Shown here: piece after piece, positions 1 through 64,000 of the stretch
Layout of the letters: each line of letters begins with the position of its first letter
How positions within the stretch are numbered: the stretch's first letter is position 1
DNA from: a virus
Taxonomy: Duplodnaviria; Caudoviricetes
DNA length: 64,000 bases
Direction: 5' to 3' (one strand)
Virus record (IMG/VR): IMGVR_UViG_3300037312_000330
Location: 32,001 to 96,000 of that record
Position numbers and translations under genes: made by a program
The notes under the pieces: model-generated
What the model saw: only the letters and a program-made list of their open reading frames with translations
Databases searched by the model: none
Told to the model about the DNA's origin: nothing

Positions 1-1
1 T

Positions 2-3000
2 GTGGGCTGTCTCTTGCAGATAGTTGCTGTTACTGAATCCACTGTAGGACAGAAGCTGCGAGTTGTTACCAACCTGCGACTTTGTCACTGTGCCTACAAC
101 ATTCAGGTAATGCGGTGTCGAGAAGCTCTTATAGCTTCGATCAATAACGATCGGCTTGACAGAGATGTTATCCCAGTTGGAATATGAGCCAAGTCCTGTG
201 TTGTTGGTCTTCACACATACAAACGCCCATGTTCCAGTTGCTACAAATGTTGCACTTTGTCCACTTCCGGTTGGAACGGTGTTCGCTGTCAGGTTAAAGT
301 ATGTGTATTCGATACCTCCAGGAGTGAGGCCAATCATAAACTGAACCGCTGTCGCTGTTCCACTAGGTTGTTCGAAGTAAAAACGATAGGTTGTTCCGGG
401 AACAGTTGGAAATCCAAAATTGGCGAGCGACCCTGTCGTTCCATTCGCATTAGTCACTCTCAACTGTCCACTTACAGAAGACAGTGTAGAGTTTGCAACT
501 GAATCGCCAAACCATCCATTAGTGTTCGTATCGAATGTGCCGTTTGTTATCAGCTCGCCGCCGAAAGTTGTGTTGCTGGCGCTTGTAACTTTCTTGAACG
601 ATACATTGTCGATTACCAAGGACAGTGGGCTGTTACCCGTTATGAAACCAATCGTCTGATCTGTGACGTTAACCACAGGTATGTCAATGGAATACGTGCC
701 AACTGCAGACTGTCCGTAACTGATTCCAATTCCAGTGTACGCCTGAAGTTGACCAGCAACCCATGGATATATGAATCCACTTGCCTTTGATACGAGCGTG
801 AAGGTAACACGAATCACATCGCCTACGTTGATAGGAAGTAAGGCTGACTGTTTGAGAGTTCCATTTCCATTGTTAGTTGCTACACCGCCAGAAATTGTCC
901 AAGTTCCATCGTTGATCCAAGTGGACGTCGTATCGAATCCACCATTGGCGCACAGTTCAGTACCTACTTGTGTCATCGCATGTGTTTCAGTCAGCAGTGT
1001 GCGACGTATGTCTCCAAATTGCCAACCTGTTGTATAGTTCTTGTCGATGTAAGCAACTGCAGACAAAGACTTGTTCGATGGATTCGGCAGAATTAGGGAC
1101 AGTGTCTGACCCGCCGCACTGCAAAGTGCCGAAAACAGTTTGCCGCCTGGAACGCCACGACTTACTGCACCCGTTGATCCAGCCACCACTGGATACGCGG
1201 TGTACGTCATGTTCGAATAGTCAGTCAGTACAGTCGTGAAGTCTGCATCGTACGTGCGTACCGAGTAAATACCACCTGTAGATCCAGTGATGCTCAGTCG
1301 CTTGCGATAATCAAAGGCAACCGTCGTTATCGAAGACATGGTGTTCGTAACAACCGTGCCGTCGTGTTTTATCACACTAACACCGTTTCCTAGACCAACA
1401 GCGACGGTAGGAATCTGCAAACCTGTCGACGGATCGGTTGGCGCATCAGTCATCGTGCATAGTGCTATCGCATTGGCGATGTAGTTGCCTCCGATTGCTG
1501 GTATTGTTGTTGTGTTATACAGCCAAGCAAGCAGACTGTTCCGCTGTGCTATGTTTCCACCGTATTGAATCTGATACGAGCTGCCGTGATTAAACGCACG
1601 ATCACCAACGAAATCGATCTGTGTCAAGACCTCGGCCGCAGAACTGCTGGATCCAACGTACACTCTACCTTGAGCAGCAGCTACACACGATTTGTTGAGG
1701 CCTGTGCGTCCCATCATTGAAGTTAAGCCAACAGTGGTTCCGTTTGCAATGAAAGACATCCACATCGGACGTCCAGGCTGCATTAGGTCGTAGATAGTCA
1801 GACGAGTGGCTTCAACAACCAGACCGGCAATTCTGGGAAAGTTCTTGTTGTTCCCACGGAACACTTCCGTAACGCCAGCGTCCGTAGTTTTCTGTTGATA
1901 CGCGCTGGCAGACGAGCCAAACTCCAACTGAGCACCCCAAGCATAGATACCACTGGATCCGTTTCCAGTATATCCAGTAGTAGACGAGAAGGATGTGGTA
2001 TTGGCCGTCGGACCAAAATTGAAAGAACTGGAGAAGATCGGTCCAGAAACTGTCCAGGTGGCTATCAATTTCCACCAACCGTTTCCGGCATTCACCATGA
2101 CGGCAGACGCAATTCCTCGTGTTTCGACCACTGTTCCGGCATTCAAATCTACGATGAATCCTGGAGAATTTGCCGAAGCTGTGTTGAAACCAATGAGAGC
2201 GCGAGTACGCTCGCCAGCTTTCAGATACACGCTAAATGTGTATTGTTGCCCGCCCAGGAAAGTATAGGAGGCGTAGCTGACGGTGTACGCTGCGCCTGCA
2301 GATGTTCCTTCAATCAGTTTGTCAGCAGTCTGCGTGCCGTCCGGGGCAGTAGTAGAATTGGCGGATACAGTAAGACCGAATTGTTTAACCCAGACCGAGT
2401 TGTCGAATTGATCACTGAAGGTCAACAGATTAGTATTCAGACGATAAAATTTGCCGTCTGAGCCATTCTGATAATAGTCTCCAAATCTCGTGTTGAGAGC
2501 AACTACTGGCCGGATTGATATGTTCTTGATCCAGGTGGAAGATCCAACGCCAGCGCCAATGTTCAAGAACATGGAAGAGGCCGATTCTGCTGGAAACACG
2601 AATTCGACAGTGCGATAAGTCGTGCTGGTGACCGCTTCAGCACCAGATCCGCCTGCATATGTGATGTTGATAATGGCGTATCCACCAGTCGATACGCGAA
2701 CCTGTGCCGTAAACTTGTAGAGTTGATTGACAGTTAGATCTGTTGTTAGGGAAGGCGTGGCCCGCGACTGACTCAGATAGATATATGCACCACTACCATT
2801 ATCAATGTATCCAATTCTAATACCACCATCGTCATTGACGACTTTGTTCTGGCCGTATCCTGTCCAATACGAAGAATTGAGCATTCCGGCGGCCACTTGT
2901 TCAGCGCCAAGTGTTGCCCCGTAACACCGAGCCCACATCTCTGGTGTGGTGCTGCGATATGTTACGTATCCACTATACGGACTGGGTAGCCAGTTTCCCA

Positions 3001-3448
3001 TCAACTGCTCTTGCGACCAACTTGCACGATCACACGTTTGGGTCCAAGCTCCACCGTCCGAGTCTTTGCTCGTGTCGTAGACGAAGAATCCATTAACCGC
3101 GTTCGGACTACGATGCAGTGCACCACTGATAGCAGACAGATCCAGTTGCGCAAGAGCACTCCCGCTCTGCGCTTGCTGAATAGCAGTCGCTGTTTTAGTC
3201 TGAACGGCAGTCATAGTAGCCTGTGTCGTCAGATAATCACTGATTCGACTTGCTTGACCTGCCAGATAGTTGGATTGGCGAACAGCCTCAGCAGCGGCAG
3301 CCGCAGCATCCGCATCTGCTATTGCCTTGGCAAGAGAGCGGACCTGTCCATTTTCAGTAGAAACGAGCTGGGAACTCGTTCCGTGCACCATCTGGTTGAA
3401 CGCATTGGCGTCTGTTGTGAATTGTGCAAGGGTATCTGCGAGAGCCAT
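2..3448 (-). CDS. Large tail fibre / receptor-binding protein (partial, runs off left edge; missing from ORF track)
   Basis: Manual translation from ATG 3448 gives MALADTLAQFTTDANAFNQ...FFVYDTSKDSDGGAW. The same frame at the left edge reads ...LLSYSGFSNSNYLQE. Both motifs are typical of phage fibre/LamG proteins. Only the two ends were translated, so the middle is assumed open. Confidence 0.8.
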   Translation of the reverse strand, partial: MALADTLAQFTTDANAFNQMVHGTSSQLVSTENGQVRSLAKAIADADAAAAAAEAVRQSNYLAGQASRISDYLTTQATMTAVQTKTATAIQQAQSGSALAQLDLSAISGALHRSPNAVNGFFVYDTSKDSDGGAWTQTCDRASWSQEQLMGNWLPSPYSGYVTYRSTTPEMWARCYGATLGAEQVAAGMLNSSYWTGYGQNKVVNDDGGIRIGYIDNGSGAYIYLSQSRATPSLTTDLTVNQLYKFTAQVRVSTGGYAIINITYAGGSGAEAVTSTTYRTVEFVFPAESASSMFLNIGAGVGSSTWIKNISIRPVVALNTRFGDYYQNGSDGKFYRLNTNLLTFSDQFDNSVWVKQFGLTVSANSTTAPDGTQTADKLIEGTSAGAAYTVSYASYTFLGGQQYTFSVYLKAGERTRALIGFNTASANSPGFIVDLNAGTVVETRGIASAVMVNAGNGWWKLIATWTVSGPIFSSSFNFGPTANTTSFSSTTGYTGNGSSGIYAWGAQLEFGSSASAYQQKTTDAGVTEVFRGNNKNFPRIAGLVVEATRLTIYDLMQPGRPMWMSFIANGTTVGLTSMMGRTGLNKSCVAAAQGRVYVGSSSSAAEVLTQIDFVGDRAFNHGSSYQIQYGGNIAQRNSLLAWLYNTTTIPAIGGNYIANAIALCTMTDAPTDPSTGLQIPTVAVGLGNGVSVIKHDGTVVTNTMSSITTVAFDYRKRLSITGSTGGIYSVRTYDADFTTVLTDYSNMTYTAYPVVAGSTGAVSRGVPGGKLFSALCSAAGQTLSLILPNPSNKSLSAVAYIDKNYTTGWQFGDIRRTLLTETHAMTQVGTELCANGGFDTTSTWINDGTWTISGGVATNNGNGTLKQSALLPINVGDVIRVTFTLVSKASGFIYPWVAGQLQAYTGIGISYGQSAVGTYSIDIPVVNVTDQTIGFITGNSPLSLVIDNVSFKKVTSASNTTFGGELITNGTFDTNTNGWFGDSVANSTLSSVSGQLRVTNANGTTGSLANFGFPTVPGTTYRFYFEQPSGTATAVQFMIGLTPGGIEYTYFNLTANTVPTGSGQSATFVATGTWAFVCVKTNNTGLGSYSNWDNISVKPIVIDRSYKSFSTPHYLNVVGTVTKSQVGNNSQLLSYSGFSNSNYLQETAH

Positions 3449-3468
3449 GATGGAAGCTTGCCTTAAAG

Positions 3469-5682
3469 TCAGGTAGCCAGTTGATGATACGAGTTGCCGA
3501 AGCTAAACGACTTGGAAGTCGGATCACCTTCTTTATAGGTGATCGAATCCCGCATCACTTGTGGATACGCCCAAATGTATTGTTGTGCGATGCCATACGA
3601 AGCATTCGCCAGTGTGTTCTGGAAAATCCGAACCCAGATCTGTTCGATTGTGTCAGCAGGAAGCGTTGGTGTCGTAGTCGCAAAACCTGCCAGATACTGC
3701 ACCTTGTGAGGTGGGTATCCAAGAGTGTTCAGCGGATATGTCATTGCTGTTGGCAAATCTGTTTGATCATTGTCGATGATCCAGTCGTATGCTTCCGTCT
3801 GGAAGAAGTCGAAGTTCGGCGCCTTATAGTACGCCACCGGGAGGTTCACCTGCTCCATGTATCCGTTACCGATAATCGTCGGCAAGAACGGAAGAACAGA
3901 GAATTGAGCGCTTGGCAGCGAACGTTGAACATACGTGCGGATGCCGCTCACGGCCTTCCCCAACGTGGTTTGCAGGAACGACATCCACTGATCGTATGGT
4001 GTTCCAGTGCTTGCCACTCCTACTGTTCCCATATCCGGAGCTGTCAGACCAGGATAAGCAGCAGCAAACGCCGCTGTGGTAGCCGAGTCATAGAAACAGG
4101 GTTTATTCGTACCTGGATTTGTCCACCACCATGGCTCACCAACCTGCATGTAGATCGGCACACCAGCGATAGATGCATTGACAGCAAACTCCAAGAACAC
4201 GCCTTGTAGATACGACATCGCTGTCGCATTGCCAGGACTCAGAAGATAGGTCGGTGTTGCATACGCAGTTGCACCCAAGTTTCCGTTGTAATCACGTTGG
4301 CACCATGACAAGTTGGCGTTCACGCTGTATTGCTCGAACGACACAGACTGGATGACTGCGAATCCTTTTGACCACGCTTGCTGCAAGAAGCTAGTATGCC
4401 AAGCCTTCGCAGCACTGTTCACCAATCCGTTTGCAGAACCTGGATTGTTGACCACCAGTCGTGCACTTCCGTTGTCCCACGTGCGTTCAGGATAAGTAGA
4501 CACTCCACAGTAGTGGTTGATCCAGTTCCTGTATCCGAGTTGGTAGATGTTGCTGATCACACGTTCTGGGCTCACATCGTACATATCGTCGTACGAGGTG
4601 CACATCGCCAGACTATGTGCATAGATATTGCCCACACCACAATTCACTACAGCGTTTGTGCCGCTCGTGATGTTGTTAGTGATGGACATCCACGCAGTTA
4701 CTGGACCTCCGGCAATCGGATTGGTGCTCGATCCGTTGTAGTTGTTGGTGATGCACGAGATGAAGATGCTGTCCACATCGCCAACGTACATCGTTTGGTC
4801 GGCGTTGAAACCGGCCTTGACGGTGTTGAAGTCGATGCTGATGTGCGACGATCTCGATGCCGGTGCAGTAGCGTAGTTCTTCAGAGCAACGAAATACGTT
4901 ACCGGACTACCGCCAGCATCACGACCCGTTACTGTCATCGTCAGACTGCGAGCTGGATCATTGATAAGCGGAGCTGTATCGCTAACCGCTATATCAAATT
5001 GCCATACCATGTTTCGGTAGTCTTTATTCGTCGAGTATGCAAGACTTACGTGATCTTTTGTGTCTACCGAATTCCAGGTTAAACCGCACAGATCGGATTC
5101 CATGCGTGCCACATAATCCACACGCATTGTGTTGAACGCAGTGGTCAACGCAAAGGACATGGACTGTGGCCCGTTGACTGTGAAGTACTTCGGCGTCATC
5201 CGGCTGATGACCTGCGTACTGAAATCTACTGTCGGAGCATCTGCAACTCCATCCACTGTGCCAAGACCAAGCGCCGTAATGTTGACTGCCGTATGGAGGG
5301 CTTGAGCGTCTGCAAGCTGTACCAGACTTTCATACGTCATCGGACTGCTGATGGAGACCGTTGACTGATTGTTCTGATCTGTCGCTGTAATCTTCAGCGT
5401 GATGTCCACAAACTCATCTGGCACCATGTAGGAGTAGAACGGTCCTGTTTCTCCAGGAAGGTCAACTCCGTCAGCTTGCCATTGGTACGCCAATGTGAGA
5501 GCAGTTCCACCCCACCAACGACCTGCGAACCCGTAGAGCACATTACCCAGACCCGCTAGACCATAGATCTGTGGTGGGTACATGCACACCGGAGGACCGG
5601 GAGGCAAGGGTGGAAACAACAGTGGATGCTTCACCGCTTTCGACGGTTCGATCAGTGGTAGGAGTTTGTGAAGCAGGTTCAT
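3469..5682 (-). CDS. Virion protein, DUF2460/TIGR02217-like ('non-contractile tail sheath'-like, glycoside-hydrolase-like barrel)
   Basis: 737 aa; MQVGEPWWW and FQTEAYDW motifs; lies in tail module. Confidence 0.65.
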   Translation of the reverse strand: MNLLHKLLPLIEPSKAVKHPLLFPPLPPGPPVCMYPPQIYGLAGLGNVLYGFAGRWWGGTALTLAYQWQADGVDLPGETGPFYSYMVPDEFVDITLKITATDQNNQSTVSISSPMTYESLVQLADAQALHTAVNITALGLGTVDGVADAPTVDFSTQVISRMTPKYFTVNGPQSMSFALTTAFNTMRVDYVARMESDLCGLTWNSVDTKDHVSLAYSTNKDYRNMVWQFDIAVSDTAPLINDPARSLTMTVTGRDAGGSPVTYFVALKNYATAPASRSSHISIDFNTVKAGFNADQTMYVGDVDSIFISCITNNYNGSSTNPIAGGPVTAWMSITNNITSGTNAVVNCGVGNIYAHSLAMCTSYDDMYDVSPERVISNIYQLGYRNWINHYCGVSTYPERTWDNGSARLVVNNPGSANGLVNSAAKAWHTSFLQQAWSKGFAVIQSVSFEQYSVNANLSWCQRDYNGNLGATAYATPTYLLSPGNATAMSYLQGVFLEFAVNASIAGVPIYMQVGEPWWWTNPGTNKPCFYDSATTAAFAAAYPGLTAPDMGTVGVASTGTPYDQWMSFLQTTLGKAVSGIRTYVQRSLPSAQFSVLPFLPTIIGNGYMEQVNLPVAYYKAPNFDFFQTEAYDWIIDNDQTDLPTAMTYPLNTLGYPPHKVQYLAGFATTTPTLPADTIEQIWVRIFQNTLANASYGIAQQYIWAYPQVMRDSITYKEGDPTSKSFSFGNSYHQLAT

Positions 5683-5690
5683 GCTGTTCT

Positions 5691-6239
5691 CTAGTTCTCG
5701 ATGAACACACGTTCTCGAGATCGTTGAGTCCGTTTGGAAAGATCACCAGCACGCCATGCTAGGCGAGCCAGTATCGAAATGCGATTTTCTGTCGAGACTG
5801 ATTCTCTACGCGCAGGTTTGGCTGTCTTCATATAGCCATCCGAACCAAGAACCAGAACCCCCACACGCTTTGGAATACGTGCCTTGAGTTCTGGATTGTC
5901 ATGGATCTTGCGCGCCACTTCTTTGGTGAAAGCCAGATACACACGATCTGCATACGGTAGATATTCAGTCCACTTGTTGTCGGTCCGGAAGTCAGCAACA
6001 GAGCTCTTGACCTCGATTAGGACTAAGTCTCCGCCAATCTTGTTGCCAATGACATCAGCTCTGCGACGGCCCCATTTGAGGATGCCGAGTTCTGTTGTCA
6101 TCGAGTAGCCGTACTTGAAGAACATGAAACTCACAGCCTTCTTCAAGGCTTCTGCAGTCTGTGCACGCGGACTGGTGTTCCTACTGTTCTTCAGTTCGGC
6201 AATGGGTCGTTGCTTCTTCTTCCGGAACCGACGTTTCAT
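5691..6239 (-). CDS. MmcB-family PD-(D/E)XK nuclease-like DNA repair protein
   Basis: RRADVIG...LIEVKSSVADFRTDNKWTEYLPYADRVY; ATG 6239 chosen because it abuts the upstream stop. Confidence 0.8.
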   Translation of the reverse strand: MKRRFRKKKQRPIAELKNSRNTSPRAQTAEALKKAVSFMFFKYGYSMTTELGILKWGRRRADVIGNKIGGDLVLIEVKSSVADFRTDNKWTEYLPYADRVYLAFTKEVARKIHDNPELKARIPKRVGVLVLGSDGYMKTAKPARRESVSTENRISILARLAWRAGDLSKRTQRSRERVFIEN

Positions 6240-6240
6240 C

Positions 6241-6648
6241 TTAATGGCCTTCTTCTTCGCAACGTTCACGCGGTCGTTCTACAGTCGGTGCGAGCCTCCC
6301 GGACCAAGCATCTATCAGCTTGTCGGCTACCTTCTGACCGGACCAGATACCCATGAACGCAATGTAGTATCCTAGTTCCACCTTGCCGTCTTGCGAGTGC
6401 ATCACCATATACATGAGAACCCACGAAGCAACGCCGCCGCAGATGAGATTCATCATGCGGGCTACGCTAGCCTTGCCAGTCTCGTCTAGGAACAGATCCG
6501 CAAAGTCAAACTTGTTGTCCTTGTTTCTCTGTATCTGTACGAGCACGTATACGAAGAGAACCATCATGCCGATCAGCAGAAGAGCCGGCAGATCAATGGT
6601 GGTCTTCAACCAGACGAAGAAGATATCAACATATTGTGTGACGTTCAT
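6241..6648 (-). CDS. Putative holin
   Basis: 135 aa, 2-3 hydrophobic segments, charged C-terminus, late module. Confidence 0.55.
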   Translation of the reverse strand: MNVTQYVDIFFVWLKTTIDLPALLLIGMMVLFVYVLVQIQRNKDNKFDFADLFLDETGKASVARMMNLICGGVASWVLMYMVMHSQDGKVELGYYIAFMGIWSGQKVADKLIDAWSGRLAPTVERPRERCEEEGH

Positions 6649-6649
6649 C

Positions 6650-6976
6650 TTATGTCCATTTGTGTGCCAGCCAGCCTGCTGGCGTGTTGATCACTTCTAT
6701 CACTGTGATTGCATTGGCAGCCAAGTTCATGCCGGCGCTTCCTATGAATGTGACCTTGCCGTTCCAATTGACATCGTGCCCACCCACTCCGTCCTGCACA
6801 AACACCAACTTGCCAGTTAGTCCAGTTGGATATCCAGGGATGAAGCCTCCGAATGTGATGCTTGCTATCATCAGCATGTACGTCATCGGTGGCTCACCGT
6901 TCGTGCCAATCACGTATCCATCAGTGAGCGTCGTTACTGCGTTGGCATTCCAGCCCTTGCTACGAATTCCTAGCAT
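6650..6976 (-). CDS. Small tail-fibre-associated protein
   Basis: FVQDGVGGHDVNW motif, shared with ORF 49860-50483. Confidence 0.55.
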   Translation of the reverse strand: MLGIRSKGWNANAVTTLTDGYVIGTNGEPPMTYMLMIASITFGGFIPGYPTGLTGKLVFVQDGVGGHDVNWNGKVTFIGSAGMNLAANAITVIEVINTPAGWLAHKWT

Positions 6977-6986
6977 CTAGTTCTCC

Positions 6987-9872
6987 TTATGGCAGATTAC
7001 GCGCCGCTGTGACAACAGCACGAGCAGACGCAGACACCTGCTGATAGCCAGAGTTCACGTCGTTGCGCGAATTGACAACGAAGTGGACTTTGTCTGTATT
7101 GCCAGTTGTTCCTACTGCCAGACTAAGTGTCATATTGCTAGCCAGAATAGAGCCAACTTCATCAGCTTCGAAGTAGATGATGTTGACAACTCCGGCAACA
7201 TTCTTCAAAGCAGCACGGAAGGACCACTGCTTGCACCCAGACGGATAGTTGACTACTACCTCACCACTCATCAGCCACGCTTCGCCGTTCGGCACAACCA
7301 TGCGGTTCGTGTTGCTCAGAGCCTGACCATCTGTGGTCAGGGCCAGCGTCGCGCCGTTCCCGTAAGTGCCAGTGGCAATCTCGAAGTTGATACCGGGTTT
7401 GCCGCTGACGTTCGTTGTCGAGTTCGGTTTGTAGACTACGTTGCTCTGTGCTGGCGGTGTGAAATTTGTCACCCCTGCCATGTGAACGTACTTGCCGCCA
7501 CTGATTGTCACCGTATCGGAGCCAACCACAGTCACGTGATCAGATCCGTTGTTTACCGTAATTCCGTTAGAACCTTCTACAACTGTGTTCGTAGCACTGA
7601 GCGTTACGTTCGAGCTTCCATTTACGGCACAGTAGCTGTTGTCTGAATAGATGCTCTTGGAGGCTACGATCATTGTGAACGAACCGTAAACTGAACAGAG
7701 CTGAGAGCTGTGTATCAGATTGAACGACGGCGTCGTTGTGCTCGTTGCCCATGTGGGTGTCTTAACCAGAGAACGATCAGAGTTCTCGATAGTGCAGAAC
7801 TGCGGAACCCACGTGGATTGTGAGTCATCTGGAATAATGACGTTCGAGTATCCACCAAGGATGTTGCAATAGGTTGCCGCAACTCGGTTAGTCACACCGC
7901 CAAAGATGGTAGAGTAGTTACCACCACATAGGTTGTACGCACCACCGACCGCAGCACCTGTCTGTCCAGAAGCAGAGTTCTGGAAGCCGATAGTCGTTGC
8001 ACCGAAGCCGCTACGGAAGATCCGGTTGTTATTGGTTGGGGTATCGAAGTAGTTCAGGTACACTGTCGCATCGTTCACTGCGCCGGTTCCACCCGAGTGC
8101 GTATGGCGATAGAACGTTGTAGACAGAGTCGGAATCGAGTCGAACAGGTTAGTGTTCGTCAGCGTTATGCTCTGGCTGTTTCCTCCGGCATTAGTCGAGA
8201 AGATCAGTCCATAACCATTGAGCGTCAGACTGGCAATCGTACTGCTTCCAAGTGCTGTATTCAGTTGCGAGTTGAATGCAGCCATCAACGAGCTGTATGT
8301 CTGTGCAGCAGAACCAAGAATGGCGATGCTGAAACTGATCCCATTGACAGTTCCGGCACAGGTATACGATGTCGTATTGTTCGCAAGACCTGTTGCTGAT
8401 CCAGCAGAAGGACCATCCCGCAGCGGAACCAGAATGAAAGCTGGTGCATCCCACGCTACTGTTGTTCCAGTCAGCGATCCATTCCAGAGCTTGACTCCAC
8501 CACTCGGTGTTGTCGCTAGAGGCGAACTGACCAGAGTAGCAGTTGGGCCTTGCAGCGTCCCTACAGGATCAAACATTGGCACAAAGTTCGGCAGCGAGTT
8601 TGTCCCACCGTTTGCCACGAACTTGAGCGACATATTTCCATTGAACGGAGGCTGATCGTCTACCGTTGCCAGGAAGTCCCATGTGCCAACTCCAGTACGC
8701 ACAATTGCGAACGTGCCTGTTCCAGTCGTGAACGTCAGCATATTAGCTGGAACGATCGTGTTCCCGCCAGCTACCTGGATAGTAGGTGCGCTGTTGATGT
8801 ACCGGAACATGATCATGCCACCAACAGGGAACGTGCTGAATCCTGTATCGTTGACCGTGATCGTTGGTGTCGCGTGTGTCAGTTGGATGTATGCATCATC
8901 ATCCGCATCCAACGTGGTATACGTGCTGGCAGAAATCTGCTTGAAGGTCTTGAACTTCGGAAACGATACACGATCGTGTTCCGCTTGCGTCAGGTGATAC
9001 TGTTCGCTAGTTCCGTTTCCACCCTGAACGCCAGCCAGCGAGCTGTGAGAACCAGTGAAGCTAGATCCGGTAACCGGACCAAGGATCACATATTGATCAC
9101 CAATTGCTGGAAGAGACAGCAGAGTAGTTCCCCACTGGACTGTTCCGTTAGTGATGTTAGATAGTCTGCGGCAGATGCCACGTTGAGAACCGCTAGTGAA
9201 CTGGATCACCAGATCGGCCGCTACACCGTTGTATCCGGTGGCTGTGACTTCAGCAGCCGAAGCACCGCCAGAACTGATACCTGTGAGCGATCCAGAGAAC
9301 CAGACTCTCGGTTTGGCGCTCAACGACCAACGACCGCTGGTATCCGAATACGCAAGGTACGCAGAATTGTAGTCGCCGTCACCGTAGATAACATAGGCGT
9401 TGTTCGTGTCGAACGCCGGCGGAATCAGCAGGTCTACCGTCTGGATGCGCGGAAAGAAATTCCGTGTGGCGCTAGAGCTGAACTGCCAGCTAACCAAAGC
9501 CAGTGTCGAGGCAGTATCCAAGAACAGATCGAAGCGATAATCTGGACCACCTGTGACGCTCGCTTTGGTGATCAGATTTGTCGCTACGCCTACACCCAGA
9601 AGAGTTGCTCCGTTATAGAGAGCTACTTCGCCAAACTGGAACTGAGCGACAGAATTCGCTACGATGGTTGTGACACGCATCGTGTTGGCATCCACAGCGA
9701 CCGGATTGGCCGTCAGTGTACTGCCAGAGTAGACTACGCTGCCTTGGAGTCCAGTCGGGTTAGACGCCAGTGTATAGTTGGAACCAGAGCCGAAATCGAT
9801 TCTGGTCACAACGGACAGCAGTGCGTTCGCAGTGAAATACGAACGACCAGCAGTTGTGAGCTGGAATAGCAT
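6987..9872 (-). CDS. Long tail fibre protein
   Basis: 961 aa; tail-collar-like N-terminus (QLTTAG...FGEVALY); Gly/Ser/Thr-rich GG repeats. Confidence 0.8.
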   Translation of the reverse strand: MLFQLTTAGRSYFTANALLSVVTRIDFGSGSNYTLASNPTGLQGSVVYSGSTLTANPVAVDANTMRVTTIVANSVAQFQFGEVALYNGATLLGVGVATNLITKASVTGGPDYRFDLFLDTASTLALVSWQFSSSATRNFFPRIQTVDLLIPPAFDTNNAYVIYGDGDYNSAYLAYSDTSGRWSLSAKPRVWFSGSLTGISSGGASAAEVTATGYNGVAADLVIQFTSGSQRGICRRLSNITNGTVQWGTTLLSLPAIGDQYVILGPVTGSSFTGSHSSLAGVQGGNGTSEQYHLTQAEHDRVSFPKFKTFKQISASTYTTLDADDDAYIQLTHATPTITVNDTGFSTFPVGGMIMFRYINSAPTIQVAGGNTIVPANMLTFTTGTGTFAIVRTGVGTWDFLATVDDQPPFNGNMSLKFVANGGTNSLPNFVPMFDPVGTLQGPTATLVSSPLATTPSGGVKLWNGSLTGTTVAWDAPAFILVPLRDGPSAGSATGLANNTTSYTCAGTVNGISFSIAILGSAAQTYSSLMAAFNSQLNTALGSSTIASLTLNGYGLIFSTNAGGNSQSITLTNTNLFDSIPTLSTTFYRHTHSGGTGAVNDATVYLNYFDTPTNNNRIFRSGFGATTIGFQNSASGQTGAAVGGAYNLCGGNYSTIFGGVTNRVAATYCNILGGYSNVIIPDDSQSTWVPQFCTIENSDRSLVKTPTWATSTTTPSFNLIHSSQLCSVYGSFTMIVASKSIYSDNSYCAVNGSSNVTLSATNTVVEGSNGITVNNGSDHVTVVGSDTVTISGGKYVHMAGVTNFTPPAQSNVVYKPNSTTNVSGKPGINFEIATGTYGNGATLALTTDGQALSNTNRMVVPNGEAWLMSGEVVVNYPSGCKQWSFRAALKNVAGVVNIIYFEADEVGSILASNMTLSLAVGTTGNTDKVHFVVNSRNDVNSGYQQVSASARAVVTAARNLP

Positions 9873-9880
9873 GTCAGTCC

Positions 9881-11656
9881 TTAGAACGTAGAAGTGCCGA
9901 GCTGAGTTCCTGTCGGATACGCAAACGCAGGGTTGTTGATCAGAGTTGTTACTGGCCTACGCGCGGACACCGCGATGCTCATAGTCCCTGGATCAGGGGT
10001 AGAGTACGGAGAACCCGAGAACGCAAATGTCATGAATATATTGTAACCGCCGACGCCATCGAGTTGTGCCTGGACTGTCAGTGTCAATGTTGCGGACAGC
10101 GTACCATCCACACGACTTGCTTGATAGATCTGGGACTTGGTGGTTGTCAAGTTCGCCAGACCGATAGACGTTCCAGTTCCAAAAGTATTGGAACTGTAGG
10201 TGGTGCCACGGTCAATAACAATCGATCCGATTTGGTTGTATAGAGTCTGCCAAGCAGCGAAGAACGTCGTTTGATTACCAGACGTTGGCGTAATGGTAAT
10301 CATCGCGCCGGCGTTAGCAATACCCTTCCGCGTGTTCTCGTTCGGCTGCTTGAGATTGAAATCGTATTCTATGCTCGATAGCCAAGGGAGAGTGCGACTG
10401 CGCGCACATGAGCTGATAACCGAGGACTCGAGATATGCTACGTTGACCGTGTTTCGCGTGCCATCCAGATTGGTTTCGATGTTGTTATAGATGTTGTCGA
10501 ACTCACGATTCGTCAGATACAGACCAGTCGTGTTCTGGTTGGCAGTATGGACAATCCAGTCACTATCAAGCACCGCACTGATCTGCGTTGTCGTGTAGTT
10601 CTGCAATGTCATCAGCTTGCGAAGACTAGAAGACAGCAGCGTCCAATCGGCGAGAGTAGGGCGATTTGTCAGCGTTGGAATAGCAACCTGATTGATACCC
10701 GCATTTGTCGTACTATACGCACCACTTGGTGTCGACCAAAATCTATTGAAGTCAGCAGCCAGCTTGTTATAGTCGGCCATCGATGCGATCGGGATGTCAG
10801 CAGTTCCGGCTGTGGCTTCGTCTTCCCAGATCGTTACTTCACCAGTCGGCGTATAGGACAACGCTGGAGACCACGTGACGTTTGTCACTCCTGTCTGGCT
10901 CACTACTTTGCGAATATCTCCAGTGGAGAACTTGATCAGATAACGACTGACTGTCTGTGGCAGATTCAGATATACCGATCCTAGGCCAGTGTGCGTGAGC
11001 GTGCTGTTCGTCGCACTAGCTCCGGAATCGGTTGTAAAGCCATCGAAGATCTTCTTATAGCCGATGCATGCCCAAGCATAGTCCGAATCGCGAACCACCA
11101 GAACAGAATCACCGCTGACATTGGATTCGTGAACGATAGCCGCATTTGCTCCGTTCAATTGATTGACCGGAGCACTAAGACTGGTCCACGCTGGGACTTC
11201 CAGCATTGCCATCGGCTGACTGACAGTCACTTGCACGACGGCTGTTGCCTGTGCGAGCTTCAGTCGGCTGTGGATGCGATATCGGTTGCCTGCTTGGTTA
11301 CCTATTGCTCGGATCTTCTGCTGTAGCGTGTCGAACACGCAAATCGCCAGCATCGTATTGGTATCGTCGTAGAGTGAGATTTCACCAAAGTTGAAATCAC
11401 CAATACTGATATCCATTGTCAGCACCACATCCACTGTGTCGGCAATTCCATCGCCGTCGCTGTCGACCAGTGTATAGGTGCTGGGCGTACCCGTGTACAG
11501 AGTCGAGCCCGTCATCGACGCTTGACTACGAGACGGAGCATATCCGAAACCGGAGCCGATGCGGAAACTATTGAATGTGATATACGGACCACCTGGAGCA
11601 GCTACAGAACGTGCAGCCAGTCCAGCATCGGTCCACAGAAAGCCACTGTTGGACAT
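9881..11656 (-). CDS. Tail fibre / baseplate-attached fibre protein
   Basis: N-terminus WTDAG...FNFGEISLYD is paralogous to the neighbouring fibre. Confidence 0.7.
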   Translation of the reverse strand: MSNSGFLWTDAGLAARSVAAPGGPYITFNSFRIGSGFGYAPSRSQASMTGSTLYTGTPSTYTLVDSDGDGIADTVDVVLTMDISIGDFNFGEISLYDDTNTMLAICVFDTLQQKIRAIGNQAGNRYRIHSRLKLAQATAVVQVTVSQPMAMLEVPAWTSLSAPVNQLNGANAAIVHESNVSGDSVLVVRDSDYAWACIGYKKIFDGFTTDSGASATNSTLTHTGLGSVYLNLPQTVSRYLIKFSTGDIRKVVSQTGVTNVTWSPALSYTPTGEVTIWEDEATAGTADIPIASMADYNKLAADFNRFWSTPSGAYSTTNAGINQVAIPTLTNRPTLADWTLLSSSLRKLMTLQNYTTTQISAVLDSDWIVHTANQNTTGLYLTNREFDNIYNNIETNLDGTRNTVNVAYLESSVISSCARSRTLPWLSSIEYDFNLKQPNENTRKGIANAGAMITITPTSGNQTTFFAAWQTLYNQIGSIVIDRGTTYSSNTFGTGTSIGLANLTTTKSQIYQASRVDGTLSATLTLTVQAQLDGVGGYNIFMTFAFSGSPYSTPDPGTMSIAVSARRPVTTLINNPAFAYPTGTQLGTSTF

Positions 11657-11697
11657 AGATTCCTCTTTGTATTGCTATCAAATTAGCGGCTGCCCGC

Positions 11698-12429
11698 TCA
11701 CAGACTGTCGATGTTCATGTCGATGTCAATCAGGGGATACGTGACAACAATTGGGGCGTTCTGTGGATCGTCTACCGTGTGAACGTACAGATTTCCTTCC
11801 ATGGTGATCGATTCCAACACCAGATTAAAGTTGGCTACTGTGTAGAACAGATTCACCAACTTCGTCATCTGTGGGGCGCTGAATTTGAACGGGTCAAATA
11901 CCACACGAACGTGAGTAGTCGGAAACCACGTTCCGCCTCCCCATACTGGCGTTCCTATTCCAGGATCGCCCTCTTCCAGGAATGTACCGTATGTGTTCCA
12001 TGCACCAGCGTCAGCCGAGTTGGACCACAGATTTACAATCGAAACCACACCCTCCACGACGAAACCAAGGAAGTCGACAAAATTCGGTTTGCCTTTCGAG
12101 TACCAGAACAACGCGATGTTGCGGACAATGCGTTGATAGTCTTCACTGGTGATCAGGTCGGTCTGCTGAAAATCGAAACCAAGCTGTTTTGCCTGCTTGA
12201 TCAGGATCTCTTTTTCCGGCAGTTCGAAATCACTAGTGGACAGAAGTTGCCCACTGTTCACCTTGTCGATAGCGTCTGACGTTAGGATCCACAGGAATCG
12301 TAGTTGCGCCAGCCATTGAGTAGGATTATCGACAGCGTTCTCGAAAACCGTGTCGATGATGGTAATCAGATCCTGCCATACTGGCACCTCCGACATATAC
12401 GGAGGCAAGAGTACAGAACGGTCTTTCAT
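11698..12429 (-). CDS. Baseplate wedge protein (P2 gpI / T4 gp7-like)
   Basis: Follows the J-like gene; WYSKGKPNFVDFL. Confidence 0.65.
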   Translation of the reverse strand: MKDRSVLLPPYMSEVPVWQDLITIIDTVFENAVDNPTQWLAQLRFLWILTSDAIDKVNSGQLLSTSDFELPEKEILIKQAKQLGFDFQQTDLITSEDYQRIVRNIALFWYSKGKPNFVDFLGFVVEGVVSIVNLWSNSADAGAWNTYGTFLEEGDPGIGTPVWGGGTWFPTTHVRVVFDPFKFSAPQMTKLVNLFYTVANFNLVLESITMEGNLYVHTVDDPQNAPIVVTYPLIDIDMNIDSL

Positions 12430-12440
12430 GTTGTTTCCAA

Positions 12441-14156
12441 TCAGCTACGCAGATTGCGGTTCGTGTATTGCATCGTCAGATTTGTCGCCACCAGAGTTGG
12501 ATAGTAAGCGGCAATCGTACTTTCTACCGGCACTGGAGGTGCCGGAGTTGTGCTTCCAGTGTCGGTGTACGACAAGAATCCAGTTCCACCCGCATGCAAG
12601 AAACCTAGCGTTGGTCCAGTCTGACGTCCCCACACTCCATACGATGCAGCGTTGGGCACAGCCTGCCACGACAATTGCACTGCGCTGTTCGGTGCTGTGG
12701 TCGTAATCGAAGCCCAATTAGCAGGAGCAGACGAGCCACCAAACGACGATGTGACGTTCACAGAATAGTCGTATGTTCCTACAGGGAGTGTTCCACCGCC
12801 AAGCACTTCGGTCAGTACTGGAGCACCCACGCCCAATGTGGACAGCGCCAGATCAACATTCGGACTAGTAAGCTGTACGAATTCGACGTTCGAATCAGCT
12901 TCTTTGATCGTTGTGATGATGTCCGACAGGTAGATGTCGAGGCCGAGCGAACCTTGACGCAAAGCAAACAGATTGTCCAGTGCCGTTTGAATGTTCGCCT
13001 GTACGTTCGTCAGATTCGAGAACGTCTTGCAACTAACAGTAGCTGTCACTGTCACATTGATGGGACTTGGATCGCTGCGCGAGAATCGAGTGCTATACAT
13101 GGTACTAGCCTCAAACCACGCGAAGAAGTTATCCCAATCTGCCGATGTCCATGTGCTAGATGTCAGAAGCGACACCTTCATCACATTCATCCATGTGAGT
13201 GCATATGGGTTGATCTCACGTTGCGACAGCACACGCGCATCGATCACTCCGGGATATTGAAGTGGGAGTGCCTTGTATTGATTGGCAGTTACGGCAGCAT
13301 CGAACGAGCCGAATAGCGCCGGTGTCACGTTCTTATAAATGATAGGATCTGGTTCGTTTCCGCCGCCAACTGCGCTTACTGTCGGAATACCGTTGATGCT
13401 CGTATTGCCATCCTGAACGATGTTCTGATTGGCAGTTACGATGTTATTGCCGTCCTGGCCAAGAGTTACGACGTATGTGACGGTCACCAGATCGTTAGTA
13501 CCCGGCAGTGAACCGTAGACGTCATTGCCGAACATAAGGATCATCGATCCGTCTGGCAATGTAAACTGTTGTGCTCCCGGTTGGCCCTTCTTAGTCCATA
13601 GACCTTGCGAGATCGCCGGGACCGAGATGTTGTTAATCGTTACCAGGACGTCAGTATCACTTACCGTGAAGTCCTTCTCGGCGCTGACGAAAGCCTGATA
13701 GCTGGTGCCGAGTCCATATACGCTCTTGACCTGCACTTCACCTTGATAAAGTGTGACTTGAGTAGGACTAGTTGTCAAACTGAGAGCACTACGGTTGAAC
13801 CACTTGGTTCCAGCACCTACGAATTGTGTGTACGCAGGAATTACCACAGGACCATTGCTGCTGGTCATGTTGAAGGTCAGAGAGGCTGGGCTCTTCCGGC
13901 TGATTCGCACTCCAGCATAATTCGCGGCAGCGTACAGACTGTCAGCATTCTTGGCGCTGTCAGGGAACGCTTCCTGATACGAACTCTCAATGGCATATTG
14001 AGCATACGCACCAATGGCAGCGACCATCTCGACGTTGGTCTGACCCATCGAGCTAGTGATGCGGTCCTTCCAAGTGCCCGGGAACGCCGCGGCAGCAGCT
14101 TGTAGCTGAGAAACCAGCGAATCGAAGTCCGGCGCGACGTTAGATAGTTGGATCAT
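12441..14156 (-). CDS. Baseplate wedge protein (P2 gpJ / T4 gp6-like) with FN3-like insertion
   Basis: PDFDSL start, AVTANQYKAL motif, position after gp25-like gene. Confidence 0.8.
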   Translation of the reverse strand: MIQLSNVAPDFDSLVSQLQAAAAAFPGTWKDRITSSMGQTNVEMVAAIGAYAQYAIESSYQEAFPDSAKNADSLYAAANYAGVRISRKSPASLTFNMTSSNGPVVIPAYTQFVGAGTKWFNRSALSLTTSPTQVTLYQGEVQVKSVYGLGTSYQAFVSAEKDFTVSDTDVLVTINNISVPAISQGLWTKKGQPGAQQFTLPDGSMILMFGNDVYGSLPGTNDLVTVTYVVTLGQDGNNIVTANQNIVQDGNTSINGIPTVSAVGGGNEPDPIIYKNVTPALFGSFDAAVTANQYKALPLQYPGVIDARVLSQREINPYALTWMNVMKVSLLTSSTWTSADWDNFFAWFEASTMYSTRFSRSDPSPINVTVTATVSCKTFSNLTNVQANIQTALDNLFALRQGSLGLDIYLSDIITTIKEADSNVEFVQLTSPNVDLALSTLGVGAPVLTEVLGGGTLPVGTYDYSVNVTSSFGGSSAPANWASITTTAPNSAVQLSWQAVPNAASYGVWGRQTGPTLGFLHAGGTGFLSYTDTGSTTPAPPVPVESTIAAYYPTLVATNLTMQYTNRNLRS

Positions 14157-14575
14157 GTCGAACTAGCTTTCAAAGAGAACGAGAAGTTACCTTGCTGGTC
14201 AAGGCCGACTATGTTATACCAAATCTGCACTTGGAAAGATGCAGTGTTTAGGTCCGGGTCGACACGAGTGCGGTTCATGTCGATTTCTATGCGCGGCTCC
14301 CATCGTTGGATGGCCTGGATGAACACTACACGGATCTTGTTGGCCGTGATGTAATCTAGAGGCTCGTGAATTAGATTCATGAGTCCAGTGCCGTACTCTG
14401 GCTGTCCTATAGGGCCACGCGCACCAATTGGACACGTGAAGAGATTGTAGAGACTGTTGTTGATTGCCTGAATGTTGGAAACCAAGTCTGGTTTACCATT
14501 TAGGTCCATCAACGTATTGATGTCTAGCCAGACTACATTGGTAATCTGGAACTGTGGTAGAACACTTGTGCTCAT
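14153..14575 (-). CDS. GPW/gp25-family baseplate protein
   Basis: G..PEYGTGL..LIHEP; IQRWEPRI. Confidence 0.9.
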   Translation of the reverse strand: MSTSVLPQFQITNVVWLDINTLMDLNGKPDLVSNIQAINNSLYNLFTCPIGARGPIGQPEYGTGLMNLIHEPLDYITANKIRVVFIQAIQRWEPRIEIDMNRTRVDPDLNTASFQVQIWYNIVGLDQQGNFSFSLKASST

Positions 14576-14578
14576 AGA

Positions 14579-15202
14579 TTATTCCGGTTGTCCAGTTGTA
14601 TCTGGTCCACTTTGAACACCACCATGGACGTGATGTTTCAGACTGATACCGTCCGCAATCACGTCACCGTTGTTGACATTCACTGTGCTGTCATTGATAT
14701 TGATAGTGTTACTAGCAGCATGGATGTTAATCGTTCCATCTCCATCGATCTGGATTGTCGTGCCAGAAACAAACTGCGCCAACATCTTCGGAGTGGCATT
14801 CGGAGTAGTGTCTACAAAGAACAAGTTGCCTTCTGGGTCCTTCCAACCAAATCGTTTGAGATAGTTGGTCAAGAATTCTGCGGGCGTTTGTCCCTTGGTG
14901 AACGGGAATGCTTCGTATAGAGGATAGAGTGGTTTTCCCTGCTGAAAGACCACTACTACCTTGCTTCCAATTGGTGGCACAAGGTGGAATGATCCGTAGG
15001 CATTCGTATTTGGGAACCATCCGTTGATGTTTGGACTGATCCACGGCAGATTGTTCGGATCACCCTCGAACAGTTTCGGAATGCTAACCTTGATGCGTCG
15101 AGCCTGGTCCGGGTCGTCGTTGACTACAACTGTGCCAACCAGACGCACCCCCTTTAGATCGCTGGTTTCATCTGTGTGTTGGATGCCATTGAATGAGGGC
15201 AT
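14579..15202 (-). CDS. Baseplate spike (gpV/gp5-like)
   Basis: OB-fold start (GTVVVNDDPDQARRIKV); C-terminal LKHHVHGGV metal-binding tip. Confidence 0.9.
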   Translation of the reverse strand: MPSFNGIQHTDETSDLKGVRLVGTVVVNDDPDQARRIKVSIPKLFEGDPNNLPWISPNINGWFPNTNAYGSFHLVPPIGSKVVVVFQQGKPLYPLYEAFPFTKGQTPAEFLTNYLKRFGWKDPEGNLFFVDTTPNATPKMLAQFVSGTTIQIDGDGTINIHAASNTININDSTVNVNNGDVIADGISLKHHVHGGVQSGPDTTGQPE

Positions 15203-15203
15203 A

Positions 15204-16328
15204 TTACACCTGTGTACTATCGGATGTGTTGTTCGTTCCCTGACGGAATGCTTCCACCTTCTGATAGAAGTTCATGTTCTCTATGTATACCACTTTGCTA
15301 GTCACCATGTATTTGCCACTAATCGATGTGACTGATGTAGCGCCAGGATGCGACAAATCGCAGGAGACCACATCCATGATGTTTGCGTTCACAATGCGCG
15401 GGGTGACAAACTCTACACCGTAGGTGAACAAGTTGGACAGACGTTCGTTTTGATAGCGAGCTTGTTCATAGTTGTCATGTACGTTCCCAACATCGATTGG
15501 GGCAAACGACACCTTGTTTTGCACCACACCTTGTGCGATCGTAGCACTCATGCTCAAGTAACGACTATTCTTCTTGACTGTTAGATCGCGAACAACATTA
15601 TCCGTTGTGTTCAGAAACGATTGTCGTACTTGCTCGTGTTTGTACCCAGTCGTAGCGTTGTAGAAACCGCTCTTATTCAGCATACTGAAATCAGTGATGA
15701 TCGCCTGCTCACTGGATTCGACATTCGAGAAAGATTGTTGTACACCCAACTTGCTGAAGTCAGATATGTTGAGCACTCGCATCTTCTTGTCGATTGTCAC
15801 TCCCATCTGAATGCAGGAAGTAGCATCTATGTAGCAGTGTCGAACAATGTCACGAGCAAACTCTGCGCGTCGCTTGTTCTGTGGTATCCATATCTGCTGG
15901 TCGTTGGTGGTTATCCCGTCGTATGTCATGTTGCACTGACTGCAGAGGGTTTGCAGCGCAGTGCTGGCAGTGCTGTTCAAGGGTGTGTTGATCGATTCTG
16001 TCCAATAGCGAGGCACATCCAAGTAGCAGTAAAGGATGTAGGTAGTCGTTCCATTGACCATCTGCGACTTATGGGAAAACAGTCTGAACGGATAGATGAT
16101 CTTTTTCTGTTGCACTGACAACGACACTGTGACGGTCGTTCCGTCCTCTAAGATATCGTTGCGAGCAAAGAACTTCGCTACGTCCTGAAAGCGCAGGGTC
16201 ATCATCGGCACATACAACCGCACGGACTCTACTACATGGAAGTAGTCCAGCATATTGTGTTCCAACTGGACTGGCGTACCCCCAATCTGTAGTTGGAAAT
16301 CAAGCCGGTCCTTTACGGAGTAGGACAT
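15204..16328 (-). CDS. Baseplate hub protein (gp27/gpD-like)
   Basis: 374 aa, directly upstream of spike; GKYMVTSK near C-terminus. Confidence 0.65.
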   Translation of the reverse strand: MSYSVKDRLDFQLQIGGTPVQLEHNMLDYFHVVESVRLYVPMMTLRFQDVAKFFARNDILEDGTTVTVSLSVQQKKIIYPFRLFSHKSQMVNGTTTYILYCYLDVPRYWTESINTPLNSTASTALQTLCSQCNMTYDGITTNDQQIWIPQNKRRAEFARDIVRHCYIDATSCIQMGVTIDKKMRVLNISDFSKLGVQQSFSNVESSEQAIITDFSMLNKSGFYNATTGYKHEQVRQSFLNTTDNVVRDLTVKKNSRYLSMSATIAQGVVQNKVSFAPIDVGNVHDNYEQARYQNERLSNLFTYGVEFVTPRIVNANIMDVVSCDLSHPGATSVTSISGKYMVTSKVVYIENMNFYQKVEAFRQGTNNTSDSTQV

Positions 16329-16340
16329 ACAGACCTCAAA

Positions 16341-16685
16341 TCAGATGGTGACCGTAGCGTTGACCACGTTGCTGTCTTGGCTGGTCAGGAAGTTATTGAT
16401 GTCAGCCAACGAAGGAAGATTGAGCACCGTGCCTGGAGCAATCTCAGATATCGGATCGAGAATACCGTTGAACATGCAGAGCACCCACCAATAGCCCTTG
16501 TCACCATAGATGGCGAAAGCCAGACCAAAAGAGTTCGCTGTGTCGCTCTGTGTCACTGTGTATTGCTGTTTGGGCTGGATGCGGAACTTGATATTCTTGT
16601 ACTTGGCCGACAGATAATTGAGACGCCCAGGATCGATGCTGGGCTTCAAATAGGCGGCTCGATTCAGGTCAATGAATGCTGCCAT
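16341..16685 (-). CDS. Baseplate wedge gp53/gpX LysM-like protein
   Basis: LAFAIYGDKGYWWVLCMFNGILDP...GTVLNLP. Confidence 0.75.
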   Translation of the reverse strand: MAAFIDLNRAAYLKPSIDPGRLNYLSAKYKNIKFRIQPKQQYTVTQSDTANSFGLAFAIYGDKGYWWVLCMFNGILDPISEIAPGTVLNLPSLADINNFLTSQDSNVVNATVTI

Positions 16686-16687
16686 GA

Positions 16688-17626
16688 TTATCCAACATTA
16701 CGTAGACTAGAGAATCGTTGTGCGACACTTGATCCTCCGAATCCGGTTTGTCCGGACGACGAAGCACCATCCTGCGCAGCCGGGAACATGCCTTCGATGT
16801 CTCGCTCAGTAGGTGTGTAGAATGTGCGGAACTGAACCACTACTGTCGCACGCTGTGGGTTCTTGTCGGGACCCAGAACAACGTCGAATGTGGGACTGAC
16901 GTCTGTAACCACCACACTCGGGAAATATTGGAACTGTCCAATGTAGAGACTGATGTTGTTCTTGACACTATTGACGATCGCGTTACTGATCGGCTGTGCC
17001 ACAGTGTTCGCCATGTTGCGAACGGTTCCCACAGGGTCGTTCATAACCTGACGTCCAGTATCGATCATTGATCCAGCAGCGTTCAACAGACCACCACCTA
17101 CATCGCCACCGATCTTGGACAGAGTTGGACCAACTTGTGAAATCAACTTGTCCGGGTCAAGACGCGGTCCTGGCGCTTCCAACAGACCACCGCCTTGTGG
17201 GTCCTTAGGCATCATTAGCTTCATGAGATCTTTGATCGGTTTCATGACGTCTGACACACCGCTGTTCTCAGCTTGGAATATCAGAGGCAGACTGAACTGG
17301 ATGTTAGAACCGCCTTGCCATACCTGGATGGTCAGTGCTTGCGTAGTCAAGCTGAGACCAGCGAATCGAGCCATCGCGCCAAGTTTCTCGTTGACCGCAC
17401 TTCCCATGCCTTGAGCATACGGAGCATCGTAATTAGCGTTGATATCGACATTCACCTGATCTGGAAGCCACGCCTCTACCAGAATCCCTTGTTCTTGGCA
17501 GACAATGAACGCTTTGTATGCGAGCTCGCGTATATTCTGCTCGAGATTACCGCTTAGCTGACGTCCAGATTCGGCTAGCGACTGAGACATCGGCTTAGAT
17601 AGAACTTCACCAAATGTACTTGCCAT
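16688..17626 (-). CDS. Tail tube initiator / baseplate protein (gp48/gp54-like)
   Basis: 312 aa; synteny. Confidence 0.5.
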   Translation of the reverse strand: MASTFGEVLSKPMSQSLAESGRQLSGNLEQNIRELAYKAFIVCQEQGILVEAWLPDQVNVDINANYDAPYAQGMGSAVNEKLGAMARFAGLSLTTQALTIQVWQGGSNIQFSLPLIFQAENSGVSDVMKPIKDLMKLMMPKDPQGGGLLEAPGPRLDPDKLISQVGPTLSKIGGDVGGGLLNAAGSMIDTGRQVMNDPVGTVRNMANTVAQPISNAIVNSVKNNISLYIGQFQYFPSVVVTDVSPTFDVVLGPDKNPQRATVVVQFRTFYTPTERDIEGMFPAAQDGASSSGQTGFGGSSVAQRFSSLRNVG

Positions 17627-17633
17627 GATAGAC

Positions 17634-18845
17634 CTACGTGTTGACTACGTATATGCGATTGTCACGACCGCGGATTATAGTCTTATTCAACGAACTGTTG
17701 TCACTTCCGTTGCCTGCAACCAGAGGCGGTTGCTGCGGCTTGGACTGTCTGTCTGGTTTCTCCCACGTAACATCGGGAGCCTGTTCTGCAGACGCAGTCA
17801 CTTGTGGAACGGCTTGCTGAACGGCGACTGGTCCTTTGCTATCAACTCCAGGGCGGTAGCTAGTTTGCGCAACATGGCTGCTCGCAATGCTGCTGCCACC
17901 TGTTGCCGACCCCTGTTCCGGAGTGTGGAGTGCAACTTCAACAGTCTGCGGGTTTGAAATGCCCGATTGATTTGGCTCTGCTTCTTGAGCATAGCTGATG
18001 ATCTTTCCTTCTTGCTTCGCCAGTATCTGTCGCAGTGTTAACGGTTTCGATCTGTTTCCGTGCTCGTAGAAGACATTAGGATTCGCCTTCGCTGCCTTCG
18101 GGAACATCTCAGCACCGATCGCATTCGGGTTTTGTCGGAGTGCTTTGAGGAAACTACTTGCTCCAGAAGGACCCAAGAAGTATCCCATGTAGACTTCGCC
18201 ATACGTGGGCTTTCTGCCTAGGACGCGTTGCAGCGTGGTCGTTATCGAATTGATATACAGACTAGCAACTTCTGCCGACTTCTGCGGATCTTTCCGATCT
18301 GCAGCCGTGTATGGCAGATGATATTGGCGACACAGGTCTGACCACGTTCCCTCTGTGAACTGGAACAAACCAACTGCTGAACTTGTATCAGCGCCTACGT
18401 CACTTCGGAACGATGATTCTGCACCAGCTACAGCGTACAGGAGAGCATAGTCTACCTTCTTCATCGCGGCTGCATTTTTTATTGCAACCCTTGTCGACGC
18501 ATCGGCCCTGGAGGTCTTAACTCGAGTGTTTGAGACATCTCCAACTAAAGGACTCGATGTTGAAGTTACTCCAATTGGGGTAACGCTTTGTTCGCCAGCG
18601 TCACCACCCGCATCCGCTCCAGGTTCTTCCTTCTTTTCACTCTTCAGTTCAGCAAATGCAAAGATAGAAGCAATGGCAGCCAGAATTGGTCCGACCGTCA
18701 TCACAATGTTCACCAAGCCGCTCTCTGATTCATCAGATTTCTGTGCATCAATAAGAGCATGCGCGGCAAACAAACGACTTCGGTGTCGCTCGTGCTTGAA
18801 CATGTCTAGCAGTTGGGAGGCGACTGTATTACGCTTCTCAAACAC
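17634..18845 (-). CDS. Virion-associated lytic transglycosylase (SLT domain)
   Basis: GAESSF...SSAVGLFQFTEGTW; YMGYFLG. Confidence 0.85.
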   Translation of the reverse strand: MFEKRNTVASQLLDMFKHERHRSRLFAAHALIDAQKSDESESGLVNIVMTVGPILAAIASIFAFAELKSEKKEEPGADAGGDAGEQSVTPIGVTSTSSPLVGDVSNTRVKTSRADASTRVAIKNAAAMKKVDYALLYAVAGAESSFRSDVGADTSSAVGLFQFTEGTWSDLCRQYHLPYTAADRKDPQKSAEVASLYINSITTTLQRVLGRKPTYGEVYMGYFLGPSGASSFLKALRQNPNAIGAEMFPKAAKANPNVFYEHGNRSKPLTLRQILAKQEGKIISYAQEAEPNQSGISNPQTVEVALHTPEQGSATGGSSIASSHVAQTSYRPGVDSKGPVAVQQAVPQVTASAEQAPDVTWEKPDRQSKPQQPPLVAGNGSDNSSLNKTIIRGRDNRIYVVNT

Positions 18846-18862
18846 GAATCACCTCCTTTCTG

Positions 18863-21673
18863 TTAGACAATACCTGTGTTAAGGGCCAAGAACAATCCGT
18901 CAGAGTTGTCGAATGTAGGTATCGACGATGCAGATACACGAGTGCCGCCTACAGAGCCACTGCCACCTGTTGTCATATTAGTTGTCGCACCGCTGTCGGT
19001 TCCTACACCAACTCCAGCACCTGGAGGCGGTTCGTAGTTCGCATTGGTCACGGAAGGTGCAGATTGTCTGGCTGCTATGGAACCTTGTTCTGGTGTTCGT
19101 TTTCCACCTTGATCGACTGGCGCATCCGCACTATAGACACCTTGCTTGGCAGAAGCGACAGAAACACCTACAGGCTGTACATGCCACTTCTCATTAGGTA
19201 TTGGACGTGTAAATCCGTACTTCGACAACAGACCTAGCTTATCCAACTCATTGGCTTGCGTGCTGGGGATGTCAACTGCAAGACCGAAGTTGTGCAGAGA
19301 AGATCCCGGTTTGCCAGCCATCCCAGGAGGCTTAGTCCGATACAGCTTTTCTTGCTCTTCCATCGAGCGATACGCAGAGTTGAAGTTCAACTTCTTCCCT
19401 GTGGCATCGTAGTATTCCTGACCCATGCGGACCAGAGCATCCTGCATTTGTGGCTGAACACCGTCTACATCCACTCCCGTGCTCTTCGTGAAGATCTTCC
19501 CCATGTGGTCGCTGATGCTTCCTCCATTGGATCCGTCCTTCTTCTCTGATCCACCAACAGTGCTTCCTGGTATTGCAGCGCCCGCCGCAGAACCCACGGA
19601 TACAGGAACAACCGATGGCGTTGGCGGCACTTCTGTGGACGACACAGAAGGTGCAACTCCTGTTGGATTGACAGAACCTCGTCCAGCACCTGCACTGCTA
19701 GGAGTTATTCCTTGTGGAAGTGGTTTCCCCTTGTCAGGAGATGGAGTGACCTTTCCCCTTGCTTCACGTGGATTGTTTGGACTACCAGCACCCGTTCCCT
19801 TGAGAATCTGCTCAATTTTGTCGTCGTTGGTTTGTCCTCCCATGATATGGGTGGCGAAGTTAGATACAGAGTCTACTCCCTTACCGATCTGATCGCCGTA
19901 GTGTTCGTAGATCTTAGATCCAACGTAGTATCCGGCTGCACCTGCGCCAGCGACTAGACCAGCTTGTCCCAGCATTCCCATTAAAGGACCGACTTTGGTT
20001 ACTAGACCACCTACTTCTTCAAGTAGAGGCTGCACCAGCGAACCAATACCTTTGGATTCTGAGGATTTTTTGCTACGACCACGCAACTCTGCCAACAAGC
20101 GATTGTTGAATCGCTCCATTGAAGCAGAGTGTTTAGTCAACACGTCTACCAAGTCGGCGAGTTCTTCGTTCTTCTTCCCTGCTTCTTTTCGTCTTTCCTT
20201 CTGGGCGTCTTCCATGCGTTCTTCGGCAGCAGCTTCTGCTGCCACTGGATTAGACGTACCAACTTGTTGCGGGGCTACTTCCGGCAGTTCTGGGGCGATT
20301 TCACGGGAGTTAGCGTCGCTGCTTTCCTTTGACTTGAATGCGCCGCTCGCATGACGATCACGATTCTTGGCTGCTGCTATACGTTTTTCGTTCTTCGGCC
20401 TCGGTGGTCCAAACACTTCCGGTGCGGGTGGTCCAACAAACTCGGACTTCTTAGCTCGTTTAGTCGCATTTTTGGAGCTTTTCTGTGCTTTGACAATCGC
20501 TTGTTGTGCAGCAGCTTCTGCATCCGCGTGGTCTTTATTCTCAGTAGGAGAAGTGAGTTTCTTCCCCTTTCTAGCTGTCTTACGCTGCTCCTTGCTCCAA
20601 GTCAATGGGTCATCCGGATCGTACTCGACAGGTGGAATGCCTACTGACTGAGATACAGGCTTCGGTGTTACTTCATGATCCAGAGCAAAGATGGAGGGGT
20701 CCTCATCACCCGGTCTCTGACGCATAATGCGGCGCGCTTGCATGTAGCGATTCACGGACTTGACACCATGCGCAACAGACTTGCCAGCTCCGTACATTTT
20801 GCCAATGCCGCGAGCAACACCGCCAACACCGAAAAGGTCCAGTGTCCCCATCGCAGCACGCGCCATACCTGCTCGCATCTTCTCGTGCGATTCTTTCAGA
20901 TATTCCGACGCTTGTTCCTGAGCCTTCATAATGGACTCAGTCCGTTCGTCCAGTTCCTCGAATTTTTCTTGCAGTTCCTCTGGCAATTTGGCTAGCTGCT
21001 TCTGCACGTCTTCCAACAACTTGCCAACTTGAGCGTTTGCTTCATGATCGTTCTTGCTCAGATCGGAGTGGCCTATCGTCAAGACAAGCTTCTTCTCCAT
21101 TTCTTCGAGTTGCTCAATCTCTTTGCGACTCAAGCCATCTGCATTCTCTTCCTTATGCTGACGCACTGCATACAACTTGCGGATGGCATCATTTCGTAGG
21201 TTCTGGAACTTGTTGTTTTGTTTGACGAAGTCCTTGTTCTCTTGTTCGATCTTCTTCAAGTTGGCCTTAGCTTCGGCCATCATGCGCTTGTATGCGACAC
21301 GTTCCTGTACAGAAACGCCGGGCTTGCTAAGCCCATTCATCGCCTTTGCGATCTTTTCCAGCTCCTGCTTCGGGGCTTTGATCATGCGATACTGCAATGC
21401 TTGTGCAATACCGTCATAGTCGTAAGCATCGAAATCGAAGTCTTCTTCCTTCTTCTTTTTCTTAGAAGGAGTAGCAGGCTTCGATGGAAGAGATGTCTTG
21501 GGTGGAATCGCTGGCTTTGGTTTCGCAGCCACCGGTTTCTTCACAGGAGCTGTCACCTTCCCACCAGCAGATGGAGCAGGTGCCGAAGCAGAAGGTTGTG
21601 AACCCCCTTTCTTCGGCGGCTCGTCGTCATCATCTAGAAAGATGTCGGCATCAGATGGCGGCTTGGTAGCCAT
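18863..21673 (-). CDS. Tape-measure-like protein with C-terminal M15 peptidase
   Basis: Coiled-coil region; SAYRS..EQ, SLHNFGLAVDI, EKWHVQ motifs. Confidence 0.75.
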   Translation of the reverse strand: MATKPPSDADIFLDDDDEPPKKGGSQPSASAPAPSAGGKVTAPVKKPVAAKPKPAIPPKTSLPSKPATPSKKKKKEEDFDFDAYDYDGIAQALQYRMIKAPKQELEKIAKAMNGLSKPGVSVQERVAYKRMMAEAKANLKKIEQENKDFVKQNNKFQNLRNDAIRKLYAVRQHKEENADGLSRKEIEQLEEMEKKLVLTIGHSDLSKNDHEANAQVGKLLEDVQKQLAKLPEELQEKFEELDERTESIMKAQEQASEYLKESHEKMRAGMARAAMGTLDLFGVGGVARGIGKMYGAGKSVAHGVKSVNRYMQARRIMRQRPGDEDPSIFALDHEVTPKPVSQSVGIPPVEYDPDDPLTWSKEQRKTARKGKKLTSPTENKDHADAEAAAQQAIVKAQKSSKNATKRAKKSEFVGPPAPEVFGPPRPKNEKRIAAAKNRDRHASGAFKSKESSDANSREIAPELPEVAPQQVGTSNPVAAEAAAEERMEDAQKERRKEAGKKNEELADLVDVLTKHSASMERFNNRLLAELRGRSKKSSESKGIGSLVQPLLEEVGGLVTKVGPLMGMLGQAGLVAGAGAAGYYVGSKIYEHYGDQIGKGVDSVSNFATHIMGGQTNDDKIEQILKGTGAGSPNNPREARGKVTPSPDKGKPLPQGITPSSAGAGRGSVNPTGVAPSVSSTEVPPTPSVVPVSVGSAAGAAIPGSTVGGSEKKDGSNGGSISDHMGKIFTKSTGVDVDGVQPQMQDALVRMGQEYYDATGKKLNFNSAYRSMEEQEKLYRTKPPGMAGKPGSSLHNFGLAVDIPSTQANELDKLGLLSKYGFTRPIPNEKWHVQPVGVSVASAKQGVYSADAPVDQGGKRTPEQGSIAARQSAPSVTNANYEPPPGAGVGVGTDSGATTNMTTGGSGSVGGTRVSASSIPTFDNSDGLFLALNTGIV

Positions 21674-21680
21674 AGGTTCC

Positions 21681-21830
21681 TCACTGATTCAGGCGCTTCT
21701 TAACGCGATTGTCTACCGCGTTGGATACGTGTATGAACATCCGGAGATCCATGTTCAGATCAAGAAGCTGGTTGTGCTCGCGCAGCACCAGATCTATACG
21801 ATTGAACAGATTGTCTTCCGTGATGTTAGG
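21681..21830 (-). CDS. +1-frame extension of tail chaperone (GT/gp51-like), 48 aa
   Basis: Open +1 frame after CCC-TAA (NITEDNLFNRIDLVLREHNQ...KKRLNQ*); ends at the tape-measure RBS. Confidence 0.6.
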   Translation of the reverse strand, partial: PNITEDNLFNRIDLVLREHNQLLDLNMDLRMFIHVSNAVDNRVKKRLNQ

Positions 21831-23088
21831 GAAGAAACGTGAGCGCGTCTACCGAGAGTTTCACTCGGTGAGACGCGCCACACTCCTTGCATCGCAGAAC
21901 AGTTGCTTCAGACACGCCGTAATTGGTCACAGCTTCGATGTATTTGTCGAGTTCAAAGATCTCGTCACTAGACATCTGCTTGACTATCTCATTGCGTTCC
22001 AGGATAGTGTTACGTCCAGGACCGCGTCTCAGGAACACCGACCTGACTTGCAACCACTCTACCTCTGAGAAGGACTCGTCCGATTCTTCTTCAACAGACG
22101 CAGTGGTCTGATCGTCACCATACTCAGACTGTTCCTGCTGATCGAGGTAATCCTCCTCTTCTTGGAGCTCGGCAAACTCCACGATGTCTCGCATGGTTTC
22201 CACGTGTAGATCATATTTATCGATCAATTCTTGAAATGGGGACAGGTCCAATCCATCGAGATACTCTGTTTTCAGAGTGGTCTCATTGAGAATAGTGCTG
22301 ATGTCCAATGTCTTCGGATCAAGATAGTCTGAATGATCTGTACGCAGAATTGTGCGTCGTATGTGATCCTCATTAGTGCAGCTATACGGGATCAGTTGTG
22401 GGTTTTTGGGGAACGATTGTAACCGATGCCAGTACATAAGGAAATAGAAGTCCTGTGGTGTCAGATCGAATGCCGACACGCCTTCACCCAATGTAGATCC
22501 GATAGCTTCCACCACATATCGGATCTTCTTTTCTTTGGCAGCACGACTGAGTTTCGCTTGATGGATACCCTTCAACTGTGTGATAGTCAGTTGTTTGAAG
22601 TCATAGAACGCGAACTGTGAAGGCAATCCGATTGTTGTGAAATTTGGATCAGTTTCTGCTTGCGTCTTGACGTTAACTGTCTCGGGATCCACACCCTTAC
22701 GTTGACGTTCGAGCTCCAATCGCGTTGGTTTGCGTCGTGTGCTGAACGCGGCTTTTGCGACAGGTGCCTTCTGTTGAGATGCCTGATGTGTCTCGATGCG
22801 AGCACGCATTGGATGCCCAGGAGGTAGTTGATCCAGGATCTTCTGCTCTGGTGTGCGACCTTGCTTCGCTGCTTGTTGTGCTTGACGACTGGCGTTCAGA
22901 CGATCGCGTGCATCCGATTTTGGTACGGGAGCGGTGTCCGAAGATGTTCGTGCGTTTTGGTTGGGAGTCGGATCAGTCTGTCCCGGCCGATTCGCGGGAA
23001 AGGCGTGGTGCTCTTCAGAGACCACTTCGATCTTGTGAGTGGGGCGACCCGGAATTGTCCGAGTGCTGGAAGCGGGTTGGTTAGTCAT
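21826..23088 (-). CDS. Tail/baseplate assembly chaperone (T4 gp26-like)
   Basis: DFYFLMYWHR; YSCTNEDH and RCKECG; sits between tube and tape measure. Confidence 0.7.
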   Translation of the reverse strand: MTNQPASSTRTIPGRPTHKIEVVSEEHHAFPANRPGQTDPTPNQNARTSSDTAPVPKSDARDRLNASRQAQQAAKQGRTPEQKILDQLPPGHPMRARIETHQASQQKAPVAKAAFSTRRKPTRLELERQRKGVDPETVNVKTQAETDPNFTTIGLPSQFAFYDFKQLTITQLKGIHQAKLSRAAKEKKIRYVVEAIGSTLGEGVSAFDLTPQDFYFLMYWHRLQSFPKNPQLIPYSCTNEDHIRRTILRTDHSDYLDPKTLDISTILNETTLKTEYLDGLDLSPFQELIDKYDLHVETMRDIVEFAELQEEEDYLDQQEQSEYGDDQTTASVEEESDESFSEVEWLQVRSVFLRRGPGRNTILERNEIVKQMSSDEIFELDKYIEAVTNYGVSEATVLRCKECGASHRVKLSVDALTFLP

Positions 23089-23124
23089 GTGTGGACCTCA
23101 TTGGGTGTTTGCTACTGCTGATGA

Positions 23125-23898
23125 TTAGCCGAATGACAGATCGACGAAGTTAGACGGAAAGACGTCAGGTAGTGCATTCAGCTTCGGAGGGAAATCCTTG
23201 CCGATTGTACTCATGACCGACGGGATGTCAGTGCTTGCGAACTTGCCGAACTTGATGTTCACCTCGTCCACACTGAACTCGCATCCTGCGACGACTCTTT
23301 CAGATTGAGAACTTCCGAGCTGATACTGGTCTGGCGTCAGGGGCCAAGTGCCGGTGTAATCTAAGCACATCACGGTCATCTTGGCGACGTCAAGAATCCA
23401 GATAGAGATTGTTTTCTTGTAGTCCTTAGGGAAATAGAACAGTCCAGTCTTCGCGTTCAAGACCATCGACTGCCACGAATTTATGTATTGCGCGACGGAA
23501 CCGTTGCTGTCTTCGTAGAACTTGAGTTGCAAGTTACCAACGTTGTACTTCTGTGCGAAGTGGTAGTTCTTACCAGCTCGATAATTCGAGATCTGTTCGA
23601 ACGTGATGAAAGGCAATGTAGCCTCTTCAACATGGAACCAGTCCAGTGCAGTTGAACCGTTAAGGACCGGCATATCGCACCACCAATTGAAGTTCATCAA
23701 TGGGTCTGCGCGACTCTTTGCGGCTGCCAGTGGATCCTTCTGCCCACGCGACGCAATAGCAGAAGCTTGGATGCCAGAGCTTTGTGAACGCGCAGCAGCA
23801 AAAGTGGCCCCCAGATCCGTCGCCTGTTGCGACATCGCTGGGAGCCTAGTGTTTGCCATACTGACGACCGCCGCTCTGGCGTCATCAAATAGCGACAT
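23125..23898 (-). CDS. Tail tube-like protein 2
   Basis: LQLKFYED..., YTGTWPL; paralogous to 23905-24414. Confidence 0.7.
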   Translation of the reverse strand: MSLFDDARAAVVSMANTRLPAMSQQATDLGATFAAARSQSSGIQASAIASRGQKDPLAAAKSRADPLMNFNWWCDMPVLNGSTALDWFHVEEATLPFITFEQISNYRAGKNYHFAQKYNVGNLQLKFYEDSNGSVAQYINSWQSMVLNAKTGLFYFPKDYKKTISIWILDVAKMTVMCLDYTGTWPLTPDQYQLGSSQSERVVAGCEFSVDEVNIKFGKFASTDIPSVMSTIGKDFPPKLNALPDVFPSNFVDLSFG

Positions 23899-23904
23899 GA
23901 CTTA

Positions 23905-24414
23905 TCAACCGTTGTCTTCGTCTACGAAGTCATAACTGAACGTGACGCTTGTGGTCACAACACCAGACGAGCTGGAGTCGATCGCACTGTCGTCCACTGT
24001 TTCAGGCCATGCACCAACGAGTTTGAGACTGGCGATCTCAGACGGAATGTCGTCGTAGAGGACCAGCTCAATGTCAGTGCTGTAGACGTTCTTGTACGTG
24101 CCACTGTTCTGCTGCCAGTCACGAGCCAGTTTCTGCCAACGACGCAGCATATTGCGAGTGCCCATGTCGCGGGTCTCGATCAGTGTCAGTTGGAAGCTAT
24201 GACTGTAGTTAGCACGACCAGCGTAGCGGACTTCAACGCCGTGCAACGCTACTGGAACCTGTTCCAGCATGAAGCCCGGGATGGAAGTGGATTGCGCTTT
24301 GTATGTGAACGTGCGACTGTCACCCGTACCCGGCATAGCCGAGATAATCACATCCCAGTTATATGTGGCCAAGGGGTCCACAAGAGAACGCACGTCTTGA
24401 AGGGAGGTACGCAT
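23905..24414 (-). CDS. Major tail tube protein (gp19-like)
   Basis: YAGRANYSHSFQLTLIE; LVGAWPETV; FSYD. Confidence 0.85.
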   Translation of the reverse strand: MRTSLQDVRSLVDPLATYNWDVIISAMPGTGDSRTFTYKAQSTSIPGFMLEQVPVALHGVEVRYAGRANYSHSFQLTLIETRDMGTRNMLRRWQKLARDWQQNSGTYKNVYSTDIELVLYDDIPSEIASLKLVGAWPETVDDSAIDSSSSGVVTTSVTFSYDFVDEDNG

Positions 24415-24425
24415 GTTTCTAACTC

Positions 24426-25031
24426 CTAGTTAGTGTACTTCCGACGATTCACTCGTTCTGGAAGCATCTGAAGATTGCGACGATGCGCAGTTCTTTCAGG
24501 GGGCCACCCCTTGAGAAATGCTGCGTAGATACTTGTCCTATGATCCATGTGCCATTCCATCCCACGAAGCCTGAATGGATCTATCTCGTCTCTATGTTCA
24601 CGATAAATATCGTTTGAGAGACGACGTACCAACTTTGAATAGGCTTTCCATTCTTCTTCAGGGAAGTCTGCTTTGACATACTCTTCCCTTAGTTTCCCGC
24701 GAGTGTTGTAACGGATAGTCTTGCAACCAGCTTCTTTGACCCATTTGTATATCGTAGGCCAAGATGCAGTAACTCCGTATTCGTGCATCCGTTTTGGAAC
24801 AATGCCCTTCTCATAAAGTTCAATCGCACGTTGCTTCTCTGAGTCAGAGCGCCAGCTGAATTTCGGGACAAGTTCCTTCTGACCTAACGCTCTATTCAAA
24901 TAACCGCGACCGACACCTGTTGTCCTGCACGCCTCGGTTTTGGTTCTACCACTTGCAACCATTTCAACTGCTCTCTTTACTTGAGAAGTTGAAGGAGGTT
25001 CATATTGATTGTTACCGAGCTTTGTAGACAT
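24426..25031 (-). mobile_element. Free-standing HTH-HNH homing endonuclease between sheath and tube genes
   Basis: Two HTH-like repeats, then WHMDH...NLQML...NRRK. Confidence 0.75.
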
Positions 25032-25090
25032 CAGTTGTAGGTCTGAAGTGGGTCAACGAGAGAGCGGACGTCTTGGAGAGATGTACGCAT
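25031..25090 (-). pseudogene. Orphan 5' end of tail tube gene (19 codons, MRTSLQDVRSLVDPLQTYN*)
   Basis: 18/19 aa identical to the tube N-terminus; has RBS; its TGA overlaps the HNH ATG. Confidence 0.85.
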
Positions 25091-25114
25091 GAATTACTCC
25101 TGTGTTCTGTCAGG

Positions 25115-25134
25115 TGATGAGGCCGAAGCCTCAT
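25115..25134 (-). other. UUCG hairpin after sheath stop
   Basis: GATGAGGC-TTCG-GCCTCATC; no U-tract. Confidence 0.55.
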
Positions 25135-25137
25135 CTA

Positions 25138-27063
25138 TTAACCCAGAGCAGAGATGTTGATTTCCTTGAAGGAAACACCCGCCTTTGTGATGACGATGTC
25201 AACTCCGATCTCGTGTACAGCAATCACCGGAGTGATGAATATCGTAACAGTCAGGATACCAAGATTGTACTTAGAGTCCGGGTTGTTCGTGCTGTCACAC
25301 ACCACCTGGAAGTCCAGCAGACCACGGGCATCCTTCCAGTATTGCAGATAGGATGTGAGGCTCGTCACGATCTGACGACGAAGGAAATCGTCGTTAGGTT
25401 CGTGAATGCTGTACATCAGGTAGTTCTTGACGCCAGTCTTGATGACGTTAATCATCCGACGGACGTTGACCCACGACAGAGCTGACTGCTTGGATTGCAG
25501 CGTCACCTGTTCGAAGACCGCAGTACCTGCACCCACGAATGTGCGCAGATAGTTGACCTGTGCTTGGAACAGTTGCGTGCGTTGCGAATCGTTGTAGTTC
25601 TGGCGGAGTGACAGAACATCAACCTGACCACGATTCAGACCAGCCGGAGCATATTGAGGACCACCCACACGATCGGTGCGCGCATACACAGCCGCTACCT
25701 TGCCTGACGGCGGAATGTAGATCTGTTTGTTGTTATACGTGTCCAGAACGAAAACGTCAGAGCTGTAGATCGCAGCGTAGCTAGTGTTCGCATTGAGCAC
25801 CAACTGACGATACGTGATCGCATCCTGTGTCAACTGCATCGTGGACGGCATGTCCAGAATTGCAATCGCGTCGCCACGCGACTGTGCAACCGTGTACATC
25901 GTCTGCTGCACAGTTACGTTAGTGTAACCAGCATTGATGAAGATGTTAGCACCGACTGTCTGCGGATCCGAGAAGTAGTTCGTCCACGCGTTGGCAATCT
26001 GACTGTTTGTCGGTGTAGTGCCCGAAGTGCCGCCTGCCATCGACGTGATTCCCACTGCCTTGACAACCGGAACAGAACCCAGATTCGGCACGTAGGTTGC
26101 ACAACCGATGTAGGACGAGAACGCGTTCAACTGTTGGTGAGCTTCCAACTGACGACCGCTCGTATCGGTATAGTCAGTAAGCGTCAGTGTCCAGGTTTCC
26201 TGTGGAGTTCCGGTACTCAGGTTGTAGTCATAGACTTCCAGCGTGAATGTCGGATCGGGTGCCGGCAGATTACCTGCGTTCGTGATTGGGAGCTGTGTGC
26301 TGTCTGGAGTAAGAGCTCCAGTGTCGATGAACGATGTGGTTCCAGCACCAACCGTTGTGATCAGAGCTTCGGATCCAGACGTGCGACCAAACACTTTGTA
26401 GCCACGAGCATCCGCAACAGCAGACCAAGTGACCGTCACTTGGTTTGTCGATCCACTAGCGATCGTGACCGTAGCTGCTGTAGAAGCCAGAGTGTCACCA
26501 ATAGCAGACACGGCAGCTATCTTGTAGCTAAAGGTCGCAGCCGCCAATGTACCGCCGGTGTTCTGGCTGGTGGCAGTCGGAGCAGCCGGTTGCGAGAAGT
26601 TCTGGCTGCGCACCTTCAGTGCAATCTGGTTGGCCCAAGAACCAGGACCAGACTTCGGGTAGAACATCAACATCGGACTGGCACCCGTAGTGTACGTAGT
26701 CCAATTGATGTTTGTAGGATCCGCGATACCACCAGAAATGGCTTGGAATGTTGTCACTCCAGCCACGTCCTTCAAGAGGATCGCACTGTAGGCTGCATCG
26801 GTGTTCAGTGCACGGAGACACCACAGCGAATTGCCTTCATCGAAGAAGTCCTTGGCACAATAATGGCCGAAGGAAACCTGAGCGTTGCGTTCACCGTATT
26901 CGGCAACGAAGTCGCCCCAAGTAGTCACGTTGAAAAGGCCGGGACGTCCTTTAGACGACACGAAGACCATCGCGCCCACCGCCGTACTTGCGCTGACGAG
27001 AGACTGACTGAGGTCAATCTCGCGAAAGCGAACTCCGGCGCTTTGTTGCGTGAGAGCTGGCAT
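25138..27063 (-). CDS. Tail sheath protein
   Basis: SAGVRFREIDLS; YAPAGLNRG; WVNVRR. Confidence 0.95.
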   Translation of the reverse strand: MPALTQQSAGVRFREIDLSQSLVSASTAVGAMVFVSSKGRPGLFNVTTWGDFVAEYGERNAQVSFGHYCAKDFFDEGNSLWCLRALNTDAAYSAILLKDVAGVTTFQAISGGIADPTNINWTTYTTGASPMLMFYPKSGPGSWANQIALKVRSQNFSQPAAPTATSQNTGGTLAAATFSYKIAAVSAIGDTLASTAATVTIASGSTNQVTVTWSAVADARGYKVFGRTSGSEALITTVGAGTTSFIDTGALTPDSTQLPITNAGNLPAPDPTFTLEVYDYNLSTGTPQETWTLTLTDYTDTSGRQLEAHQQLNAFSSYIGCATYVPNLGSVPVVKAVGITSMAGGTSGTTPTNSQIANAWTNYFSDPQTVGANIFINAGYTNVTVQQTMYTVAQSRGDAIAILDMPSTMQLTQDAITYRQLVLNANTSYAAIYSSDVFVLDTYNNKQIYIPPSGKVAAVYARTDRVGGPQYAPAGLNRGQVDVLSLRQNYNDSQRTQLFQAQVNYLRTFVGAGTAVFEQVTLQSKQSALSWVNVRRMINVIKTGVKNYLMYSIHEPNDDFLRRQIVTSLTSYLQYWKDARGLLDFQVVCDSTNNPDSKYNLGILTVTIFITPVIAVHEIGVDIVITKAGVSFKEINISALG

Positions 27064-27117
27064 TAGATTCTCCTGTGAGAGGGATTCACATCAAATTAGC
27101 GTGTGATCTTCGCTGTA

Positions 27118-27363
27118 TTAGGTAGTAGTCTCACCGGAAACTTCAGGTCCAGTGTCTTCTGTCTTGCCGTCAGGCAGAACCAACACTGTCAGAAAGCTAC
27201 TGAGGTAGGACTTTTCCTTATCTGGATTAATCATCGATCCAGCAGGCGGAGTTACGCGAGCGCCCGGTTGAATGTTGATAGAGTCACGCGTGCCATTGGC
27301 CAGGATCATCTCGACCTCGCGCATGTGACCGGAGTTGTTGACAAACTTGGTGGTAGTACCCAT
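27118..27363 (-). CDS. Hypothetical virion-module protein
   Basis: 81 aa, RBS, co-oriented. Confidence 0.6.
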   Translation of the reverse strand: MGTTTKFVNNSGHMREVEMILANGTRDSINIQPGARVTPPAGSMINPDKEKSYLSSFLTVLVLPDGKTEDTGPEVSGETTT

Positions 27364-27378
27364 TTGGTTCTCCTGCGA

Positions 27379-27756
27379 TTAGACCTGAATGACACGAACC
27401 TGAACACTGGATGTGTTATTGTTCGCGATGGTCAAGGCAGCAATCTGTGTGCTGAGCATAAACACATTGCTGATGTCAAACGACACGGCGGTCAAGTTGG
27501 CAGCGTTAGCCGGATCTCCAAACTTGATTGTGACGTTAACTGGACCTCCCGTGGCACGCAGAATAGTCATGCTGTTTTCTGCCAATGGTGAGAGGGATAT
27601 GCTGCTTGTTGGTTGAATCGTGGTGCTTACGTCAGAGATGGCGTTGTTGGGGCTCTGGTTATTGGTTGTTGTTAGGAGTATCCCGCGCCGAATCGCATTG
27701 TCTGCAGCAAAGACTTCCAACTGACACAGCAATGCTCGGTTCGAAAGACTTGGCAT
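27379..27756 (-). CDS. Hypothetical virion-module protein
   Basis: 125 aa, beta-rich, co-oriented. Confidence 0.6.
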   Translation of the reverse strand: MPSLSNRALLCQLEVFAADNAIRRGILLTTTNNQSPNNAISDVSTTIQPTSSISLSPLAENSMTILRATGGPVNVTIKFGDPANAANLTAVSFDISNVFMLSTQIAALTIANNNTSSVQVRVIQV

Positions 27757-27771
27757 CTGTGGTCCTCTGTG

Positions 27772-28482
27772 TTAGGGCTTGGTGACGATATCGTCAGCAG
27801 AAGCCGCAATACCTTCAACATCAGGCCATTTGTTTTCGAAGACGAACACTTGGACAGCTTCATCATTGTCTTGATTCAGAGCCTTGATTGCGCCTTCCAC
27901 ATCCAACTCTGTGACCGCTTGCGAAGTACTGAGATCATCGCTCATATACCCGTTCACAGTCATGTTGGCAGTCATCATGTATTCTTTGACCTCGGTCAGA
28001 CCACCTTCCCGTGGTGGCACCGACAACTGCTTGTCCAGCTTCACGTCAATGTCGATAGGACCCACTCCGTAGTTGACCGTGAACTTCATTCCACTAGCTG
28101 TAGCAGAAGTGATAAGCCATTTCTTGGACAAGAGCCGCAAGGTTCGCATGTCCTGTACGTATATCTCTACCTCGAATGTGGTAGTGACTGGGATCAAGCT
28201 CAACTTGTAGGTCAGCGTGTTATCATGACTGGCCTGTCCATGCAGACCACGACGCGCTAGCGTGTTTGGCTTGTAGGACGTTTCATTGAGCGCGAATCCT
28301 GAGGTTCTTGCCCGAGCGAATGGATACATGTCTTTCGTATCCGTTCTCTTAAGCCTATTCGCCACGACCGCCTTGACGTCCGGACCGTTGTAAAAGAGCA
28401 GTGGCACTCCGAAGACTTTGTAGAAGCGCTTCGAAAGTCCTGTGTTGATGTAGTCCTCAATCGGACTTAGGCTGTTATCCAC
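27772..28482 (-). CDS. Neck / tail-terminator-like protein
   Basis: 236 aa, GTG start with AGGAG; between MCP block and sheath. Confidence 0.5.
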   Translation of the reverse strand: MDNSLSPIEDYINTGLSKRFYKVFGVPLLFYNGPDVKAVVANRLKRTDTKDMYPFARARTSGFALNETSYKPNTLARRGLHGQASHDNTLTYKLSLIPVTTTFEVEIYVQDMRTLRLLSKKWLITSATASGMKFTVNYGVGPIDIDVKLDKQLSVPPREGGLTEVKEYMMTANMTVNGYMSDDLSTSQAVTELDVEGAIKALNQDNDEAVQVFVFENKWPDVEGIAASADDIVTKP

Positions 28483-28593
28483 TTAGTCTCCTTTGGAGGG
28501 CCGAAACAACGACGGGACTCCAACCGCCTCCGAAAAGGCGTTTGCGAGTCCCGTGTTGATGAAGTCCTCGATAGGATTCAGCGAATTGTCCAT
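28483..28593 (-). pseudogene. Duplicated 5' fragment of the neck gene (36 codons) containing a terminator-like hairpin
   Basis: MDNSLNPIEDFINTGL vs MDNSLSPIEDYINTGL; nested stems GGGACTC/GAGTCCC and CGCCT/AGGCG. Confidence 0.75.
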
Positions 28594-28670
28594 CTTGGTG
28601 TAGCCCTGTGCACAATCGCCCCCACGATCCGGACGTTGACACCCGGTGTGCATGGAGGCGTTTGCAGGTC

Positions 28671-29804
28671 TTACTTCTTCGACGCGGTCTTCGCGGACTG
28701 AGTCCGTGTCGTTGCAGTCTTTGTCGCTCCAGCCTTCACAGGCTTCTTGGCGGTGCCCGCAACGAGGGCGGAAGTCGTAGCAGTCAGACGATCGAGAGCA
28801 GCCAAGTTGGTGACTGTACGCTTGAAAGAAGCTTTGGCTGGAGAGACCTTTGCCTTAGCTTGCGCCTTGGTCTTGCTCTCTTCCTTGTCGTCTTTCTTGG
28901 CGAAAGGATTATCGCTATCGTCACCATCTTCGTCGGCTTCGGGCTCGTCGTCACCTTCCTCGTCGCTCGAGGCGGTTTCGTCGTCAGCTTCGTCGCCACC
29001 ATCAAAGGTGTCAGCGTCATCGTCGTCACCGTCGCTGTCTTCGTCAGAAGCAGCAGTAGTGAAGTCACCATCGGACAGATCTTCGAGATCGGAGAAATCG
29101 TCCTCGTCGAGATCCATCAGATCGTCTTGGTCGGTGTCCAGATCAGATTCGCCATCGCCTGGAGACGGGTCACCGTCAATAGCGTCAGCAGTTTCCGAGG
29201 GGCCAGACACGTCCGGACCCGAACGATCGATGTGTTCGGTTTCCGGAGCTTCAGAATCGTCCTTCTGGGTATTGATGTCCAGAGCTGGATCCAGAATACT
29301 GTCGACAGTGGACGCTTCGGTCATCTCATTCAGAGTGTCCATAAAAGCGTCGGTGTCGGGGTTGGCTTTAACCTTCTTCTTGGCCGTTGTCTTGGTTTTG
29401 GAGGCCTTCACAGGCTTTCCGTTGCCCTTGGCTGCAAGTGCAGCCTTGCGCTTCGCATGTATGTCCTGCAGGAACGTTGCCATGCGTTGACCGGCGGTTT
29501 CAGGTTTCTTCACCTTGGTAGCGGTGTTCGCTACCGCAGCCTTCTTGGTTCCTGCTTTCGCAGCAGTCTTCTTGGTTGGCTTGGCAGCCGCAGCAGCAGC
29601 CGCTTCCTTGCGTGCCTTGACTTCAGCCTTGAGGGCAGTCAGTGCATTAGCTTGGAGCTTGTCCAGAGAAGCTACTGTGCGAGCAAAATCCTTCGACTTC
29701 ATCGCCGCGTCGTACATGCGAGCAGCAGTCTTGAATTTGCCCTTTGAAGAAGCTTGAACGGAGGCCAGCAGGAGGTCGAGAGCGATGGAATATTTCATGG
29801 TCAT
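28671..29804 (-). CDS. Lys/Ala-rich and Asp-rich head-module protein
   Basis: 377 aa with bipartite charge; directly downstream of MCP. Confidence 0.75.
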   Translation of the reverse strand: MTMKYSIALDLLLASVQASSKGKFKTAARMYDAAMKSKDFARTVASLDKLQANALTALKAEVKARKEAAAAAAAKPTKKTAAKAGTKKAAVANTATKVKKPETAGQRMATFLQDIHAKRKAALAAKGNGKPVKASKTKTTAKKKVKANPDTDAFMDTLNEMTEASTVDSILDPALDINTQKDDSEAPETEHIDRSGPDVSGPSETADAIDGDPSPGDGESDLDTDQDDLMDLDEDDFSDLEDLSDGDFTTAASDEDSDGDDDDADTFDGGDEADDETASSDEEGDDEPEADEDGDDSDNPFAKKDDKEESKTKAQAKAKVSPAKASFKRTVTNLAALDRLTATTSALVAGTAKKPVKAGATKTATTRTQSAKTASKK

Positions 29805-29835
29805 GGGAGCACTCCTTAGGGTTCCGTGTTGAACG

Positions 29836-29864
29836 AAAAAGTGGGTGACTACGTGTCACCCACT
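29836..29864 (-). terminator. Rho-independent terminator after MCP
   Basis: AGTGGGTGAC-loop-GTCACCCACT followed by TTTT. Confidence 0.8.
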
Positions 29865-29874
29865 AGACCGATCA

Positions 29875-30930
29875 TTACGAACGGATGCCCTTGGCGATCG
29901 AACGGCTGTTCGCGATCACCAGCGAGTACGATTCCCACATCCACCAGCCCTTACCAGCAATCTTCTCGGTAGCTCCGGTCAGGACTTCGGTCTCGATGCC
30001 ACCACGGTCGGTGTATTGACCATGTGTAACCGGATCAGAGATCGCGTAGAACTCGCCTTGGTTCATCACGCGGTGTTCCGGGTGACGATAGGCATCGCTG
30101 GTGATGGACATACCGTACAGGACAGCCAGTTCACCAGTCATGATCAGCTCGTGGCGAGCCACGGGTTCGATCGCTTGGATGAACGTGGAATCACCCACGA
30201 TGTCGATGTACATGTCGCTGGCCATCAGCAGTTGCGGAACCGGCAGGTCCCAACGGCCGACGTTGTTGCGAACTTCCATCAGGGTCAGCGGAGTCAGAGT
30301 ACCGCTGATTACGGTCAGGTCGTTGTCGACGCCAACCAGCGAATCAGCAGCCTTCTTCCACAGGCGGTCTTCCGCCACCATGATGGCTTCCAGCGCTTCC
30401 GCGTACTTCTCGTCGAGCACGTCCGACACAGAAGTGTTGATTTCACGCTGTTCCACGAATGGCTTCGCGTCGATGATCACTTCCGGGGGCATGAACAGCT
30501 TGTCGCGGATGATCTGGTGCTGCGTCAGAGTTGGCGACGTAGCGTATGTAGCCACGACGTCCTTCAGACGCATTTTCACCGTCGGGAATTGACCCGGAAC
30601 CAGATCTTGGCGAGCAAGATACTTACGGCTGAAGCCACGGCGGTTGGCGGTCTGATAAAGATCCTTCGCCATCACTTCGCCGAGTTCCTGGTGCACTTGC
30701 TTGCTATTAAACATAGCACGCACCAGCTCACGGTTACGCTGAGCACGCTCCATGCGAGCGGCAGTCGTCACTTCTCCATTGGCGGTAGCTGCCAGGAGCT
30801 TAAGCTGCTGCTGGAATGCATCGCGTTTGGAACTGGCGTTGATTTCACCGTTGCTGCCGACGAGGCGCTCGGACGAACCGGGAGCCTTGTAGTCAGAAGC
30901 AAGAACGGGGGTCTTGGCCTTGGTCGTCAT
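29875..30930 (-). CDS. Major capsid protein (HK97-like)
   Basis: 351 aa; strong RBS and codon bias; GSNGEINASSKRD motif recalled from Y3/RSL1-like jumbo phage MCPs. Confidence 0.8.
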   Translation of the reverse strand: MTTKAKTPVLASDYKAPGSSERLVGSNGEINASSKRDAFQQQLKLLAATANGEVTTAARMERAQRNRELVRAMFNSKQVHQELGEVMAKDLYQTANRRGFSRKYLARQDLVPGQFPTVKMRLKDVVATYATSPTLTQHQIIRDKLFMPPEVIIDAKPFVEQREINTSVSDVLDEKYAEALEAIMVAEDRLWKKAADSLVGVDNDLTVISGTLTPLTLMEVRNNVGRWDLPVPQLLMASDMYIDIVGDSTFIQAIEPVARHELIMTGELAVLYGMSITSDAYRHPEHRVMNQGEFYAISDPVTHGQYTDRGGIETEVLTGATEKIAGKGWWMWESYSLVIANSRSIAKGIRS

Positions 30931-30967
30931 TGATTACTCCTGTGAGATGTTATGGGCTAGCTTCTGA

Positions 30968-31636
30968 TTACAGGAGCAGGAGGCCCAGATAGGGATTGGT
31001 GGTATTCGGCGCGCTCACAATCGTGCAAGCGACGGTGGCACCGGAACCGCCTTGGGTCAGTTGACCGTTGGCGCCGGTTTTCACCGCGTTGGCCGATGTC
31101 GTCCAATCCTTGGTCGAATCGTATTCCGTGGTGTACACGACACCCTTCTGGAACACGCCGACTTGACCGATGGAAGTACCAGCAGCACCACCTGGATACA
31201 CGTCGCCCATAATGGCGCGAGCTTCAACAGCAGTCGGGTTGTACTTGTAGATGAAGCGGATCGTGTTGCCTTGATAGGCAGCGTTCATCGTCACGGTAGA
31301 ACCGGAGATGGTGTAATCCGTGGTCACCACCAGAACAGCGCTCGTGGTCACGTTGTAGACCAGAAGAGTGCTAGCGTTGGGAGTACGCGACAGGCTGATT
31401 ACGTTGCTCGAAGGTTGCACGAATTCTTGCACCTTCGGGAAGCTGGACAGCGCGATTTGCTGGCTGACAGCGAGACCCAGGAAATTCTCGCCAGACGAGC
31501 CGGCGGACGGGCCAACACCGAAGACACCACCAGAGGTGGAACCAACGAGAGCTTGACCTTCAGCCGCGATCGTAGCGCTCGCCAGGATCGGCAGCTCGGT
31601 AGAGAGGGCTGGACGGCCGTTGGGGAAGTAAAGCAT
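30968..31636 (-). CDS. Capsid decoration/stabilising protein
   Basis: 222 aa, G/S/T-rich, immediately upstream of MCP. Confidence 0.6.
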   Translation of the reverse strand: MLYFPNGRPALSTELPILASATIAAEGQALVGSTSGGVFGVGPSAGSSGENFLGLAVSQQIALSSFPKVQEFVQPSSNVISLSRTPNASTLLVYNVTTSAVLVVTTDYTISGSTVTMNAAYQGNTIRFIYKYNPTAVEARAIMGDVYPGGAAGTSIGQVGVFQKGVVYTTEYDSTKDWTTSANAVKTGANGQLTQGGSGATVACTIVSAPNTTNPYLGLLLL

Positions 31637-31648
31637 GAATGCTCCTTA

Positions 31649-33226
31649 TTACGAAGAGAAGGTTTTGTCACCCAGCAGACGAGCCAGTTCCGGTGTCTTA
31701 TAGTGGGTGGCGGTCACTTGGTTATCATCAGACTGGACGTGCTGAACGGCGGTAGCGACAGTCGCCACTACTTCGTTGTCATCATCTTCGTCATCTTCAC
31801 CCGCGTCGTCCATGTCTTCTGTCGCTGCTTCTGCCTTCTTGAAAGGCAGATACTTCGTCAGATTCACGGCCTCGGCGAGACCATTGCGCGCCTCAACGGG
31901 CTTCGCAGCCAGCTCACGTGCGATGGTAAGCACCTCACGCGCGTCGGCGACTCCATGTGCGGCAAACACACGGTCAACGAGCTTTTCGGCGCTACCGGAC
32001 TTGAGTCCAGCAGCAACGAGTTCGCTAACCAGAGCGGCCTTCACAGGACTTGTACGGTTGCGCCAGAAGTTCTGGGCCCAACCGGCAACCGCGATGTCCA
32101 TAGCTTGGCCGAAATCTTTCGCCATGCTATCCAGACCAGCGGTCACTTGATTCGATTTCTCCGCCACACCGGCTTCGACGAGCTTCGCAATTTCCGGAGC
32201 CAGACGCACCTTGACGGTCGCAGCTTGAAAATTGTAGGCACGCATCGCTTCCTTCAGGCCAAGCGTCTCGATCGAGTGCTTAACAGCCAGTTGGAAGTGT
32301 TTCTGATGCATCAGCTCGGCGTTATCACCAGCGAGTTCAGGAGTAAGCGTGGCAACAATACGATTGCCAACCGCGATGTTCATCGCACTGCCCAGATAGA
32401 CGAAAGCAATTGCGGGCGCTGTGGGTTCCGTGGCCATCTTGGCGTCAGGACCATCACGCTCGGTTTCGACATCCGACAGATCGACCTCGATATCGAGGCC
32501 ACCGTCCTGGGTCTTCTGTTCGACGGTGTTCTTTCGGCTTTGGGCCTGCGGATCTGGATCCGGATTATTGTCACCAGCCATGCCCTGATCTTCCAGAGCC
32601 GGAGTGCCGTTCGGGTCGTCCCCGCCAGCAGCCGTTGTCTTGGTGGCAGCCGTATCCATATCATCGTCGTCGAACAGCTCGTCACCCGAGTCATCTTCGA
32701 CTACATCGTCGTCATCGTCGTCGATGTCCACAAGATCCATGTCATCCACATCGGTAATGGGATCCATGTCGTTATCGGGCATCTCGTCGGCGTCTGCCTT
32801 CTCGGTAGAGGCTTCGGCCTTCAGCTTGTAGTTCATTTCATGACCACAAGCTGTGCAGTTGAGCTGGGATACAGCAGACAGCACGGCACCAGCGGTGATG
32901 TTGTGAGTGGCACAAGAACCGCAAGTAACGAGCGCAAGTTTGTCGTCTGCTGGGAGGTCGAGTTTGGTGCTCGCTTCAGCCTTCGCCTGAGTCTTCGAGC
33001 TACCGCAGGACATGCAGTGATATTGCAGTCCAGCGGCCGCTACGGCCTGGAACTCGTGACCGCAGTCCGTGCAAGCATGTTGAGTGTACTTGAACTTGGA
33101 CAGGACGGCGCTCGTGTTCGGGGCATCGATCAGGTTAGGATCACGAGTAGCAAACACGAACATTCCACCAGCGGTCTTGGCTGTTTCAGCGATTTTCGCA
33201 GCCTTCTTCGAGGGGGTTTTATTCAT
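31649..33226 (-). CDS. Scaffold / prohead core-like protein with four CxxC motifs
   Basis: CTDC, CMSC, CGSC, CTAC; acidic linker; helical C-terminus. Confidence 0.55.
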   Translation of the reverse strand: MNKTPSKKAAKIAETAKTAGGMFVFATRDPNLIDAPNTSAVLSKFKYTQHACTDCGHEFQAVAAAGLQYHCMSCGSSKTQAKAEASTKLDLPADDKLALVTCGSCATHNITAGAVLSAVSQLNCTACGHEMNYKLKAEASTEKADADEMPDNDMDPITDVDDMDLVDIDDDDDDVVEDDSGDELFDDDDMDTAATKTTAAGGDDPNGTPALEDQGMAGDNNPDPDPQAQSRKNTVEQKTQDGGLDIEVDLSDVETERDGPDAKMATEPTAPAIAFVYLGSAMNIAVGNRIVATLTPELAGDNAELMHQKHFQLAVKHSIETLGLKEAMRAYNFQAATVKVRLAPEIAKLVEAGVAEKSNQVTAGLDSMAKDFGQAMDIAVAGWAQNFWRNRTSPVKAALVSELVAAGLKSGSAEKLVDRVFAAHGVADAREVLTIARELAAKPVEARNGLAEAVNLTKYLPFKKAEAATEDMDDAGEDDEDDDNEVVATVATAVQHVQSDDNQVTATHYKTPELARLLGDKTFSS

Positions 33227-33356
33227 GCACGCTCCTTAAGGAAATCAGGCAAGCATGGTTGCTACCCGACACACTCAAAGTAGCATCTTCAGGAATGGGT
33301 CCAAAACGTCATCCGGACAGTTTGGATGTTGTAGGGATTTTGTGGAAATCAGTTAA

Positions 33357-33364
33357 TGTAAATA
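33357..33364 (+). promoter_or_regulatory. TGTAAATA candidate phage promoter
   Basis: Recurs at 36668, 46573, 48236 and 50587, upstream of + strand units; resembles T4 late TATAAATA. Confidence 0.45.
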
Positions 33365-33415
33365 ATAGGGTGCGCGGGAAATTAATCCAAGTGCATCGAA
33401 TCCACAGAGGATATT

Positions 33416-34402
33416 ATGGAACAACAAAAGACTGATATCGCAGCGGCGTCCGAGATGGTGTCGAATCCAGATTTCGAACAATCCACAAAGGAGTGGAAAT
33501 CTGGAGACATCATCAAGGGATGGAATGGCGACCCGCAAACATTGAATCCGGAAATCGCAACAGCTCTGGAAGAACTTCAGTTCCAAATCCACATGGAGAA
33601 AGTAGCACGCAGTCGTAAGGAACACGTTGACTTCGTCAAGCGATACATGGGTGCCGAATACGAACCAAAGTTTGTTGATGTGCGGTCCGACAAGACATAC
33701 TACGCAGTGTTCTATCGGAACAAGAAAACGGCGCACGTTGCGGTCCCTCCGATTAACATGCGTGGTCAGGTCGAACACTTGACTGCTGGTCGCATTTACG
33801 AGTGTTCTGGATACGATGTGAGAATGCTGGAACGTGTGCTGGCCTCGAAGAAGATCGAGGTGCTGAATGTGACTCCGGCGACCGACAAATACCAAATCGA
33901 GTTTGTGGAAATCATCAACAAGTGGCTGAAGCCGTGGTTGCCCGGTGAAGTAGATCGTACTCCGAAACAGCGAACGAATGCTTTTGCCAAATATCGCGGC
34001 ACGGAAGATATCCCACCAGTGAAGGAGGAACGTGAAGACGGTCAGTGGGTGAATGAAGATCTCGTGGTGCACGGAACGGAGACAGGACGAGTTTCTTCGA
34101 CTGAAGAAACACCGTCAAACCGTCCAACGCTTGGTGAGGCCCAGCCAGAGCTGGTTGATAAGATGTGGGAACCGATCTACACAAAGGAAGATGCTGAGTT
34201 CCAGAAGTTCGTGCAGTCGAACATGGAACAGATCAACGAAACATTGACAATCCAAGCAGTGTCGATGGATGGTGTAGAGGTAACTGAGTTGGAAGTTGAA
34301 GACGTGGAATTCAAAATGGCGGATAACGATCCGGTGAACGACACGCCTGACGATGGAACCGAGCCAAACAGTGACTACACCGATCAGGTGGACAAGGAGT
34401 AA
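33416..34402 (+). CDS. Hypothetical protein, acidic C-terminus
   Basis: 328 aa; first gene of divergent block; RBS GAGGA. Confidence 0.8.
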   Translation: MEQQKTDIAAASEMVSNPDFEQSTKEWKSGDIIKGWNGDPQTLNPEIATALEELQFQIHMEKVARSRKEHVDFVKRYMGAEYEPKFVDVRSDKTYYAVFYRNKKTAHVAVPPINMRGQVEHLTAGRIYECSGYDVRMLERVLASKKIEVLNVTPATDKYQIEFVEIINKWLKPWLPGEVDRTPKQRTNAFAKYRGTEDIPPVKEEREDGQWVNEDLVVHGTETGRVSSTEETPSNRPTLGEAQPELVDKMWEPIYTKEDAEFQKFVQSNMEQINETLTIQAVSMDGVEVTELEVEDVEFKMADNDPVNDTPDDGTEPNSDYTDQVDKE

Positions 34403-34404
34403 TC

Positions 34405-34617
34405 ATGATGTTTCGAACAGTTTATCGCCTGTATGTGATGCACAAAAATGGTGCCTTGTTTCTGTATGAACAAGCACCAAACTTTCCAGACAGAGAGAAG
34501 GCAGAAGAAATGGGGAAGCGAATGAACGAAGCGCGTCGCGCAGGAAAAGCCACAGACAACGATGACGTGATTGTGCTTCCTCACGTGCTGGCTGCTGGAC
34601 TGAGGGTGGGTCAATGA
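34405..34617 (+). CDS. Hypothetical protein
   Basis: 70 aa, RBS. Confidence 0.6.
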   Translation: MMFRTVYRLYVMHKNGALFLYEQAPNFPDREKAEEMGKRMNEARRAGKATDNDDVIVLPHVLAAGLRVGQ

Positions 34618-34919
34618 TAGTAGCGGCCGCGATCAAGTTCGCTGGTCGCGAGGGTCACGAACTAATCTGCTTCGTGCCGCGACCTGGAAGACATCACGAT
34701 GTGTTGCATTCGATGTGGCATCAGTTTGCTGATGGTAAATCGGACAGGACTCACGAAAGCTATGCGAAGGAAGTTCAGGGATTCTTGACAGATGACGGCA
34801 GATTTCTGAACAGACGAGAGGCTTTCATTCATGTCAAAGAATGCGGTCAACGGATGATTCGATCGACTGATCCCAAGCACTATCAAGGTGATGAGCTTTA
34901 CTCGGAGGACTTGTGGTGA
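34614..34919 (+). CDS. Conserved phage hypothetical protein
   Basis: IVAAAIK...QGFLTDDGRFLNRREA...LYSEDLW. Confidence 0.75.
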   Translation: MIVAAAIKFAGREGHELICFVPRPGRHHDVLHSMWHQFADGKSDRTHESYAKEVQGFLTDDGRFLNRREAFIHVKECGQRMIRSTDPKHYQGDELYSEDLW

Positions 34920-35110
34920 AGTGGAAACTGCCAACAGGATTTCCGAGCACTGACAAGATGATTGCTGCGATTCTTATGGCGATCGTGATGCGTGTCCTGT
35001 TGGTGGGAACTGGATGGGGACGTATTGCGTCCTTTATCGGTGTAGGATTGATATGGGCCTTCTGGCCTGAAGAGGGTCGGGACAGTAAGCCGCCCGATGA
35101 CTTTGTTTAA
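34913..35110 (+). CDS. Small membrane protein
   Basis: Two hydrophobic segments. Confidence 0.5.
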   Translation: MVKWKLPTGFPSTDKMIAAILMAIVMRVLLVGTGWGRIASFIGVGLIWAFWPEEGRDSKPPDDFV

Positions 35111-35124
35111 CCAAGGAGAATGAA

Positions 35125-35706
35125 ATGAAGAAGCTTCTTATCGCGGTTGCACTGGCGATCACTTCGTTGGCAGCATCTGCACAAGCAACGACGGTAAACG
35201 ATGCTAGGTATCTGGATCTGTCCAAGTTGACTGACCAGCAGAAGGCCGATCTGATGGCCAAGGCGGCTGAGATGCAGAATCAGCAGGCATCAGGTATTTC
35301 GGAACAAGCCCGAAATGAGATAAGCAAGTGGAGTGAACTCGGTGTTGGAATGGGTCATGCTGCTGTCGCTGCTGCAAAGGAAGTGGGAATGGCCGCAAAC
35401 GAGTTCGTCTCAACTCCGCTGGGAAAGGTGACGATGGGCGTCGTGGTCTACAAGGTGATCGGCAAAGATGTTCTTAAACTGGCCGTTGGACTAAGCATCA
35501 TGGTGTTCATGTTCACAGTTGCTGTCGTGATGCTGTTCCGCAAGAAAGGAGATGTTACCTACGAGAACATCCCAGTAATGAACGGATGGTGGGTGAAGCG
35601 ACGCGTGAAGAACTACAGTCCTGATAGTGATGTGATGATCGAGCACTTCATGGTGGCAGCAATCGCTACTATCATCGGTTTGATCGCCATTTGCAACTCA
35701 TTCTGA
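35125..35706 (+). CDS. Exported/membrane protein
   Basis: Signal peptide MKKLLIAVALAITSLAASAQA plus two TM segments. Confidence 0.75.
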   Translation: MKKLLIAVALAITSLAASAQATTVNDARYLDLSKLTDQQKADLMAKAAEMQNQQASGISEQARNEISKWSELGVGMGHAAVAAAKEVGMAANEFVSTPLGKVTMGVVVYKVIGKDVLKLAVGLSIMVFMFTVAVVMLFRKKGDVTYENIPVMNGWWVKRRVKNYSPDSDVMIEHFMVAAIATIIGLIAICNSF

Positions 35707-35730
35707 TGCCGTAAACTAAAGGAGTCACGT

Positions 35731-36219
35731 ATGACATACGAATGCCACAAACTGGACACGCAGAAGCAAGTGTTCTTCTACGAACAGGAATTCTATGTGC
35801 TGAGCAACTTTAGCTCGTTCAAAGTGTTCCACAAGGGGTGGATGTTTCAGACAAGCGAACACGCCTATCATTGGGAGAAGTTCGTTGAGAATCCACAAAT
35901 CCAACATCGCATCTGGGGTGCGCCGTCTGCACACGAAGCGTTCCAGATCGCGCAGCAAGAACGAACCAAACGTCGTCCGGATTGGGATCTAGTGAAATAC
36001 AGTATCATGAAGGACATCCTTGTTTCCAAATGCCTCCAGCATTCCTATGTGCGGAAGAAGCTCCTGGAGACAGGCGATCGCGAACTGATCGAGGATAGCT
36101 GGCGAGACGATGTTTGGGGATGGGGTCCGAACAAGGATGGTCAGAACCTCTTGGGGAAGCTGTGGATGGAGATCCGCGAGCAACTAAAGTCAACAGGCAA
36201 TCTCACGGTGGCGATCTAA
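35731..36219 (+). CDS. NADAR (YbiA/DUF1768) family protein
   Basis: LSNFS; SEHAYHWEKF; LLETGDRELIEDS..D..WG.G...GQNLLGKLWMEIR. Confidence 0.92.
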   Translation: MTYECHKLDTQKQVFFYEQEFYVLSNFSSFKVFHKGWMFQTSEHAYHWEKFVENPQIQHRIWGAPSAHEAFQIAQQERTKRRPDWDLVKYSIMKDILVSKCLQHSYVRKKLLETGDRELIEDSWRDDVWGWGPNKDGQNLLGKLWMEIREQLKSTGNLTVAI

Positions 36220-36223
36220 GGAG

Positions 36224-36448
36224 ATGAAAATGTCAGGAACGCTTTGGTTTATCTTGGGAGCTTGTGTGGTAGGGACGGCGGTGATCAGTCTGTACGGCAT
36301 GTACAAGAACTCCGAGGCGTTCCTGCGAGGATACAAGGACTATTTGGCATCAAACTACACGAATCCGTACACGGAGGGAACGCAGGAGCATGTGGACTGG
36401 ATCGAGGGTCAGTGTGCTGCGTTTACGGAAGCGAGCCCCTGGAGGTGA
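36224..36448 (+). CDS. Small membrane-anchored protein
   Basis: N-terminal TM segment. Confidence 0.55.
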   Translation: MKMSGTLWFILGACVVGTAVISLYGMYKNSEAFLRGYKDYLASNYTNPYTEGTQEHVDWIEGQCAAFTEASPWR

Positions 36449-36515
36449 ACGCGAATTGGGGGACCAATACTGTAGAGTATGGTGTATAGGGTCGTATAGT
36501 ATGGTGTATGTAGGG

Positions 36516-36727
36516 TCACCTTATCATACATATAGGGAGCAGTAGTGTGTGGGAGAAGGGGGAGGGTCGTATGTTGAACAGGTGGGTTGAACGGGTGATA
36601 GGTGCTGAAAGTACATAGTACAACTAAGCACTTTTCACCTTATCAACATATAAGGTGAAATGGAAACTGTAAATAGTGCGTAGTTAGGCTAAGTAAGCAC
36701 TTTTCACCTTATCAACATATAAGGTGA
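36516..36727. repeat. Two identical 34-bp direct repeats with internal palindrome, plus one degenerate copy
   Basis: TAAGCACTTTTCACCTTATCAACATATAAGGTGA at 36625-36658 and 36694-36727; TCACCTTAT-N6-ATAAGGTGA; partial copy at 36516-36538. Confidence 0.95.
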
Positions 36728-36754
36728 CAGCAGGAGCAGCAGTAGGACAACAAC

Positions 36755-38062
36755 ATGGGCGATACGAAAAACGACATCAAGCTAATAGACAGGTCCAGGG
36801 TATTCGTAGACGGAGGACGGTTCGGAACCAAGCTCTTCAAGAGAGGAGACGCGAGTGTCAAGATAGCAGAAAAAGATGCTAGGCAGGTACGCAAGGTAAT
36901 GCGGGCAGCCCTAGGGAACACGAGAGACGTAGAATCCAAAGAGCTACGGGTCAAGGTGATCGCCAAAGCTCCAATGTGGCTCGTACTGCGGCAAGACAGC
37001 AGGAACAAGAAGAACTGGTATCTGAACGTAGACGGGAATCCGGCCAAGTACATCCTTGGGGACAACATCTACGGTCTAGCGAATGCAGAGAAACAGATCA
37101 AATACATCTTCAGGCGCTGCATCAAAAGCGTTCAGAAGGTAGCTGGAATGGAGATGCCGTCCAGTGTGCTGCAAGACGTGGAAGACGGGAACATCTACCT
37201 GAACTCGCTAGAGTTTGCCTGCTACAGCAATCCGTTGAGAGTCGATCCAAAGAAGATCACAGGGGCGTGGCGATATATGTTCCGGCGGGGGCACATCGTT
37301 GGCGAGGACGGTAAGACACACACGCTGGAAGAGATACTTGGCGTCAAGACAAGGACCGAGTACGAGAACAGCTTCTACTGCTGGTTGCTTGCTCCAAAAC
37401 CACGGCCGAAAGCAGAAGAAGGGGAGACAGCGAGGAAGTATCCGGATGTGAAACACATAATGTTCCTTGCCTACGACAAGATCGAAGAATTGCAGTCAGG
37501 ATGGAAAGACAAGAGCAAAAACGCCATTGGTGAAGACGGTGAGGACTACATCACCGATGACAAGCACATAAAGAACGTTGCGCGCATCCAGAAGGATGAA
37601 GCACTGAACGACATCCAGAACCGAATCCGATACGACATCGGATTCACGAACGCTTGGTTCGTGCACAAGGGGCTGACCACTCTTGCCAAACTGGCGAAGC
37701 ATGTGCACAAAGAGTTCGACGGCAAGTGGCCTCTGTTCGTGCAGCACTACGTCCACATGATCTTCGAGCGTGCGTGCCTTGGCGAGATGTGGACCTTCGA
37801 TTGGCGAGAAGTGCGGGACGCGAAGCGAGCGGGGTTGAACAGAGTTCCTGGCTTGAATCCGCAGGTGCCAACGGCCGCCTACATGGTGATGGCTGAGGCG
37901 CGTGTGGAACGGACGAAGCTCACGATGGATGGCATCGACGACAAGCTAAGCGGCAATCCACGGTACTGGCAGGAGATCGCCAAGGCTGCTCCTCTGCTGT
38001 CGTCAGAAGAAGCCGAATCGCTCGGCATTGACATCAGTCGTACACGAGAGATTTCAGGATGA
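36755..38062 (+). CDS. Rolling-circle replication initiator, Ff gpII/X (Phage_CRI/Rep_trans)-like
   Basis: Collinear motifs vs f1 gpII: LIDRS, VDGNPAKYILGDNIYG, NSLEFA, FLAYDK (Tyr240), IRYDIG. Confidence 0.7.
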   Translation: MGDTKNDIKLIDRSRVFVDGGRFGTKLFKRGDASVKIAEKDARQVRKVMRAALGNTRDVESKELRVKVIAKAPMWLVLRQDSRNKKNWYLNVDGNPAKYILGDNIYGLANAEKQIKYIFRRCIKSVQKVAGMEMPSSVLQDVEDGNIYLNSLEFACYSNPLRVDPKKITGAWRYMFRRGHIVGEDGKTHTLEEILGVKTRTEYENSFYCWLLAPKPRPKAEEGETARKYPDVKHIMFLAYDKIEELQSGWKDKSKNAIGEDGEDYITDDKHIKNVARIQKDEALNDIQNRIRYDIGFTNAWFVHKGLTTLAKLAKHVHKEFDGKWPLFVQHYVHMIFERACLGEMWTFDWREVRDAKRAGLNRVPGLNPQVPTAAYMVMAEARVERTKLTMDGIDDKLSGNPRYWQEIAKAAPLLSSEEAESLGIDISRTREISG

Positions 38063-38640
38063 AGGTACTGCCTGTTTCTGTAAAAGGTGGGCGCGTGTCG
38101 GGGGTCAGTGTGATGATGGAACGGGAATATCCGTTCTCGCTACCTCGCGTGTTTGCCATGCGTGAGAACATCGACTTCAAGAAGGAGAAGAAGCGTGGAC
38201 AGAACTTGACGTATCGCATCCACTTCTCAAGGCCACACTTTGAACCGAACCTAACAATGGACGGCGAGACTGCCGTTCCAACGAACGGCACGTGCGAAAT
38301 GCAGATTGTGTTCGGTGCTGGTGCCTTGAAGTCAGGCCAAGAGTTCACCGATAAGCTGGTTGGCAGGAAGACTGAAAAGCTTCTGACCAAGCTCTTGAAG
38401 TTTACAGAAGAGAACTCAGAAGATCTGGCTGCCTACATGACGTTCGGTCAACCGATGGAAAGCAAGCCACGAGCCTTGGTAAGCTTGATTGCCAAAGAGC
38501 GCAACGAACATTGGGCCAAGAACCTTAGAAAACAGCACAAGGAAAACAAAGAACGTGTGCGGAACATGATGAAAGAGCTTCGTGCTGACATCGCGAAGGC
38601 GCAGAAGATGCAGGCAACTAAACCGAAGGAGACAACGTGA
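38059..38640 (+). CDS. Hypothetical protein
   Basis: 193 aa; basic coiled-coil tail. Confidence 0.7.
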   Translation: MKVLPVSVKGGRVSGVSVMMEREYPFSLPRVFAMRENIDFKKEKKRGQNLTYRIHFSRPHFEPNLTMDGETAVPTNGTCEMQIVFGAGALKSGQEFTDKLVGRKTEKLLTKLLKFTEENSEDLAAYMTFGQPMESKPRALVSLIAKERNEHWAKNLRKQHKENKERVRNMMKELRADIAKAQKMQATKPKETT

Positions 38641-39065
38641 ACACCATCCATCCGGCACCAACAAACGAAGAGCTCGGAGTTGCCGTCCGTGAAGCCTACG
38701 AGATTGCGCTGAGATCTGGCGTCTTCGCCGTCCACTACAACCTGTTTGAGATCCACAACAAAGTGCTGGAGCATCGTGCGAAGGTCGTTCCGCCCATGCC
38801 GCCCAACACAGAGCTTGCAGACAGGCTGACCGTCATCGCAGAATTCTCACGTGCCACTTGCTCCCACTTCGCAACCGCTGGCCCTGCTCCGTACGTTGTC
38901 TACGACTATCACTTCGGCGGACGGGAGCTCGGCAAAGGAAATACAGGTCCAGAGGCATGGGCCGATGCAGCTCGCAATGTGAGGAATGGACTGCGTGCAC
39001 AGCAGAACGCACAGACGGTGTTTGTGACGGGTGTCACTACTGATAAGGAGACCAAAGATGCTTAG
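38637..39065 (+). CDS. Hypothetical protein
   Basis: 142 aa; overlapping start/stop. Confidence 0.65.
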   Translation: MNTIHPAPTNEELGVAVREAYEIALRSGVFAVHYNLFEIHNKVLEHRAKVVPPMPPNTELADRLTVIAEFSRATCSHFATAGPAPYVVYDYHFGGRELGKGNTGPEAWADAARNVRNGLRAQQNAQTVFVTGVTTDKETKDA

Positions 39066-39540
39066 TAAAAATCCAGATCCAAATCCGGATACTGTTTCGA
39101 TTGCCGATCTGCGTGCCGAGAATCTGAAGCTGCGTCTGATGTTGGCGCTCGCCTCGTGCGGTGCCACTCTGTACGGAGACGATGGTGAGATGTCGGATTG
39201 CAGTGTCAGTCCGTTCATCGACTTCAAACGTGACCCAGCCGACACCATCCAAGCCAAACTCATCACTCGCGCACAGAACAGAATGCACGACGAGTCCATG
39301 ATGAATAGTGCTCCGAGTGACAAGGTGGTGATCGACTATACGAACTATCATGGGGTACGTAGCTTTCGTCACGTGCAGATCGTACGCGTGTATTACGGAT
39401 CGACCGAGTATCATCCGGAGAAACAATGGCTGATGGAAGCCAAAGACCTAAACAAGAATGAGATGCGTACCTTCGCCATCAAGGACATCCATATGTGGCG
39501 TGGTCCTATAAATGATCTTCTCAGCTTCTTCACGCTATGA
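39058..39540 (+). CDS. Protein with C-terminal WYL-like domain
   Basis: IDYTNYHG..SFR...YYGSTEYHPEKQWLMEAKDL.K...RTFAIKDI. Confidence 0.7.
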   Translation: MLSKNPDPNPDTVSIADLRAENLKLRLMLALASCGATLYGDDGEMSDCSVSPFIDFKRDPADTIQAKLITRAQNRMHDESMMNSAPSDKVVIDYTNYHGVRSFRHVQIVRVYYGSTEYHPEKQWLMEAKDLNKNEMRTFAIKDIHMWRGPINDLLSFFTL

Positions 39541-39776
39541 ATTTTAAACGTGACTGGCCAGGATATCTCCTCTGTATCACGATCGGTGTCGTGATCGGCA
39601 AGGGATTGCCAGAAGTGCTCGAAGCGCGAGCAGCCGAAACACAACCTGTGCGTCTGTTAAACGTTCCATTCACCTACTTCTTCTGCCACAACGGTGAATA
39701 CACGATGGAGCGTGGTCACGCCATGTGGCCTGTCCCAACTTCTGACGGAAAGCCAATGTCATGCCCTTTGACGTAG
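39537..39776 (+). CDS. Small membrane-anchored protein
   Basis: N-terminal TM segment. Confidence 0.55.
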   Translation: MNFKRDWPGYLLCITIGVVIGKGLPEVLEARAAETQPVRLLNVPFTYFFCHNGEYTMERGHAMWPVPTSDGKPMSCPLT

Positions 39777-40177
39777 ACAAACTGCTGGACCACCTATACT
39801 CCGCAACCGAAGACAATCGACGCGCCATCAACATCCTGCTTGGTGGAAGTTTGCTGGTTGCGCAACAAACTGGCGAACGCGAAGCGGTCAACGAGCTCCT
39901 TAGTAAATTCGATCCGGCAAAGACGCTGGACTTCTTGTCGATGGGCGTACTTATGGGGACGTTCGCCCACAAGATGCACTATCCAGCGTGGGAGCAGTGT
40001 CGGCAACGTATTGCCAGCGTGGTCACAGAGCGACGCGGTCCCGAAGACGCAGCACGACTGCTGCTCGGTTTCGTCAAACCATTTGCCGTGCAGAAGGTGT
40101 CTTCAGATCAGGAAACACTGGACAAGATGCTTGGTATCCATCCGACTCTGATTCGCCACGTTGGGCAAGAATGGTAA
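39761..40177 (+). CDS. Hypothetical protein
   Basis: 138 aa, in operon. Confidence 0.65.
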   Translation: MPFDVDKLLDHLYSATEDNRRAINILLGGSLLVAQQTGEREAVNELLSKFDPAKTLDFLSMGVLMGTFAHKMHYPAWEQCRQRIASVVTERRGPEDAARLLLGFVKPFAVQKVSSDQETLDKMLGIHPTLIRHVGQEW

Positions 40178-40187
40178 ACAAGGAACA

Positions 40188-40472
40188 ATGATGAGCATCT
40201 GCATACATGAGAAGTTGGAACACGAATGCATGTCTTGCAACATGCCTTCTCTCGTTCTTTTCGAGAACATCTATCGACGCAACAAACATCGGCAACGTCT
40301 TGGGCAGTTCTTCGTCAATATGTTCTTCAAGGACGGCGAATCTGTTCCGGGCCTGTTCATGGAAATCAACGAAGGCAAAGCACGTGAGATGATCCGACAG
40401 TGGCTACACGATCATCAGTACATCTATCAACTGCCTCCTGTCCGCAACGACATCTACAAGGACTTCCTATGA
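40188..40472 (+). CDS. Hypothetical protein
   Basis: QRLGQFFVN motif; RBS AAGGAA. Confidence 0.65.
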   Translation: MMSICIHEKLEHECMSCNMPSLVLFENIYRRNKHRQRLGQFFVNMFFKDGESVPGLFMEINEGKAREMIRQWLHDHQYIYQLPPVRNDIYKDFL

Positions 40473-40738
40473 GTATGATGCATTCTGTCATCAACCAACT
40501 CTCTGCGGATCTGCTGCGCTTGGAACAGTTCCTAGAGGAGCACGGCAACTATCAAGGTGGTGGTCTCAAGACTGAATGCGTCTATATCGGCACCGAGAAA
40601 TACGGCACGTTCGAGATGAACTACCATGACATCATTCGTCATCTCGAAAGCAAACGCGATCGACTGCGTGCCGAACTGGAGAAAGTAAATGTCTTCGGAA
40701 TCAAACCAACTCAACCAAAAGACGATCCCCAAACTTAA
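40469..40738 (+). CDS. Hypothetical protein
   Basis: Start refined to overlap upstream stop. Confidence 0.55.
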   Translation: MSMMHSVINQLSADLLRLEQFLEEHGNYQGGGLKTECVYIGTEKYGTFEMNYHDIIRHLESKRDRLRAELEKVNVFGIKPTQPKDDPQT

Positions 40739-41306
40739 AGCCAGTATCGAAGTAGGACACGTAGTCAAGTTCCACATCAAGGTGTTTCAGAACAAGAACT
40801 ACGTCCCTTACTACGACGAGTACAAAGGCCATCAGTTCGAGGTCGTGGCCTTCCACTACGAGCGTGAAGATTGCACTTCTTGCGATGGTACTGGAACCAT
40901 CAGTGGCGTGGGTTGCACTGACTGTCTTGGGACAGGAGTTGACTACATGAGTGCGCAAGCATTCCAAGACATAGAAGACGCGCACGTAGAACTCAGATGT
41001 TTGACCGGAGACGTTAAGGTGAAAGGTCACGTCCACTACGATGAGATCCAACACGTTCCGGTGGAATCGTGCGACATGAATGCATTCGATGTCGTTAAAT
41101 ACATCGGGGCCATCCCAATGTCAATCGAAACCAAAGAAGGTGAGCCTCCCAGACAACCAACTGATGCAGAGATCAGACGCTGGCTCGACCAGTCGGCGGT
41201 GATTATCAACGGCAAGCGTCCGAAGGCCAAAGACACTGTCGAATTTCCGATAACGGAGCTTATCTTCTTCCCGAAGAGTGCCAAGAAACGGACCACGGTA
41301 ATCTAA
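40689..41306 (+). CDS. Protein with DnaJ-type Zn-finger insert and S4-like C-terminus
   Basis: CTSCDGTG / CTDCLGTG; TDAEIRRWLDQSAVIING. Confidence 0.55.
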   Translation: MSSESNQLNQKTIPKLKASIEVGHVVKFHIKVFQNKNYVPYYDEYKGHQFEVVAFHYEREDCTSCDGTGTISGVGCTDCLGTGVDYMSAQAFQDIEDAHVELRCLTGDVKVKGHVHYDEIQHVPVESCDMNAFDVVKYIGAIPMSIETKEGEPPRQPTDAEIRRWLDQSAVIINGKRPKAKDTVEFPITELIFFPKSAKKRTTVI

Positions 41307-41311
41307 CACCA

Positions 41312-41605
41312 ATGCGATACCCAATCCAGGACGATGCTGTCAAGAAGCTAGACGACTTCGCGATGCCGCTCTATCAACTTAAACGGATCGTCGATACTCT
41401 GATCGAGAAGCATGGGGAGGATGTCATGCTTGCTTGCGACGGTGGTCACAACAACGTGCAATTCGAACTCTATCACGTAATCTCGCCAGAAGAGATTAAC
41501 AAGCTAATCAGTGACAGACGAAAGAAAGGGGTGCCAGACGTACACACCGAAGCGCCTAAGCCGAGGAAAGAAAAGCTCAAGAAACCCAAGCTCAAGACCT
41601 GTTAA
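41312..41605 (+). CDS. Hypothetical protein
   Basis: 97 aa. Confidence 0.6.
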   Translation: MRYPIQDDAVKKLDDFAMPLYQLKRIVDTLIEKHGEDVMLACDGGHNNVQFELYHVISPEEINKLISDRRKKGVPDVHTEAPKPRKEKLKKPKLKTC

Positions 41606-41630
41606 TCAACCCTGAAAGCGAGAACCTGAA

Positions 41631-42311
41631 ATGAAGAACCATCTACCCTTTACCTCCATCGCCATGCTGCGTGCCAGCAGTGCCATCCAAGACCGCGTCA
41701 CGCGCGTCGAGAACAACCTGAAGAAGATCGAGCCGAACTGGCAATCAGAGTGGCTGTTCCCCGCCATCGTAGTCGGACTGAGCAATGGCTTCGATGATGT
41801 GAGCTGGGTGCTGGACAACGAAGACGTGCTGGCACCCGTCGAGGATGCTTACCATTTCGGCATGGGCATTAACATCGACGCCGAGTTGCTGTACAAGACG
41901 GTGACTTCGGAGGATCTCAACCTCAAGAACACTCCGAACAGTCGCTCGGAGATCGAAGCCTCTCTTGCCAAGATGCAGAAAATATTGACCCCGATGCTGC
42001 ATGTAGTCATCGACTGGCGAAAGGGCCTGCATCCGTACACCGTCAACGCAGAGATCAGCGCAGATACCAACACTGTGGAAGACATTCCTGCGACTAGCAG
42101 CCATCGACTCGATCCGGTTGCATCGCTTACCAGTGAGCTTGTGAAATTGGAAACGGCCGACATCATGGCTGTCCTCACTGCGATCAATTCCGCTCGTGGT
42201 GGTCTGCTGAAGGGTGCGAGTTACTCTGAGCTGCAGACGTTCCTGCAGTCAATGACTGGCAACACCAATCTGCATGTCAGTGAATTCGTAGAATCGGATA
42301 GCGCCGCCTAA
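41631..42311 (+). CDS. Hypothetical protein
   Basis: 226 aa; followed by UUCG hairpin. Confidence 0.7.
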   Translation: MKNHLPFTSIAMLRASSAIQDRVTRVENNLKKIEPNWQSEWLFPAIVVGLSNGFDDVSWVLDNEDVLAPVEDAYHFGMGINIDAELLYKTVTSEDLNLKNTPNSRSEIEASLAKMQKILTPMLHVVIDWRKGLHPYTVNAEISADTNTVEDIPATSSHRLDPVASLTSELVKLETADIMAVLTAINSARGGLLKGASYSELQTFLQSMTGNTNLHVSEFVESDSAA

Positions 42312-42361
42312 TCTTCACACACAGGGCTTCGGCCCCTTCCTTTATCCAATCAAGATCAATC

Positions 42362-43447
42362 ATGCACACCACTCTCGAACTGCTGAAGCAAACCAAAGCC
42401 TGTGTTCCGGGTTACACCCGGATGATCTCGTTCTTCACAACCGATGCGGGGTTCAAGAAGATGCCTATTCCACTGTGGGCTATTGGCCTGATTGGTGAGT
42501 GGGATGATGTCGAGTGGGCAACCGATAACGCTCTGATCATTGATCCAGTGGCTTTCGAAGTATTGCGACAGTATACCTTCCTGTCGGTGTTTAAAGACAT
42601 GTTTTGGGAACGCTACACAGACAACCACGACGGAAGATCGAAGAACCCTATCATCAACCAAATGGTGGAAGACAGTATCAAGGCACGCTCGAACGAAGAT
42701 GTTCAATCAGTTCTGGACAAGTACCGCAAGTATCACTTTGAGGACCGCATGTGGACACAGATGCTTGAGAACGCTGTCTGGTATTGTCCACACGAGTACA
42801 TCAAGTTCGTGTACCAGAACATGGGAAATACGATCCACTACGCACATCGCCAGCGTTATCGTCGACGGAGAGTGGACTTCAAGGACGCATACTACTATCC
42901 GTATGTGAAGGGCGAATCGAAAGCCTACAATTTTGCGCGTCTATGCTGTGGCGGACGTGATCCGTATCCAGTGATGCTGGAACTGATGGCTCACACCAAG
43001 CTGGGATCTAAGAAAGGATTCCAGTTGACTTCTATCCAAGAAGGCGGCGCTACGAAGTACGCAGCCACTCTTCACTTCTCCGCACCACGTCAGATTTTCC
43101 ATGCATATCATTTGTTGATGGGTGGTGAGCTTAAAATCAACGAGATCACAAATGTAAATGCTACGGCAAATGCGATTGCCCAAGCTGTTGGATCCATCGG
43201 TACTCTTGAGAGTCTTGATGAAGACTCCATTAACAATCTGGTCAAACAAGCGAATCCTACAGATAACGAAGGACTCGCTGCAGCCGCAAAGCTGGATGGA
43301 GAGATGTTAGCGACGGCGTCCGACGATGAAGATAAGAAACCCACGTCCACACTTCGGAAGGCAGTTTCGATTCGCCGTAGAATTGCACTCACCGAAGATA
43401 CCGACGACACCGACGATACCGCAGAGACGGTTGAAGACGAAATGTGA
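42362..43447 (+). CDS. Hypothetical protein
   Basis: 361 aa. Confidence 0.8.
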   Translation: MHTTLELLKQTKACVPGYTRMISFFTTDAGFKKMPIPLWAIGLIGEWDDVEWATDNALIIDPVAFEVLRQYTFLSVFKDMFWERYTDNHDGRSKNPIINQMVEDSIKARSNEDVQSVLDKYRKYHFEDRMWTQMLENAVWYCPHEYIKFVYQNMGNTIHYAHRQRYRRRRVDFKDAYYYPYVKGESKAYNFARLCCGGRDPYPVMLELMAHTKLGSKKGFQLTSIQEGGATKYAATLHFSAPRQIFHAYHLLMGGELKINEITNVNATANAIAQAVGSIGTLESLDEDSINNLVKQANPTDNEGLAAAAKLDGEMLATASDDEDKKPTSTLRKAVSIRRRIALTEDTDDTDDTAETVEDEM

Positions 43448-44556
43448 TGCTTAGTTCGCATGCTGTTCTGAACCCATCGTGGGAGCATTTGTTTGCTCCT
43501 GTTCTTGAACGGAAGGACCCAAGGCTAATGAATTGGGTCCATGCTGTGGCCTATCGCTACATCAAGGAGAACCTTGCCGATCTGTGCTACCGTGTGCTAG
43601 TTGAGACATCAACAGTTGAATACGATGAGATAGAACTAGACACCCCATTTGGTTGGGGACCAAAGATAAAGTTGGCGGGAAAGTCGCACTTCAAGATATC
43701 TGGCTGGATCTACCCGCGTAGAGACCGTGACATGATGCGGCCATCTCTATCAGGCGATCCCTATGTCATCAGTTCTCAAGTCACATTCGACAATCATCGC
43801 CATCAGGTGGGCACTCTCGGATGGTTGCGTTCTAACGCCACCTATCTACAAGAACAACGATTCGAACACAGGATAGACATCGAGTATATTCCTCCAAACG
43901 ACGCCGAGGTTCCCTCCGTAGGACAGGACATCTTGATCTTCGCAGCGCACGAGCAATTGATCGATCTTAAAGACTGGCTACTGAACGGGGCGCGCGTACC
44001 TCTAACAGCAACTAAGCTGCCTCTTAAAGAGGCACTACGTCTTGCCAAGGAATGGCACGAACGCGAAGACAAGAAGAGGCAGAAAGCCGCGCTCAAGAAA
44101 CAACCCAGAGGCGAACGTATTTTGATGGGCAGACTGACGGTCAACCCAGGATTCGGATGTCCACCAGGAACGTACGAACTATTCTGGCTCAAGGACAAGG
44201 TGGCTCTGGAATACGAGACAGTACTCCAACATCATTGCGTGTGGAGTTATTGGCCGGAAGTAGAAAACAGAAAATCTGTGATCCTTCACTTGCGCAATGT
44301 TGATCCCGAGAAGCCTAACGATCGATGGACCATAGATCTGAGGACAATGACGTTAACAGGAGGTTCACCGATCATCCGAGTTGCCCAAATGCGCGGTGTC
44401 GTCAATGCACCATGTCATCCAGACCTATCTACAGGGTTTGGCAACTTGTTTCTTAGCACTCGTTCTAGTTTGTTCCGCATTAGCCAAGCCGAACAGGACC
44501 GTATTGTCGAACAGATCGTGGAGCATTTCGAACACCACCAGAGGAGTAAGATATGA
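43444..44556 (+). CDS. PcfJ-like domain protein
   Basis: ALEYETVLQHHCVWSY...ILHLR...WTIDL...VAQMRGVVN. Confidence 0.65.
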   Translation: MMLSSHAVLNPSWEHLFAPVLERKDPRLMNWVHAVAYRYIKENLADLCYRVLVETSTVEYDEIELDTPFGWGPKIKLAGKSHFKISGWIYPRRDRDMMRPSLSGDPYVISSQVTFDNHRHQVGTLGWLRSNATYLQEQRFEHRIDIEYIPPNDAEVPSVGQDILIFAAHEQLIDLKDWLLNGARVPLTATKLPLKEALRLAKEWHEREDKKRQKAALKKQPRGERILMGRLTVNPGFGCPPGTYELFWLKDKVALEYETVLQHHCVWSYWPEVENRKSVILHLRNVDPEKPNDRWTIDLRTMTLTGGSPIIRVAQMRGVVNAPCHPDLSTGFGNLFLSTRSSLFRISQAEQDRIVEQIVEHFEHHQRSKI

Positions 44557-45530
44557 GATTCTCTGACATACCAACTATCTTCCTGTCGTATGCAGAGGAC
44601 AATGCAGACGACAACTATCAGCTACTTCTGCAGCAGAACCCGAATGCACAACGAGTGCATGGTGTTAAGGGATTCGACTCCGCGCACAGAGCTGCTAGTG
44701 TGAAGGCTCGTGAGATAAAGAACACGCCGTACTTCATCACTGTCGACGGCGACAATGAGACATTCCCGGAGTTCTGGCGGCTACACACGCAAGACATTCC
44801 ATTCCACAAACTTGGCTTCCCGGTCAAGGATGGTGAGATGCCGAATCGCTTTGTTCTCAGTTGGAACGCCTACAATCCGATGACCGGTCTCTACTACGGC
44901 AACGGTGGTCTCAAATTGTGGACACACTCGTTCATCGACCAGATGACGACGCACGAGCAAACCAACGGCAAAATTGTGGACTTCTGCTGGGATCCGACTT
45001 ACGTTCAGCTCACACGTATCTACGGATACACCAGACCATACGGATCGGAGCGTCAGGCATTCACGGCCGGCTTCCGAGAAGGTGTGAAGATGCCTCTGGT
45101 GCAAGGCAAACCACTGGATTCCGCGTATGAGATTAGCCAGAGGGCGTATCCTCTGAATCTACAACGCCTTATTACGTGGTGCTCGGTAGGCAAGCACATG
45201 GAATACGGTGATGCTTCCGTATCCGGTGCATTGTTTGGTTTGTGGTCTGTTCATGTAGAGAAGAGCGTTCCGTTCGAAGACGTGTCGGACCTTGATCGTA
45301 TTAGAGAATACTACGAAGTCTGGAAAGCCGATTTCAACCGCGACGAAGAAGATTCACAGTATCCAACAGACATTGAGATGCGTCGAGAGATCCTTGCCAA
45401 GACAGGCATCGACATCCCAATGTTCGGCCCCAAACAGTCCGCATACATAATTCAAAGAACTCTCCCAATAAACAACGCAGCACCATTCGAAAAAGAGACA
45501 TGGCCGACACCACTAGAAGCGAAGTTCTAA
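44553..45530 (+). CDS. GT-A-like glycosyltransferase-family protein
   Basis: FLSYAE; RVHGVKGFDSAH; TVDGDN (DxD); GLYYGNGGLKLW. Confidence 0.65.
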   Translation: MRFSDIPTIFLSYAEDNADDNYQLLLQQNPNAQRVHGVKGFDSAHRAASVKAREIKNTPYFITVDGDNETFPEFWRLHTQDIPFHKLGFPVKDGEMPNRFVLSWNAYNPMTGLYYGNGGLKLWTHSFIDQMTTHEQTNGKIVDFCWDPTYVQLTRIYGYTRPYGSERQAFTAGFREGVKMPLVQGKPLDSAYEISQRAYPLNLQRLITWCSVGKHMEYGDASVSGALFGLWSVHVEKSVPFEDVSDLDRIREYYEVWKADFNRDEEDSQYPTDIEMRREILAKTGIDIPMFGPKQSAYIIQRTLPINNAAPFEKETWPTPLEAKF

Positions 45531-46669
45531 TCATCACCAACGGCTCCGGCCTTAGCAAGAGTGCCAATGTCAAAGCATGGAAAGATTGGGCGTCCGATCT
45601 TCCCACCAAGGTTGTTAGCGGCGGACTAGAAGATGTGGCCCCATTTGAGGGGTTCACGCACGCTTGGATTGCAGACGCCAACTACTTGCCCTTCGCTTCC
45701 GCATTTAGATCAGAGATGCGGAAGCAGATCCCCGTAACTGCAGAATACGCAGTGTTCTCAGTGACAAAGCCACTGGCTGCTCGACATTTCTACGACGAGA
45801 AGTGGACCACGGACCAGGACAAGCACGACAAATTCGGCGGCATCCGCTACTTGAACACAAAGGGACTTGCATCTGTATACCAGACAGACCAGACGTTCAT
45901 GGGGCGTGAGATCAGCTTTGTGAGCTATCAGGCTTCGCGATTGGGCTTTCCTTATTGTGTGTTCCAGTTGGCTTCTAACGAGCCCAAGATCATCGTCGAT
46001 GAGAACTTCGTAACTGTCCAGCACGTATATCACGGTGCCCATAAGATGGCATTCCCGGAGTTCAATATCCTGGACAGCCACAAGGAACTCGCATCTAGGT
46101 CTGACACCGACATCTTCGTTGTGTTCGACGCCGACTTCCAGTTGGACACTGAGCTCCTGAACGACGAGTTCAAACCTTGGGAGCTTGATTCGGTGCACGT
46201 TTGGTATGCACGCAATCCTGTGAACGGCCTGGAATATGGACACGGCGGTCCCAAGGCGTTCAATCGCAACGCTTTCACCAAGCTGGATGATAGAACTGTT
46301 GACGTCACCACAAATGCGAGTAGCTCCAGACTAACTGTCCACAGACAGTGCGTTGGTGTGCACGCCTTTAACTGGAGTCCCATGTCCACTTGGAGAACAG
46401 CGTTCCGGGAGGCTGCGAAGCTGTCTATGGGGATAAACACGATCGTCGATGCCGATCAATACAAGGAAGCCTTCTTCCGCCTCGATACATGGTGCAAGGT
46501 GGCGAAACCAGACGTTGACTACGGAGACCTATGCACCGATGGAGCGACCTGTGGTCGCAAGTGGGTTGAACGTGTAAATAATAGGGCAGACGTCCTAAAG
46601 ATCAACGACTTCGCTTGGCTGGAGGACGAGTTCCAAAAACGACACGGACCAGAATCAGAAAGAGGGTAA
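45500..46669 (+). CDS. Paralogous GT-A-like protein with extra N-terminal domain
   Basis: VFDADF (DxD); NPVNGLEYGHGGPK; TWRTAFREAAKL. Confidence 0.65.
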   Translation: MADTTRSEVLIITNGSGLSKSANVKAWKDWASDLPTKVVSGGLEDVAPFEGFTHAWIADANYLPFASAFRSEMRKQIPVTAEYAVFSVTKPLAARHFYDEKWTTDQDKHDKFGGIRYLNTKGLASVYQTDQTFMGREISFVSYQASRLGFPYCVFQLASNEPKIIVDENFVTVQHVYHGAHKMAFPEFNILDSHKELASRSDTDIFVVFDADFQLDTELLNDEFKPWELDSVHVWYARNPVNGLEYGHGGPKAFNRNAFTKLDDRTVDVTTNASSSRLTVHRQCVGVHAFNWSPMSTWRTAFREAAKLSMGINTIVDADQYKEAFFRLDTWCKVAKPDVDYGDLCTDGATCGRKWVERVNNRADVLKINDFAWLEDEFQKRHGPESERG

Positions 46670-46670
46670 A

Positions 46671-47153
46671 ATGGGCGTAAGAAAGTATCTCGATATCCCG
46701 AGAATCTATTTGGACATGGACGGCCCCTTGGCCGATTTCGATCGTGCGATCATAGAGACCGGCACTCCAGGCAACGTGCTCAAACTCCAGCCTGGAGTTT
46801 TCCGCAATCTGAAAGTTGTTCCAGGTGCCAAGTCGGCAGTTGCGAGACTGCGTGCGCTTGCTGTTGACGTCTGGATCATGACAAAGAGTCCAGACGGTTC
46901 GACGCTCGCTGCCAGTGAAAAACAAGCATGGCAACAAGAACATTTTCCGGAACTTCGTGATCACATCATTATCACACCTGATAAAGGATGTGTAGGTCGA
47001 GAATGTGACTTTCTTGTAGACGATCATCCAGAGTGGGCCAACGCCAGGAATTTCCCTGGAACTGTGATCAAGTTCATTCCGGTCTACGACACGGATGGGG
47101 AGAGTTCCAACAACTGGAACGAAATTGTAGAACGTTTAAGAGCAATATTTTGA
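46671..47153 (+). CDS. 5'(3')-deoxyribonucleotidase (NT5C, HAD)
   Basis: IYLDMDGPLADF; EKQAW; FLVDD. Confidence 0.85.
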   Translation: MGVRKYLDIPRIYLDMDGPLADFDRAIIETGTPGNVLKLQPGVFRNLKVVPGAKSAVARLRALAVDVWIMTKSPDGSTLAASEKQAWQQEHFPELRDHIIITPDKGCVGRECDFLVDDHPEWANARNFPGTVIKFIPVYDTDGESSNNWNEIVERLRAIF

Positions 47154-47170
47154 CCAAACTGGAGAACGAA

Positions 47171-47413
47171 ATGTTTGAACTCGGAAGAACATACAGGGAC
47201 CTCATCACTGGCTTCACTGGAGTGGCAACCGGTCATGTCCGTTACATCAGCGGATGCAACCAAGTGCTGCTTCAGCCGCCTGTGGACAAGGAAGGCAAGC
47301 TGCGTGAACCGCAGTGGTTTGACGAACAACGTCTGGAAGTCAAGGGCACCAAAGCTATCGTTCTTGACAATAGTGAAACTCCAGGATTCGACGCACCCGC
47401 GCCGAAACGATAA
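47171..47413 (+). CDS. Conserved phage hypothetical protein
   Basis: LGRTYRDLITGFTGVATG...SGCNQV...WFDEQRL. Confidence 0.75.
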   Translation: MFELGRTYRDLITGFTGVATGHVRYISGCNQVLLQPPVDKEGKLREPQWFDEQRLEVKGTKAIVLDNSETPGFDAPAPKR

Positions 47414-47450
47414 CTTTTATCCAACTGTCTTTACCCGAGGAGAGCAGAGC

Positions 47451-47819
47451 ATGGCAAAGAAGCAGAAGCAGAAAGAACAAGTTCTTCGCGAGATCAAGCT
47501 GACTGATGCTACCAAGGTCGTGATCAGTAGCTTCCTAATCAAAGGTGACGATGATGGGGATACGCTGTACATCAACGTGCGCAAGTTCTACAAGAAGAAG
47601 TCCGACAACGAATGGAAGCCGGACAAGCAAGGCATCGTGCTGCCACACGCCAAGAGCAAAAGGGTGATCAAGGCCATGATCGAGACCTACCAGAATGCCA
47701 AGGAAGAGGCCGTGCCGCTACCTCCGAAGGAAGACAAGCCGAAGGGCAAAAAGGGGAATACATATAAGATGGACGGCTCTGGTCGGAAAGTTCCTATCGA
47801 TAACGAAGATGATGAGTAA
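47451..47819 (+). CDS. PC4/p15-like ssDNA-binding protein
   Basis: YINVRKFYKK...WKPDKQGIVLP. Confidence 0.75.
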   Translation: MAKKQKQKEQVLREIKLTDATKVVISSFLIKGDDDGDTLYINVRKFYKKKSDNEWKPDKQGIVLPHAKSKRVIKAMIETYQNAKEEAVPLPPKEDKPKGKKGNTYKMDGSGRKVPIDNEDDE

Positions 47820-48018
47820 GCCGACCAAGGATATGTACCTCAAACGTGCCCAAATGTGCTACCTGCAAATAGAGCACCATGAACGGCGCTCTATGAGTCT
47901 CTCTGGAAATCCTCTCTCGCGTGAAAGCACTACCTATCGCTTCCTCGGTAGGAGCATGTGGTTCAACATGATGGCATGGGCCGGTTTCCCAATGCGGCTT
48001 GAGAAAGTCGAACTATGA
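47809..48018 (+). CDS. Hypothetical protein
   Basis: Overlaps upstream stop. Confidence 0.45.
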   Translation: MMSKPTKDMYLKRAQMCYLQIEHHERRSMSLSGNPLSRESTTYRFLGRSMWFNMMAWAGFPMRLEKVEL

Positions 48019-48314
48019 ACAGCAGACTCCTCGCGGAAATGGCGCGTCGTGGTGAGGTATTCATCTCATTAGAGATGAGCGAAGAAGACGTTCTTGCTCG
48101 TATGAGAGACGCATACAACCTGACATGTGCTGGGAAAGCTACTACCTCAATTCCGGGGAACAATTCTGCTCTGTGGTGCTATCGATGTGGCGAAGGGACC
48201 GTAGCCGGAATGTGTCGTCAGGAGATCAAACGTCCTGTAAATAGTCAGGCCAACATCACCAACCATTCTGAAGGAAATCATGGCAAAAACTGCGAAAGAA
48301 AAGAAGGGCGCTAA
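48015..48314 (+). CDS. Hypothetical protein
   Basis: 99 aa; CYRC motif. Confidence 0.45.
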   Translation: MNSRLLAEMARRGEVFISLEMSEEDVLARMRDAYNLTCAGKATTSIPGNNSALWCYRCGEGTVAGMCRQEIKRPVNSQANITNHSEGNHGKNCERKEGR

Positions 48315-48963
48315 GCCCGAGAAAAAGAAAGACGGCGAAAAGAAGCTGTCTCCACTGGAAAAGGCCCGTCTGGCTAAGAAGGCTGGCAAGGGTGGAAAGA
48401 AGCCTGCGAAAAAGAAGAACGCACCTCCGGTGTTCAAGGCCCCTGACGAATTCAAGCCGTTCTTCTTCCGTGCTGCTGTCAAGATCGCCAAAGATGGTTT
48501 CATCCAAGACGTCAAGATGGTCCGCATCAAAGGCAGTCTCACCAACGAGAATGCCAAGACAGTCGACATGTCCGAGTGGGATCCGGTTACCTTCAACCGT
48601 TTCTGCACGCGATACGGCACTGGAACGTTTGCTACCAACATCGCGAAGCGTCTGCCTCCCGGTCAGATGGTCAAGTTCGCAGGTCGCGTGTCCATCAAGT
48701 CCACGACTGGTGGCCTGAACGTAAGCCTCAAGGAATTCAAGCTTGTGGACACAACCACCAAGAAGGCCAAGGAAATTGGTCCGAAGAGTTCCAAGGAACT
48801 GGCTTCTGTGTATCGTCTGGCACGCAAGCCCGCGAAGTTCCTGCCCGCCGCTTTCGTCAATGTGAAGCCCTTCCCGTCCGGTGCCGAACTCAAGGCGATG
48901 GCAAAGGAAAAGGACAGCGAGTCCGAAGTCAAGATCAAGAGCAAGAAGAAATCCAAGAAGTAA
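48280..48963 (+). CDS. Lysine-rich putative DNA-binding protein
   Basis: Very basic termini; strong codon bias; TGTAAATA upstream. Confidence 0.7.
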   Translation: MAKTAKEKKGAKPEKKKDGEKKLSPLEKARLAKKAGKGGKKPAKKKNAPPVFKAPDEFKPFFFRAAVKIAKDGFIQDVKMVRIKGSLTNENAKTVDMSEWDPVTFNRFCTRYGTGTFATNIAKRLPPGQMVKFAGRVSIKSTTGGLNVSLKEFKLVDTTTKKAKEIGPKSSKELASVYRLARKPAKFLPAAFVNVKPFPSGAELKAMAKEKDSESEVKIKSKKKSKK

Positions 48964-48973
48964 TCGGACCACA

Positions 48974-49002
48974 AACCGGGACGCTATGTCCCGGTTCTCT
49001 TT
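48974..49002 (+). terminator. Terminator-like hairpin
   Basis: AACCGGGAC/GTCCCGGTT followed by CTCTTT. Confidence 0.6.
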
Positions 49003-49020
49003 CCTACAGGTACTTGAATC

Positions 49021-49818
49021 ATGTCGCTCAAGCTGCCAGAAGAATACGTGCTAGCGCGAGAGATCTACAATATGATCGCTTGCGTACCAATCGGTCAGAA
49101 GATCAGTCGCAACGAGATCAACATGCGACTGAGAGCACAAAGCAATGACAAGAAGATAGGGATCATCAGCAAGGTACTTCGCAGTATGTTGCTTCTTGAC
49201 CAGATCCAGAAGCGAATGCACCGCGAGTCGTGCCAAGTGGTCTTTTGGGCAACAGCTAGTTCCACAGAACGTGGGGAGCAGATCTTTATTCGCGATGGTG
49301 AAGAGCAGCCCACCAACTATCTGGTGGATCCACCGCCACCTAAGCCTGCACCTACTCCAGCACCTTTACCTGTTCCACCTAAGGTCGTTCCACCGCCAGA
49401 ACCGGAATCATTGCTGACGCAGGTCAAGGCATTCTTGAACAAACGCGAAACGGGCTGCACATTGCGCGTCCTATTGCACCATTTCCCACTGCGTAAGCAG
49501 GAAGTAATCGATCTAGTTCACACACTGTGGCAGGATGGTGAATTGGGAATGGACAGCACTTCAAGCCGTTCAAACGTGTACTTGTGGCTTCCTCACGTAA
49601 AGACAAGCTACGTCAATGACGTACTGCTTGATACATCCAAAGAGGATGAAACTGAAAAGGAAGAAGACACAAGTGACGACGAGGAGTTCTACATGATGCG
49701 AGACTTGAAGTCGAAACGTAATCGCGTTCTGTTGCGACCGACTGGAGACACTATCGTGCTAACGGTTGAAGAGATTGAATGGATAAAGAAACTGAAGAAA
49801 CCGTATGTGACGCTCTAG
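49021..49818 (+). CDS. Hypothetical protein, possibly two winged-helix domains with Pro-rich linker
   Basis: 265 aa; PPPPKPAPTPAP linker. Confidence 0.6.
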   Translation: MSLKLPEEYVLAREIYNMIACVPIGQKISRNEINMRLRAQSNDKKIGIISKVLRSMLLLDQIQKRMHRESCQVVFWATASSTERGEQIFIRDGEEQPTNYLVDPPPPKPAPTPAPLPVPPKVVPPPEPESLLTQVKAFLNKRETGCTLRVLLHHFPLRKQEVIDLVHTLWQDGELGMDSTSSRSNVYLWLPHVKTSYVNDVLLDTSKEDETEKEEDTSDDEEFYMMRDLKSKRNRVLLRPTGDTIVLTVEEIEWIKKLKKPYVTL

Positions 49819-49826
49819 CAAATGAA

Positions 49827-49848
49827 AACGGGACCCTAAGGTCCCGTT
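49827..49848. terminator. Hairpin between convergent genes
   Basis: AACGGGACC/GGTCCCGTT. Confidence 0.65.
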
Positions 49849-49859
49849 GTAATGCCTGA

Positions 49860-50483
49860 TTAGGCAGCGTGGAAGGCCAGCGCTCCACCAATCTGTAGCC
49901 ACTTGCCAGCCGCAGTGTAGATGAACATCGTTGCGCCAACTTGGTTCGCTGTTCCAGCACCGTTAGCACCGGCCAGCGAGAAGTTAGAACCCCAAGTGAT
50001 TGTCCGACTGCCGGTTCCGTCCTGTGTGAACGTGAACACAAGGATCTTACCAACTGCGGCCTTCGTCGGATTCGCCACAGTGATGTTGCCGGTCAACGTT
50101 CCCACCGAGATGTGCGTCACAGCGTCACTAGCCGCTGGGGTGATCGTCGCCGCATACGCGATCGGAGTGCTGGACGGAGGAGCCAGACGACCACCAGCCG
50201 AGTTGTCAGAAATCGGCACCACGGCGTCGTCTTGAGCGATGACGAATCCGCCAGCACTCTTGACAGTGACGCGGAACGTGCTGTTGCCAGCACGGACGTA
50301 GCAATCGACTTGACCGTCGGAGTCCAGAGCGATAGCATTGCCTGTCAGTTGCTGCGTACCAGCAGCGTCAGCGTACAGACGCACCTTGTTGTTGGAACCT
50401 GTTTCCGTGATGTAGGCGGTTCCGACAGCAGGAGCGCCATTCACGGTAAAGCGACGTGTCAGTCGCAGAACTGGATAGCCCAT
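49860..50483 (-). CDS. Isolated virion-like (fibre/decoration) protein
   Basis: LYADAAG..LDSDG N-terminal domain; FTQDGTGSRTITW motif. Confidence 0.65.
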   Translation of the reverse strand: MGYPVLRLTRRFTVNGAPAVGTAYITETGSNNKVRLYADAAGTQQLTGNAIALDSDGQVDCYVRAGNSTFRVTVKSAGGFVIAQDDAVVPISDNSAGGRLAPPSSTPIAYAATITPAASDAVTHISVGTLTGNITVANPTKAAVGKILVFTFTQDGTGSRTITWGSNFSLAGANGAGTANQVGATMFIYTAAGKWLQIGGALAFHAA

Positions 50484-50759
50484 TGTGTGTTTTCCTATAG
50501 GATGGTTGATAAAGCAAGAGCGACTTGCATAATCAAACTAGCATGTGCCAGTATGAGAATAAATGGAACAAGGAACACCAACGAACTGTAAATAGGCAGC
50601 ACAACCAACGTCAAATAATGCAGCCGGAATCCGGATATCTCCGGATTTCCATTGGGGCACCTACGAAACAATGCATCCTAGTCTGTAGATATCTGGTTGA
50701 TAACCAGTGCAGTGCGATGAACAGAGTTCGTCAATCCTAAGATCTACAATAGGCGTAAC

Positions 50760-51216
50760 GATGCAACCGAAAGGCGTATAAACCACGGGTAAGCGTGAAC
50801 TTACTCGTGAGGGTGAATCGCGTCAAATTCGGCGAAAGACAAACACTGGACGAGTGCCACCGCAGCCGCGTACCACTATGACTCCTTTATGTCCAACGCC
50901 GAGCCAAACACAGTGACAGGTGACTAATCATCACTATCCACCGTACTGCACGGTGGTATCGCCTTGAAAGCGTTTTGTCATGTGGAGGTGTAGAGACTTG
51001 ACGGCGCGCTCCTAAATCAGCACTCACCTCCTGGATTAGATCCCAGGAACTCCAAGCGACATTCGATCTGTGTGGCGCATAGCCTCGTACGATCGGTTTC
51101 TCTTGGGTTAAAAAGGTGTGGCATTTATCGCTATATGCTGACATGGAGAAGACAAAGTCCAACGGTGGCTATACACATCACCTCCGGGTGCATGATGCTA
51201 CCGAGCTTCCTTAGCG
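50760..51216 (+). ncRNA. Group I intron-like ribozyme in intergenic DNA (ends approximate)
   Basis: P AAATTCGGCGAA (50825), Q AACGCCGAGCC (50895), R GGTGTAGAGACTT (50987), S GAAGACAAAGTCC (51148); P2-P9 helices can be formed. Confidence 0.8.
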
Positions 51217-51267
51217 TAAACAACCATCGCCGGTCTGACCGGCATATCTTCGAAAAGGAAATAAATC

Positions 51268-51957
51268 ATGCCGAGCAGCAAAGAAGAGAAGCCGAATCCC
51301 ACTCGGGAGCTGGCCCTGTCCCGTATCGCAGTGGTAGTCAGCAAGTACAAGATCATCAAACTCTCCGTGCTTATTCAGGACGTCGTGAAGCACACGTTCG
51401 GCGATACCGCGAACAAGGATTCTGAGAAGGCAGATCGCGCCCACAAGCTGATTGCTGGTCTGATCAACTCGCTTGTGGAAGACGGCACTGTCGGACAGTT
51501 CAACTTCTCGCGCACGTTGAAGCACGATGGTTCTGACCGCCCGAGCACTATCACAGAGACGATCATCGTAGAAGGTGGTTTCAGTCTCAACGGATATGTC
51601 CCGGAAACGCCTGTAGTTGTCGATTCCGACACGCAAGAGCACAATGAAGAAGGCGATGATGACGACGGAGAGCTGTTCTCTTCGATCGACGAAGATGACT
51701 TTCTCGAAATCCTCGAGAAGCGCACAAGTGGTTTTGCAATCATCAATTACAAGGGAAATAACTCCGAACGAGAGCTCTATGTCAAGAGCACCCCTAACGA
51801 GGCGCTCGGAAAGTATCTGAACCTGATTGGAGAGGACGGCAACTCGCCGGATGTCTTCGCTCTGGTTCCGGTAGAACTCGAGATCAAGTCTATGCTTGGC
51901 AAGCCTGTGGAAGTCAAGGAAACCGAAGGTGATGTGCCGGAAGTCGCCGCAGGGTGA
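51268..51957 (+). CDS. Hypothetical acidic protein
   Basis: 229 aa, RBS AAGGAA. Confidence 0.8.
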   Translation: MPSSKEEKPNPTRELALSRIAVVVSKYKIIKLSVLIQDVVKHTFGDTANKDSEKADRAHKLIAGLINSLVEDGTVGQFNFSRTLKHDGSDRPSTITETIIVEGGFSLNGYVPETPVVVDSDTQEHNEEGDDDDGELFSSIDEDDFLEILEKRTSGFAIINYKGNNSERELYVKSTPNEALGKYLNLIGEDGNSPDVFALVPVELEIKSMLGKPVEVKETEGDVPEVAAG

Positions 51958-52249
51958 GGAACTGGACGACGCACTGAACTCTCCGATCGTCAAACAGCAT
52001 CCGTTCAGCCACACAGTTAGTAGCGACATCACGTTTTGCTACGATCTGTCAGCAGCACCGAAGAAACAGAAGATGATGCTTTTGACGGTCTATGGGGTTG
52101 CAGTAGAAGGCTTTCTCACGGGCAATCCAGAACGAGACAAGGACATCATGGCGTGGTATCCACTGCCTGACCGTGACAAAGAACTAGAAGAACAACTCAA
52201 GAAAGAAGGCAAGCTGCCGTGGACAAAACTAGCTATGACCTCGCGCTAG
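51932..52249 (+). CDS. Hypothetical protein
   Basis: Phage-type AWYPLP motif; start uncertain. Confidence 0.55.
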   Translation: MCRKSPQGEELDDALNSPIVKQHPFSHTVSSDITFCYDLSAAPKKQKMMLLTVYGVAVEGFLTGNPERDKDIMAWYPLPDRDKELEEQLKKEGKLPWTKLAMTSR

Positions 52250-52842
52250 ACATGGACGAGACAATGTGCTCATTCGTGAGCGCAGTTATCGAAAAGATGC
52301 GTCCGCACTTTCCAGACAAGCAATTGAAGTTGCCTGCGTATGGAAAATACACTCGTTGGTTCAAGGACTACTTCCCTGGACAGGACAGGGAAGTGCTTGC
52401 GAAACATGTCTTCAACGATGATTTCTATCTTGGATTGCGGCCAATTCTCAACGGATTTGACGGTCATACCATCGAGAAGCTGAGTCGCGCATGTTGGGAA
52501 AGATTTGATCGCATCAAGGTACTTACCTTCAGAGACGGCATGATGCAGAATCCAAAGGAAGTCACCCAGGAGTGGTTGAAACGAAACGGATTTGTGGACA
52601 GCGAACGCGTAGACGTCCACGTGCTAAAGGGGTCAGAGTCCAAGCTGTCATATGTCAAACGCAGCACAGTGTTTGTAGATGACAGTCTCACGGTAGCTGA
52701 CGAAGTAACGGCAAGCAAGGAACATCACATGATCCTTGTTAGTCACCCATGGAACGACGGTTACGCTCGTAAAGCAAATTGCACGATTACTCCAGTGCGT
52801 CGCATGATTGAACGGATCGGTGCAGCACGCGACATGTTGTAA
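52219..52842 (+). CDS. HAD-superfamily nucleotidase (NT5C-like)
   Basis: LALDMDETM; VFVDDS; HPWN. Confidence 0.75.
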   Translation: MDKTSYDLALDMDETMCSFVSAVIEKMRPHFPDKQLKLPAYGKYTRWFKDYFPGQDREVLAKHVFNDDFYLGLRPILNGFDGHTIEKLSRACWERFDRIKVLTFRDGMMQNPKEVTQEWLKRNGFVDSERVDVHVLKGSESKLSYVKRSTVFVDDSLTVADEVTASKEHHMILVSHPWNDGYARKANCTITPVRRMIERIGAARDML

Positions 52843-52882
52843 AGTAAGGTTACGTTCATCATCCTAATCTGAAAGGAAAATC

Positions 52883-53659
52883 ATGGGAAAGCTGTTTGAA
52901 CTTCTGGCCGCAGAAAAGACGCTGTCTGCTGCTGCGGATAAATTGATCACCGAAACGAAGGCCAAGTTCCAGAAGGCCGACACCTACTTCAAGGGTCACA
53001 TCAAGACTCTGAAGATGCTGGAAAGCAAGCCGGAGAATGAGGCCATTGAGAACGCGGCCCGCGACGAGAAGACTATTAGCACGAACGTGGTCGATACGCT
53101 CCAGTACACACTGGATCATTGGGCTAAAGCGGAAGACTGCATCTTCCAGAAGAACTGCACCAACCAGACCGCTACTGCTGACCTTGAGTACCGTGGCACC
53201 TGCATCAGGACCGGCGTTCCAGTCGATGAACTTATGGGTCTTGAGAACCGCCTGAAGGATCTGCGCGGTATGATTCAAGAAATGCCTACCCTGGACGCAT
53301 CCAAAGACTGGGAGCCGGATAGCACTCGCGGTGCCGGATACTGGAAAGCGAAGAACCAGGAAGTCACAACCAAGACCGAGAAGCAGATGACCCCGGTCGT
53401 GCTGTACGCAGCCACCGACAAACATCCGGCGCAAGTCAAGGAAGTATCGAAGGATGTAGTGATCGGATCGTTCACGCAACTGTTCTTCTCAGGTGCTGGC
53501 ACAACCGTTGGCAAGTCAGAAGCTATCAAGGCTATCGACGACATGATCGTCGAATGCCGCAAGGCACGAAATCGCGCGAACACGGTCGAGACCGTGAACG
53601 CAAACATCGGGTCCACAATCGTGAGCCTGATCATGCAAGAGATTGTTCGTGTAGCCTAA
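52883..53659 (+). CDS. Conserved phage protein, DUF7873-like (family recalled from memory)
   Basis: KLFELLAAEK; GVPVDELMGLE; MPTLD; ATDKHPAQV; FSGA; KARNRAN; strong codon bias. Confidence 0.7.
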   Translation: MGKLFELLAAEKTLSAAADKLITETKAKFQKADTYFKGHIKTLKMLESKPENEAIENAARDEKTISTNVVDTLQYTLDHWAKAEDCIFQKNCTNQTATADLEYRGTCIRTGVPVDELMGLENRLKDLRGMIQEMPTLDASKDWEPDSTRGAGYWKAKNQEVTTKTEKQMTPVVLYAATDKHPAQVKEVSKDVVIGSFTQLFFSGAGTTVGKSEAIKAIDDMIVECRKARNRANTVETVNANIGSTIVSLIMQEIVRVA

Positions 53660-53669
53660 ATTGCTACAC

Positions 53670-53866
53670 GATGTGAAGGTTTGGCAACCGTTGTCGTTGT
53701 AATCTAGGGGCGATTGATGGTTCGAATCCATCCCCTCGCGCTGAGCGCATTCATTCAGAGTGCATTGAGCGCGAGGGTGGCAGAACTTGGATATTGCGCC
53801 AGCCGCGAAGCTGGGCCCCGACAGAGTTAACGTCATCATCATCGTTACGCCAAACATCATTCACAT
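53670..53866 (+). ncRNA. Circularly permuted tRNA-like RNA 1 (class II-like; YrlA-like topology)
   Basis: T-arm 53716-53732 precedes D-arm 53780+; acceptor CCCTCGC/GCGAGGG closed by a hairpin; 5' and 3' ends pair. Confidence 0.75.
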
Positions 53867-53876
53867 GAGGTTCGCA

Positions 53877-54065
53877 AGTCTGTAGTCCTTGGCGATGATC
53901 CGGCCGTCATACATAGTTGGCCGGAACTATACAACTCGAGACGCTGGTTCGATTCCAGCCCCGCGATCCAAAGCGCATTCCAAAGAGTGTTCTTTGGTCG
54001 CGGGTAGCTTAGCGGTAGAGCGTGAGTCTATACATCATCTTCATCCAAACCACGCCAGTGTAGAC
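53877..54065 (+). ncRNA. Circularly permuted tRNA-like RNA 2 (encoded CCA; YrlA-like topology)
   Basis: T-arm 53943-53959, CCCGCGA-T-CCA, linker, TCGCGGG, D-arm; anticodon stem TGAGT/ACTCG. Confidence 0.75.
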
Positions 54066-54224
54066 ACGCAGCTTGTGATGTGACTTGACAGTCCGGAGTT
54101 CGGTGCCGATATTTGGGTATAAATTTCTGCACCGATCTCTCTCTTAATTGCATTTCAGACAGTGCCATTAAGAGAGATCTATTACGGTCGTTAGTTTGAT
54201 AGCCCAACGCCAACAGGAAATAAT

Positions 54225-54518
54225 ATGAAAGTAGATCCGCTGTTCGATCGTGCCTTGGTTCGCGAAATCGAACCCTCCACAGTTTCCGCTGGTGGAATCA
54301 TGCTCCTCGACACCGCGAACAGCGGATGCTCGCAGGGGGAAGTCGTTGCGGTTGGCCCGGGCCGACGCACAAAGGATGGTAGCTACGTTGGGATGGCTGT
54401 CCAAGTTGGCGACATCGTCCTGTACAAACCAACGGCCGGTGACATCGTCACGTTCAACGGCGAAGAGCTTCTGATGATGAGCGAAGGTGAAATGCTGGCT
54501 CGCCTTTGTAAGGAATAA
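54225..54518 (+). CDS. groES: Co-chaperonin GroES
   Basis: PLFDRALV; SAGGIML; GEVVAVGPG; VQVGDIVLY. Confidence 0.95.
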   Translation: MKVDPLFDRALVREIEPSTVSAGGIMLLDTANSGCSQGEVVAVGPGRRTKDGSYVGMAVQVGDIVLYKPTAGDIVTFNGEELLMMSEGEMLARLCKE

Positions 54519-54525
54519 GAACAAC

Positions 54526-54602
54526 GGGTCGTTAGCTCAGATGGTTAGAGCAGGCGACTCATAATCGCTTGGTCGCTGGTTCGAATCCAGCACGACCTAC
54601 CA
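54526..54602 (+). tRNA. tRNA-Ile2(CAT) (lysidine type; Met not excluded)
   Basis: Cloverleaf; arms match E. coli ileX; CCA. Confidence 0.85.
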
Positions 54603-54607
54603 AACAC

Positions 54608-54683
54608 GACAGATTCATCTAGAGGTCTAGGATATCGCCCTTTCACGGCGAGTACACGGGTTCGAATCCCGTATCTGTCTCCA
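54608..54683 (+). tRNA. tRNA-Glu(TTC)
   Basis: Cloverleaf, CCA. Confidence 0.9.
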
Positions 54684-54686
54684 GTA

Positions 54687-55055
54687 TGTCACTTGAGTGA
54701 GGGGTAAAGCCAAACCCTTGGACTACCGTCGTTATGGCCGACGGAATAGCTGCTCTTCGGAATCCCGCAAGGAGCCTTTGCAAGTGACAGTAATCGACGT
54801 TGCGTCGAAATGCTGATCCGCGTCAGCCATTAAAACCCGTAGCAGCGGATATCGGGAACAAACGACAAAGTCAATCCTTGCAGGCTGAGAACGAGACTCA
54901 GTGCCCGCGTGAGAACCGGTGGGTGTTATCGGACACCCCAACGATAGTGACAGAGAGCTCCCGATGGACGGCCATTTAGCCGGACTCTGGGGTGTTAGCG
55001 GATGTTGTTTAGACATTTCTGCTTCTATCGTTAGAGCGTAGCGTGACAAGGATTG
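54687..55055 (+). ncRNA. Unclassified structured RNA(s) between tRNAs
   Basis: Closing stems TGTCACTTG/CAAGTGACA and CAATCCTTG/CAAGGATTG with inner hairpins. Confidence 0.45.
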
Positions 55056-55067
55056 CCCAAATTAAAT

Positions 55068-55144
55068 CGGGGTGTAGCTCAGTCCGGTAGAGTTCATGCT
55101 TTGGGAGCATGCTGTCGCAGGTTCGAATCCTGTCGCCCCGACCA
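55068..55144 (+). tRNA. tRNA-Pro(TGG)
   Basis: Cloverleaf, CCA. Confidence 0.92.
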
Positions 55145-55161
55145 TCACAACAGGAGATAGT

Positions 55162-55611
55162 ATGGCTATACGTAGGATCTTAGCAGGCAACGAAGACAAG
55201 ACGTTGTACGAGCGCCTCGGTGGCGTCTTTGCTATCGCTGCTGTGGTAAACGACTTCAGCGATGCTATCTTGAAGAATCCTGTAGTTGGAACCAAATCAA
55301 AGAACGAAGCACTTCGCAAATGGTCGAACGATCAACTGGACAGACTCCCAGGACTAAAGTGGATGCGCACTTTGTGGGTGTGTGACGCTACAGGTGGTCC
55401 TTATGAATATCATGCGACAGTTCCAGGATCAAACAAGATGGATCTGAGTGCTGCGCACAGAAAGTTCCACATTACAAGCGAAGAATTTGATGCTGTCGCT
55501 GACGTACTGTCCAAGACACTTGACAAGTTCAAAGTGCCAAAGAAAGAGAAAGATGAAGTGCTAGCTGCGTTCGCGGCACACAAGAAGGAAGTGACTGGTT
55601 CTGCTTCCTGA
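55162..55611 (+). CDS. Group I truncated (2/2) haemoglobin
   Basis: TLYERLGG..AI.AVV..F; TGGPYEY; AAHRKFHITSEEFDAV (proximal His). Confidence 0.9.
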   Translation: MAIRRILAGNEDKTLYERLGGVFAIAAVVNDFSDAILKNPVVGTKSKNEALRKWSNDQLDRLPGLKWMRTLWVCDATGGPYEYHATVPGSNKMDLSAAHRKFHITSEEFDAVADVLSKTLDKFKVPKKEKDEVLAAFAAHKKEVTGSAS

Positions 55612-55733
55612 CAACGCTTCAGTGCGTAGTGCTTCGGTACAGGTCAAGTCAGTGGTGTCGATGAGAAATCGGACCGCAAGTGTCAGCCGTTCGAATCGGT
55701 CTTCGCATTTCTCTTCATACAAAGGAGTTTCCA

Positions 55734-56078
55734 ATGTCTCTAGCAACTGCATTCGCAAATCTCAAATCTCACGTGGAAGCAATGTTCACCGATCTGAAGA
55801 ACGGTGTCCAGCTTCAAGAACAGCACCTGCACGATCTGGTTTCGCATGTCGAAACTGTGGGAGAACACATCGCACAAGGTGGTCGCACTCTGATCACTGT
55901 GGACTTCGGTAATATCGCTGTCGCGGATGCCGAGGCCGCTCTCGAGAAGATCATGGCAGAATTTTCCTCGGCAAAGATCTCCAGCATCGTGCAAGAAGCC
56001 GAGACTGCAGTACAGTCTGCTGTTTCCAGCGAACCTGCTGCGGTACCCGCCGCTCCAGCAACGACAGCAGCACAATGA
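55734..56078 (+). CDS. Hypothetical helical protein
   Basis: RBS AAGGAG; 114 aa. Confidence 0.7.
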   Translation: MSLATAFANLKSHVEAMFTDLKNGVQLQEQHLHDLVSHVETVGEHIAQGGRTLITVDFGNIAVADAEAALEKIMAEFSSAKISSIVQEAETAVQSAVSSEPAAVPAAPATTAAQ

Positions 56079-56086
56079 GATAGAAT

Positions 56087-56162
56087 GGGTCCTTAACTCA
56101 GTTGGTAGAGTGCCTCCCTTACAAGGAGGATGTCGGCGGTTCGAACCCGTCAGGACCTACCA
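56087..56162 (+). tRNA. tRNA-Val(TAC)
   Basis: Cloverleaf, CCA. Confidence 0.92.
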
Positions 56163-56170
56163 CCGTTCAC

Positions 56171-56246
56171 GGGCTTGTAGCTCAGTTGGGAGAGCATCTG
56201 GTTTGCAACCAGAGGGTCGCAGGTTCGATCCCTGTCAGGTCCACCA
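56171..56246 (+). tRNA. tRNA-Ala(TGC)
   Basis: Cloverleaf, G3-U70, CCA. Confidence 0.92.
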
Positions 56247-56388
56247 AGATCGAGACGAGGATCTGTGTAAGATTCGTTAATACGGGCACGGCACTTGCCT
56301 GGCGATCCTTGAGTCCACTGATAGCGTGGATGCATGGGACGTAACTTCTGCAGAGGATGTGCCGGATGAGGGCCCTCATCCGTATGCC

Positions 56389-56463
56389 ACGGGTGTCATC
56401 GAGCGGTTCAGATACCAGACTTTGACTCTGGGTACGTGGGTTCGAATCCCACCGCCCGTGCCA
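56389..56463 (+). tRNA. tRNA-Gln(TTG)
   Basis: Cloverleaf, G73, CCA. Confidence 0.88.
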
Positions 56464-56479
56464 TACGAATGAAGGTCTA

Positions 56480-56570
56480 GGAGAGTTGGCAGAGTTGGTT
56501 ATTGCAACGGATTGCTAATCCGTCATCGGTGAGAACCGATGCGCTGGTTCGAATCCAGCACTCTCCGCCA
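56480..56570 (+). tRNA. tRNA-Ser(GCT)
   Basis: Class II cloverleaf, CCA. Confidence 0.93.
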
Positions 56571-56575
56571 ATGTT

Positions 56576-56663
56576 GGAAGTGTGGCCGAGCGGTTTAAGG
56601 CAGTGGTCTTGAAAACCACCGATCCTCCAGGGTCCGTGAGTTCGAATCTCACCGCTTCCGCCA
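56576..56663 (+). tRNA. tRNA-Ser(TGA)
   Basis: Class II cloverleaf, CCA. Confidence 0.93.
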
Positions 56664-56676
56664 GCAGCTTCTACTC

Positions 56677-56706
56677 TTGACGATCGATCGTGGTGCGTCA
56701 TGTAAT
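56677..56706 (+). promoter_or_regulatory. Possible sigma70 promoter inside tRNA cluster
   Basis: TTGACG-N18-TGTAAT. Confidence 0.35.
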
Positions 56707-56935
56707 ACGTTCTTAAACAATTCGATTACAAGCGCGGATAGCGGTAGGGTGAAACACAGTACGTCTGGGCGTGAATCCCGGCCCTACTTGCACCGCCACT
56801 ATACAGGTCACTCACTTGACCTAGCGAACGTGCCTCTCACTGTCACGTTCTTTACCTACAGAGGGCTAAACCTGTCTAGACGGGATGTGACGAATGAGGG
56901 GACGCTCTCATTCGTATGTGGTATGACATACGAAT

Positions 56936-57010
56936 GCGGGTGTAGTTCAATGGTAGAACATCATCCTTCCAAGTTGAGGACGATGGGTTCGATTCCCACC
57001 ACCCGCTCCA
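56936..57010 (+). tRNA. tRNA-Gly(TCC)
   Basis: Cloverleaf, CCA. Confidence 0.9.
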
Positions 57011-57116
57011 ATCAAGTTCTCAGACGACCAAACAGAGACAGGCAACGGTGTCTCTAAATGGGCCAGTGGTGGCGCACCGTAAAACGCTAGTCTGAGAACA
57101 CCGACGACCAATATCA

Positions 57117-57192
57117 GGGTTCATAGCTCAATTGACAGAGCACTGGTCTCCAAAACCAGAGGTTCTAGGTTTGACTCCTAGTGGGCCCGCCA
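57117..57192 (+). tRNA. tRNA-Trp(CCA) with A19-U56 elbow
   Basis: Cloverleaf; D-loop AATTGACA, T-loop TTTGACT. Confidence 0.85.
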
Positions 57193-57335
57193 CTGAACAA
57201 TCGAGATCGCCGTGAGGCGTCACTAGGTCACGCGCTTGGCCTGCTCTTCGTACTTCCCTCTCCATCCAGGTTCCAAGGAGAGCGAACATAGGATGCTTGC
57301 TGGATAGTGATCATTGAGTGATGCGCAACATTTCC

Positions 57336-57418
57336 GCTGGGTTGGCAGAGCGGTCGAATGCACCTGCCTTGTAAGCAGGTATACCACATCGCAGGTTCGA
57401 ATCCTGTGCCCAGCACCA
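57336..57418 (+). tRNA. tRNA-Thr(TGT) with class II-like D-arm and long variable region
   Basis: 83 nt; anticodon loop CTTGTAA; CCA. Confidence 0.8.
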
Positions 57419-57423
57419 AACAA

Positions 57424-57500
57424 GTGTCCGTAGCTCAGTTGGATAGAGCTGCGTCCTTCTAAGACGCATGTCAGGGGTTCGAGTCCCTTCGGACACGCCA
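57424..57500 (+). tRNA. tRNA-Arg(TCT)
   Basis: Cloverleaf, CCA. Confidence 0.93.
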
Positions 57501-57532
57501 TAGTTCATCAACGGTAACAATAAGGAAGAGAC

Positions 57533-57898
57533 ATGCTGGCAACTGTGAAAGTGAGCTACTCAACGAGTGGCAAGACGAGTGGAAGTGAGGGTGAAGTCTA
57601 CGGTGTCGTCGACATTCGTTGCACTACTTCAATTGGACACATCGTGTCGCGGGCACGCAGCCTGGAAACTGGCGACTGTATGTTTGCGCAACTGCCAGAT
57701 GCTGTGACGAAGGTCATTGGAGCTGGCACTGTTCTTGTCAACGACTCGCTGCATCCGCTTCCGCGCAACAAGAGCGAGATGTTGATCCACGAATACAAGC
57801 GCACGTACGACCGCAAGAATCGGGAGCATGTGTCGGTAACGGTTGGCATCTATCAGCTTTCGGTTCCTCGCATCGATCCGTGTATCCCGAAGCTGTAA
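57533..57898 (+). CDS. Hypothetical protein
   Basis: 121 aa, RBS AAGGAAG. Confidence 0.65.
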   Translation: MLATVKVSYSTSGKTSGSEGEVYGVVDIRCTTSIGHIVSRARSLETGDCMFAQLPDAVTKVIGAGTVLVNDSLHPLPRNKSEMLIHEYKRTYDRKNREHVSVTVGIYQLSVPRIDPCIPKL

Positions 57899-57915
57899 AG
57901 TACAGCACAAGTTAC

Positions 57916-58132
57916 GGAACCGCTTACTACAGTGGTGAAGTAGTTGAAATGCTCGCTGTCATGAACAGCAAACGACGTCACAGGATTTGGTTGCCGCCTT
58001 CGTGCTCGCGACCTACGTGCAGTGCTCGATATCGGGCCTTGATCTTCATGGTCAGCATAGATGCCGAGTCCAAAGTAACCTAGGTGAAACGGACACGCCG
58101 GAGCGAGTGGTTCGAATCCACAAAGTTCCTCC
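57916..58132 (+). ncRNA. tRNA/tmRNA-like element with ~150-nt internal insert
   Basis: GGAAC/GTTCC ends; D-like arm; T-loop GTGG-TTCGAAT-CCAC. Confidence 0.4.
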
Positions 58133-58243
58133 TTTGCTCGTGTCAGATCAAGATGACGATCTTGTTACTGGCGAGATGACCTCGCGGAATAGACGTGATA
58201 GCCAACCGAGTTGGTGACTTCCGGGAAAGACCGGACCAAACAT

Positions 58244-58347
58244 GGACCATTAGCGCAGTTGGTTAGCGCACGAACATGAAACGAGAGTACAGACCCTGCA
58301 AGCATCCTTTCAAGGGGTCACGGGTTCGAGTCCCGTATGGTCCGCCA
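58244..58347 (+). ncRNA. tRNA-Asp-like body lacking a normal anticodon arm (104 nt)
   Basis: Perfect acceptor, D and T arms with GCCA end; anticodon arm replaced by unrelated sequence. Confidence 0.7.
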
Positions 58348-58355
58348 GTTGTTGT

Positions 58356-58431
58356 TCCGTGGTAGCTCAGTAGGTAGAGCAAAGCACTGTTAATGCTTGG
58401 GTCGCTGGTTCGAGACCAGCCCACGGAGCCA
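58356..58431 (+). tRNA. tRNA-Asn(GTT)
   Basis: Cloverleaf, G73, CCA. Confidence 0.92.
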
Positions 58432-58458
58432 TACTCAGTAAGCGCATTCGAGGTTTGT

Positions 58459-59091
58459 ATGGACTTCAGTGTGGAGACAGCAACTGGAAAGAGGACGATC
58501 AGTATCGTTCTTCCAGACAGGCCGTATGGAGTTTTGGTGTCAGGTGGCTTGGATAGCTCGGTGCTACTATCGCTAATCCTGATGACTCGTGCCAAAGAGA
58601 ACAGCACAGTTCCATTCACTGCCTTTAACATAAAGCGTGGTGTAGGAACAGAGCTTTTCTCTGAGAAGATGATGTGGTGGACAAGTGTCTACTTCAAGCA
58701 GGAATTCCCATTCCAACATTTGGAACTTCCTCCAGATACTCCACATTACGACTGTCTACGCATTCCTGGTGTATCACTTTTGAACGGTGGAAAAGTAGCC
58801 TGTCTGTTCTCAGCCGATACTTCTAACCCTCCAGGGTTTGTCCATCATCAAGCTCCAGAACGAACCCCTGTTGAGAAGCAGTTCAGCTTCCCACGGTGGC
58901 GTCTTCCGTTTCTGCACTGTGACAAGAGCCACATCGTACAATTGATGTACGACTTGAGACTCACGTTTATAGAACATCTGTCGCACACTTGCTTTGCGCA
59001 GAACATCTATAGATGTGGCAAGTGTTTCCAGTGCATGGAACGTGCGTGGGCATACAGCACTACTGGAAACTTGGACAGCGGAATACATTGA
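58459..59091 (+). CDS. QueC-like N-type ATP pyrophosphatase
   Basis: VLVSGGLDSS PP-loop; SHTC...CGKCFQC Zn motif. Confidence 0.8.
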   Translation: MDFSVETATGKRTISIVLPDRPYGVLVSGGLDSSVLLSLILMTRAKENSTVPFTAFNIKRGVGTELFSEKMMWWTSVYFKQEFPFQHLELPPDTPHYDCLRIPGVSLLNGGKVACLFSADTSNPPGFVHHQAPERTPVEKQFSFPRWRLPFLHCDKSHIVQLMYDLRLTFIEHLSHTCFAQNIYRCGKCFQCMERAWAYSTTGNLDSGIH

Positions 59092-59101
59092 ACACACACA
59101 C

Positions 59102-59280
59102 AGAGCCCTCACTGGAGCGGCCTGCATCTGAACCGGAGCATATGCCACTGCGGCGAATCGGCTCCAACGTCTCTGAAATACGATAGTGCCTACGGCAGCT
59201 TCCTAGTCACTCCCTCGTGTGTATAGATCCCGGAACAGGGTGGGGCGGAGTAGGATACAGGCCAATCCAGTGAGGGCTTT
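59102..59280 (+). ncRNA. Unclassified ~180-nt structured RNA
   Basis: 15-bp terminal stem AGAGCCCTCACTGGA/TCCAGTGAGGGCTTT with branched interior. Confidence 0.5.
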
Positions 59281-59307
59281 GACGCATCTAAATCTAAATC
59301 TGAAATA

Positions 59308-60618
59308 ATGACGCTCAACGATCTTACTAGCAACGCACACTTTGTGGCGCTAGCCGGGCTTGGTGCTGTCGCAGCCGCTGGCTGGCGTCAAGTCCGCTCC
59401 TTCTTTTCCTACATCTACGGCTTCCTCGTAGTCGAAGTCACTGTAGACAGTGGCATCAACTATCTCACTGTGCGGTATTTGAGATCAGGTCCGTGGTATA
59501 TCGTCCCAACCGGGAAGTATTGGATAGCCATCCTACGATTACCACACCAGGAACTGCGCATGAACGTAAACGTGCCGTTCAAGGTTCCTGACACTCACTT
59601 CACTTGCATACGTGGCAAGGACATCCTGTTTGTTAGGGCTAACCAGCACACGCCATTGCGAATCACCACATTCCGATGGACAAACGTGGAGCGCATCTTA
59701 CAGGAAGCCATCCTACTTAACAGACAGCGTGAGATAGATGCCCAGAAGGCTAGTTCCAACTCACGCTTCATGGTACATGAAGTAGTTGGCAGGGACAAGT
59801 CACTGTCTGTAGAAAGCTTGAGGGAAACCCTAGGCGGGGAACCTCCGGTTTCTCGTAATAGTCAGGACGGTAGCTCCTCCAATGACATGCCTTGGGTGTT
59901 CATGGACCTGGATCGTAGCTTCATGTACGACCAGAAGGAATACACGGAAACACCGGAATCCTACGCTGACGGCACTGCGTTCCTGCCAGACGATGCACGT
60001 TCCCTGTTGGAAGAAACTGAAAAGTGGTTCAAGAATCGGGAGTGGTTCAAGCAACGTGCCATCCCACACCGACGCGGCATCCTGCTGCATGGTCCTGGTG
60101 GGACGGGTAAGTCAACCCTTGCCTTGATCCTGGCCCGACGCTTAGCTATCCCAATTTACCGATTCCACCTGAACACGCTTTCGGACACTGAGTTCATGGA
60201 TAGGGTGAACAATCTGGACAACCCATGCACCGTCCTGTTCGAGGATTTCGATCGAGTGTTCGACGGTCGCACTAGTGTCAAGAATCAGCACCTGTCCTTC
60301 GATACCGTCATCAATGCGATGAGCGGGGTGAAAACTTTAGAAGGAATCGTGTGGATCATCACTACAAATAATGTAGCAGCCATCGATCCTGCAGTTGGAA
60401 TCCACGTAGAAGGCACTGGCATGTCCAGCAGACCGGGTCGCATCGACCGAGTTCTCTACATGGGATCGTTGCCAGAACTACAGCGCCACCTTTTGATCGA
60501 GCGCACTTTGGGTGACTGGCCCGATTTGGTCCAAAGCGCCAAAGTGGAAACCGACAACTTTACCATCGTCCAGACACAGGAGTACTGTGTGCAACAAGCT
60601 CTCCGGCGGATCCACTAG
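59308..60618 (+). CDS. BCS1-like membrane-anchored AAA+ ATPase
   Basis: N-terminal TM; GILLHGPGGTGKS; LFEDFD; TTN; RPGRID. Confidence 0.85.
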   Translation: MTLNDLTSNAHFVALAGLGAVAAAGWRQVRSFFSYIYGFLVVEVTVDSGINYLTVRYLRSGPWYIVPTGKYWIAILRLPHQELRMNVNVPFKVPDTHFTCIRGKDILFVRANQHTPLRITTFRWTNVERILQEAILLNRQREIDAQKASSNSRFMVHEVVGRDKSLSVESLRETLGGEPPVSRNSQDGSSSNDMPWVFMDLDRSFMYDQKEYTETPESYADGTAFLPDDARSLLEETEKWFKNREWFKQRAIPHRRGILLHGPGGTGKSTLALILARRLAIPIYRFHLNTLSDTEFMDRVNNLDNPCTVLFEDFDRVFDGRTSVKNQHLSFDTVINAMSGVKTLEGIVWIITTNNVAAIDPAVGIHVEGTGMSSRPGRIDRVLYMGSLPELQRHLLIERTLGDWPDLVQSAKVETDNFTIVQTQEYCVQQALRRIH

Positions 60619-60664
60619 CCACAGGGGTTCGCGAACAATCTGCTCATCCCTCCTCGGGGACTTC

Positions 60665-60699
60665 GCCCGTGCTGTCCATGTGATGGCACGGGCTTTTTT
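60665..60699 (+). terminator. Rho-independent terminator
   Basis: GCCCGTGC/GCACGGGC followed by TTTTTT. Confidence 0.85.
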
Positions 60700-60776
60700 A
60701 CGTCCAAAACAGAGCCCTCTTGTGGGACGCCCTACGAGGTCCGCGGAGGCGATTTTGGACCCCTACCGTGGGAGTG

Positions 60777-60826
60777 AAATCTGCTTAATTTTTAAGCGAT
60801 ATGTTGCCTATTTTTTAAGCAGATTT
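60777..60826. repeat. 12-bp inverted repeat in AT-rich patch
   Basis: AAATCTGCTTAA ... TTAAGCAGATTT. Confidence 0.85.
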
Positions 60827-60828
60827 CC

Positions 60829-60857
60829 TTGCTCCGAAAACCCCTCCATGGTACAAT
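60829..60857 (+). promoter_or_regulatory. Sigma70-type early promoter
   Basis: TTGCTC-N17-TACAAT with TG extension. Confidence 0.7.
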
Positions 60858-60976
60858 GGGGCAACGGCGGGGCATACTCTGAAACCCACCCGGCCAACCG
60901 GCCTGCCGTTAACGCCCCAGCACACACCATGCGCTGGAAAACTTTGAGCAATCTTCCAACGTGCAAGGAGCACACC

Positions 60977-61297
60977 ATGTCCAAGAAGCAAGAAGTCGCC
61001 ACTTCCGAAGCCGCCGCGAACACCAAGATCGTGAAGCGCACCAAGAACCTGATGAAGCTCGACGTCTCGCGCGTGAAGGTCGCCGGCGAGCTGCGCAAGA
61101 TCCGCTTCGTCGCCAAGAACAAGCACGGTGGCGTCGTCATCGCACGCACGCGCGGTCTGCCCCCGATGCGTATCCGTTGCGTGATGCTCAGGCATCGTGA
61201 CGAGTTCTGGGTCACCATCCGCGGCAACGAAGGCGCAGCCATCGCCACCACGCCGGACAAGGCGTTCGCTCGCGGTGTCAAGGCGTTCTGGTCCTGA
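60977..61297 (+). CDS. Basic early protein
   Basis: RBS AAGGAG; high GC3. Confidence 0.75.
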   Translation: MSKKQEVATSEAAANTKIVKRTKNLMKLDVSRVKVAGELRKIRFVAKNKHGGVVIARTRGLPPMRIRCVMLRHRDEFWVTIRGNEGAAIATTPDKAFARGVKAFWS

Positions 61298-61299
61298 GC

Positions 61300-61497
61300 A
61301 TGGACGGTCAACAACTTGCCGCGATCCACGAACGGTTCGTGGATCTGATCAAGCACCTGCCGCCCGCGTTCCAGGACACTGCACGGCAGAAGTTCCTGAC
61401 CTTGGTCGATCACTTGAACCCAAGTTCGGAAAACTTGGTGGAACTCTTCGAGCTGATCGGCCTCGTGCACTTTGCCGGTCGTACACAGGATCGGTGA
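61300..61497 (+). CDS. Small early protein
   Basis: 65 aa; high GC3. Confidence 0.6.
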   Translation: MDGQQLAAIHERFVDLIKHLPPAFQDTARQKFLTLVDHLNPSSENLVELFELIGLVHFAGRTQDR

Positions 61498-61578
61498 CTC
61501 GGCATCTCGCAAGCGTCGCGTGCGGCGTTTGCAGATACCATGTCGGTATCGTTTCCAATTTCAACGAAAGGGTACATC

Positions 61579-61761
61579 ATGAAGAACCACTTCACTCTGT
61601 CCATCGTGGTTGCCGTCGCTGTGCTGTTCGTCGCCGCGTGCGCGCAGCATGTCGCTCCTGTCAACACGTCGTCCACCGCTGTCAACGGCGCGGCACCGTC
61701 CCTGAAGTGGGATGGCAAGTCCCCCAACCTGGATCCGTCCTGCCAAGGGTTCGGTTGCTGA
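61579..61761 (+). CDS. Small lipoprotein
   Basis: Signal peptide with lipobox VAA-C; C-terminal CQGFGC. Confidence 0.7.
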   Translation: MKNHFTLSIVVAVAVLFVAACAQHVAPVNTSSTAVNGAAPSLKWDGKSPNLDPSCQGFGC

Positions 61762-61886
61762 GATACAGCACTGGATGACTCGACATCCAGCAAGGTTATT
61801 CTGGGAGTAACCTTGCGGATGCAATGTCGCATCAACGCCACGTTCCGCGCACTTTGCGCATCTTGTCAAACTTGAAAGGAAACATC

Positions 61887-62519
61887 ATGGCTGCTGCCAA
61901 GAAAACCGCTGCGAAGAAGACCACTGCTCGTCCGTCCCCCAAGAAAGCCAGCAAGAAGGTCCCTGCCAAGAAGCCGACAGCCAAGAAGACTTCGAAGAAG
62001 TCCGGCGAAGCCGAAGACAGAGACGAAGAAGAGCTCGAGTGGATGGAGGTCAAGAAGTCCGCCAAGAAAGCTGGCAAGAAGTTCGCAAAGCTGGACCTGA
62101 ACCCGATCAAGATCGCCGCCAAAGTGGTCGGTAAGGGCAAGAAGGCGCACAAGGTCAAGGCCAAGAAGCTGAGTGCGTCGCAGGTGCTGAACCATGTCGT
62201 GGAACAGTGCGAGTTGCCGCGCAAGGATGTGCGTCTGGTTCTCGAGACGCTCGCCAACACGATCAAGGCTGCAATCATGCCCGGCGCAGTCGGCGGTGCC
62301 GTGATCCCCGGAGTCGGCGCCATCGTCCGCAAGGAAATCCCGGCCAAGAAGCTGCCCGCCATCGCTCGTGGCACCGTGGTCGAGAAGCGCAACCCGCGCA
62401 CCGGCGAAGTGACGAAAGTCAAGCATCCGGGACGCAAGGCCTCGGTCAAGCCCGCCAGCTCCAAGGCGCGTGCCGTGCTCCTGTCGTCCACGCGTCGCGC
62501 CGTCTTCGGTACCGTGTGA
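61887..62519 (+). CDS. HU/IHF-like DNA-binding protein with histone-H1-like N-terminal tail
   Basis: AAKKTAAKK repeats; LPRKDV..VLE; IPGVG; RNPRTGE. Confidence 0.8.
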   Translation: MAAAKKTAAKKTTARPSPKKASKKVPAKKPTAKKTSKKSGEAEDRDEEELEWMEVKKSAKKAGKKFAKLDLNPIKIAAKVVGKGKKAHKVKAKKLSASQVLNHVVEQCELPRKDVRLVLETLANTIKAAIMPGAVGGAVIPGVGAIVRKEIPAKKLPAIARGTVVEKRNPRTGEVTKVKHPGRKASVKPASSKARAVLLSSTRRAVFGTV

Positions 62520-62644
62520 TGCATCGCGTCCAAGCCAACATCAATGGTCAGTGGCGGACTTACGTATGCGAGTCCCTCGCTGACCTCGAATCCCTGCAAG
62601 CTGTCTTCGCCAAGCAGGGCATCGAGTACAGGTACGTCTGGTAG
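62519..62644 (+). CDS. Small early protein
   Basis: TGATG coupling; 41 aa. Confidence 0.5.
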   Translation: MHRVQANINGQWRTYVCESLADLESLQAVFAKQGIEYRYVW

Positions 62645-62716
62645 TCGTCTGGCCCCTCTTGGGGCCGATGGCACATGAGGACTCATTTCCTCACCAATAA
62701 CCATCCGGAGGCAACC

Positions 62717-62953
62717 ATGCCCGCAGCGCAGAAAGTCACCCCCATCAAGGGGTCCTCTTCCAAGGCCAAGTCCGCCGTCAAGCACGACGAGAATCGCATC
62801 GTCGTGATGAAGCACGTGAAGTCCACCAAAGGGACGCACGTTTACGCGGCCGACGAAGATACCGCAGACGTCGTCTGCACGACGGTGTACCTGAAGAAAG
62901 ATGCCTTGCCGGAAGATCCGCCCAGGGTGATCCAACTGACGGTGTCATTCTAA
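62717..62953 (+). CDS. Small basic early protein
   Basis: RBS GGAGG; KSTKGTHVY...VYLKK. Confidence 0.7.
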   Translation: MPAAQKVTPIKGSSSKAKSAVKHDENRIVVMKHVKSTKGTHVYAADEDTADVVCTTVYLKKDALPEDPPRVIQLTVSF

Positions 62954-62954
62954 C

Positions 62955-63218
62955 ATGCTGTTTGAACAACAACCGATCACTGCCACAGCGTTCGAGGACC
63001 AAGTCATTGCGCTGTTCGGCTTCGACCACTTGGTGATGTCCAAGACGTCTGAGGATCCGCGCACGTTTCCCGGTGACAAGCGGATTCCGCTCCGCCTGTA
63101 TTACGTGAAGACGTCTACCGGCAATGAACACGTTGCCACGTGGAACGGTAAGACGCGTCGCGGCTGGGTGTTCGACACCGCCGACGGCATCCTCGACAGC
63201 ATCAGCACGCTCGTCTGA
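62955..63218 (+). CDS. Early hypothetical protein
   Basis: 87 aa; high GC3. Confidence 0.65.
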   Translation: MLFEQQPITATAFEDQVIALFGFDHLVMSKTSEDPRTFPGDKRIPLRLYYVKTSTGNEHVATWNGKTRRGWVFDTADGILDSISTLV

Positions 63219-63276
63219 ATGCCCATGGCAGACCGGAGCCGCAATCCGGGTGATTGAACGAAGCTAAGGAACTAAC

Positions 63277-63600
63277 GTGAAGACCAATGTCAAGAAGATG
63301 GTGAATGCGCACGTGGAGTGGCCCGGCGGCGATGTGATCTACGTCGAATCCGTGACCGTACGCCACACCGGATACGATGTGGTGATGCGCAATTCCCTAA
63401 TCTCGCTGGAAAGCGAACTCAAGGGGGAGGGCATGCGCACGTTCGGCAGGATCGTGCAGACTGTCCGCGTCATGGGAATCTCGGACTTCACGCACAACGG
63501 CGCCTCGCTCTTCTACGAGGCGATTGAGCGTGAGCGCTTGAAGTCCGAACGCGCTGCCATTCAATCCGGCCGTGCGGTGCAAGGTGCATGGTTGCGCTGA
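63277..63600 (+). CDS. Early hypothetical protein
   Basis: GTG start with AAGGAA. Confidence 0.6.
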   Translation: MKTNVKKMVNAHVEWPGGDVIYVESVTVRHTGYDVVMRNSLISLESELKGEGMRTFGRIVQTVRVMGISDFTHNGASLFYEAIERERLKSERAAIQSGRAVQGAWLR

Positions 63601-63763
63601 ATGGTTACGCTGACGATTGATCGGTACGCGAAGCCAAGTTGCCCATGGACTTCACCATCGGCACGCAACCTGTCGAACAGCGCAAGAAGCGCCGCTGATC
63701 TACAGAGGCTATCGTCCAAGTGCCTCCACCAAAACTTGGCGCGTAAAGAAGGAGAAACGTGAA

Positions 63764-64000
63764 ATGGAAACTCTGAACACCCTGTTCATCCCGGCTATGC
63801 TGGAAAATGTCGAGCATGGTGCTGTCGTCGGTCACCTCATCGTTCCCGAAGGAATGGTCAAACGTGAGACCTACGAAGTCGCTGCATGGTTCCGTGACCA
63901 TGCGCTGATTCCTGGAACGTACGAGGTCCGGTACGAACGGTACGACGGTTATCCGTATCACTATCTGCGTACTGAAGTGCCGTCGCGTATCAAGGCCGCA
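63764..64000 (+). CDS. Early hypothetical protein (partial, runs off right edge)
   Basis: AGGAG RBS; METLNTLFIPAMLENV... open to window end. Confidence 0.6.
   Translation, partial: METLNTLFIPAMLENVEHGAVVGHLIVPEGMVKRETYEVAAWFRDHALIPGTYEVRYERYDGYPYHYLRTEVPSRIKAA

Follow-up and report, generated by a model that had tools for sequence, protein, structure and literature searches.

Free-standing homing endonucleases of the T-even phages, such as Seg and Mob, spread by 'intronless homing', in which the enzyme cuts the nuclease-less allele of a co-infecting relative and the flanking DNA is co-converted. In these classical cases the nuclease gene is intergenic or divides a gene into two halves that are both expressed, and to our knowledge a duplicate replacement gene start has not been described among them. 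Leader-peptide attenuators and translationally coupled upstream ORFs combine a short translated ORF, a strong hairpin and a stop codon that abuts the start of the regulated gene. At the yeast FBA1 locus, WHO ('weird HO') elements make a cut in the gene and exchange its 3' end for a copy that resists cleavage (Coughlan et al. 2020; PMC7282813). The displaced original end stays behind as a fragment and doubles as a homology arm; both WHO genes and fragments can later decay or be lost by deletion (PMC7282813). For phages, Barth, Dunham and Seed (2023) described HEG islands in which small ORFs are fragments of adjacent essential structural genes, proposed to be substrates for homing recombination (PMC10055350).

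The window analysed here is a stretch of 64,000 nucleotides, positions 32,001-96,000 of the 248,884-bp metagenomic phage record IMGVR_UViG_3300037312_000330. In it, a 36-codon leader ORF sits directly in front of a gene for a putative tail terminator and repeats the start of that gene. We read the leader and the respelled start of the working gene as the scar left by a homing cassette of the end-replacing type after loss of its nuclease gene, a reading to which we assign a probability of roughly three in four. Nuclease genes between or within phage genes are shared with the T-even Seg and Mob systems, from which the locus differs in its duplicate replacement gene start. As with WHO elements (and, more broadly, the fungal mitochondrial mobile endonuclease ORFs, which give rise to hybrid genes), a gene end appears to have been replaced and the old end stranded beside the full gene. 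Unlike the yeast case, the host is a phage, the replaced end is the 5' end rather than the 3' end, and the nuclease family is DUF7487 (PD-(D/E)XK-like) rather than the intein-derived LAGLIDADG family of WHO. The window site further departs from WHO in that the nuclease gene is absent and the fragment still carries a conserved RNA hairpin and has an open frame that runs right up to the new start. With the HEG islands it shares small ORFs made of essential-structural-gene fragments, which were mentioned there in passing for ICP1-like phages; a nuclease-less scar, a respelled replacement start and a retained RNA structure set the present site apart (PMC10055350).

The window phage is distantly related to Ralstonia phage phiRSL1, BcepSauron and Motura, and its clade is placed among the phiRSL1-like jumbo phages. 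A blastn search with 3 kb of the locus against 50,697 phage records returned no match, and a scan of genome contigs found no relative. DNA-level comparison was made with six relatives (L002, L003, L006, L007, L008 and L009); the three closest relatives by protein (P0002-P0004, 77-82% identical) are not among these six. The features discussed below are as follows.

30930-29875, minus strand: major capsid protein gene, a late gene
29804-28671, minus strand: gene for an acidic 377-aa head-module protein, the next late gene after the capsid gene
28594-28670, minus strand: intergenic region from the acidic 377-aa gene to the leader, with a variable hairpin and the native ribosome-binding region (AGGG)
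28593-28483, minus strand: leader ORF, 36 codons plus TAA, in which codons 1-30 are the native start of the tail-terminator gene, left stranded
28507-28558, minus strand: hairpin of ~23 bp inside the leader ORF, from folding and kept in relatives
28503/28504, minus strand: putative insertion junction, after ...GTTGTTT (codon 30)
28483-28503, minus strand: 21-nt linker CGGCCCTCCAAAGGAGACTAA, with the Shine-Dalgarno sequence AAGGAG (28488-28493) and the leader stop TAA
28482-28393, minus strand: first 30 codons of the working gene, respelled by codon comparison with relatives
28482-27772, minus strand: putative tail-terminator gene, 236 aa, GTG start, from AlphaFold/Foldseek and gene order
between the tail-terminator and sheath genes, minus strand: 125-aa gene, placed by late gene order
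27063-25138, minus strand: sheath gene, a late gene
25031-24426, minus strand: endonuclease-like gene, 201 aa, between the stranded tube start and the tube gene
24414-23905, minus strand: tail-tube gene, full length with a respelled start

A Pfam search with the 236-aa protein gave no match. Structural modelling was more informative: the AlphaFold model (pLDDT 72.6) was matched by Foldseek to the tail terminators of P1, T4 (gp15) and T5 (p142), with E-values of 1.6e-8 to 4e-4 and a probability of 1.0. The individual matches were P1 8jan_A (E 1.6e-8), T4 gp15 in 9mkb and 4huh (E 3e-8 to 1e-6) and T5 p142 (E 1.4e-4). The gene lies two genes upstream of the sheath gene, just before the sheath and tube genes, as expected of a tail terminator. 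On its predicted fold, the product is a T4 gp15-like tail terminator; an earlier note on this DNA had called it the neck gene, for which the Foldseek matches and the gene order provide the better name. A deeper branch of the tail-terminator family (L003:4001-4897, L008 and P0017-P0024) carries a C-terminal extension of ~60 aa (...FVYT...VTVxD...), which is absent from the window's clade.

The leader opens with an ATG at 28593 (-) and runs for 36 codons to a TAA at 28485-28483, directly followed by the GTG of the 236-aa gene at 28482. It repeats the first 30 codons of that gene with synonymous recoding, the two copies having 57/90 nt and 19/30 aa in common; over codons 2-16 they differ by 10 synonymous and 2 replacement changes. 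The 3' end of the leader carries AAGGAG 5 nt before the GTG (AAGGAG-N5-GTG). Between leader and working gene there is no endonuclease ORF, the 21-nt linker alone being present. Every feature that the earlier note described is present. Since an endonuclease gene is absent between the fragment and the full gene, the window holds at most a scar and not an active element. A scan of the 249-kb phage genome (312 long ORFs) for upstream copies of a gene's own N-terminus returned two strong cases only, the leader site (E 1e-11) and the tail-tube site (E 2e-9), so the duplication is not a chance resemblance. Among shorter proteins, a search for other stranded N-terminal fragments gave one contig-end piece of 116 aa and nothing else.

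Comparison with the relatives indicates which of the two copies is native. The uninterrupted gene without a leader, the 'empty' allele, is found in five of the six (L002, L003, L006, L007 and L008). Over 51 nt, the leader is identical to L006 (51/51) and nearly so to L002 and L009 (48/51 each); the working gene reaches 36/51 to both L006 and L002. Among 23 homologous proteins, the first 16 residues of the leader equal the family consensus, and the working gene has Y11, found in no other homologue, and S6, found in one. Homology between the leader and its relatives stops exactly after ...GTTGTTT (codon 30), and the linker that follows has no homology to the relatives' gene or to their upstream sequence. 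Because the relatives' starts match the leader and this homology ends at codon 30, the leader is the phage's original tail-terminator start, cut off and stranded after codon 30, and we read the linker together with the working gene's first 30 codons as the insertion. The earlier note implied the opposite direction, with the leader as the altered copy; the match to L006 and the consensus residues make the leader the native sequence and the working start the respelled import.

The respelling is extensive. Working gene start and relatives have identical codons in 32-41% of cases, against 79-85% among the native starts of L002, L006 and L007. Within ~15-18 nt on either side of the site equivalent to the junction, the working gene start differs from the clade at 9 synonymous sites. 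These include codons 31-36, which lie outside the duplicated block, with the altered spelling probably reaching as far as about codon 37 (28372). A tract of this kind fits an imported, putatively cut-resistant sequence better than it does a simple tandem duplication. A length of 90 nt is too short to tell a foreign origin of the working start from respelling in place once constraint was relaxed. Over codons 18-37, identity between the working gene and L008 is 80%, compared with 53% for the gene body, in a short conserved region where other pairs reach 68-73%.

The sixth relative provides what appears to be the filled allele. Downstream of its capsid and acidic-protein genes, L009 (IMGVR_UViG_3300004800_000845) has a 32-codon ORF, MDNSLNPIEDFINTGLADRFYRVFAVPLLF plus LS and a stop. 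This fragment and the leader part from the intact alleles at one and the same nucleotide, ...GTTGTTT being followed in L009 by CTGTCATGA, and the fragment is undecayed. The TGA of the fragment shares bases (ATGA) with the start codon of a further ORF, which extends for at least 173 aa up to the contig edge and has a GC content of 44%, against 55% in the flanks. The ORF scores 67.8 bits against Pfam DUF7487 (cut-off 27), the contig ending before the C-terminal part, and matches PHROG 3339 and 12131, both labelled 'homing endonuclease'. Its relatives are scattered over unrelated phages and giant viruses; a literature search found no mention of DUF7487. The contig ends inside the nuclease gene, upstream of any replacement start. 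The window phage has a DUF7487 paralogue of its own (346 aa, 122 bits), with an overlapping C-terminal TnsA-like PD-(D/E)XK domain at 26.0 bits, just under the 26.5 cut-off. Thus, a search for relatives with an endonuclease at this site, which the earlier note had proposed, located one at the identical junction after codon 30 and lends support to the lost homing element that the note had offered as one of two alternatives. Taken at face value, these sequences present empty, filled and scarred alleles of one site, of which the window would be the scarred form.

Two other end-duplications in the same genome are linked to nuclease-like genes. At the tube site, 3.5 kb away, a 19-codon stranded tube start (25090-25031, -) ends in a TGA that overlaps the ATG of the 201-aa endonuclease-like gene. 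The order is stranded start, nuclease-like gene and full tube gene with a respelled start, all on the minus strand. Fragment and working tube gene share 42/57 nt, fragment and L002 46/57, and working gene and L002 40/57. The nuclease-like gene itself (24426-25031, -) has weak matches only, to helix-turn-helix profiles (E 1e-3 to 1e-1) and to PHROG 'endonuclease VII' (E 0.08); its HNH assignment comes from motif reading, without a profile match.

The third end-duplication lies outside the window, at genome C1 ~227265-228709 (L010:1042-2486), and concerns a 3' end. A 135-aa gene ending in ...CCKHLYTLGVKLIGNGKVD* is followed immediately, on the opposite strand, by a 346-aa DUF7487 / TnsA-like nuclease gene, and an orphan 3' fragment ending in ...EHLYELGLKLIQKGKVD* lies beyond the nuclease gene at ~L010:1093-1143(-). 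Judged by this arrangement, the site looks like a WHO-like 3'-end replacement with the nuclease present, a mirror image of the leader site. Together with the tube event, this duplicated gene end next to a DUF7487 nuclease bears out the suggestion of a recurrent mechanism. Elsewhere, at genome C1 131381-131659(+), a small gene has its last 26 residues (DPALGYTENGPCTWCNGTGKDMTKVF) repeated ~250-330 nt downstream as DPNLGYADNGPCPWCEGTVEDKTKVY. No nuclease lies between these repeats, which may be either a nuclease-less end scar or a small tandem paralogue.

We propose that the cassette would have consisted of a nuclease gene and, probably, a cut-resistant replacement gene start, inserted at the tail-terminator gene. 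The nuclease's cut in the native allele would fall immediately 3' of the hairpin, and donor-templated repair would copy the cassette in and strand the recipient's own start. The nuclease gene would later have been deleted, or would never have been co-transferred, leaving the linker behind as a presumed remnant of the cassette. Neither a nuclease gene nor a recognisable nuclease remnant was found at the leader site in the window. The linker was also considered as the remnant of a nuclease C-terminus (...PSKGD*), an idea that was dropped after comparison with the C-termini of 30 DUF7487 relatives and the phage's own paralogue gave no match. The leader is probably still translated from its native initiation region, and ribosomes that terminate at its UAA would reinitiate at the adjoining start codon (UAA-GUG), with AAGGAG taking part. 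The stranded copy retains the hairpin element, with a more stable inner stem, and the imported coding copy is without it.

The same arrangement could in principle have arisen with no homing element, by a 111-nt tandem duplication in place or by an illegitimate recombinational join, at the head/tail boundary, of two co-infecting relatives; synonymous sites of the downstream copy would have drifted once the upstream copy had taken over a nucleotide-level function. Such an origin would account for the absence of a nuclease gene from the leader site, for a leader plus linker of exactly 111 nt with the copies in frame, and for an N-terminal protein identity of the working gene to its closest relatives (~81%) that matches the whole-gene value (~82%). 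It sits poorly with a break at the very nucleotide at which the nuclease is inserted in L009, and the 21 nt before each start are not recognisably homologous. Moreover, the respelling runs past the duplicated block into codons 31-37, and the same genome holds two other nuclease-linked end duplications. On balance we consider an origin of this kind improbable.

The leader contains a strong hairpin with an outer stem ACGGGACTC/GAGTCCCGT, an inner stem CGCCTT/GAGGCG and a UUCG loop. The structure is well supported by folding: over the 61 nt from 28560 to 28500, the folding energy is -33.2 kcal/mol (z = -5.5), with 0/200 shuffles as good, and the 131-nt context has z = -4.8. The equivalent region of the intact starts, and of the L009 fragment, folds at -29.7 (L006), -29.1 (L007), -27.2 (L009 fragment), -25.4 (L002) and -24.0 kcal/mol (L003), with z from -4.1 to -6.7 in these five. 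L008 (-13.8 kcal/mol) and the working gene (-12.2 kcal/mol) have no significant structure, with z = -1.2 in both. RNAalifold gives one hairpin of 23 pairs, 4 of which are kept by compensatory changes on both sides. Sliding the partners in the eight-sequence alignment lowers the share of paired cells from 86% to 35-48%. For covariation, 20/500 shuffles reach the observed score, a modest support from few sequences (six relatives with DNA). An Rfam search gave no match at E up to 1.

The hairpin is thus real, as the earlier note had it, though not a product of conversion of the leader: a newly evolved feature of the fragment was rejected on finding the same hairpin in five relatives, which makes the structure ancestral, with only its inner part re-made and strengthened. 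The native gene start is also constrained in its codons. Across L002, L006 and L007, identical residues have identical codons in 79-85% of cases in codons 1-37 and in 47-51% elsewhere in the gene (p 1.6e-3 to 2.6e-5), and the working gene start, at the 32-41% given above, shows no such excess. General conservation of codons at the 5' ends of late genes was rejected as a cause, no significant excess being present in the capsid, acidic-protein, 125-aa, sheath and tube genes. An overlapping ORF was likewise rejected, no alternative or antisense frame being open with a start in all relatives. Since the hairpin is conserved and the synonymous excess is not explained by other frames or by a late-gene trend, the native gene start carries a nucleotide-level element. 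The homing-endonuclease site coincides with the 3' edge of this element.

Differences between the leader and L006 are clustered, with 10/21 nt changed in the inner stem and 2/69 nt in the flanks (p 3e-6). The inner-stem changes raise stability above that of every candidate ancestor, a result equalled by 0-13/2000 random substitution sets at the same positions. Uniform neutral decay of the fragment, against which the earlier note had set its reading, is rejected by this clustering and by the stabilising direction of the changes. The changes may reflect either selection for the hairpin after its release from coding or a single templated quasi-palindrome mutation in a young scar. A donor copy of the inner hairpin with up to 2 mismatches was not found elsewhere in the genome.

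What the hairpin does at present is a separate question from the origin of the leader, and its candidate roles may be transcription attenuation, an RNA processing or stability site, or none. It is quite possible, at somewhat less than even odds, that the leader is a neutral and fairly young scar with no role, its flanks looking conserved because little time has passed and its inner-stem change being one quasi-palindrome correction. The inner arms are near-perfect complements, as a templated event would give, and the undecayed fragment of L009 shows that such fragments can be young. The working gene has a strong AAGGAG of its own and no need of the leader, and the canonical terminator after the capsid gene makes a further attenuator not obviously necessary. 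Against neutrality, a joint rise in stability from at least 11 differences is rare in the random sets mentioned above; the ATG, open frame, outer stem and U-rich tail are all intact, and the hairpin is under constraint in the relatives' intact genes.

The leader could instead be a working cis-regulator, which we regard as somewhat unlikely. In that case the leader would be translated, and its hairpin would attenuate or terminate transcription, or act as an RNase processing or stability site, at the junction of head and tail modules, with coupling to the GTG. Such a role comes near the second alternative of the earlier note, a translation-coupled attenuator that would set head versus tail stoichiometry. 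The hairpin is conserved and strengthened, the synonymous constraint on the clade's native start is absent from other late genes, the stop abuts the start (UAA-GUG), and every relative, like phiRSL1, has a hairpin or terminator at this boundary. The details fit less well. The stem is followed by CGUUGUUUCGG, or by UUUCGG if the stem extends, in either case a weak U-tract, and a consensus terminator scan of the leader flagged a minor 5-bp alternative stem and nothing else. Rfam provided no known family, and both L008-type relatives and the window's own working gene manage without the hairpin. The leader does resemble leader-peptide attenuators in its short ORF, strong hairpin and stop abutting the next start. 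It differs from them in having no alternative antiterminator pairings, no regulatory codons and a weak U-tract, and in that its ORF is a gene fragment.

RNA structure is recurrent at the head/tail boundary. In the window, the intergenic region 28594-28670 (-) folds at -32.4 kcal/mol (z -2.4), and the corresponding interval before the gene start holds, in every relative, a further hairpin that is different and unrelated. The phage phiRSL1 has a canonical terminator at the same boundary and lacks the coding-region hairpin. A canonical intrinsic-terminator-like site is also present after the capsid gene and before the acidic 377-aa gene (29840-29864, -), with a 10-bp stem containing 6 G-C pairs followed by TTTTCGTT. 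In phiRSL1 (AB366653.2), the annotated TTG start of ORF138 (L094:2441-2560) falls inside a strong terminator hairpin, GGGCCCGGA...TCCGGGCC followed by TTTTT, and family homology begins at an ATG 60 nt downstream; the annotated start is probably too early. The initiation regions of the capsid gene (30931-30950, -) and of the stranded tube start (25091-25108, -) are nearly the same, ACAGGAGTAAT-N3-ATG, and the capsid initiation region with the first ~9 codons is nearly identical in L002 and L009. This motif is probably the clade's strong late translation-initiation signal.

Returning to the proposed homing-cassette scar, the leader site is a further example of an already known type of cassette and, as such, a fairly ordinary scar; the retained, strengthened and clade-conserved hairpin is its distinctive feature. 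The site is a clean and datable case of the remodelling of essential phage structural genes by homing endonucleases that leaves the genes unbroken. It also corrects which copy is which, the odd-looking leader being the native sequence. Small upstream ORFs left by homing events are of a kind that annotation pipelines will miscall or miss.

For the phiRSL1-like jumbo phages, the hairpin is a candidate for regulating expression where head and tail modules meet, and its natural separation in the window phage makes it testable apart from the coding sequence. We tentatively suggest that the first ~110 nt of the tail-terminator gene in this clade double as a cis-acting RNA element, and that the homing event split the two functions, the stranded start becoming a dedicated and now-optimised regulatory leader and the imported start coding free of structural constraint. 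If this is true, partial duplication by a selfish element would have reconciled the competing demands of coding and RNA structure.

Follow-up and report, generated by a model that had tools for sequence, protein, structure and literature searches.

To our knowledge, nearly all known group I ribozymes are introns, with two accepted exceptions, the allosteric ribozyme of C. difficile and the GIR1 ribozyme. Each of them changed ideas of what group I RNAs can do. In C. difficile, a c-di-GMP-II riboswitch and a group I ribozyme are located in a 5′ UTR, and the reaction decides whether the ribosome-binding site is usable (Lee et al. 2010, summarised in PMC3984707). GIR1, the lariat-capping ribozyme of twin-ribozyme introns, is derived from a group I ribozyme, has no normal P1, lies directly upstream of an ORF and makes the 5′ end of the mRNA. 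To be active, it needs its 5′ and 3′ flanks to pair with each other, the alternative being a hairpin on the 3′ side (PMC2219692).

The element described here was found in a 64,000-nucleotide stretch of phage DNA (the window). Sequence comparison confirms positions 50626–51215 (+ strand) as coding for a group I ribozyme of about 590 nt and of the IC3 (tRNA-intron) type. Among conventional introns it is most closely related to L068, a tRNA-Leu(UAA) intron from a Burkholderiales MAG, with which it shares a 22-nt block. Compared with the IC3 introns in the anticodon loops of tRNA-Leu(UAA) and tRNA-Arg(CCG) (Azoarcus/Anabaena type, in bacteria and phages; L068, and L048, L043 and L046 from viral contigs), the core is near-identical in J3/4-P4, J5/4-P4′-P6, J6/7-P7-P3′ and J8/7-P7′. 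The helix order, the GAAA loop, the receptor-like CCUAAA...CAUGG of P8, the arrangement of guide, CAC(C) and P2, and a G located 2–3 nt after P9 are also the same. Unlike these introns, which are about 200 nt long, the element has branched P2, P5, P6 and P8 domains, carries the guide GGGG instead of GAG, is missed by Rfam RF00028, and stands before a protein gene without tRNA exons and without an upstream 5′ splice site.

The resemblance to the two exceptions is partial. Like the C. difficile ribozyme, the element would lie in an mRNA leader, and here it is the tail that is complementary to the Shine-Dalgarno sequence, which suggests a regulatory outcome. Unlike that system, it belongs to another intron subgroup, occurs in a phage, shows no riboswitch aptamer (no family at E≤10), and the existence of two exons is doubtful. 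The flank pairing of GIR1 is comparable to a possible choice between GGGG/CCUU pairing and a tail hairpin in the element. However, the core is IC3-like with P7 and P3–P8 in the intact, ordinary group I form, and the Rfam GIR1 model does not match it. GIR1 is eukaryotic and nested inside another intron, and nothing at this locus indicates branching chemistry.

Identification of the element and its homologues

The element lies in the gap 50484–51267, which is 784 bp long and non-coding by codon score, in agreement with the initial annotation that had placed a free-standing group I ribozyme in an intergenic gap of about 780 bp behind the motif TGTAAATA. That annotation had also listed the group I core elements in canonical order. 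Mapping by hand gave the canonical helix order P3-P4-P5-P6-P7-P3′-P8-P7′-P9 with the P3/P7 pseudoknot, and a covariance model agreed with it. This model (R1), for which only four Rfam-validated tRNA introns of group I from other phage contigs were used, gave a single match in the 64-kb window (50760–51056, 51.1 bits, E ~2e-12), in which P3–P8 were aligned, and it matched all eight homologues described below. The element is single copy in the genome.

The general model performed differently. Rfam RF00028 gave no match at the gathering score and none at E≤10 on 50400–51400, and its matches were also missing in the homologues L034 and L035. The Rfam model does score related introns whose insertions are small or single (54 bits for L048 and 30 bits for L050), so the miss is likely caused by the large insertions in the element, and it was not taken as absence because R1 matches. 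An empty cmscan result had been proposed as a refutation of the ribozyme; the Rfam cmscan is indeed empty, and this test would have been misleading. The Rfam families for GIR1, GOLLD, ROOL and riboswitches also gave no match in the window, either at the gathering score or at E≤10.

The relationship to tRNA introns could be traced by exact sequence identity. A 19-nt block (the R block) recurs exactly in six viral contigs, and five of the six sites are inside tRNA-Leu(UAA) or tRNA-Arg(CCG) genes according to ARAGORN. Rfam Intron_gpI matches at three of these six sites with 45–54 bits, and only L048 exceeds the 50-bit gathering score. The 22 nt identical in L068 are a stretch of block D (the P block). 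Reciprocal nhmmer and covariance-model matches also connect the element with the tRNA-Leu and tRNA-Arg introns, and the 19-mer and 22-mer form an IC3 core signature common to both. A chance resemblance to group I motifs within an ordinary divergent promoter region has practically no probability left. Helices of 5–6 bp such as P3, P4 and P7 could arise randomly and Rfam is silent, but the R1 match is highly significant and unique in 64 kb, 19–22 nt are identical in the element and tRNA introns, and eight homologues with covariation already refute this reading.

Homologues of the element were found in eight further phage contigs, in the corresponding gap flanked by a phiTE_241_C-like gene and a gene for a protein of 212–229 aa. 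The phiTE_241_C-like (tail-fibre-like) gene, located at 49860–50483 on the − strand of the window, is the divergent neighbour that marks the conserved locus; it contains PF26209 in the homologues and was the bait that retrieved six of the nine loci. In nine diverged phages the element occupies this one fixed locus in the same orientation, and its carriers are a family of soil jumbo phages. An intron-less allele, which the initial annotation had suggested looking for in related phages, was seen at none of the nine loci.

Other searches did not extend the family. Comparison of the gap and 6 kb around it with GenBank phages by blastn and megablast gave no match, and a search of IMG/VR for related loci with either flanking protein found nothing. 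Thirty-two DUF7873 loci, including that of phiRSL1, were rejected, having neither synteny nor similarity to the gap. On five phiRSL1-like genomes R1 gave only two weak matches and none on phiRSL1 itself; by inspection both look like ordinary group I introns at other places in those genomes (one contains an HNH ORF), and neither was accepted as a homologue. Exact-pattern matches in L049 and L051 (P block) and in L065–L067 (P2 pattern) were chance or coding matches that nhmmer and the covariance model did not support, and the contig P0016 is a separate phage module with no ribozyme. The literature search found no description of the element. RNA runs were sought, and the sequence was present only in two DNA runs, both from rhizosphere metagenomes.

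Invariant core and covarying peripheral helices

All features below are on the + strand. Block D (50811–50834) comprises J2/3 (GGGUGAAU), the 5′ strand of P3, J3/4 (AAAU) and the 5′ strand of P4; 24 of its 24 positions are invariant, and R1 aligns it to P3/P4. P3 pairs CGCGUC (50819–24) with GAC(G)GCG (51000–06), and P4 pairs UCGGCG (50829–34) with CGCCGA (50897–902). The P5 domain (50835–50896) contains J4/5 AAAG and a CGC-AGCC-GCG mini-hairpin (50860–70), and its stem changes from GGA/UCC to GAGG/CCUC or UGGAC/GUCCA in homologues. J5/4 (CAA), the 3′ strand of P4, the GC of P6 and the three-way extension of P6 occupy 50893–50992, where 17 of the 18 positions of block E are invariant. The closing stem of P6 near 50913–20/50974–81 covaries (GUGACA/UGUCA, GUAUCG/CGAUAC and GAAGA/UCUUC). 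Block F (50984–51008; 24/25 invariant) consists of J6/7, the 5′ strand of P7 and the 3′ strand of P3, and it contains the shared 19-mer.

P7 is formed by G(A)GACUU (50993–99), with the bulged A at 50994, and AAGUCC (51155–60). The last P7 pair, U-A in the element, is replaced by A-U in L050 and L068, a compensatory change. The layout G50993-C51160, bulged A50994 and G50995-C51159 is invariant in the nine homologues, and by analogy with the Tetrahymena and Azoarcus introns we take G50995-C51159 to be the G-site pair. The P8 domain (51009–51148) has a base stem (CUCC 51009–12/GGAG 51145–48), a second stem (51017–22/51136–41) and a branched extension. The base is UUCC/GGAA in other homologues, again compensatory, and the second stem reads CAGC/GCUG versus CGAC/GUCG. 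The large, branched form of P6 and P8 had been correctly recognised in the initial annotation, and the pairings that it had named as P3, P4, P7, P9 and "P2" were all found at the places it gave or within 1 nt of them.

Block G (51149–51161; 12/13 invariant) contains J8/7 and the 3′ strand of P7, and is followed by P9 (51163–51203; CGGUGGC 51163–69/GCUACCG 51197–203), which encloses an inner hairpin. In all nine homologues a stem of 4–8 bp with differing sequence comes straight after AGUCCA(A/C). Each of its three alignable pairs has 4–5 double changes and none is broken; 95% of the P9 cells are paired versus 65% in shuffles, and none of 500 shuffles reaches that value. A G located 2–3 nt past the 3′ strand of P9 in 9/9 homologues (51205 here) is the candidate terminal guanosine (omega-G), and in tRNA-Leu introns the spliced G is 3 nt after the stem equivalent to P9. 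G51205 is also part of a covarying tail-hairpin stem, which is unusual for a free omega-G.

The structured RNA extends further upstream than the initial annotation had assumed. The element itself stands, but it begins at about 50626, some 135 nt upstream of the proposed start at 50760, and in the added stretch a hairpin resembling a P1 loop is followed by a guide-like GGGG and then by a branched P2 domain. The hairpin hp0 (50626–50649) lies just 5′ of the guide-like sequence and is the counterpart of the P1-loop hairpin of the L050 intron. An automated scan found a stem of other sequence at the same place in most homologues (only 4 bp in L057), and the control of own versus cross partners gave a weak result for hp0. 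The guide-like GGGG (50654–57) is followed by a J1/2-like CACC, and 50654–50661 is invariant in 8/9 homologues, with UGGG in L059. GGGG-CACC aligns with its homologue GAG-CAC(C), the guide and J1/2 of L050 and of the tRNA-Leu(UAA) introns L048, L043, L047 and L068.

The P2 domain (50662–50778) consists of helices W, X and Y and an inserted three-way junction. Helix W (UACG 50662–65/CGUA 50775–78) is longer by one pair in L050, where its two strands read UACCG/CGGUA. Helix X (UGCAUC 50672–77/GAUGCA 50760–65) covaries, with AU in five and GC in five at one pair, and CG in nine and AU in one at another. The closing stem of the three-way junction (50684–90/50742–48) differs in sequence in all homologues, and helix Y (CC-GAAA-GG, 50767–74) covaries (CG:8, UA:2). 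In IC3 introns the GAAA loop docks into a receptor in P8. By this analogy the GAAA loop of helix Y may dock into P8, where CCUAAA...CAUGG is receptor-like and would play the receptor role. The hairpin formed by CACGGGUAAG and CUUACUCGUG (50784–50809; strands 50784–93/50800–09) had been named P2; the helix is real, but P2.1 is the better name. A hairpin of 29–175 nt and variable sequence is present at the P2.1 position in 9/9 homologues, where own partners give longer stems than partners swapped between sequences.

Upstream of hp0, TGTAAATA at 50587–50594 is a promoter-like motif with 16 copies in the 249-kb genome, ten of them between genes and all pointing the same way as the genes around them. 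Among the homologues, only the four closest have it at the corresponding alignment position. We read it as a promoter from its resemblance to the T4 late TATAAATA. It is likely to act like a phage promoter, with the ribozyme transcript probably starting a few nt downstream. A sigma-70-like promoter at 50506–33 was not adopted because the homologues do not conserve it.

Across the nine homologues, 77 of the 80 positions of blocks D–G (P3/P4, P4′/P6, P7/P3′ and P7′) are invariant, whereas the downstream proteins of the same phages are only 32–52% identical by global alignment (51–54% by BLASTP). The active-site positions (J4/5, J6/7, P7 with its bulged A, and J8/7) are precisely the invariant ones. 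The other helices drift and compensate, and covariation is seen in P2, P2.1, P5, P6, P8 and P9. This contrast suggests that catalysis, and not just structure, is under selection. It also makes it very improbable that the element has lost catalysis and persists as a relic, serving only as a spacer or as a 5′ UTR structure with a regulatory or protein-binding role, which is what the failure of the Rfam model and the atypical P1 arrangement might otherwise suggest.

Exon context

A split tRNA was sought in the window, L034 and L035 with ARAGORN, allowing introns as long as 900 nt, and none was detected. Neither flank has an ORF that could be rejoined by splicing, and an in-frame TAA (51217–19) precedes the ATG at 51268. 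There is also no endonuclease ORF or homing-endonuclease context at the element. The initial annotation had likewise reported no split ORF, no tRNA and no internal endonuclease ORF, and an ordinary ORF restored by splicing, which it had regarded as fatal to its reading, was looked for and not found. The sequence thus supports the view that the element interrupts no recognisable gene. Since it also sits before one conserved phage gene, it has probably been put to a new use.

The earlier statement that a clean P1 or IGS is lacking held in part. The guide-like GGGG-CAC(C) is present, and what is missing, judging from the sequence, is the 5′ exon partner upstream of the guide. No conserved pyrimidine-U (YYU) 5′ splice site or covarying P1 was found upstream in the nine homologues. 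In the tRNA-Leu introns L048, L043 and L068 (confirmed by ARAGORN) and in L050 (by sequence), CUU forms the end of the exon and is able to pair with GAG. In the related element L050 the GAG guide is still preceded by a 5′ half that resembles tRNA-Leu and has CUU at its end, which means that the lineage includes exon-bearing forms. Brute-force exon joins, performed for L050 only, gave poor cloverleaves for its 3′ exon.

These observations bear on whether the element is a conventional self-splicing intron, otherwise neutral, which removes itself from a 5′ UTR or a small non-coding RNA with unrecognised exons, using an upstream YYU site and G51205. The core, the guide-like sequence and the omega-G-like G are all there, and L050 has its tRNA-Leu-like 5′ half, CUU and GAG guide. 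However, the nine homologues share no pyrimidine-U site upstream of the guide, ARAGORN with introns finds no tRNA, and there is neither an endonuclease gene nor an intron-less allele at a locus fixed in nine diverged phages. An invariant tail and large added domains are also unexpected for a neutral intron. We consider this reading unlikely.

The tail, the downstream gene and possible functions

The element ends in a tail hairpin (51205–51215; GCU-UCCUU-AGC) whose stem covaries (GAUU/AAUC, AGUU/AACU, GAUC/GAUC and GCU/AGC). Its UUCCUU (51207–12) is invariant and complementary both to the guide-like GGGG and to the downstream Shine-Dalgarno sequence, and the tail CCUU can pair with GGGG in 9/9 homologues. 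This CCUU (51209–12) is the sole invariant tract with complementarity to the guide. The duplex of UUCCUU with the Shine-Dalgarno sequence has −3.7 to −7.8 kcal/mol and is the strongest of three partners tested in 6/9 homologues. A second G-run in J2/3 (50811–14) pairs with the tail about equally well, and duplex energies do not discriminate between the guide, J2/3 and the Shine-Dalgarno sequence as the tail partner. Covariation does not support the guide-tail and tail-Shine-Dalgarno pairings because both strands are nearly invariant.

The tail ends 40 nt upstream of the Shine-Dalgarno sequence AAGGAA (51255–60), which precedes a gene with positive coding score for a 229-aa protein (ATG 51268; 51255–51957 including the Shine-Dalgarno sequence). 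This gene family is directly downstream of the element, in the same orientation, wherever the contig reaches that flank, with a spacing of 45–70 nt. The 229-aa protein matched no Pfam or PHROG family, and its Atlas matches were below meaningful scores; structural comparison gave only weak winged-helix-like hints. A GC-rich hairpin (51229–51243) with changed sequences is located between the tail and the ribosome-binding site in 9/9 homologues. A clear U-tract follows it only in L052, most members have none, and no + strand terminator was called before the ATG at 51268. Because the hairpin is terminator-like in L052, the RNA might end before the gene in some members.

The position, the orientation and the anti-Shine-Dalgarno-like tail lead us to favour control of gene 51268. 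Our leading interpretation, to which we give about an even chance, is a domesticated ribozyme that acts in cis to process the leader of this gene. Its ancestor would be an intron of the tRNA-Leu(UAA) type, from which the tRNA exons were lost and to which large, branched P2, P5, P6 and P8 domains were added, and transcription from TGTAAATA would make the ribozyme the 5′ leader of the 229-aa gene. It would still be catalytic and act at its own 3′ boundary. The conserved G51205 would occupy the G-site. Alternatively or additionally, the guide GGGG (50654–57) would pair with the tail CCUU (51209–12), in which U51212 would form a U·G wobble like that between the CUU end of the exon and the GAG guide of tRNA-Leu introns. 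Guanosine-dependent transesterification or hydrolysis would then sever the leader between 51205 and 51213. Such a cut would strip the anti-Shine-Dalgarno UUCCUU from the mRNA, and would thereby set the translation or stability of gene 51268.

A bolder version is tentative and probably not correct. Here the ribozyme would be rewired, with its substrate helix between the 5′ guide GGGG and a 3′ target-site mimic, UUCCUU↓AA. GTP attack at this site would free the mRNA of gene 51268 with a new 5′ guanosine and stripped of the anti-Shine-Dalgarno sequence, or the freed ribozyme would cut or recombine host or phage RNAs with YCCU↓A. We know of no natural precedent for a P1 substrate located 3′ of the core.

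The element might instead be a stand-alone stable RNA acting in trans, either as a GGGG-guided ribozyme on YCCU↓A RNAs (for instance the anticodon loop of a tRNA, or an mRNA or rRNA site rich in pyrimidines) or as a structural RNA of the GOLLD/ROOL kind. Like GOLLD and ROOL, it is longer than 500 nt, highly structured, phage-borne and near a tRNA array, with 14 tRNAs located 3 kb downstream. ROOL RNAs occupy comparable tRNA-rich regions in other phages, and the Rfam search found ROOL in L043 and L048 at 296–323 bits. The missing 5′ exon, the large and ornate conserved peripheral domains, the terminator-like hairpin of L052 and a Tpt1 gene beside the locus in relatives also fit a trans-acting RNA. 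Unlike GOLLD and ROOL, however, the element has a recognisable ribozyme core and no sequence or model similarity to either. Its strict link to one downstream gene at 45–70 nt, mostly with no U-tract in between, also speaks against action in trans, and in cis the conserved tail is already available as a partner for the guide. This makes a trans-acting RNA a doubtful alternative to processing in cis.

The family thus presents a ribozyme of the tRNA-intron type without exons, tripled in size and with an invariant active site, at one locus in at least nine diverged jumbo phages. Its retention there argues for a new, selected function, and the system is small enough for direct tests. That so large and conserved a ribozyme is invisible to the Rfam model suggests that group I derivatives without exons may be more numerous in phage genomes than present counts indicate. 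If guide-directed cutting occurs either in cis or in trans, this would be the first natural group I ribozyme that serves as an endonuclease and not as an intron. If GTP attack at the tail makes the cut in cis, these phages would possess a GTP-dependent, protein-free switch for mRNA processing and translation.

Group I core and its tRNA-intron relatives

The initial annotation proposed a free-standing group I ribozyme at 50760-51216, and its helices are all present in the sequence: P3 (50819-24/51000-06, with a bulged G), P4 (50829-34/50897-902), P7 (50993-99/51155-60, with a bulged A), P9 (51163-69/51197-203) and the helix it called P2 (50784-93/50800-09). The Rfam search it suggested gave no group I match, either in the window at gathering score or in the 1-kb region at E<=10. 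This outcome, taken alone, would have spoken against the proposal; a custom covariance model does match. Exact copies of the 19-nt R block are found in six IMG/VR contigs. Three of these sites match Rfam Intron_gpI at 45-54 bits, only one of them (contig L048) above the 50-bit gathering score, and five lie inside tRNA-Leu(UAA) or tRNA-Arg(CCG) genes (ARAGORN with introns). The model R1, built from four R-block tRNA introns alone, gave a single match in the 64-kb window (50760-51056, 51.1 bits, E about 2e-12, a rough E-value), and also matched all eight homologues of the element and a metagenomic relative, L050. A Burkholderiales MAG (contig L068) has an exact copy of a 22-nt stretch of the P block, within a 222-nt tRNA-Leu(UAA) intron scoring 121 bits with R1. 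The R1 match and the block identities with tRNA introns place the core in the IC3 lineage of tRNA introns. Chance resemblance to group I was excluded, and the most likely reason for Rfam's miss is the great size of the insertions in P2, P5, P6 and P8.

The L068 intron lies in a chromosomal tRNA-Leu(UAA) gene (CANNRR010000025.1, 5346-5660, minus strand). By sharing the P block it hints at the phage's host clade, and also at a host tRNA intron of Burkholderiales type as the source from which the phage captured its ribozyme. The DUF7873 protein of the window genome is 54% identical to its counterpart in Ralstonia phage phiRSL1, and rhizosphere metagenomes are the sole sequencing runs containing the stretch. 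Weak R1 matches in two phiRSL1-like jumbo phage contigs (L063, about 1500-1600, minus strand, 21 bits; L064, about 1500-1630, 18 bits) were rejected as kin of the exon-less element, since they look like conventional, unrelated group I introns; an HNH-type ORF follows one of them. phiRSL1 itself gave no R1 match. Full-length ROOL RNAs were found in L043 (3148-3722, 323 bits) and L048 (4991-5605, 296 bits); these two viral contigs are unrelated, the RNAs lie in their tRNA-rich regions, and both contigs also bear tRNA-Leu group I introns.

Conservation and peripheral structure

Homologous loci were found through homologues of both flanking proteins in contigs from Logan, ENA, JGI and NCBI assemblies. 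The same two gene families flank a 754-883-nt gap in every homologous contig, and an HMM of the gap matches them all. Alignment A3, of nine distinct gap sequences with the window included, is a mosaic in which length and sequence are free to vary between conserved blocks; the four core blocks equivalent to the classical P, Q, R and S elements are invariant at 77 of 80 positions. The protein downstream is only 32-52% identical among homologues and the tail-fibre-like neighbour 48-87%.

Segment-wise folding and anchored stem searches showed that each peripheral helix is retained with differing sequences across homologues. P9 is a stem of 4-8 bp straight after AGUCCA(A/C) in all nine, with four to five double changes at each of three alignable pairs and none broken. 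On A4, another alignment of the homologues, P9 and the tail hairpin are 95% paired versus 65% in shuffles, a level reached by none of 500 shuffles, and pairing collapses if the partners are slid. The P8 base is CUCC/GGAG in the window versus UUCC/GGAA in other homologues, and in its second stem CAGC/GCUG alternates with CGAC/GUCG. P5 covaries, as do the stems of the three-way junction that P6 closes. A mini-hairpin, CGC-AGCC-GCG (50860-50870), appears unchanged in the P5 domain of five homologues out of nine and again in homologue L057, within the P2.1 loop; it may serve as a common module for tertiary contacts or protein binding.

An additional conserved domain lies upstream of the start initially annotated. 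It comprises a hairpin (50626-49), GGGG-CACC (50654-61) and a three-way junction of helix W (50662-65/50775-78), helix X (50672-77/50760-65, with a further branched insertion inside) and mini-hairpin Y, CC-GAAA-GG (50767-74). X and Y covary (five AU and five GC at one pair, eight CG and two UA at another), and in L050 both strands of W are extended to form one more pair. When aligned to L050 and tRNA-Leu introns, GGGG-CAC(C) matches up with GAG-CAC(C), the internal guide and J1/2, and W and Y are equivalent to P2 with its GAAA loop. By analogy with IC3 introns, CCUAAA...CAUGG at the P8 base resembles the receptor for that loop. The earlier statement that there is no clean P1 or internal guide therefore needs dividing: a guide-like GGGG exists, and no conserved pyrimidine-U tract usable as a 5' splice site was found upstream of it in the nine homologues.

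The locus and the absence of exons

The record is a phage of 248,884 bp (IMG/VR; the window is its bases 32001-96000) with one copy of the element. On one side of the gap (50484-51267) is a phiTE_241_C-like gene (49860-50483, minus), on the other a 229-aa gene (51268-51957, plus); the codon-usage score is negative for all ORFs within the gap and clearly positive for both flanking genes. An array of 14 tRNAs begins 3 kb downstream. ARAGORN with introns assembled no tRNA across the element, and an in-frame TAA (51217-19) between tail and ATG bars restoration of an ORF, in agreement with the annotation's view that neither is split here; nor is there an endonuclease ORF in the element. The comparison with related phages that it proposed yielded no intron-less allele among homologous loci. 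The element descends from the IC3 tRNA introns and would work like them, yet it lacks their defining trait of interrupting a gene. We consider it unlikely that the element is a conventional intron whose non-coding exons have gone unrecognised.

The motif TGTAAATA (50587-94), often extended to CTGTAAATAG, has 16 copies in the 249-kb genome (33357, 36668, 46573, 48236 and 50587 in the window, and 11 further sites). Because ten of them fall between genes and every copy runs in the direction of the local genes, it is plausibly a phage promoter with a T4-late-like, phage-specific consensus. At the ribozyme it is kept only in the four closest homologues. No plus-strand terminator was called between ribozyme and ATG, and the hairpin at 51229-43 has a U-tract only in homologue L052. 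Between the divergent gene start and the ribozyme, a hairpin, GCAAGAGCGACTTGC, with TCAAACTA after it (50514-50540), unique in the genome, is conserved in nine of nine gaps with some compensating changes; it is possibly an operator, or else the minus-strand gene's 5' UTR.

In L050 (OGCI01045118.1, metagenome), a related intron (470-1042) lies downstream of the same CTGTAAATAG motif. Its tRNA-Leu-like 5' half ends in CUU, its guide is GAG, and it has the same branched P2 and a P5 insertion of about 120 nt. Past the GGUAAG 3' end a T-arm is present and a normal tRNA is not completed; possibly L050 is an intermediate form or a degenerate one. In more distant locus members a Tpt1/KptA RNA 2'-phosphotransferase gene (PF01885) adjoins the phiTE_241_C-like gene (L053 1691-2314; L054 3618-4247; L057 3668-4354; L059 3657-4337); Tpt1 is absent from the window's own genome. 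Contig L034 has a sub-threshold YrlA (Y RNA-like) match (8633-8756, 33.7 bits versus a cut-off of 69) directly past its DUF7873 gene, a place equivalent to window 53692-54034, where permuted tRNA-like modules had been noticed.

The tail and possible function

All nine homologues have a G 2-3 nt past P9 (51205 in the window), as tRNA-Leu introns do shortly after the P9 stem. Next comes (A/C)UUCCUUAA, which hardly varies. The tail folds as a small covarying hairpin. Through its CCUU the tail can base-pair with the guide GGGG, U51212 facing the first G; this geometry is that of CUU with GAG in tRNA-Leu introns, and the tail therefore looks like a copy of a ligated-exon target site. The tail's UUCCUU (51207-12) is also complementary to the Shine-Dalgarno sequence (AAGGAA or GAGGAA) 40-50 nt downstream; in six of the nine, this duplex is the most stable of three tested alternatives. 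On paper, a second G-run, in J2/3, would pair with the tail equally well. Covariation among the nine homologues supports none of these long-range pairings, because there is almost no variation in any of the strands. A purine tract, AAGGA(A/G) (50570-50575), upstream of the promoter-like motif and at aligned sites in L034, L053, L054 and L057, is also complementary to UUCCUU.

A literature search found no description of such an exon-less element. Like GIR1 (PMC2219692), the element appears to lack a normal P1 and lies upstream of an ORF, yet the GIR1 signature is missing here. Like the C. difficile allosteric ribozyme (PMC3984707), the element would lie in an mRNA leader; no aptamer was detected in it.

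The active-site core is invariant, the helices compensate, locus and orientation are fixed and a mobility gene is lacking; this pattern of selection speaks for a domesticated RNA that is functional and probably catalytic, and against a selfish intron or relic. A dead relic is very improbable. A stand-alone RNA, trans-acting or structural, is an unlikely alternative; the element keeps a constant place before one gene family and carries an anti-Shine-Dalgarno tail, which make cis processing of the downstream gene's leader the most economical function, with about an even chance of being right. As to the chemistry, the leader could be cleaved at the guide-tail helix, hydrolysed at G51205 or truly spliced, starting from an unrecognised 5' site.

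What the first reader, a model, noticed from the sequence alone, without database searches (positions are those of the whole stretch)
53670..53866. Permuted RNA 1: class II (Ser-like) tRNA fold opened at the variable arm
Seen: T-arm GATGG-TTCGAAT-CCATC is at 53716-53732. The acceptor CCCTCGC-G (53733-53740) pairs with GCGAGGG (53771-53777). The D-region GGCAGAACTTGGATATTGC is close to the Ser(GCT) tRNA at 56480. The anticodon-like hairpin CCAGC-CGCGAA-GCTGG has only a 6-nt loop. A variable-arm helix GGGGC (53707)/GCCCC (53815) continues into a long stem closed by ATGTGAA-G-GTTTGGC / GCCAAAC..TTCACAT. Inference: a non-decoding Ser-type mimic (G73, long arm) that SerRS or RNase P might recognise after processing.
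Basis: partly seen in the sequence, partly recalled or inferred. Interest (0 to 1): 0.7.

Follow-up and report, generated by a model that had tools for sequence, protein, structure and literature searches.

The report
Closed tRNA-shaped RNA beside DUF7873 gene
This jumbo phage encodes a roughly 200-base RNA that folds like a serine- or leucine-type tRNA with its amino-acid end sealed and its free ends moved to the long extra arm. It is one of two such RNAs that follow an uncharacterised gene (DUF7873) in phages of very different bacteria, a pairing I could not find described in print.

Summary
Window 53671-53866 (+) folds as described: an outer stem, an inner stem (Y), a T arm, a sealed acceptor hairpin, a D arm and a small hairpin (X) with a 6-nt loop.

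It is not chance. Such elements follow the DUF7873 gene (52883-53659) in 30 of 32 related viral loci, in five closer metagenome contigs, one cyanobacterial genome and seven cultured phages. All helices show compensatory changes, and the tertiary 15-48 pair is kept.

When un-permuted in silico, ARAGORN reads every tested copy that has the extra hairpin as a class II cloverleaf, with the Y stem as the variable arm. The "anticodon" is not conserved.

The most widely shared part I found is the outer helix with a UAUYGCC-like 3' strand. In several relatives it carries only a short hairpin instead of the tRNA domain.

The architecture matches YrlA-type Y RNAs, but the genome has no Ro60/TROVE gene and Rfam does not place it in YrlA.

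Best reading: a non-decoding tRNA mimic that works with DUF7873, probably as an RNP.

A serious rival is processing into a two-piece, CCA-ended RNA. NCCA follows the acceptor strand in 8 of 27 copies of this RNA and 21 of 37 copies of its sibling. This window's copy has GCUG and a sealed helix.

This scan had already reported the sibling RNA (53927-54034) in the same genome.

The parts
52883..53659 (+). DUF7873 gene (258 aa), the conserved upstream partner of the RNA pair
   Evidence: Pfam PF25283, E = 2e-66. More than 6,249 homologues, mostly viral. AlphaFold model pLDDT 90.8 with no informative match in PDB, AFDB or BFVD.
53671..53688 (+). Outer helix P1, 5' strand: AUGUGAA, G, GUUUGGC, AAC
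   Evidence: Pairs with 53844-53866 in the MFE. Relatives covary, e.g. UUCGG/CCGAA, UAGGCA/UGCCUA, GAGGC/GCCUC, GGAGU/ACUCC.
53689..53706 (+). 5' strand of an irregular duplex rich in GUY triplets (GUUGUCGUUGU)
   Evidence: Partly paired in the MFE. GUY/AUC triplet runs recur in the flanks of both RNAs in many loci.
53707..53711 (+). Y stem, 5' strand (GGGGC), in the variable-arm position
   Evidence: Pairs with 53815-53819. Relatives have CGGGAC/GUCUCG, CGGAGU/ACUCCG, GAACUC/GAGUUC and ACACAAC/GUUGUGU.
53712..53715 (+). Junction GAUU. U53715 is the position-48 partner of A15.
   Evidence: The 15-48 pair is A-U in 19 and G-C in 1 of 21 distinct E1 copies. In the sibling RNA it is G-C in 17 and A-U in 13 of 32.
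53716..53732 (+). T arm GAUGG-UUCGAAU-CCAUC
   Evidence: Four of five pairs show double changes in 14 homologues.
53733..53777 (+). Closed acceptor hairpin: 7-bp acceptor (53733-39 with 53771-77), G73 at 53740, three extra pairs, and a GCAUUC/GAGUGC cap hairpin (53747-63)
   Evidence: All seven acceptor pairs covary. Cap length ranges from 5 to 153 nt in relatives.
53778..53798 (+). U8, G9, D arm (GCAG, 10-nt loop with GG, UUGC) and G26
   Evidence: D-stem pairs covary. U8 and A14 are kept in 20 of 21 copies.
53799..53814 (+). X hairpin CCAGC-CGCGAA-GCUGG, in the anticodon-arm position, with a 6-nt loop
   Evidence: The stem covaries. Loops are 3 to 9 nt in relatives, and no anticodon is conserved.
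53815..53819 (+). Y stem, 3' strand (GCCCC)
53820..53843 (+). 3' strand of the irregular duplex, containing GUC(AUC)3 followed by GUU
53844..53866 (+). Outer helix P1, 3' strand: GUU, AC bulge, GCCAAAC, AUCA, UUCACAU. This is the local form of the family-wide UAUYGCC-like motif.
53869..54075 (+). Sibling RNA (E2): class I tRNA-like domain opened at the anticodon arm, with the acceptor followed by U-CCA and the same kind of cap hairpin

Best explanation
Window 53671-53866 encodes a stable, non-decoding tRNA mimic, here called E1. It is a complete class II tRNA body: T arm, D arm, 7-bp acceptor and anticodon-position hairpin, with the elbow contacts preserved. The acceptor end is sealed by a hairpin, and the variable arm is prolonged into a long stem that carries the RNA's 5' and 3' ends.

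The base of that stem is a sequence-conserved bulged helix. E1 and a class I sibling (E2) lie just downstream of the DUF7873 gene on the same strand, with no sigma-70-like promoter found between them.

I propose (inferred, not shown) that DUF7873 binds the conserved basal helix. The tRNA-shaped head would then engage a host or phage factor that recognises the tRNA elbow and acceptor. This is the way YrlA-type Y RNAs couple Ro60 to other factors.

A plausible purpose, given that the module often sits among phage tRNA genes, is to occupy or redirect tRNA-binding enzymes during infection, for example tRNA-targeting host nucleases or processing enzymes.

In this phage the acceptor is closed, so E1 would act as an uncharged mimic.
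For: Shown:
- The fold is the MFE and is better than shuffles.
- The T, acceptor and D helices hold 99% standard pairs, with 14 of 15 pairs changed on both sides in 14 homologues. The T and acceptor stems were preselected by my scan; the D stem was not.
- RNAalifold on nine copies predicts the T, acceptor, D and X helices, with 24 of 30 pairs compensated.
- The Y stem, X stem and outer helix change in a compensatory way.
- U8, A14 and the 15-48 tertiary pair are kept, and 15-48 covaries.
- Un-permuted copies that have the X hairpin are read by ARAGORN as class II cloverleaves with unrelated anticodons.
- The position is fixed. Elements follow DUF7873 in 30 of 32 viral loci, in closer relatives and a Calothrix genome, and in cultured Klebsiella, Rhizobium, Vibrio, Arthrobacter, Pseudanabaena and Gordonia phages. 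In those records the stretch is largely unannotated or miscalled.
- In relatives that lack the tRNA head, the same basal helix with the UAUYGCC-like strand is kept and carries a short hairpin. This makes that helix the most widely shared RNA feature I found.
- The genes flanking DUF7873 differ among the eight distant loci sampled, so no other partner gene is conserved beyond the close relatives.

Inferred:
- Binding by DUF7873.
- The nature of the factor engaged by the tRNA head.
Against: - No binding or expression data exist.
- DUF7873 has no recognisable RNA-binding fold.
- The frequent NCCA after the acceptor strand in relatives suggests that, in many lineages at least, the acceptor is opened. 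That fits a processed, perhaps charged RNA better than a sealed mimic.
- Adjacency could reflect co-transcription without physical interaction.
- T and acceptor pairing statistics are inflated by how I selected the homologues.
Confidence: 0.55

Rival explanations
1. E1 is a circularly permuted tRNA-like gene. The acceptor loop is cut by RNase P and 3' trimming, with CCA addition where it is not encoded. This gives a two-piece RNA held together by the acceptor, Y and outer helices, as in two-piece tmRNA. The free CCA end is then aminoacylated by SerRS here, or by LeuRS in most relatives. These are two of the few synthetases that ignore the anticodon. The charged RNA is then used by the ribosome or by an aminoacyl-tRNA-dependent enzyme.
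For: - NCCA directly follows the 7-bp acceptor strand in 8 of 27 E1 copies and 21 of 37 E2 copies, against 1 in 64 expected. This includes 7-nt loops ACCACAU and UCCACGU in Gordonia phage GodonK, where the CCA cannot be helical.
- Position 73 of E1 is always a purine: A in 16 and G in 5 of 21 copies.
- D arms are Leu- or Ser-like.
- Contigs L034 and L039 carry permuted tmRNA genes with 7-8-nt intervening loops near the module.
- M. smegmatis YrlA is cut by RNase P and receives CCA (PMC4201824).
- Permuted tmRNA transcripts are cut by tRNA-processing enzymes (PMC11915505).
- The E2 cap resembles the intervening segment of beta-proteobacterial two-piece tmRNA.
Against: - This window's E1 has GCUG rather than NCCA, and positions 73-75 are paired, giving a sealed 10-bp helix. 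All 13 genuine tRNAs of this phage encode CCA.
- Many relatives have 5-7-nt loops without CCA.
- In L014 the ACCA is fully paired.
- Acceptor sequences carry no conserved identity set.
- No tag reading frame or tmRNA call was found.
Confidence: 0.25
2. E1 and E2 are cis-acting parts of the DUF7873/tRNA-island transcript. They would be tRNA-like punctuation that directs RNase P or RNase Z-type cuts, or a 3' structure that protects the DUF7873 mRNA. They would have no function as free RNAs.
For: - E1 starts 12 nt after the stop codon, and no sigma-70-like promoter or terminator lies between gene and RNA.
- The module often sits inside phage tRNA arrays.
Against: - RNase P needs only the T-arm/acceptor stack. 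Here the D arm, U8-A14 and the 15-48 pair are also kept.
- A sequence-conserved basal helix persists even where the tRNA head is lost.
- Two different RNAs are kept side by side across phyla.
- FBKp24's annotators predicted a promoter between the gene and E1.
Confidence: 0.12
3. It is a decaying by-product of rearrangement in a tRNA array: the 3' half of one tRNA next to the 5' half of another, with no function.
For: - Adjacent tRNAs in this window give weak Rfam YrlA hits of 23-24 bits by the same geometry.
Against: - The two halves form a perfect acceptor helix that covaries across loci whose DUF7873 proteins are only 27-54% identical.
- Position, order and flanking helices are conserved.
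Confidence: 0.02

Closest known systems
YrlA / bacterial and phage Y RNAs bound by Ro60 (Rsr); Rfam RF02553; Chen et al. 2014, PMC4201824
   Same: - A protein-binding stem formed by the 5' and 3' ends.
- A tRNA-like head with T arm, closed acceptor hairpin and D arm, and preserved tertiary pairs.
- Encoded next to the presumed protein partner.
- Often present as two RNAs, one of which may lack the tRNA head (as with YrlB).
- In one species the acceptor is cut by RNase P and receives CCA.
   Different: - No Ro60/TROVE gene in the 249-kb genome.
- The GNCGAA(N)G Ro-binding motif is absent by my reading of the sequence (not searched with a tool).
- Rfam YrlA does not hit E1 at E <= 10 and gives E2 only 29 bits against a cut-off of 69.
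- The neighbouring gene is DUF7873.
- E1's head is class II, with an extra anticodon-position hairpin, and is opened at the variable arm rather than the anticodon arm.
Two-piece (circularly permuted) tmRNA; Rfam RF01850 and RF04321
   Same: - Gene order: T arm and acceptor 3' strand, then an intervening segment, then acceptor 5' strand.
- The pieces are held by long helices.
- A similar CAUUC...GAGUG hairpin occurs in the intervening segment (seen for E2, and in the E1 cap of this phage).
   Different: - No G3-U70.
- No CCA in this copy.
- A true D arm is present.
- No tag reading frame or pseudoknots.
- ARAGORN finds no tmRNA here.
Circularly permuted tRNA genes of Cyanidioschyzon merolae and other algae and archaea (review PMC3978253, seen but not read in full)
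   Same: The 3' half of a tRNA is encoded upstream of the 5' half, and flanking sequences pair.
   Different: From my own knowledge, those genes yield ordinary decoding tRNAs through a circular intermediate made by the splicing endonuclease at a bulge-helix-bulge motif. Here the anticodon is not conserved, the break is in the variable arm, and bacteria lack that endonuclease.
Class II tRNAs (tRNA-Ser, tRNA-Leu)
   Same: - D-arm sequence, five-helix layout and a purine at position 73.
- ARAGORN accepts the un-permuted form.
   Different: - No free acceptor end.
- 6-nt 'anticodon' loop.
- The variable arm is replaced by a stem of roughly 40 pairs and loops that carries the ends.

Membership tests
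YrlA / Y RNA | Encoded beside, and bound by, a Ro60/Rsr (TROVE) protein | tested here: not met
   PF05731 search of the whole 248,884-bp genome gave 0 matches, while the control genomes rang. Binding itself cannot be tested with these tools.
YrlA / Y RNA | Matches the Rfam RF02553 covariance model at its gathering score (69 bits) | tested here: not met
   E1 gave no hit at E <= 10. E2 scored 29.3 bits, and tandem true tRNAs score 23-24 bits.
YrlA / Y RNA | tRNA-like domain (T arm, closed acceptor, D arm, tertiary pairs) on a stem formed by the RNA's ends | tested here: met
Two-piece tmRNA | Acceptor with G3-U70 and ACCA, a tag reading frame, and a reduced D loop | tested here: not met
   Positions 3 and 70 are G-C, the tail is GCUG, and the D arm is full. 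ARAGORN -m finds no tmRNA in the genome.
Decoding tRNA, class II | 7-nt anticodon loop with a conserved anticodon, and a free 5' end with a 3' CCA | tested here: not met
   The loop is 6 nt. 'Anticodons' differ or are absent among relatives. The acceptor is closed.
Decoding tRNA, class II | Cloverleaf with a long variable arm and the elbow nucleotides (U8, A14, G18G19, 15-48, T-loop) | tested here: met
Permuted tRNA genes (algal/archaeal type) | A bulge-helix-bulge junction processed through a circular intermediate into a normal decoding tRNA | not testable with these tools
   The half order is met. No conserved anticodon argues against a decoding product. Processing was not observed.

The most novel reading that the evidence does not exclude
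DUF7873 with its two tRNA-shaped RNAs is an undescribed ribonucleoprotein system that works without Ro60. It is spread through tRNA islands of phages infecting Proteobacteria, Actinobacteria and Cyanobacteria. In many lineages the RNAs would be opened into two-piece, CCA-ended molecules. The class II member could then be charged by LeuRS or SerRS without any anticodon, either supplying an aminoacyl donor or jamming tRNA-directed host defences.
Probability: 0.3. Interest if true: 0.85.

Novelty: new variant of a known kind. Interest (0 to 1): 0.7.

Why it matters
Phage tRNA islands are usually read as codon-supply or anti-defence tRNA sets. This finding shows that many of them also carry a conserved protein and two tRNA mimics, which genome annotation misses or miscalls. 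One example is the "tRNA-Sup-TTA" in Klebsiella phage FBKp24.

If DUF7873 binds these RNAs, it would be a second, independent case of a protein-plus-tRNA-mimic particle besides Ro60 and Y RNA. It would give a function to a family of more than 6,000 DUF7873 proteins.

The mix of sealed and CCA-bearing copies offers a natural series for asking when a tRNA mimic needs a free acceptor end.

Several carriers are cultured phages, so the question can be tested directly.

Tried and rejected
- **Rfam, gathering and E-value modes.** Nothing for E1 except a 16.5-bit tRNA-Sec noise hit.
- **TROVE search of the genome.** None found.
- **DUF7873 function.** PHROGs, PADLOC and NCBIfam gave no family, and a PDB sequence search gave none. 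Foldseek against PDB and BFVD gave no match at E <= 0.001. VIA-align's best was Z 9.4 at rmsd 7 to an uncharacterised Corynebacterium protein, plus generic helical hairpins including the FemA/FemX arms at Z 7-8, which is within the noise band. AFDB clusters and the ESM Atlas returned only uncharacterised proteins or DUF7873 itself.
- **Conserved neighbour genes.** The genes flanking DUF7873 differ among the eight distant loci sampled. There was one RlaP-type nucleotidyltransferase in L027 and one weak vWA hit in L030, neither recurrent.
- **Genome-contig scan.** Only one bacterial locus was found, because only one peptide pattern was usable.
- **RNA evidence.** No RNA holder was listed for the window or for the phiRSL1 locus.
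- **Literature.** 'DUF7873' gave 0 papers, and searches on permuted tRNA with phage, Y RNA with phage, and phiRSL1 with tRNA gave nothing on this module.
- **Ribozyme in the 153-nt acceptor insert of L014.** No Rfam family matched.
- **The loose GCATT...AGTG motif.** It is not enriched genome-wide (17 found against about 12.6 expected). Only the three clustered copies at 53747, 53975 and 54150 are notable.
- **MAFFT alignments of whole elements.** They put the Y and outer strands out of register. Those helices were therefore compared from per-sequence constrained folds instead.
- **Covariance model.** Not built.
- **Complex prediction.** Not used, because it cannot take RNA.

Full report
**What is there**

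The window is part of a 248,884-bp IMG/VR jumbo-phage record (window = bases 32001-96000), a distant relative of Ralstonia phage phiRSL1. A 258-aa gene ends at 53659 and matches Pfam DUF7873 at E = 2e-66.

Twelve bases later the element begins. I call it E1.

- outer helix: AUGUGAA (53671-77) with UUCACAU (53860-66), and GUUUGGC (53679-85) with GCCAAAC (53849-55)
- an irregular middle duplex rich in GUY and AUC triplets
- stem Y: GGGGC (53707) with GCCCC (53815)
- T arm, 53716-32
- 7-bp acceptor, 53733-39 with 53771-77
- D arm, 53780-97
- hairpin X, 53799-53814, with a 6-nt loop

Unconstrained folding returns this structure (-84.1 kcal/mol, z = -3.7). The acceptor is not open. G73, C and U pair with the three bases 5' of the acceptor 5' strand. 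A GCAUUC/GAGUGC hairpin caps the helix.

**It is not chance**

The search for related loci with the DUF7873 protein gave 32 viral loci, with proteins 29-54% identical. I scanned them for a 5-bp T stem with a T-loop motif, followed directly by a 7-base strand that pairs perfectly with a strand 3-160 nt downstream.

- 47 hits fall in the 700 nt after the gene, in 30 of 32 loci.
- The rate elsewhere is 0.05 per kb. Shuffled sequence gives none.
- In this phage's whole genome the scan finds only E1, its neighbour E2, and three isolated matches with no D arm after the stem, which I take as chance.

Five closer metagenome contigs (62-76% protein identity) and a Calothrix genome also have the pair. 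So do cultured phages of Klebsiella, Arthrobacter, Pseudanabaena and Gordonia. The Rhizobium, Vibrio and Gordonia Ronaldo loci show one scan hit each after the gene. In those records the stretch is largely unannotated. In FBKp24 it is partly called a poor "tRNA-Sup-TTA".

**Comparative support for the fold**

- On 14 copies, the T, acceptor and D helices are 99% paired, with 14 of 15 pairs changed on both sides. The T and acceptor stems were preselected by my scan, so their pairing rate is by construction. The D stem was not preselected and still covaries.
- RNAalifold on nine copies independently predicts T, acceptor, D and X, with 24 of 30 pairs compensated.
- Per-sequence constrained folds show Y as GGGGC/GCCCC, CGGGAC/GUCUCG, CGGAGU/ACUCCG, GAACUC/GAGUUC and ACACAAC/GUUGUGU. 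X has covarying stems and loops of 3-9 nt.
- The outer helix covaries as well: GUGAA/UUCAC, AGAAU/AUUCU, GGAAU/AUUCC; UUUGGC/GCCAAA, UUCGG/CCGAA, UAGGCA/UGCCUA.
- Elbow nucleotides are kept. U8 and A14 are present in 20 of 21 copies. The tertiary 15-48 pair is A-U in 19 and G-C in 1. In E2 it switches cleanly between G-C (17) and A-U (13).

These are the contacts that hold a tRNA in its L shape.

**Class II, but not specifically Ser**

I closed Y with a tetraloop and opened the acceptor in silico, for classification only. ARAGORN then draws all nine tested copies that have the X hairpin as class II cloverleaves, with Y as the variable arm and X as the anticodon arm. The "anticodons" are cg, tct, aat, aaa and ct, so none is conserved.

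In this phage the D arm is nearest the phage's tRNA-Ser(GCT), and position 73 is G. In most relatives the D arm is the tRNA-Leu type and position 73 is A: 16 A and 5 G overall.

In L012/13 and L035/38/39 the same slot holds a class I fold with no X hairpin.

**The most widely shared part is the stem**

In L009, L016, L017, L018, L020, L024 and L026, the space between DUF7873 and E2 is too short for a tRNA head. It still holds the outer helix, with a 3' strand of the form UAUYGCC followed by a few bases and AAC. The helix carries only a short hairpin.

The same motif closes E1 in Klebsiella phage FBKp24 and in Calothrix. A sequence-conserved, bulged helix shared across such distant loci is what a protein-binding site looks like. 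The only protein that is always next to it is DUF7873.

The genes flanking DUF7873 differ among the eight distant loci sampled.

**What it resembles**

The layout matches YrlA-type Y RNAs. These have a protein-binding stem made by the ends, a tRNA-like head with a closed acceptor, a gene next to the partner protein, and often a second RNA (PMC4201824).

Membership fails on the tested criteria:

- no TROVE gene in the genome
- no Rfam YrlA hit for E1, and 29 bits against a 69-bit cut-off for E2; tandem true tRNAs score almost as much

By my reading of the sequence, which I did not check with a tool, the Ro-binding motif GNCGAA(N)G is also absent. It is not a tmRNA.

I could not find DUF7873 or this pairing in the searchable literature. 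DUF7873 gives a confident model (pLDDT 90.8) with long helices and a long beta-hairpin. The tip of that hairpin carries the invariant DKHPAQVK motif. No library returned an informative match.

**The open question: sealed or opened?**

NCCA directly follows the acceptor 3' strand far more often than the 1 in 64 expected by chance:

- E2: 18 of 32 distinct copies, plus three of five cultured-phage copies.
- E1: 4 of 21 distinct copies, plus four of six cultured-phage copies.

In Gordonia phage GodonK the loops are just ACCACAU and UCCACGU. L034 and L039 carry permuted tmRNA genes with 7-8-nt intervening loops near the module. Permuted tmRNA transcripts are cut by tRNA-processing enzymes (PMC11915505). 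M. smegmatis YrlA is cut by RNase P and receives CCA.

Processing into a two-piece, CCA-ended RNA is therefore likely in part of the family. From my own knowledge, the Leu- and Ser-type bodies are those whose synthetases ignore the anticodon.

This window's E1 argues the other way. It has GCUG, positions 73-75 are paired, and all 13 real tRNAs of the phage encode CCA. Its closest CCA-bearing relative (L042) has GCCA in the same place. The local copy looks like a secondarily sealed form.

**Verdict**

- The structural reading (class II tRNA fold opened at the variable arm, non-decoding) is supported.
- The Ser-specific and SerRS ideas are not general, and they are unlikely for this sealed copy.

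The best explanation is a Y-RNA-like tRNA mimic that works with DUF7873. The physical RNP and its target are inferred, not shown. No RNA data could be found (see Tried and rejected).

This scan had already reported the sibling RNA and the gene-RNA pairing in this genome (finding e1-5321944). I re-derived both independently here.

Noticed in passing
window 53869-54075 (+): Sibling RNA E2. It has a class I tRNA-like domain opened at the anticodon arm, and its acceptor strand is followed by U-CCA. It gives weak Rfam hits to YrlA (29 bits) and to the permuted region of beta-proteobacterial tmRNA (39.8 bits, E = 1e-10). The tmRNA hit is driven partly by the cap hairpin.
   Followed up: partly
window 54131-54188 (+), with promoter-like site 54085-54113: A third GCAUU...AGUGC hairpin sits at the tip of a long perfect stem in the leader of the cpn10 (GroES) gene (54225-54518). 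The same CAUUC/GAGUG cap occurs on E2 of Klebsiella phage FBKp24 (L047, about 2600-2620), on E1 and E2 of L042, and in the consensus intervening segment of Rfam beta_tmRNA. It may be a shared processing or binding signal.
   Followed up: partly
L014:7066-7218, L015, L011:7026-7172, L022:6935-7095: Structured inserts of 147-161 nt sit inside the acceptor cap and start with NCCA. In L011, L014 and L015 the ends are CUGCUGUAUG and AGUAUGGYAG; the L022 insert was not inspected beyond its first 12 bases. No Rfam family matched the L014 insert.
   Followed up: partly
L034:9505-9839 and L039:9184-9510: Phage contigs that carry the DUF7873 module also carry permuted (two-piece) tmRNA genes, with only 7-8 nt between the acceptor strands and a G3-U70 pair in L039 (ARAGORN tmRNA*; Rfam tmRNA_permuted 62.6 bits in L039).
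   Followed up: partly
L047:2518-2597 (Klebsiella phage vB_KpM_FBKp24, record 46041-46120): The annotated 'tRNA-Sup-TTA' is a poor cloverleaf. It is built from a hairpin upstream of E2 together with E2's T arm, acceptor 3' strand and ACCA. It is probably a miscall of the permuted element.
   Followed up: partly
window 58244-58344 (+): A 101-nt tRNA-type gene is found by Rfam only (45 bits), not by ARAGORN. It has a long insert in the anticodon region.
   Followed up: no
window 52219-52842 (+) and relatives L041, L042, L045: In the close relatives, an unknown protein of about 229 aa and a 200-211-aa protein precede DUF7873. A DUF3850 protein lies between them in L041 and L045 but not in L042. 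In the window, the 207-aa protein at this position is a weak HAD/NT5C-type phosphatase-like match. This operon is not conserved in distant carriers.
   Followed up: partly
flanks of E1 and E2, e.g. window 53691-53701, 53832-53846, 54020-54035; L017:6950-6975: Runs of GUY and AUC triplets with three-base periodicity recur in the stems of both RNAs in many loci. Their role is unexplained: they might be weakly paired duplex or a protein-binding repeat.
   Followed up: no
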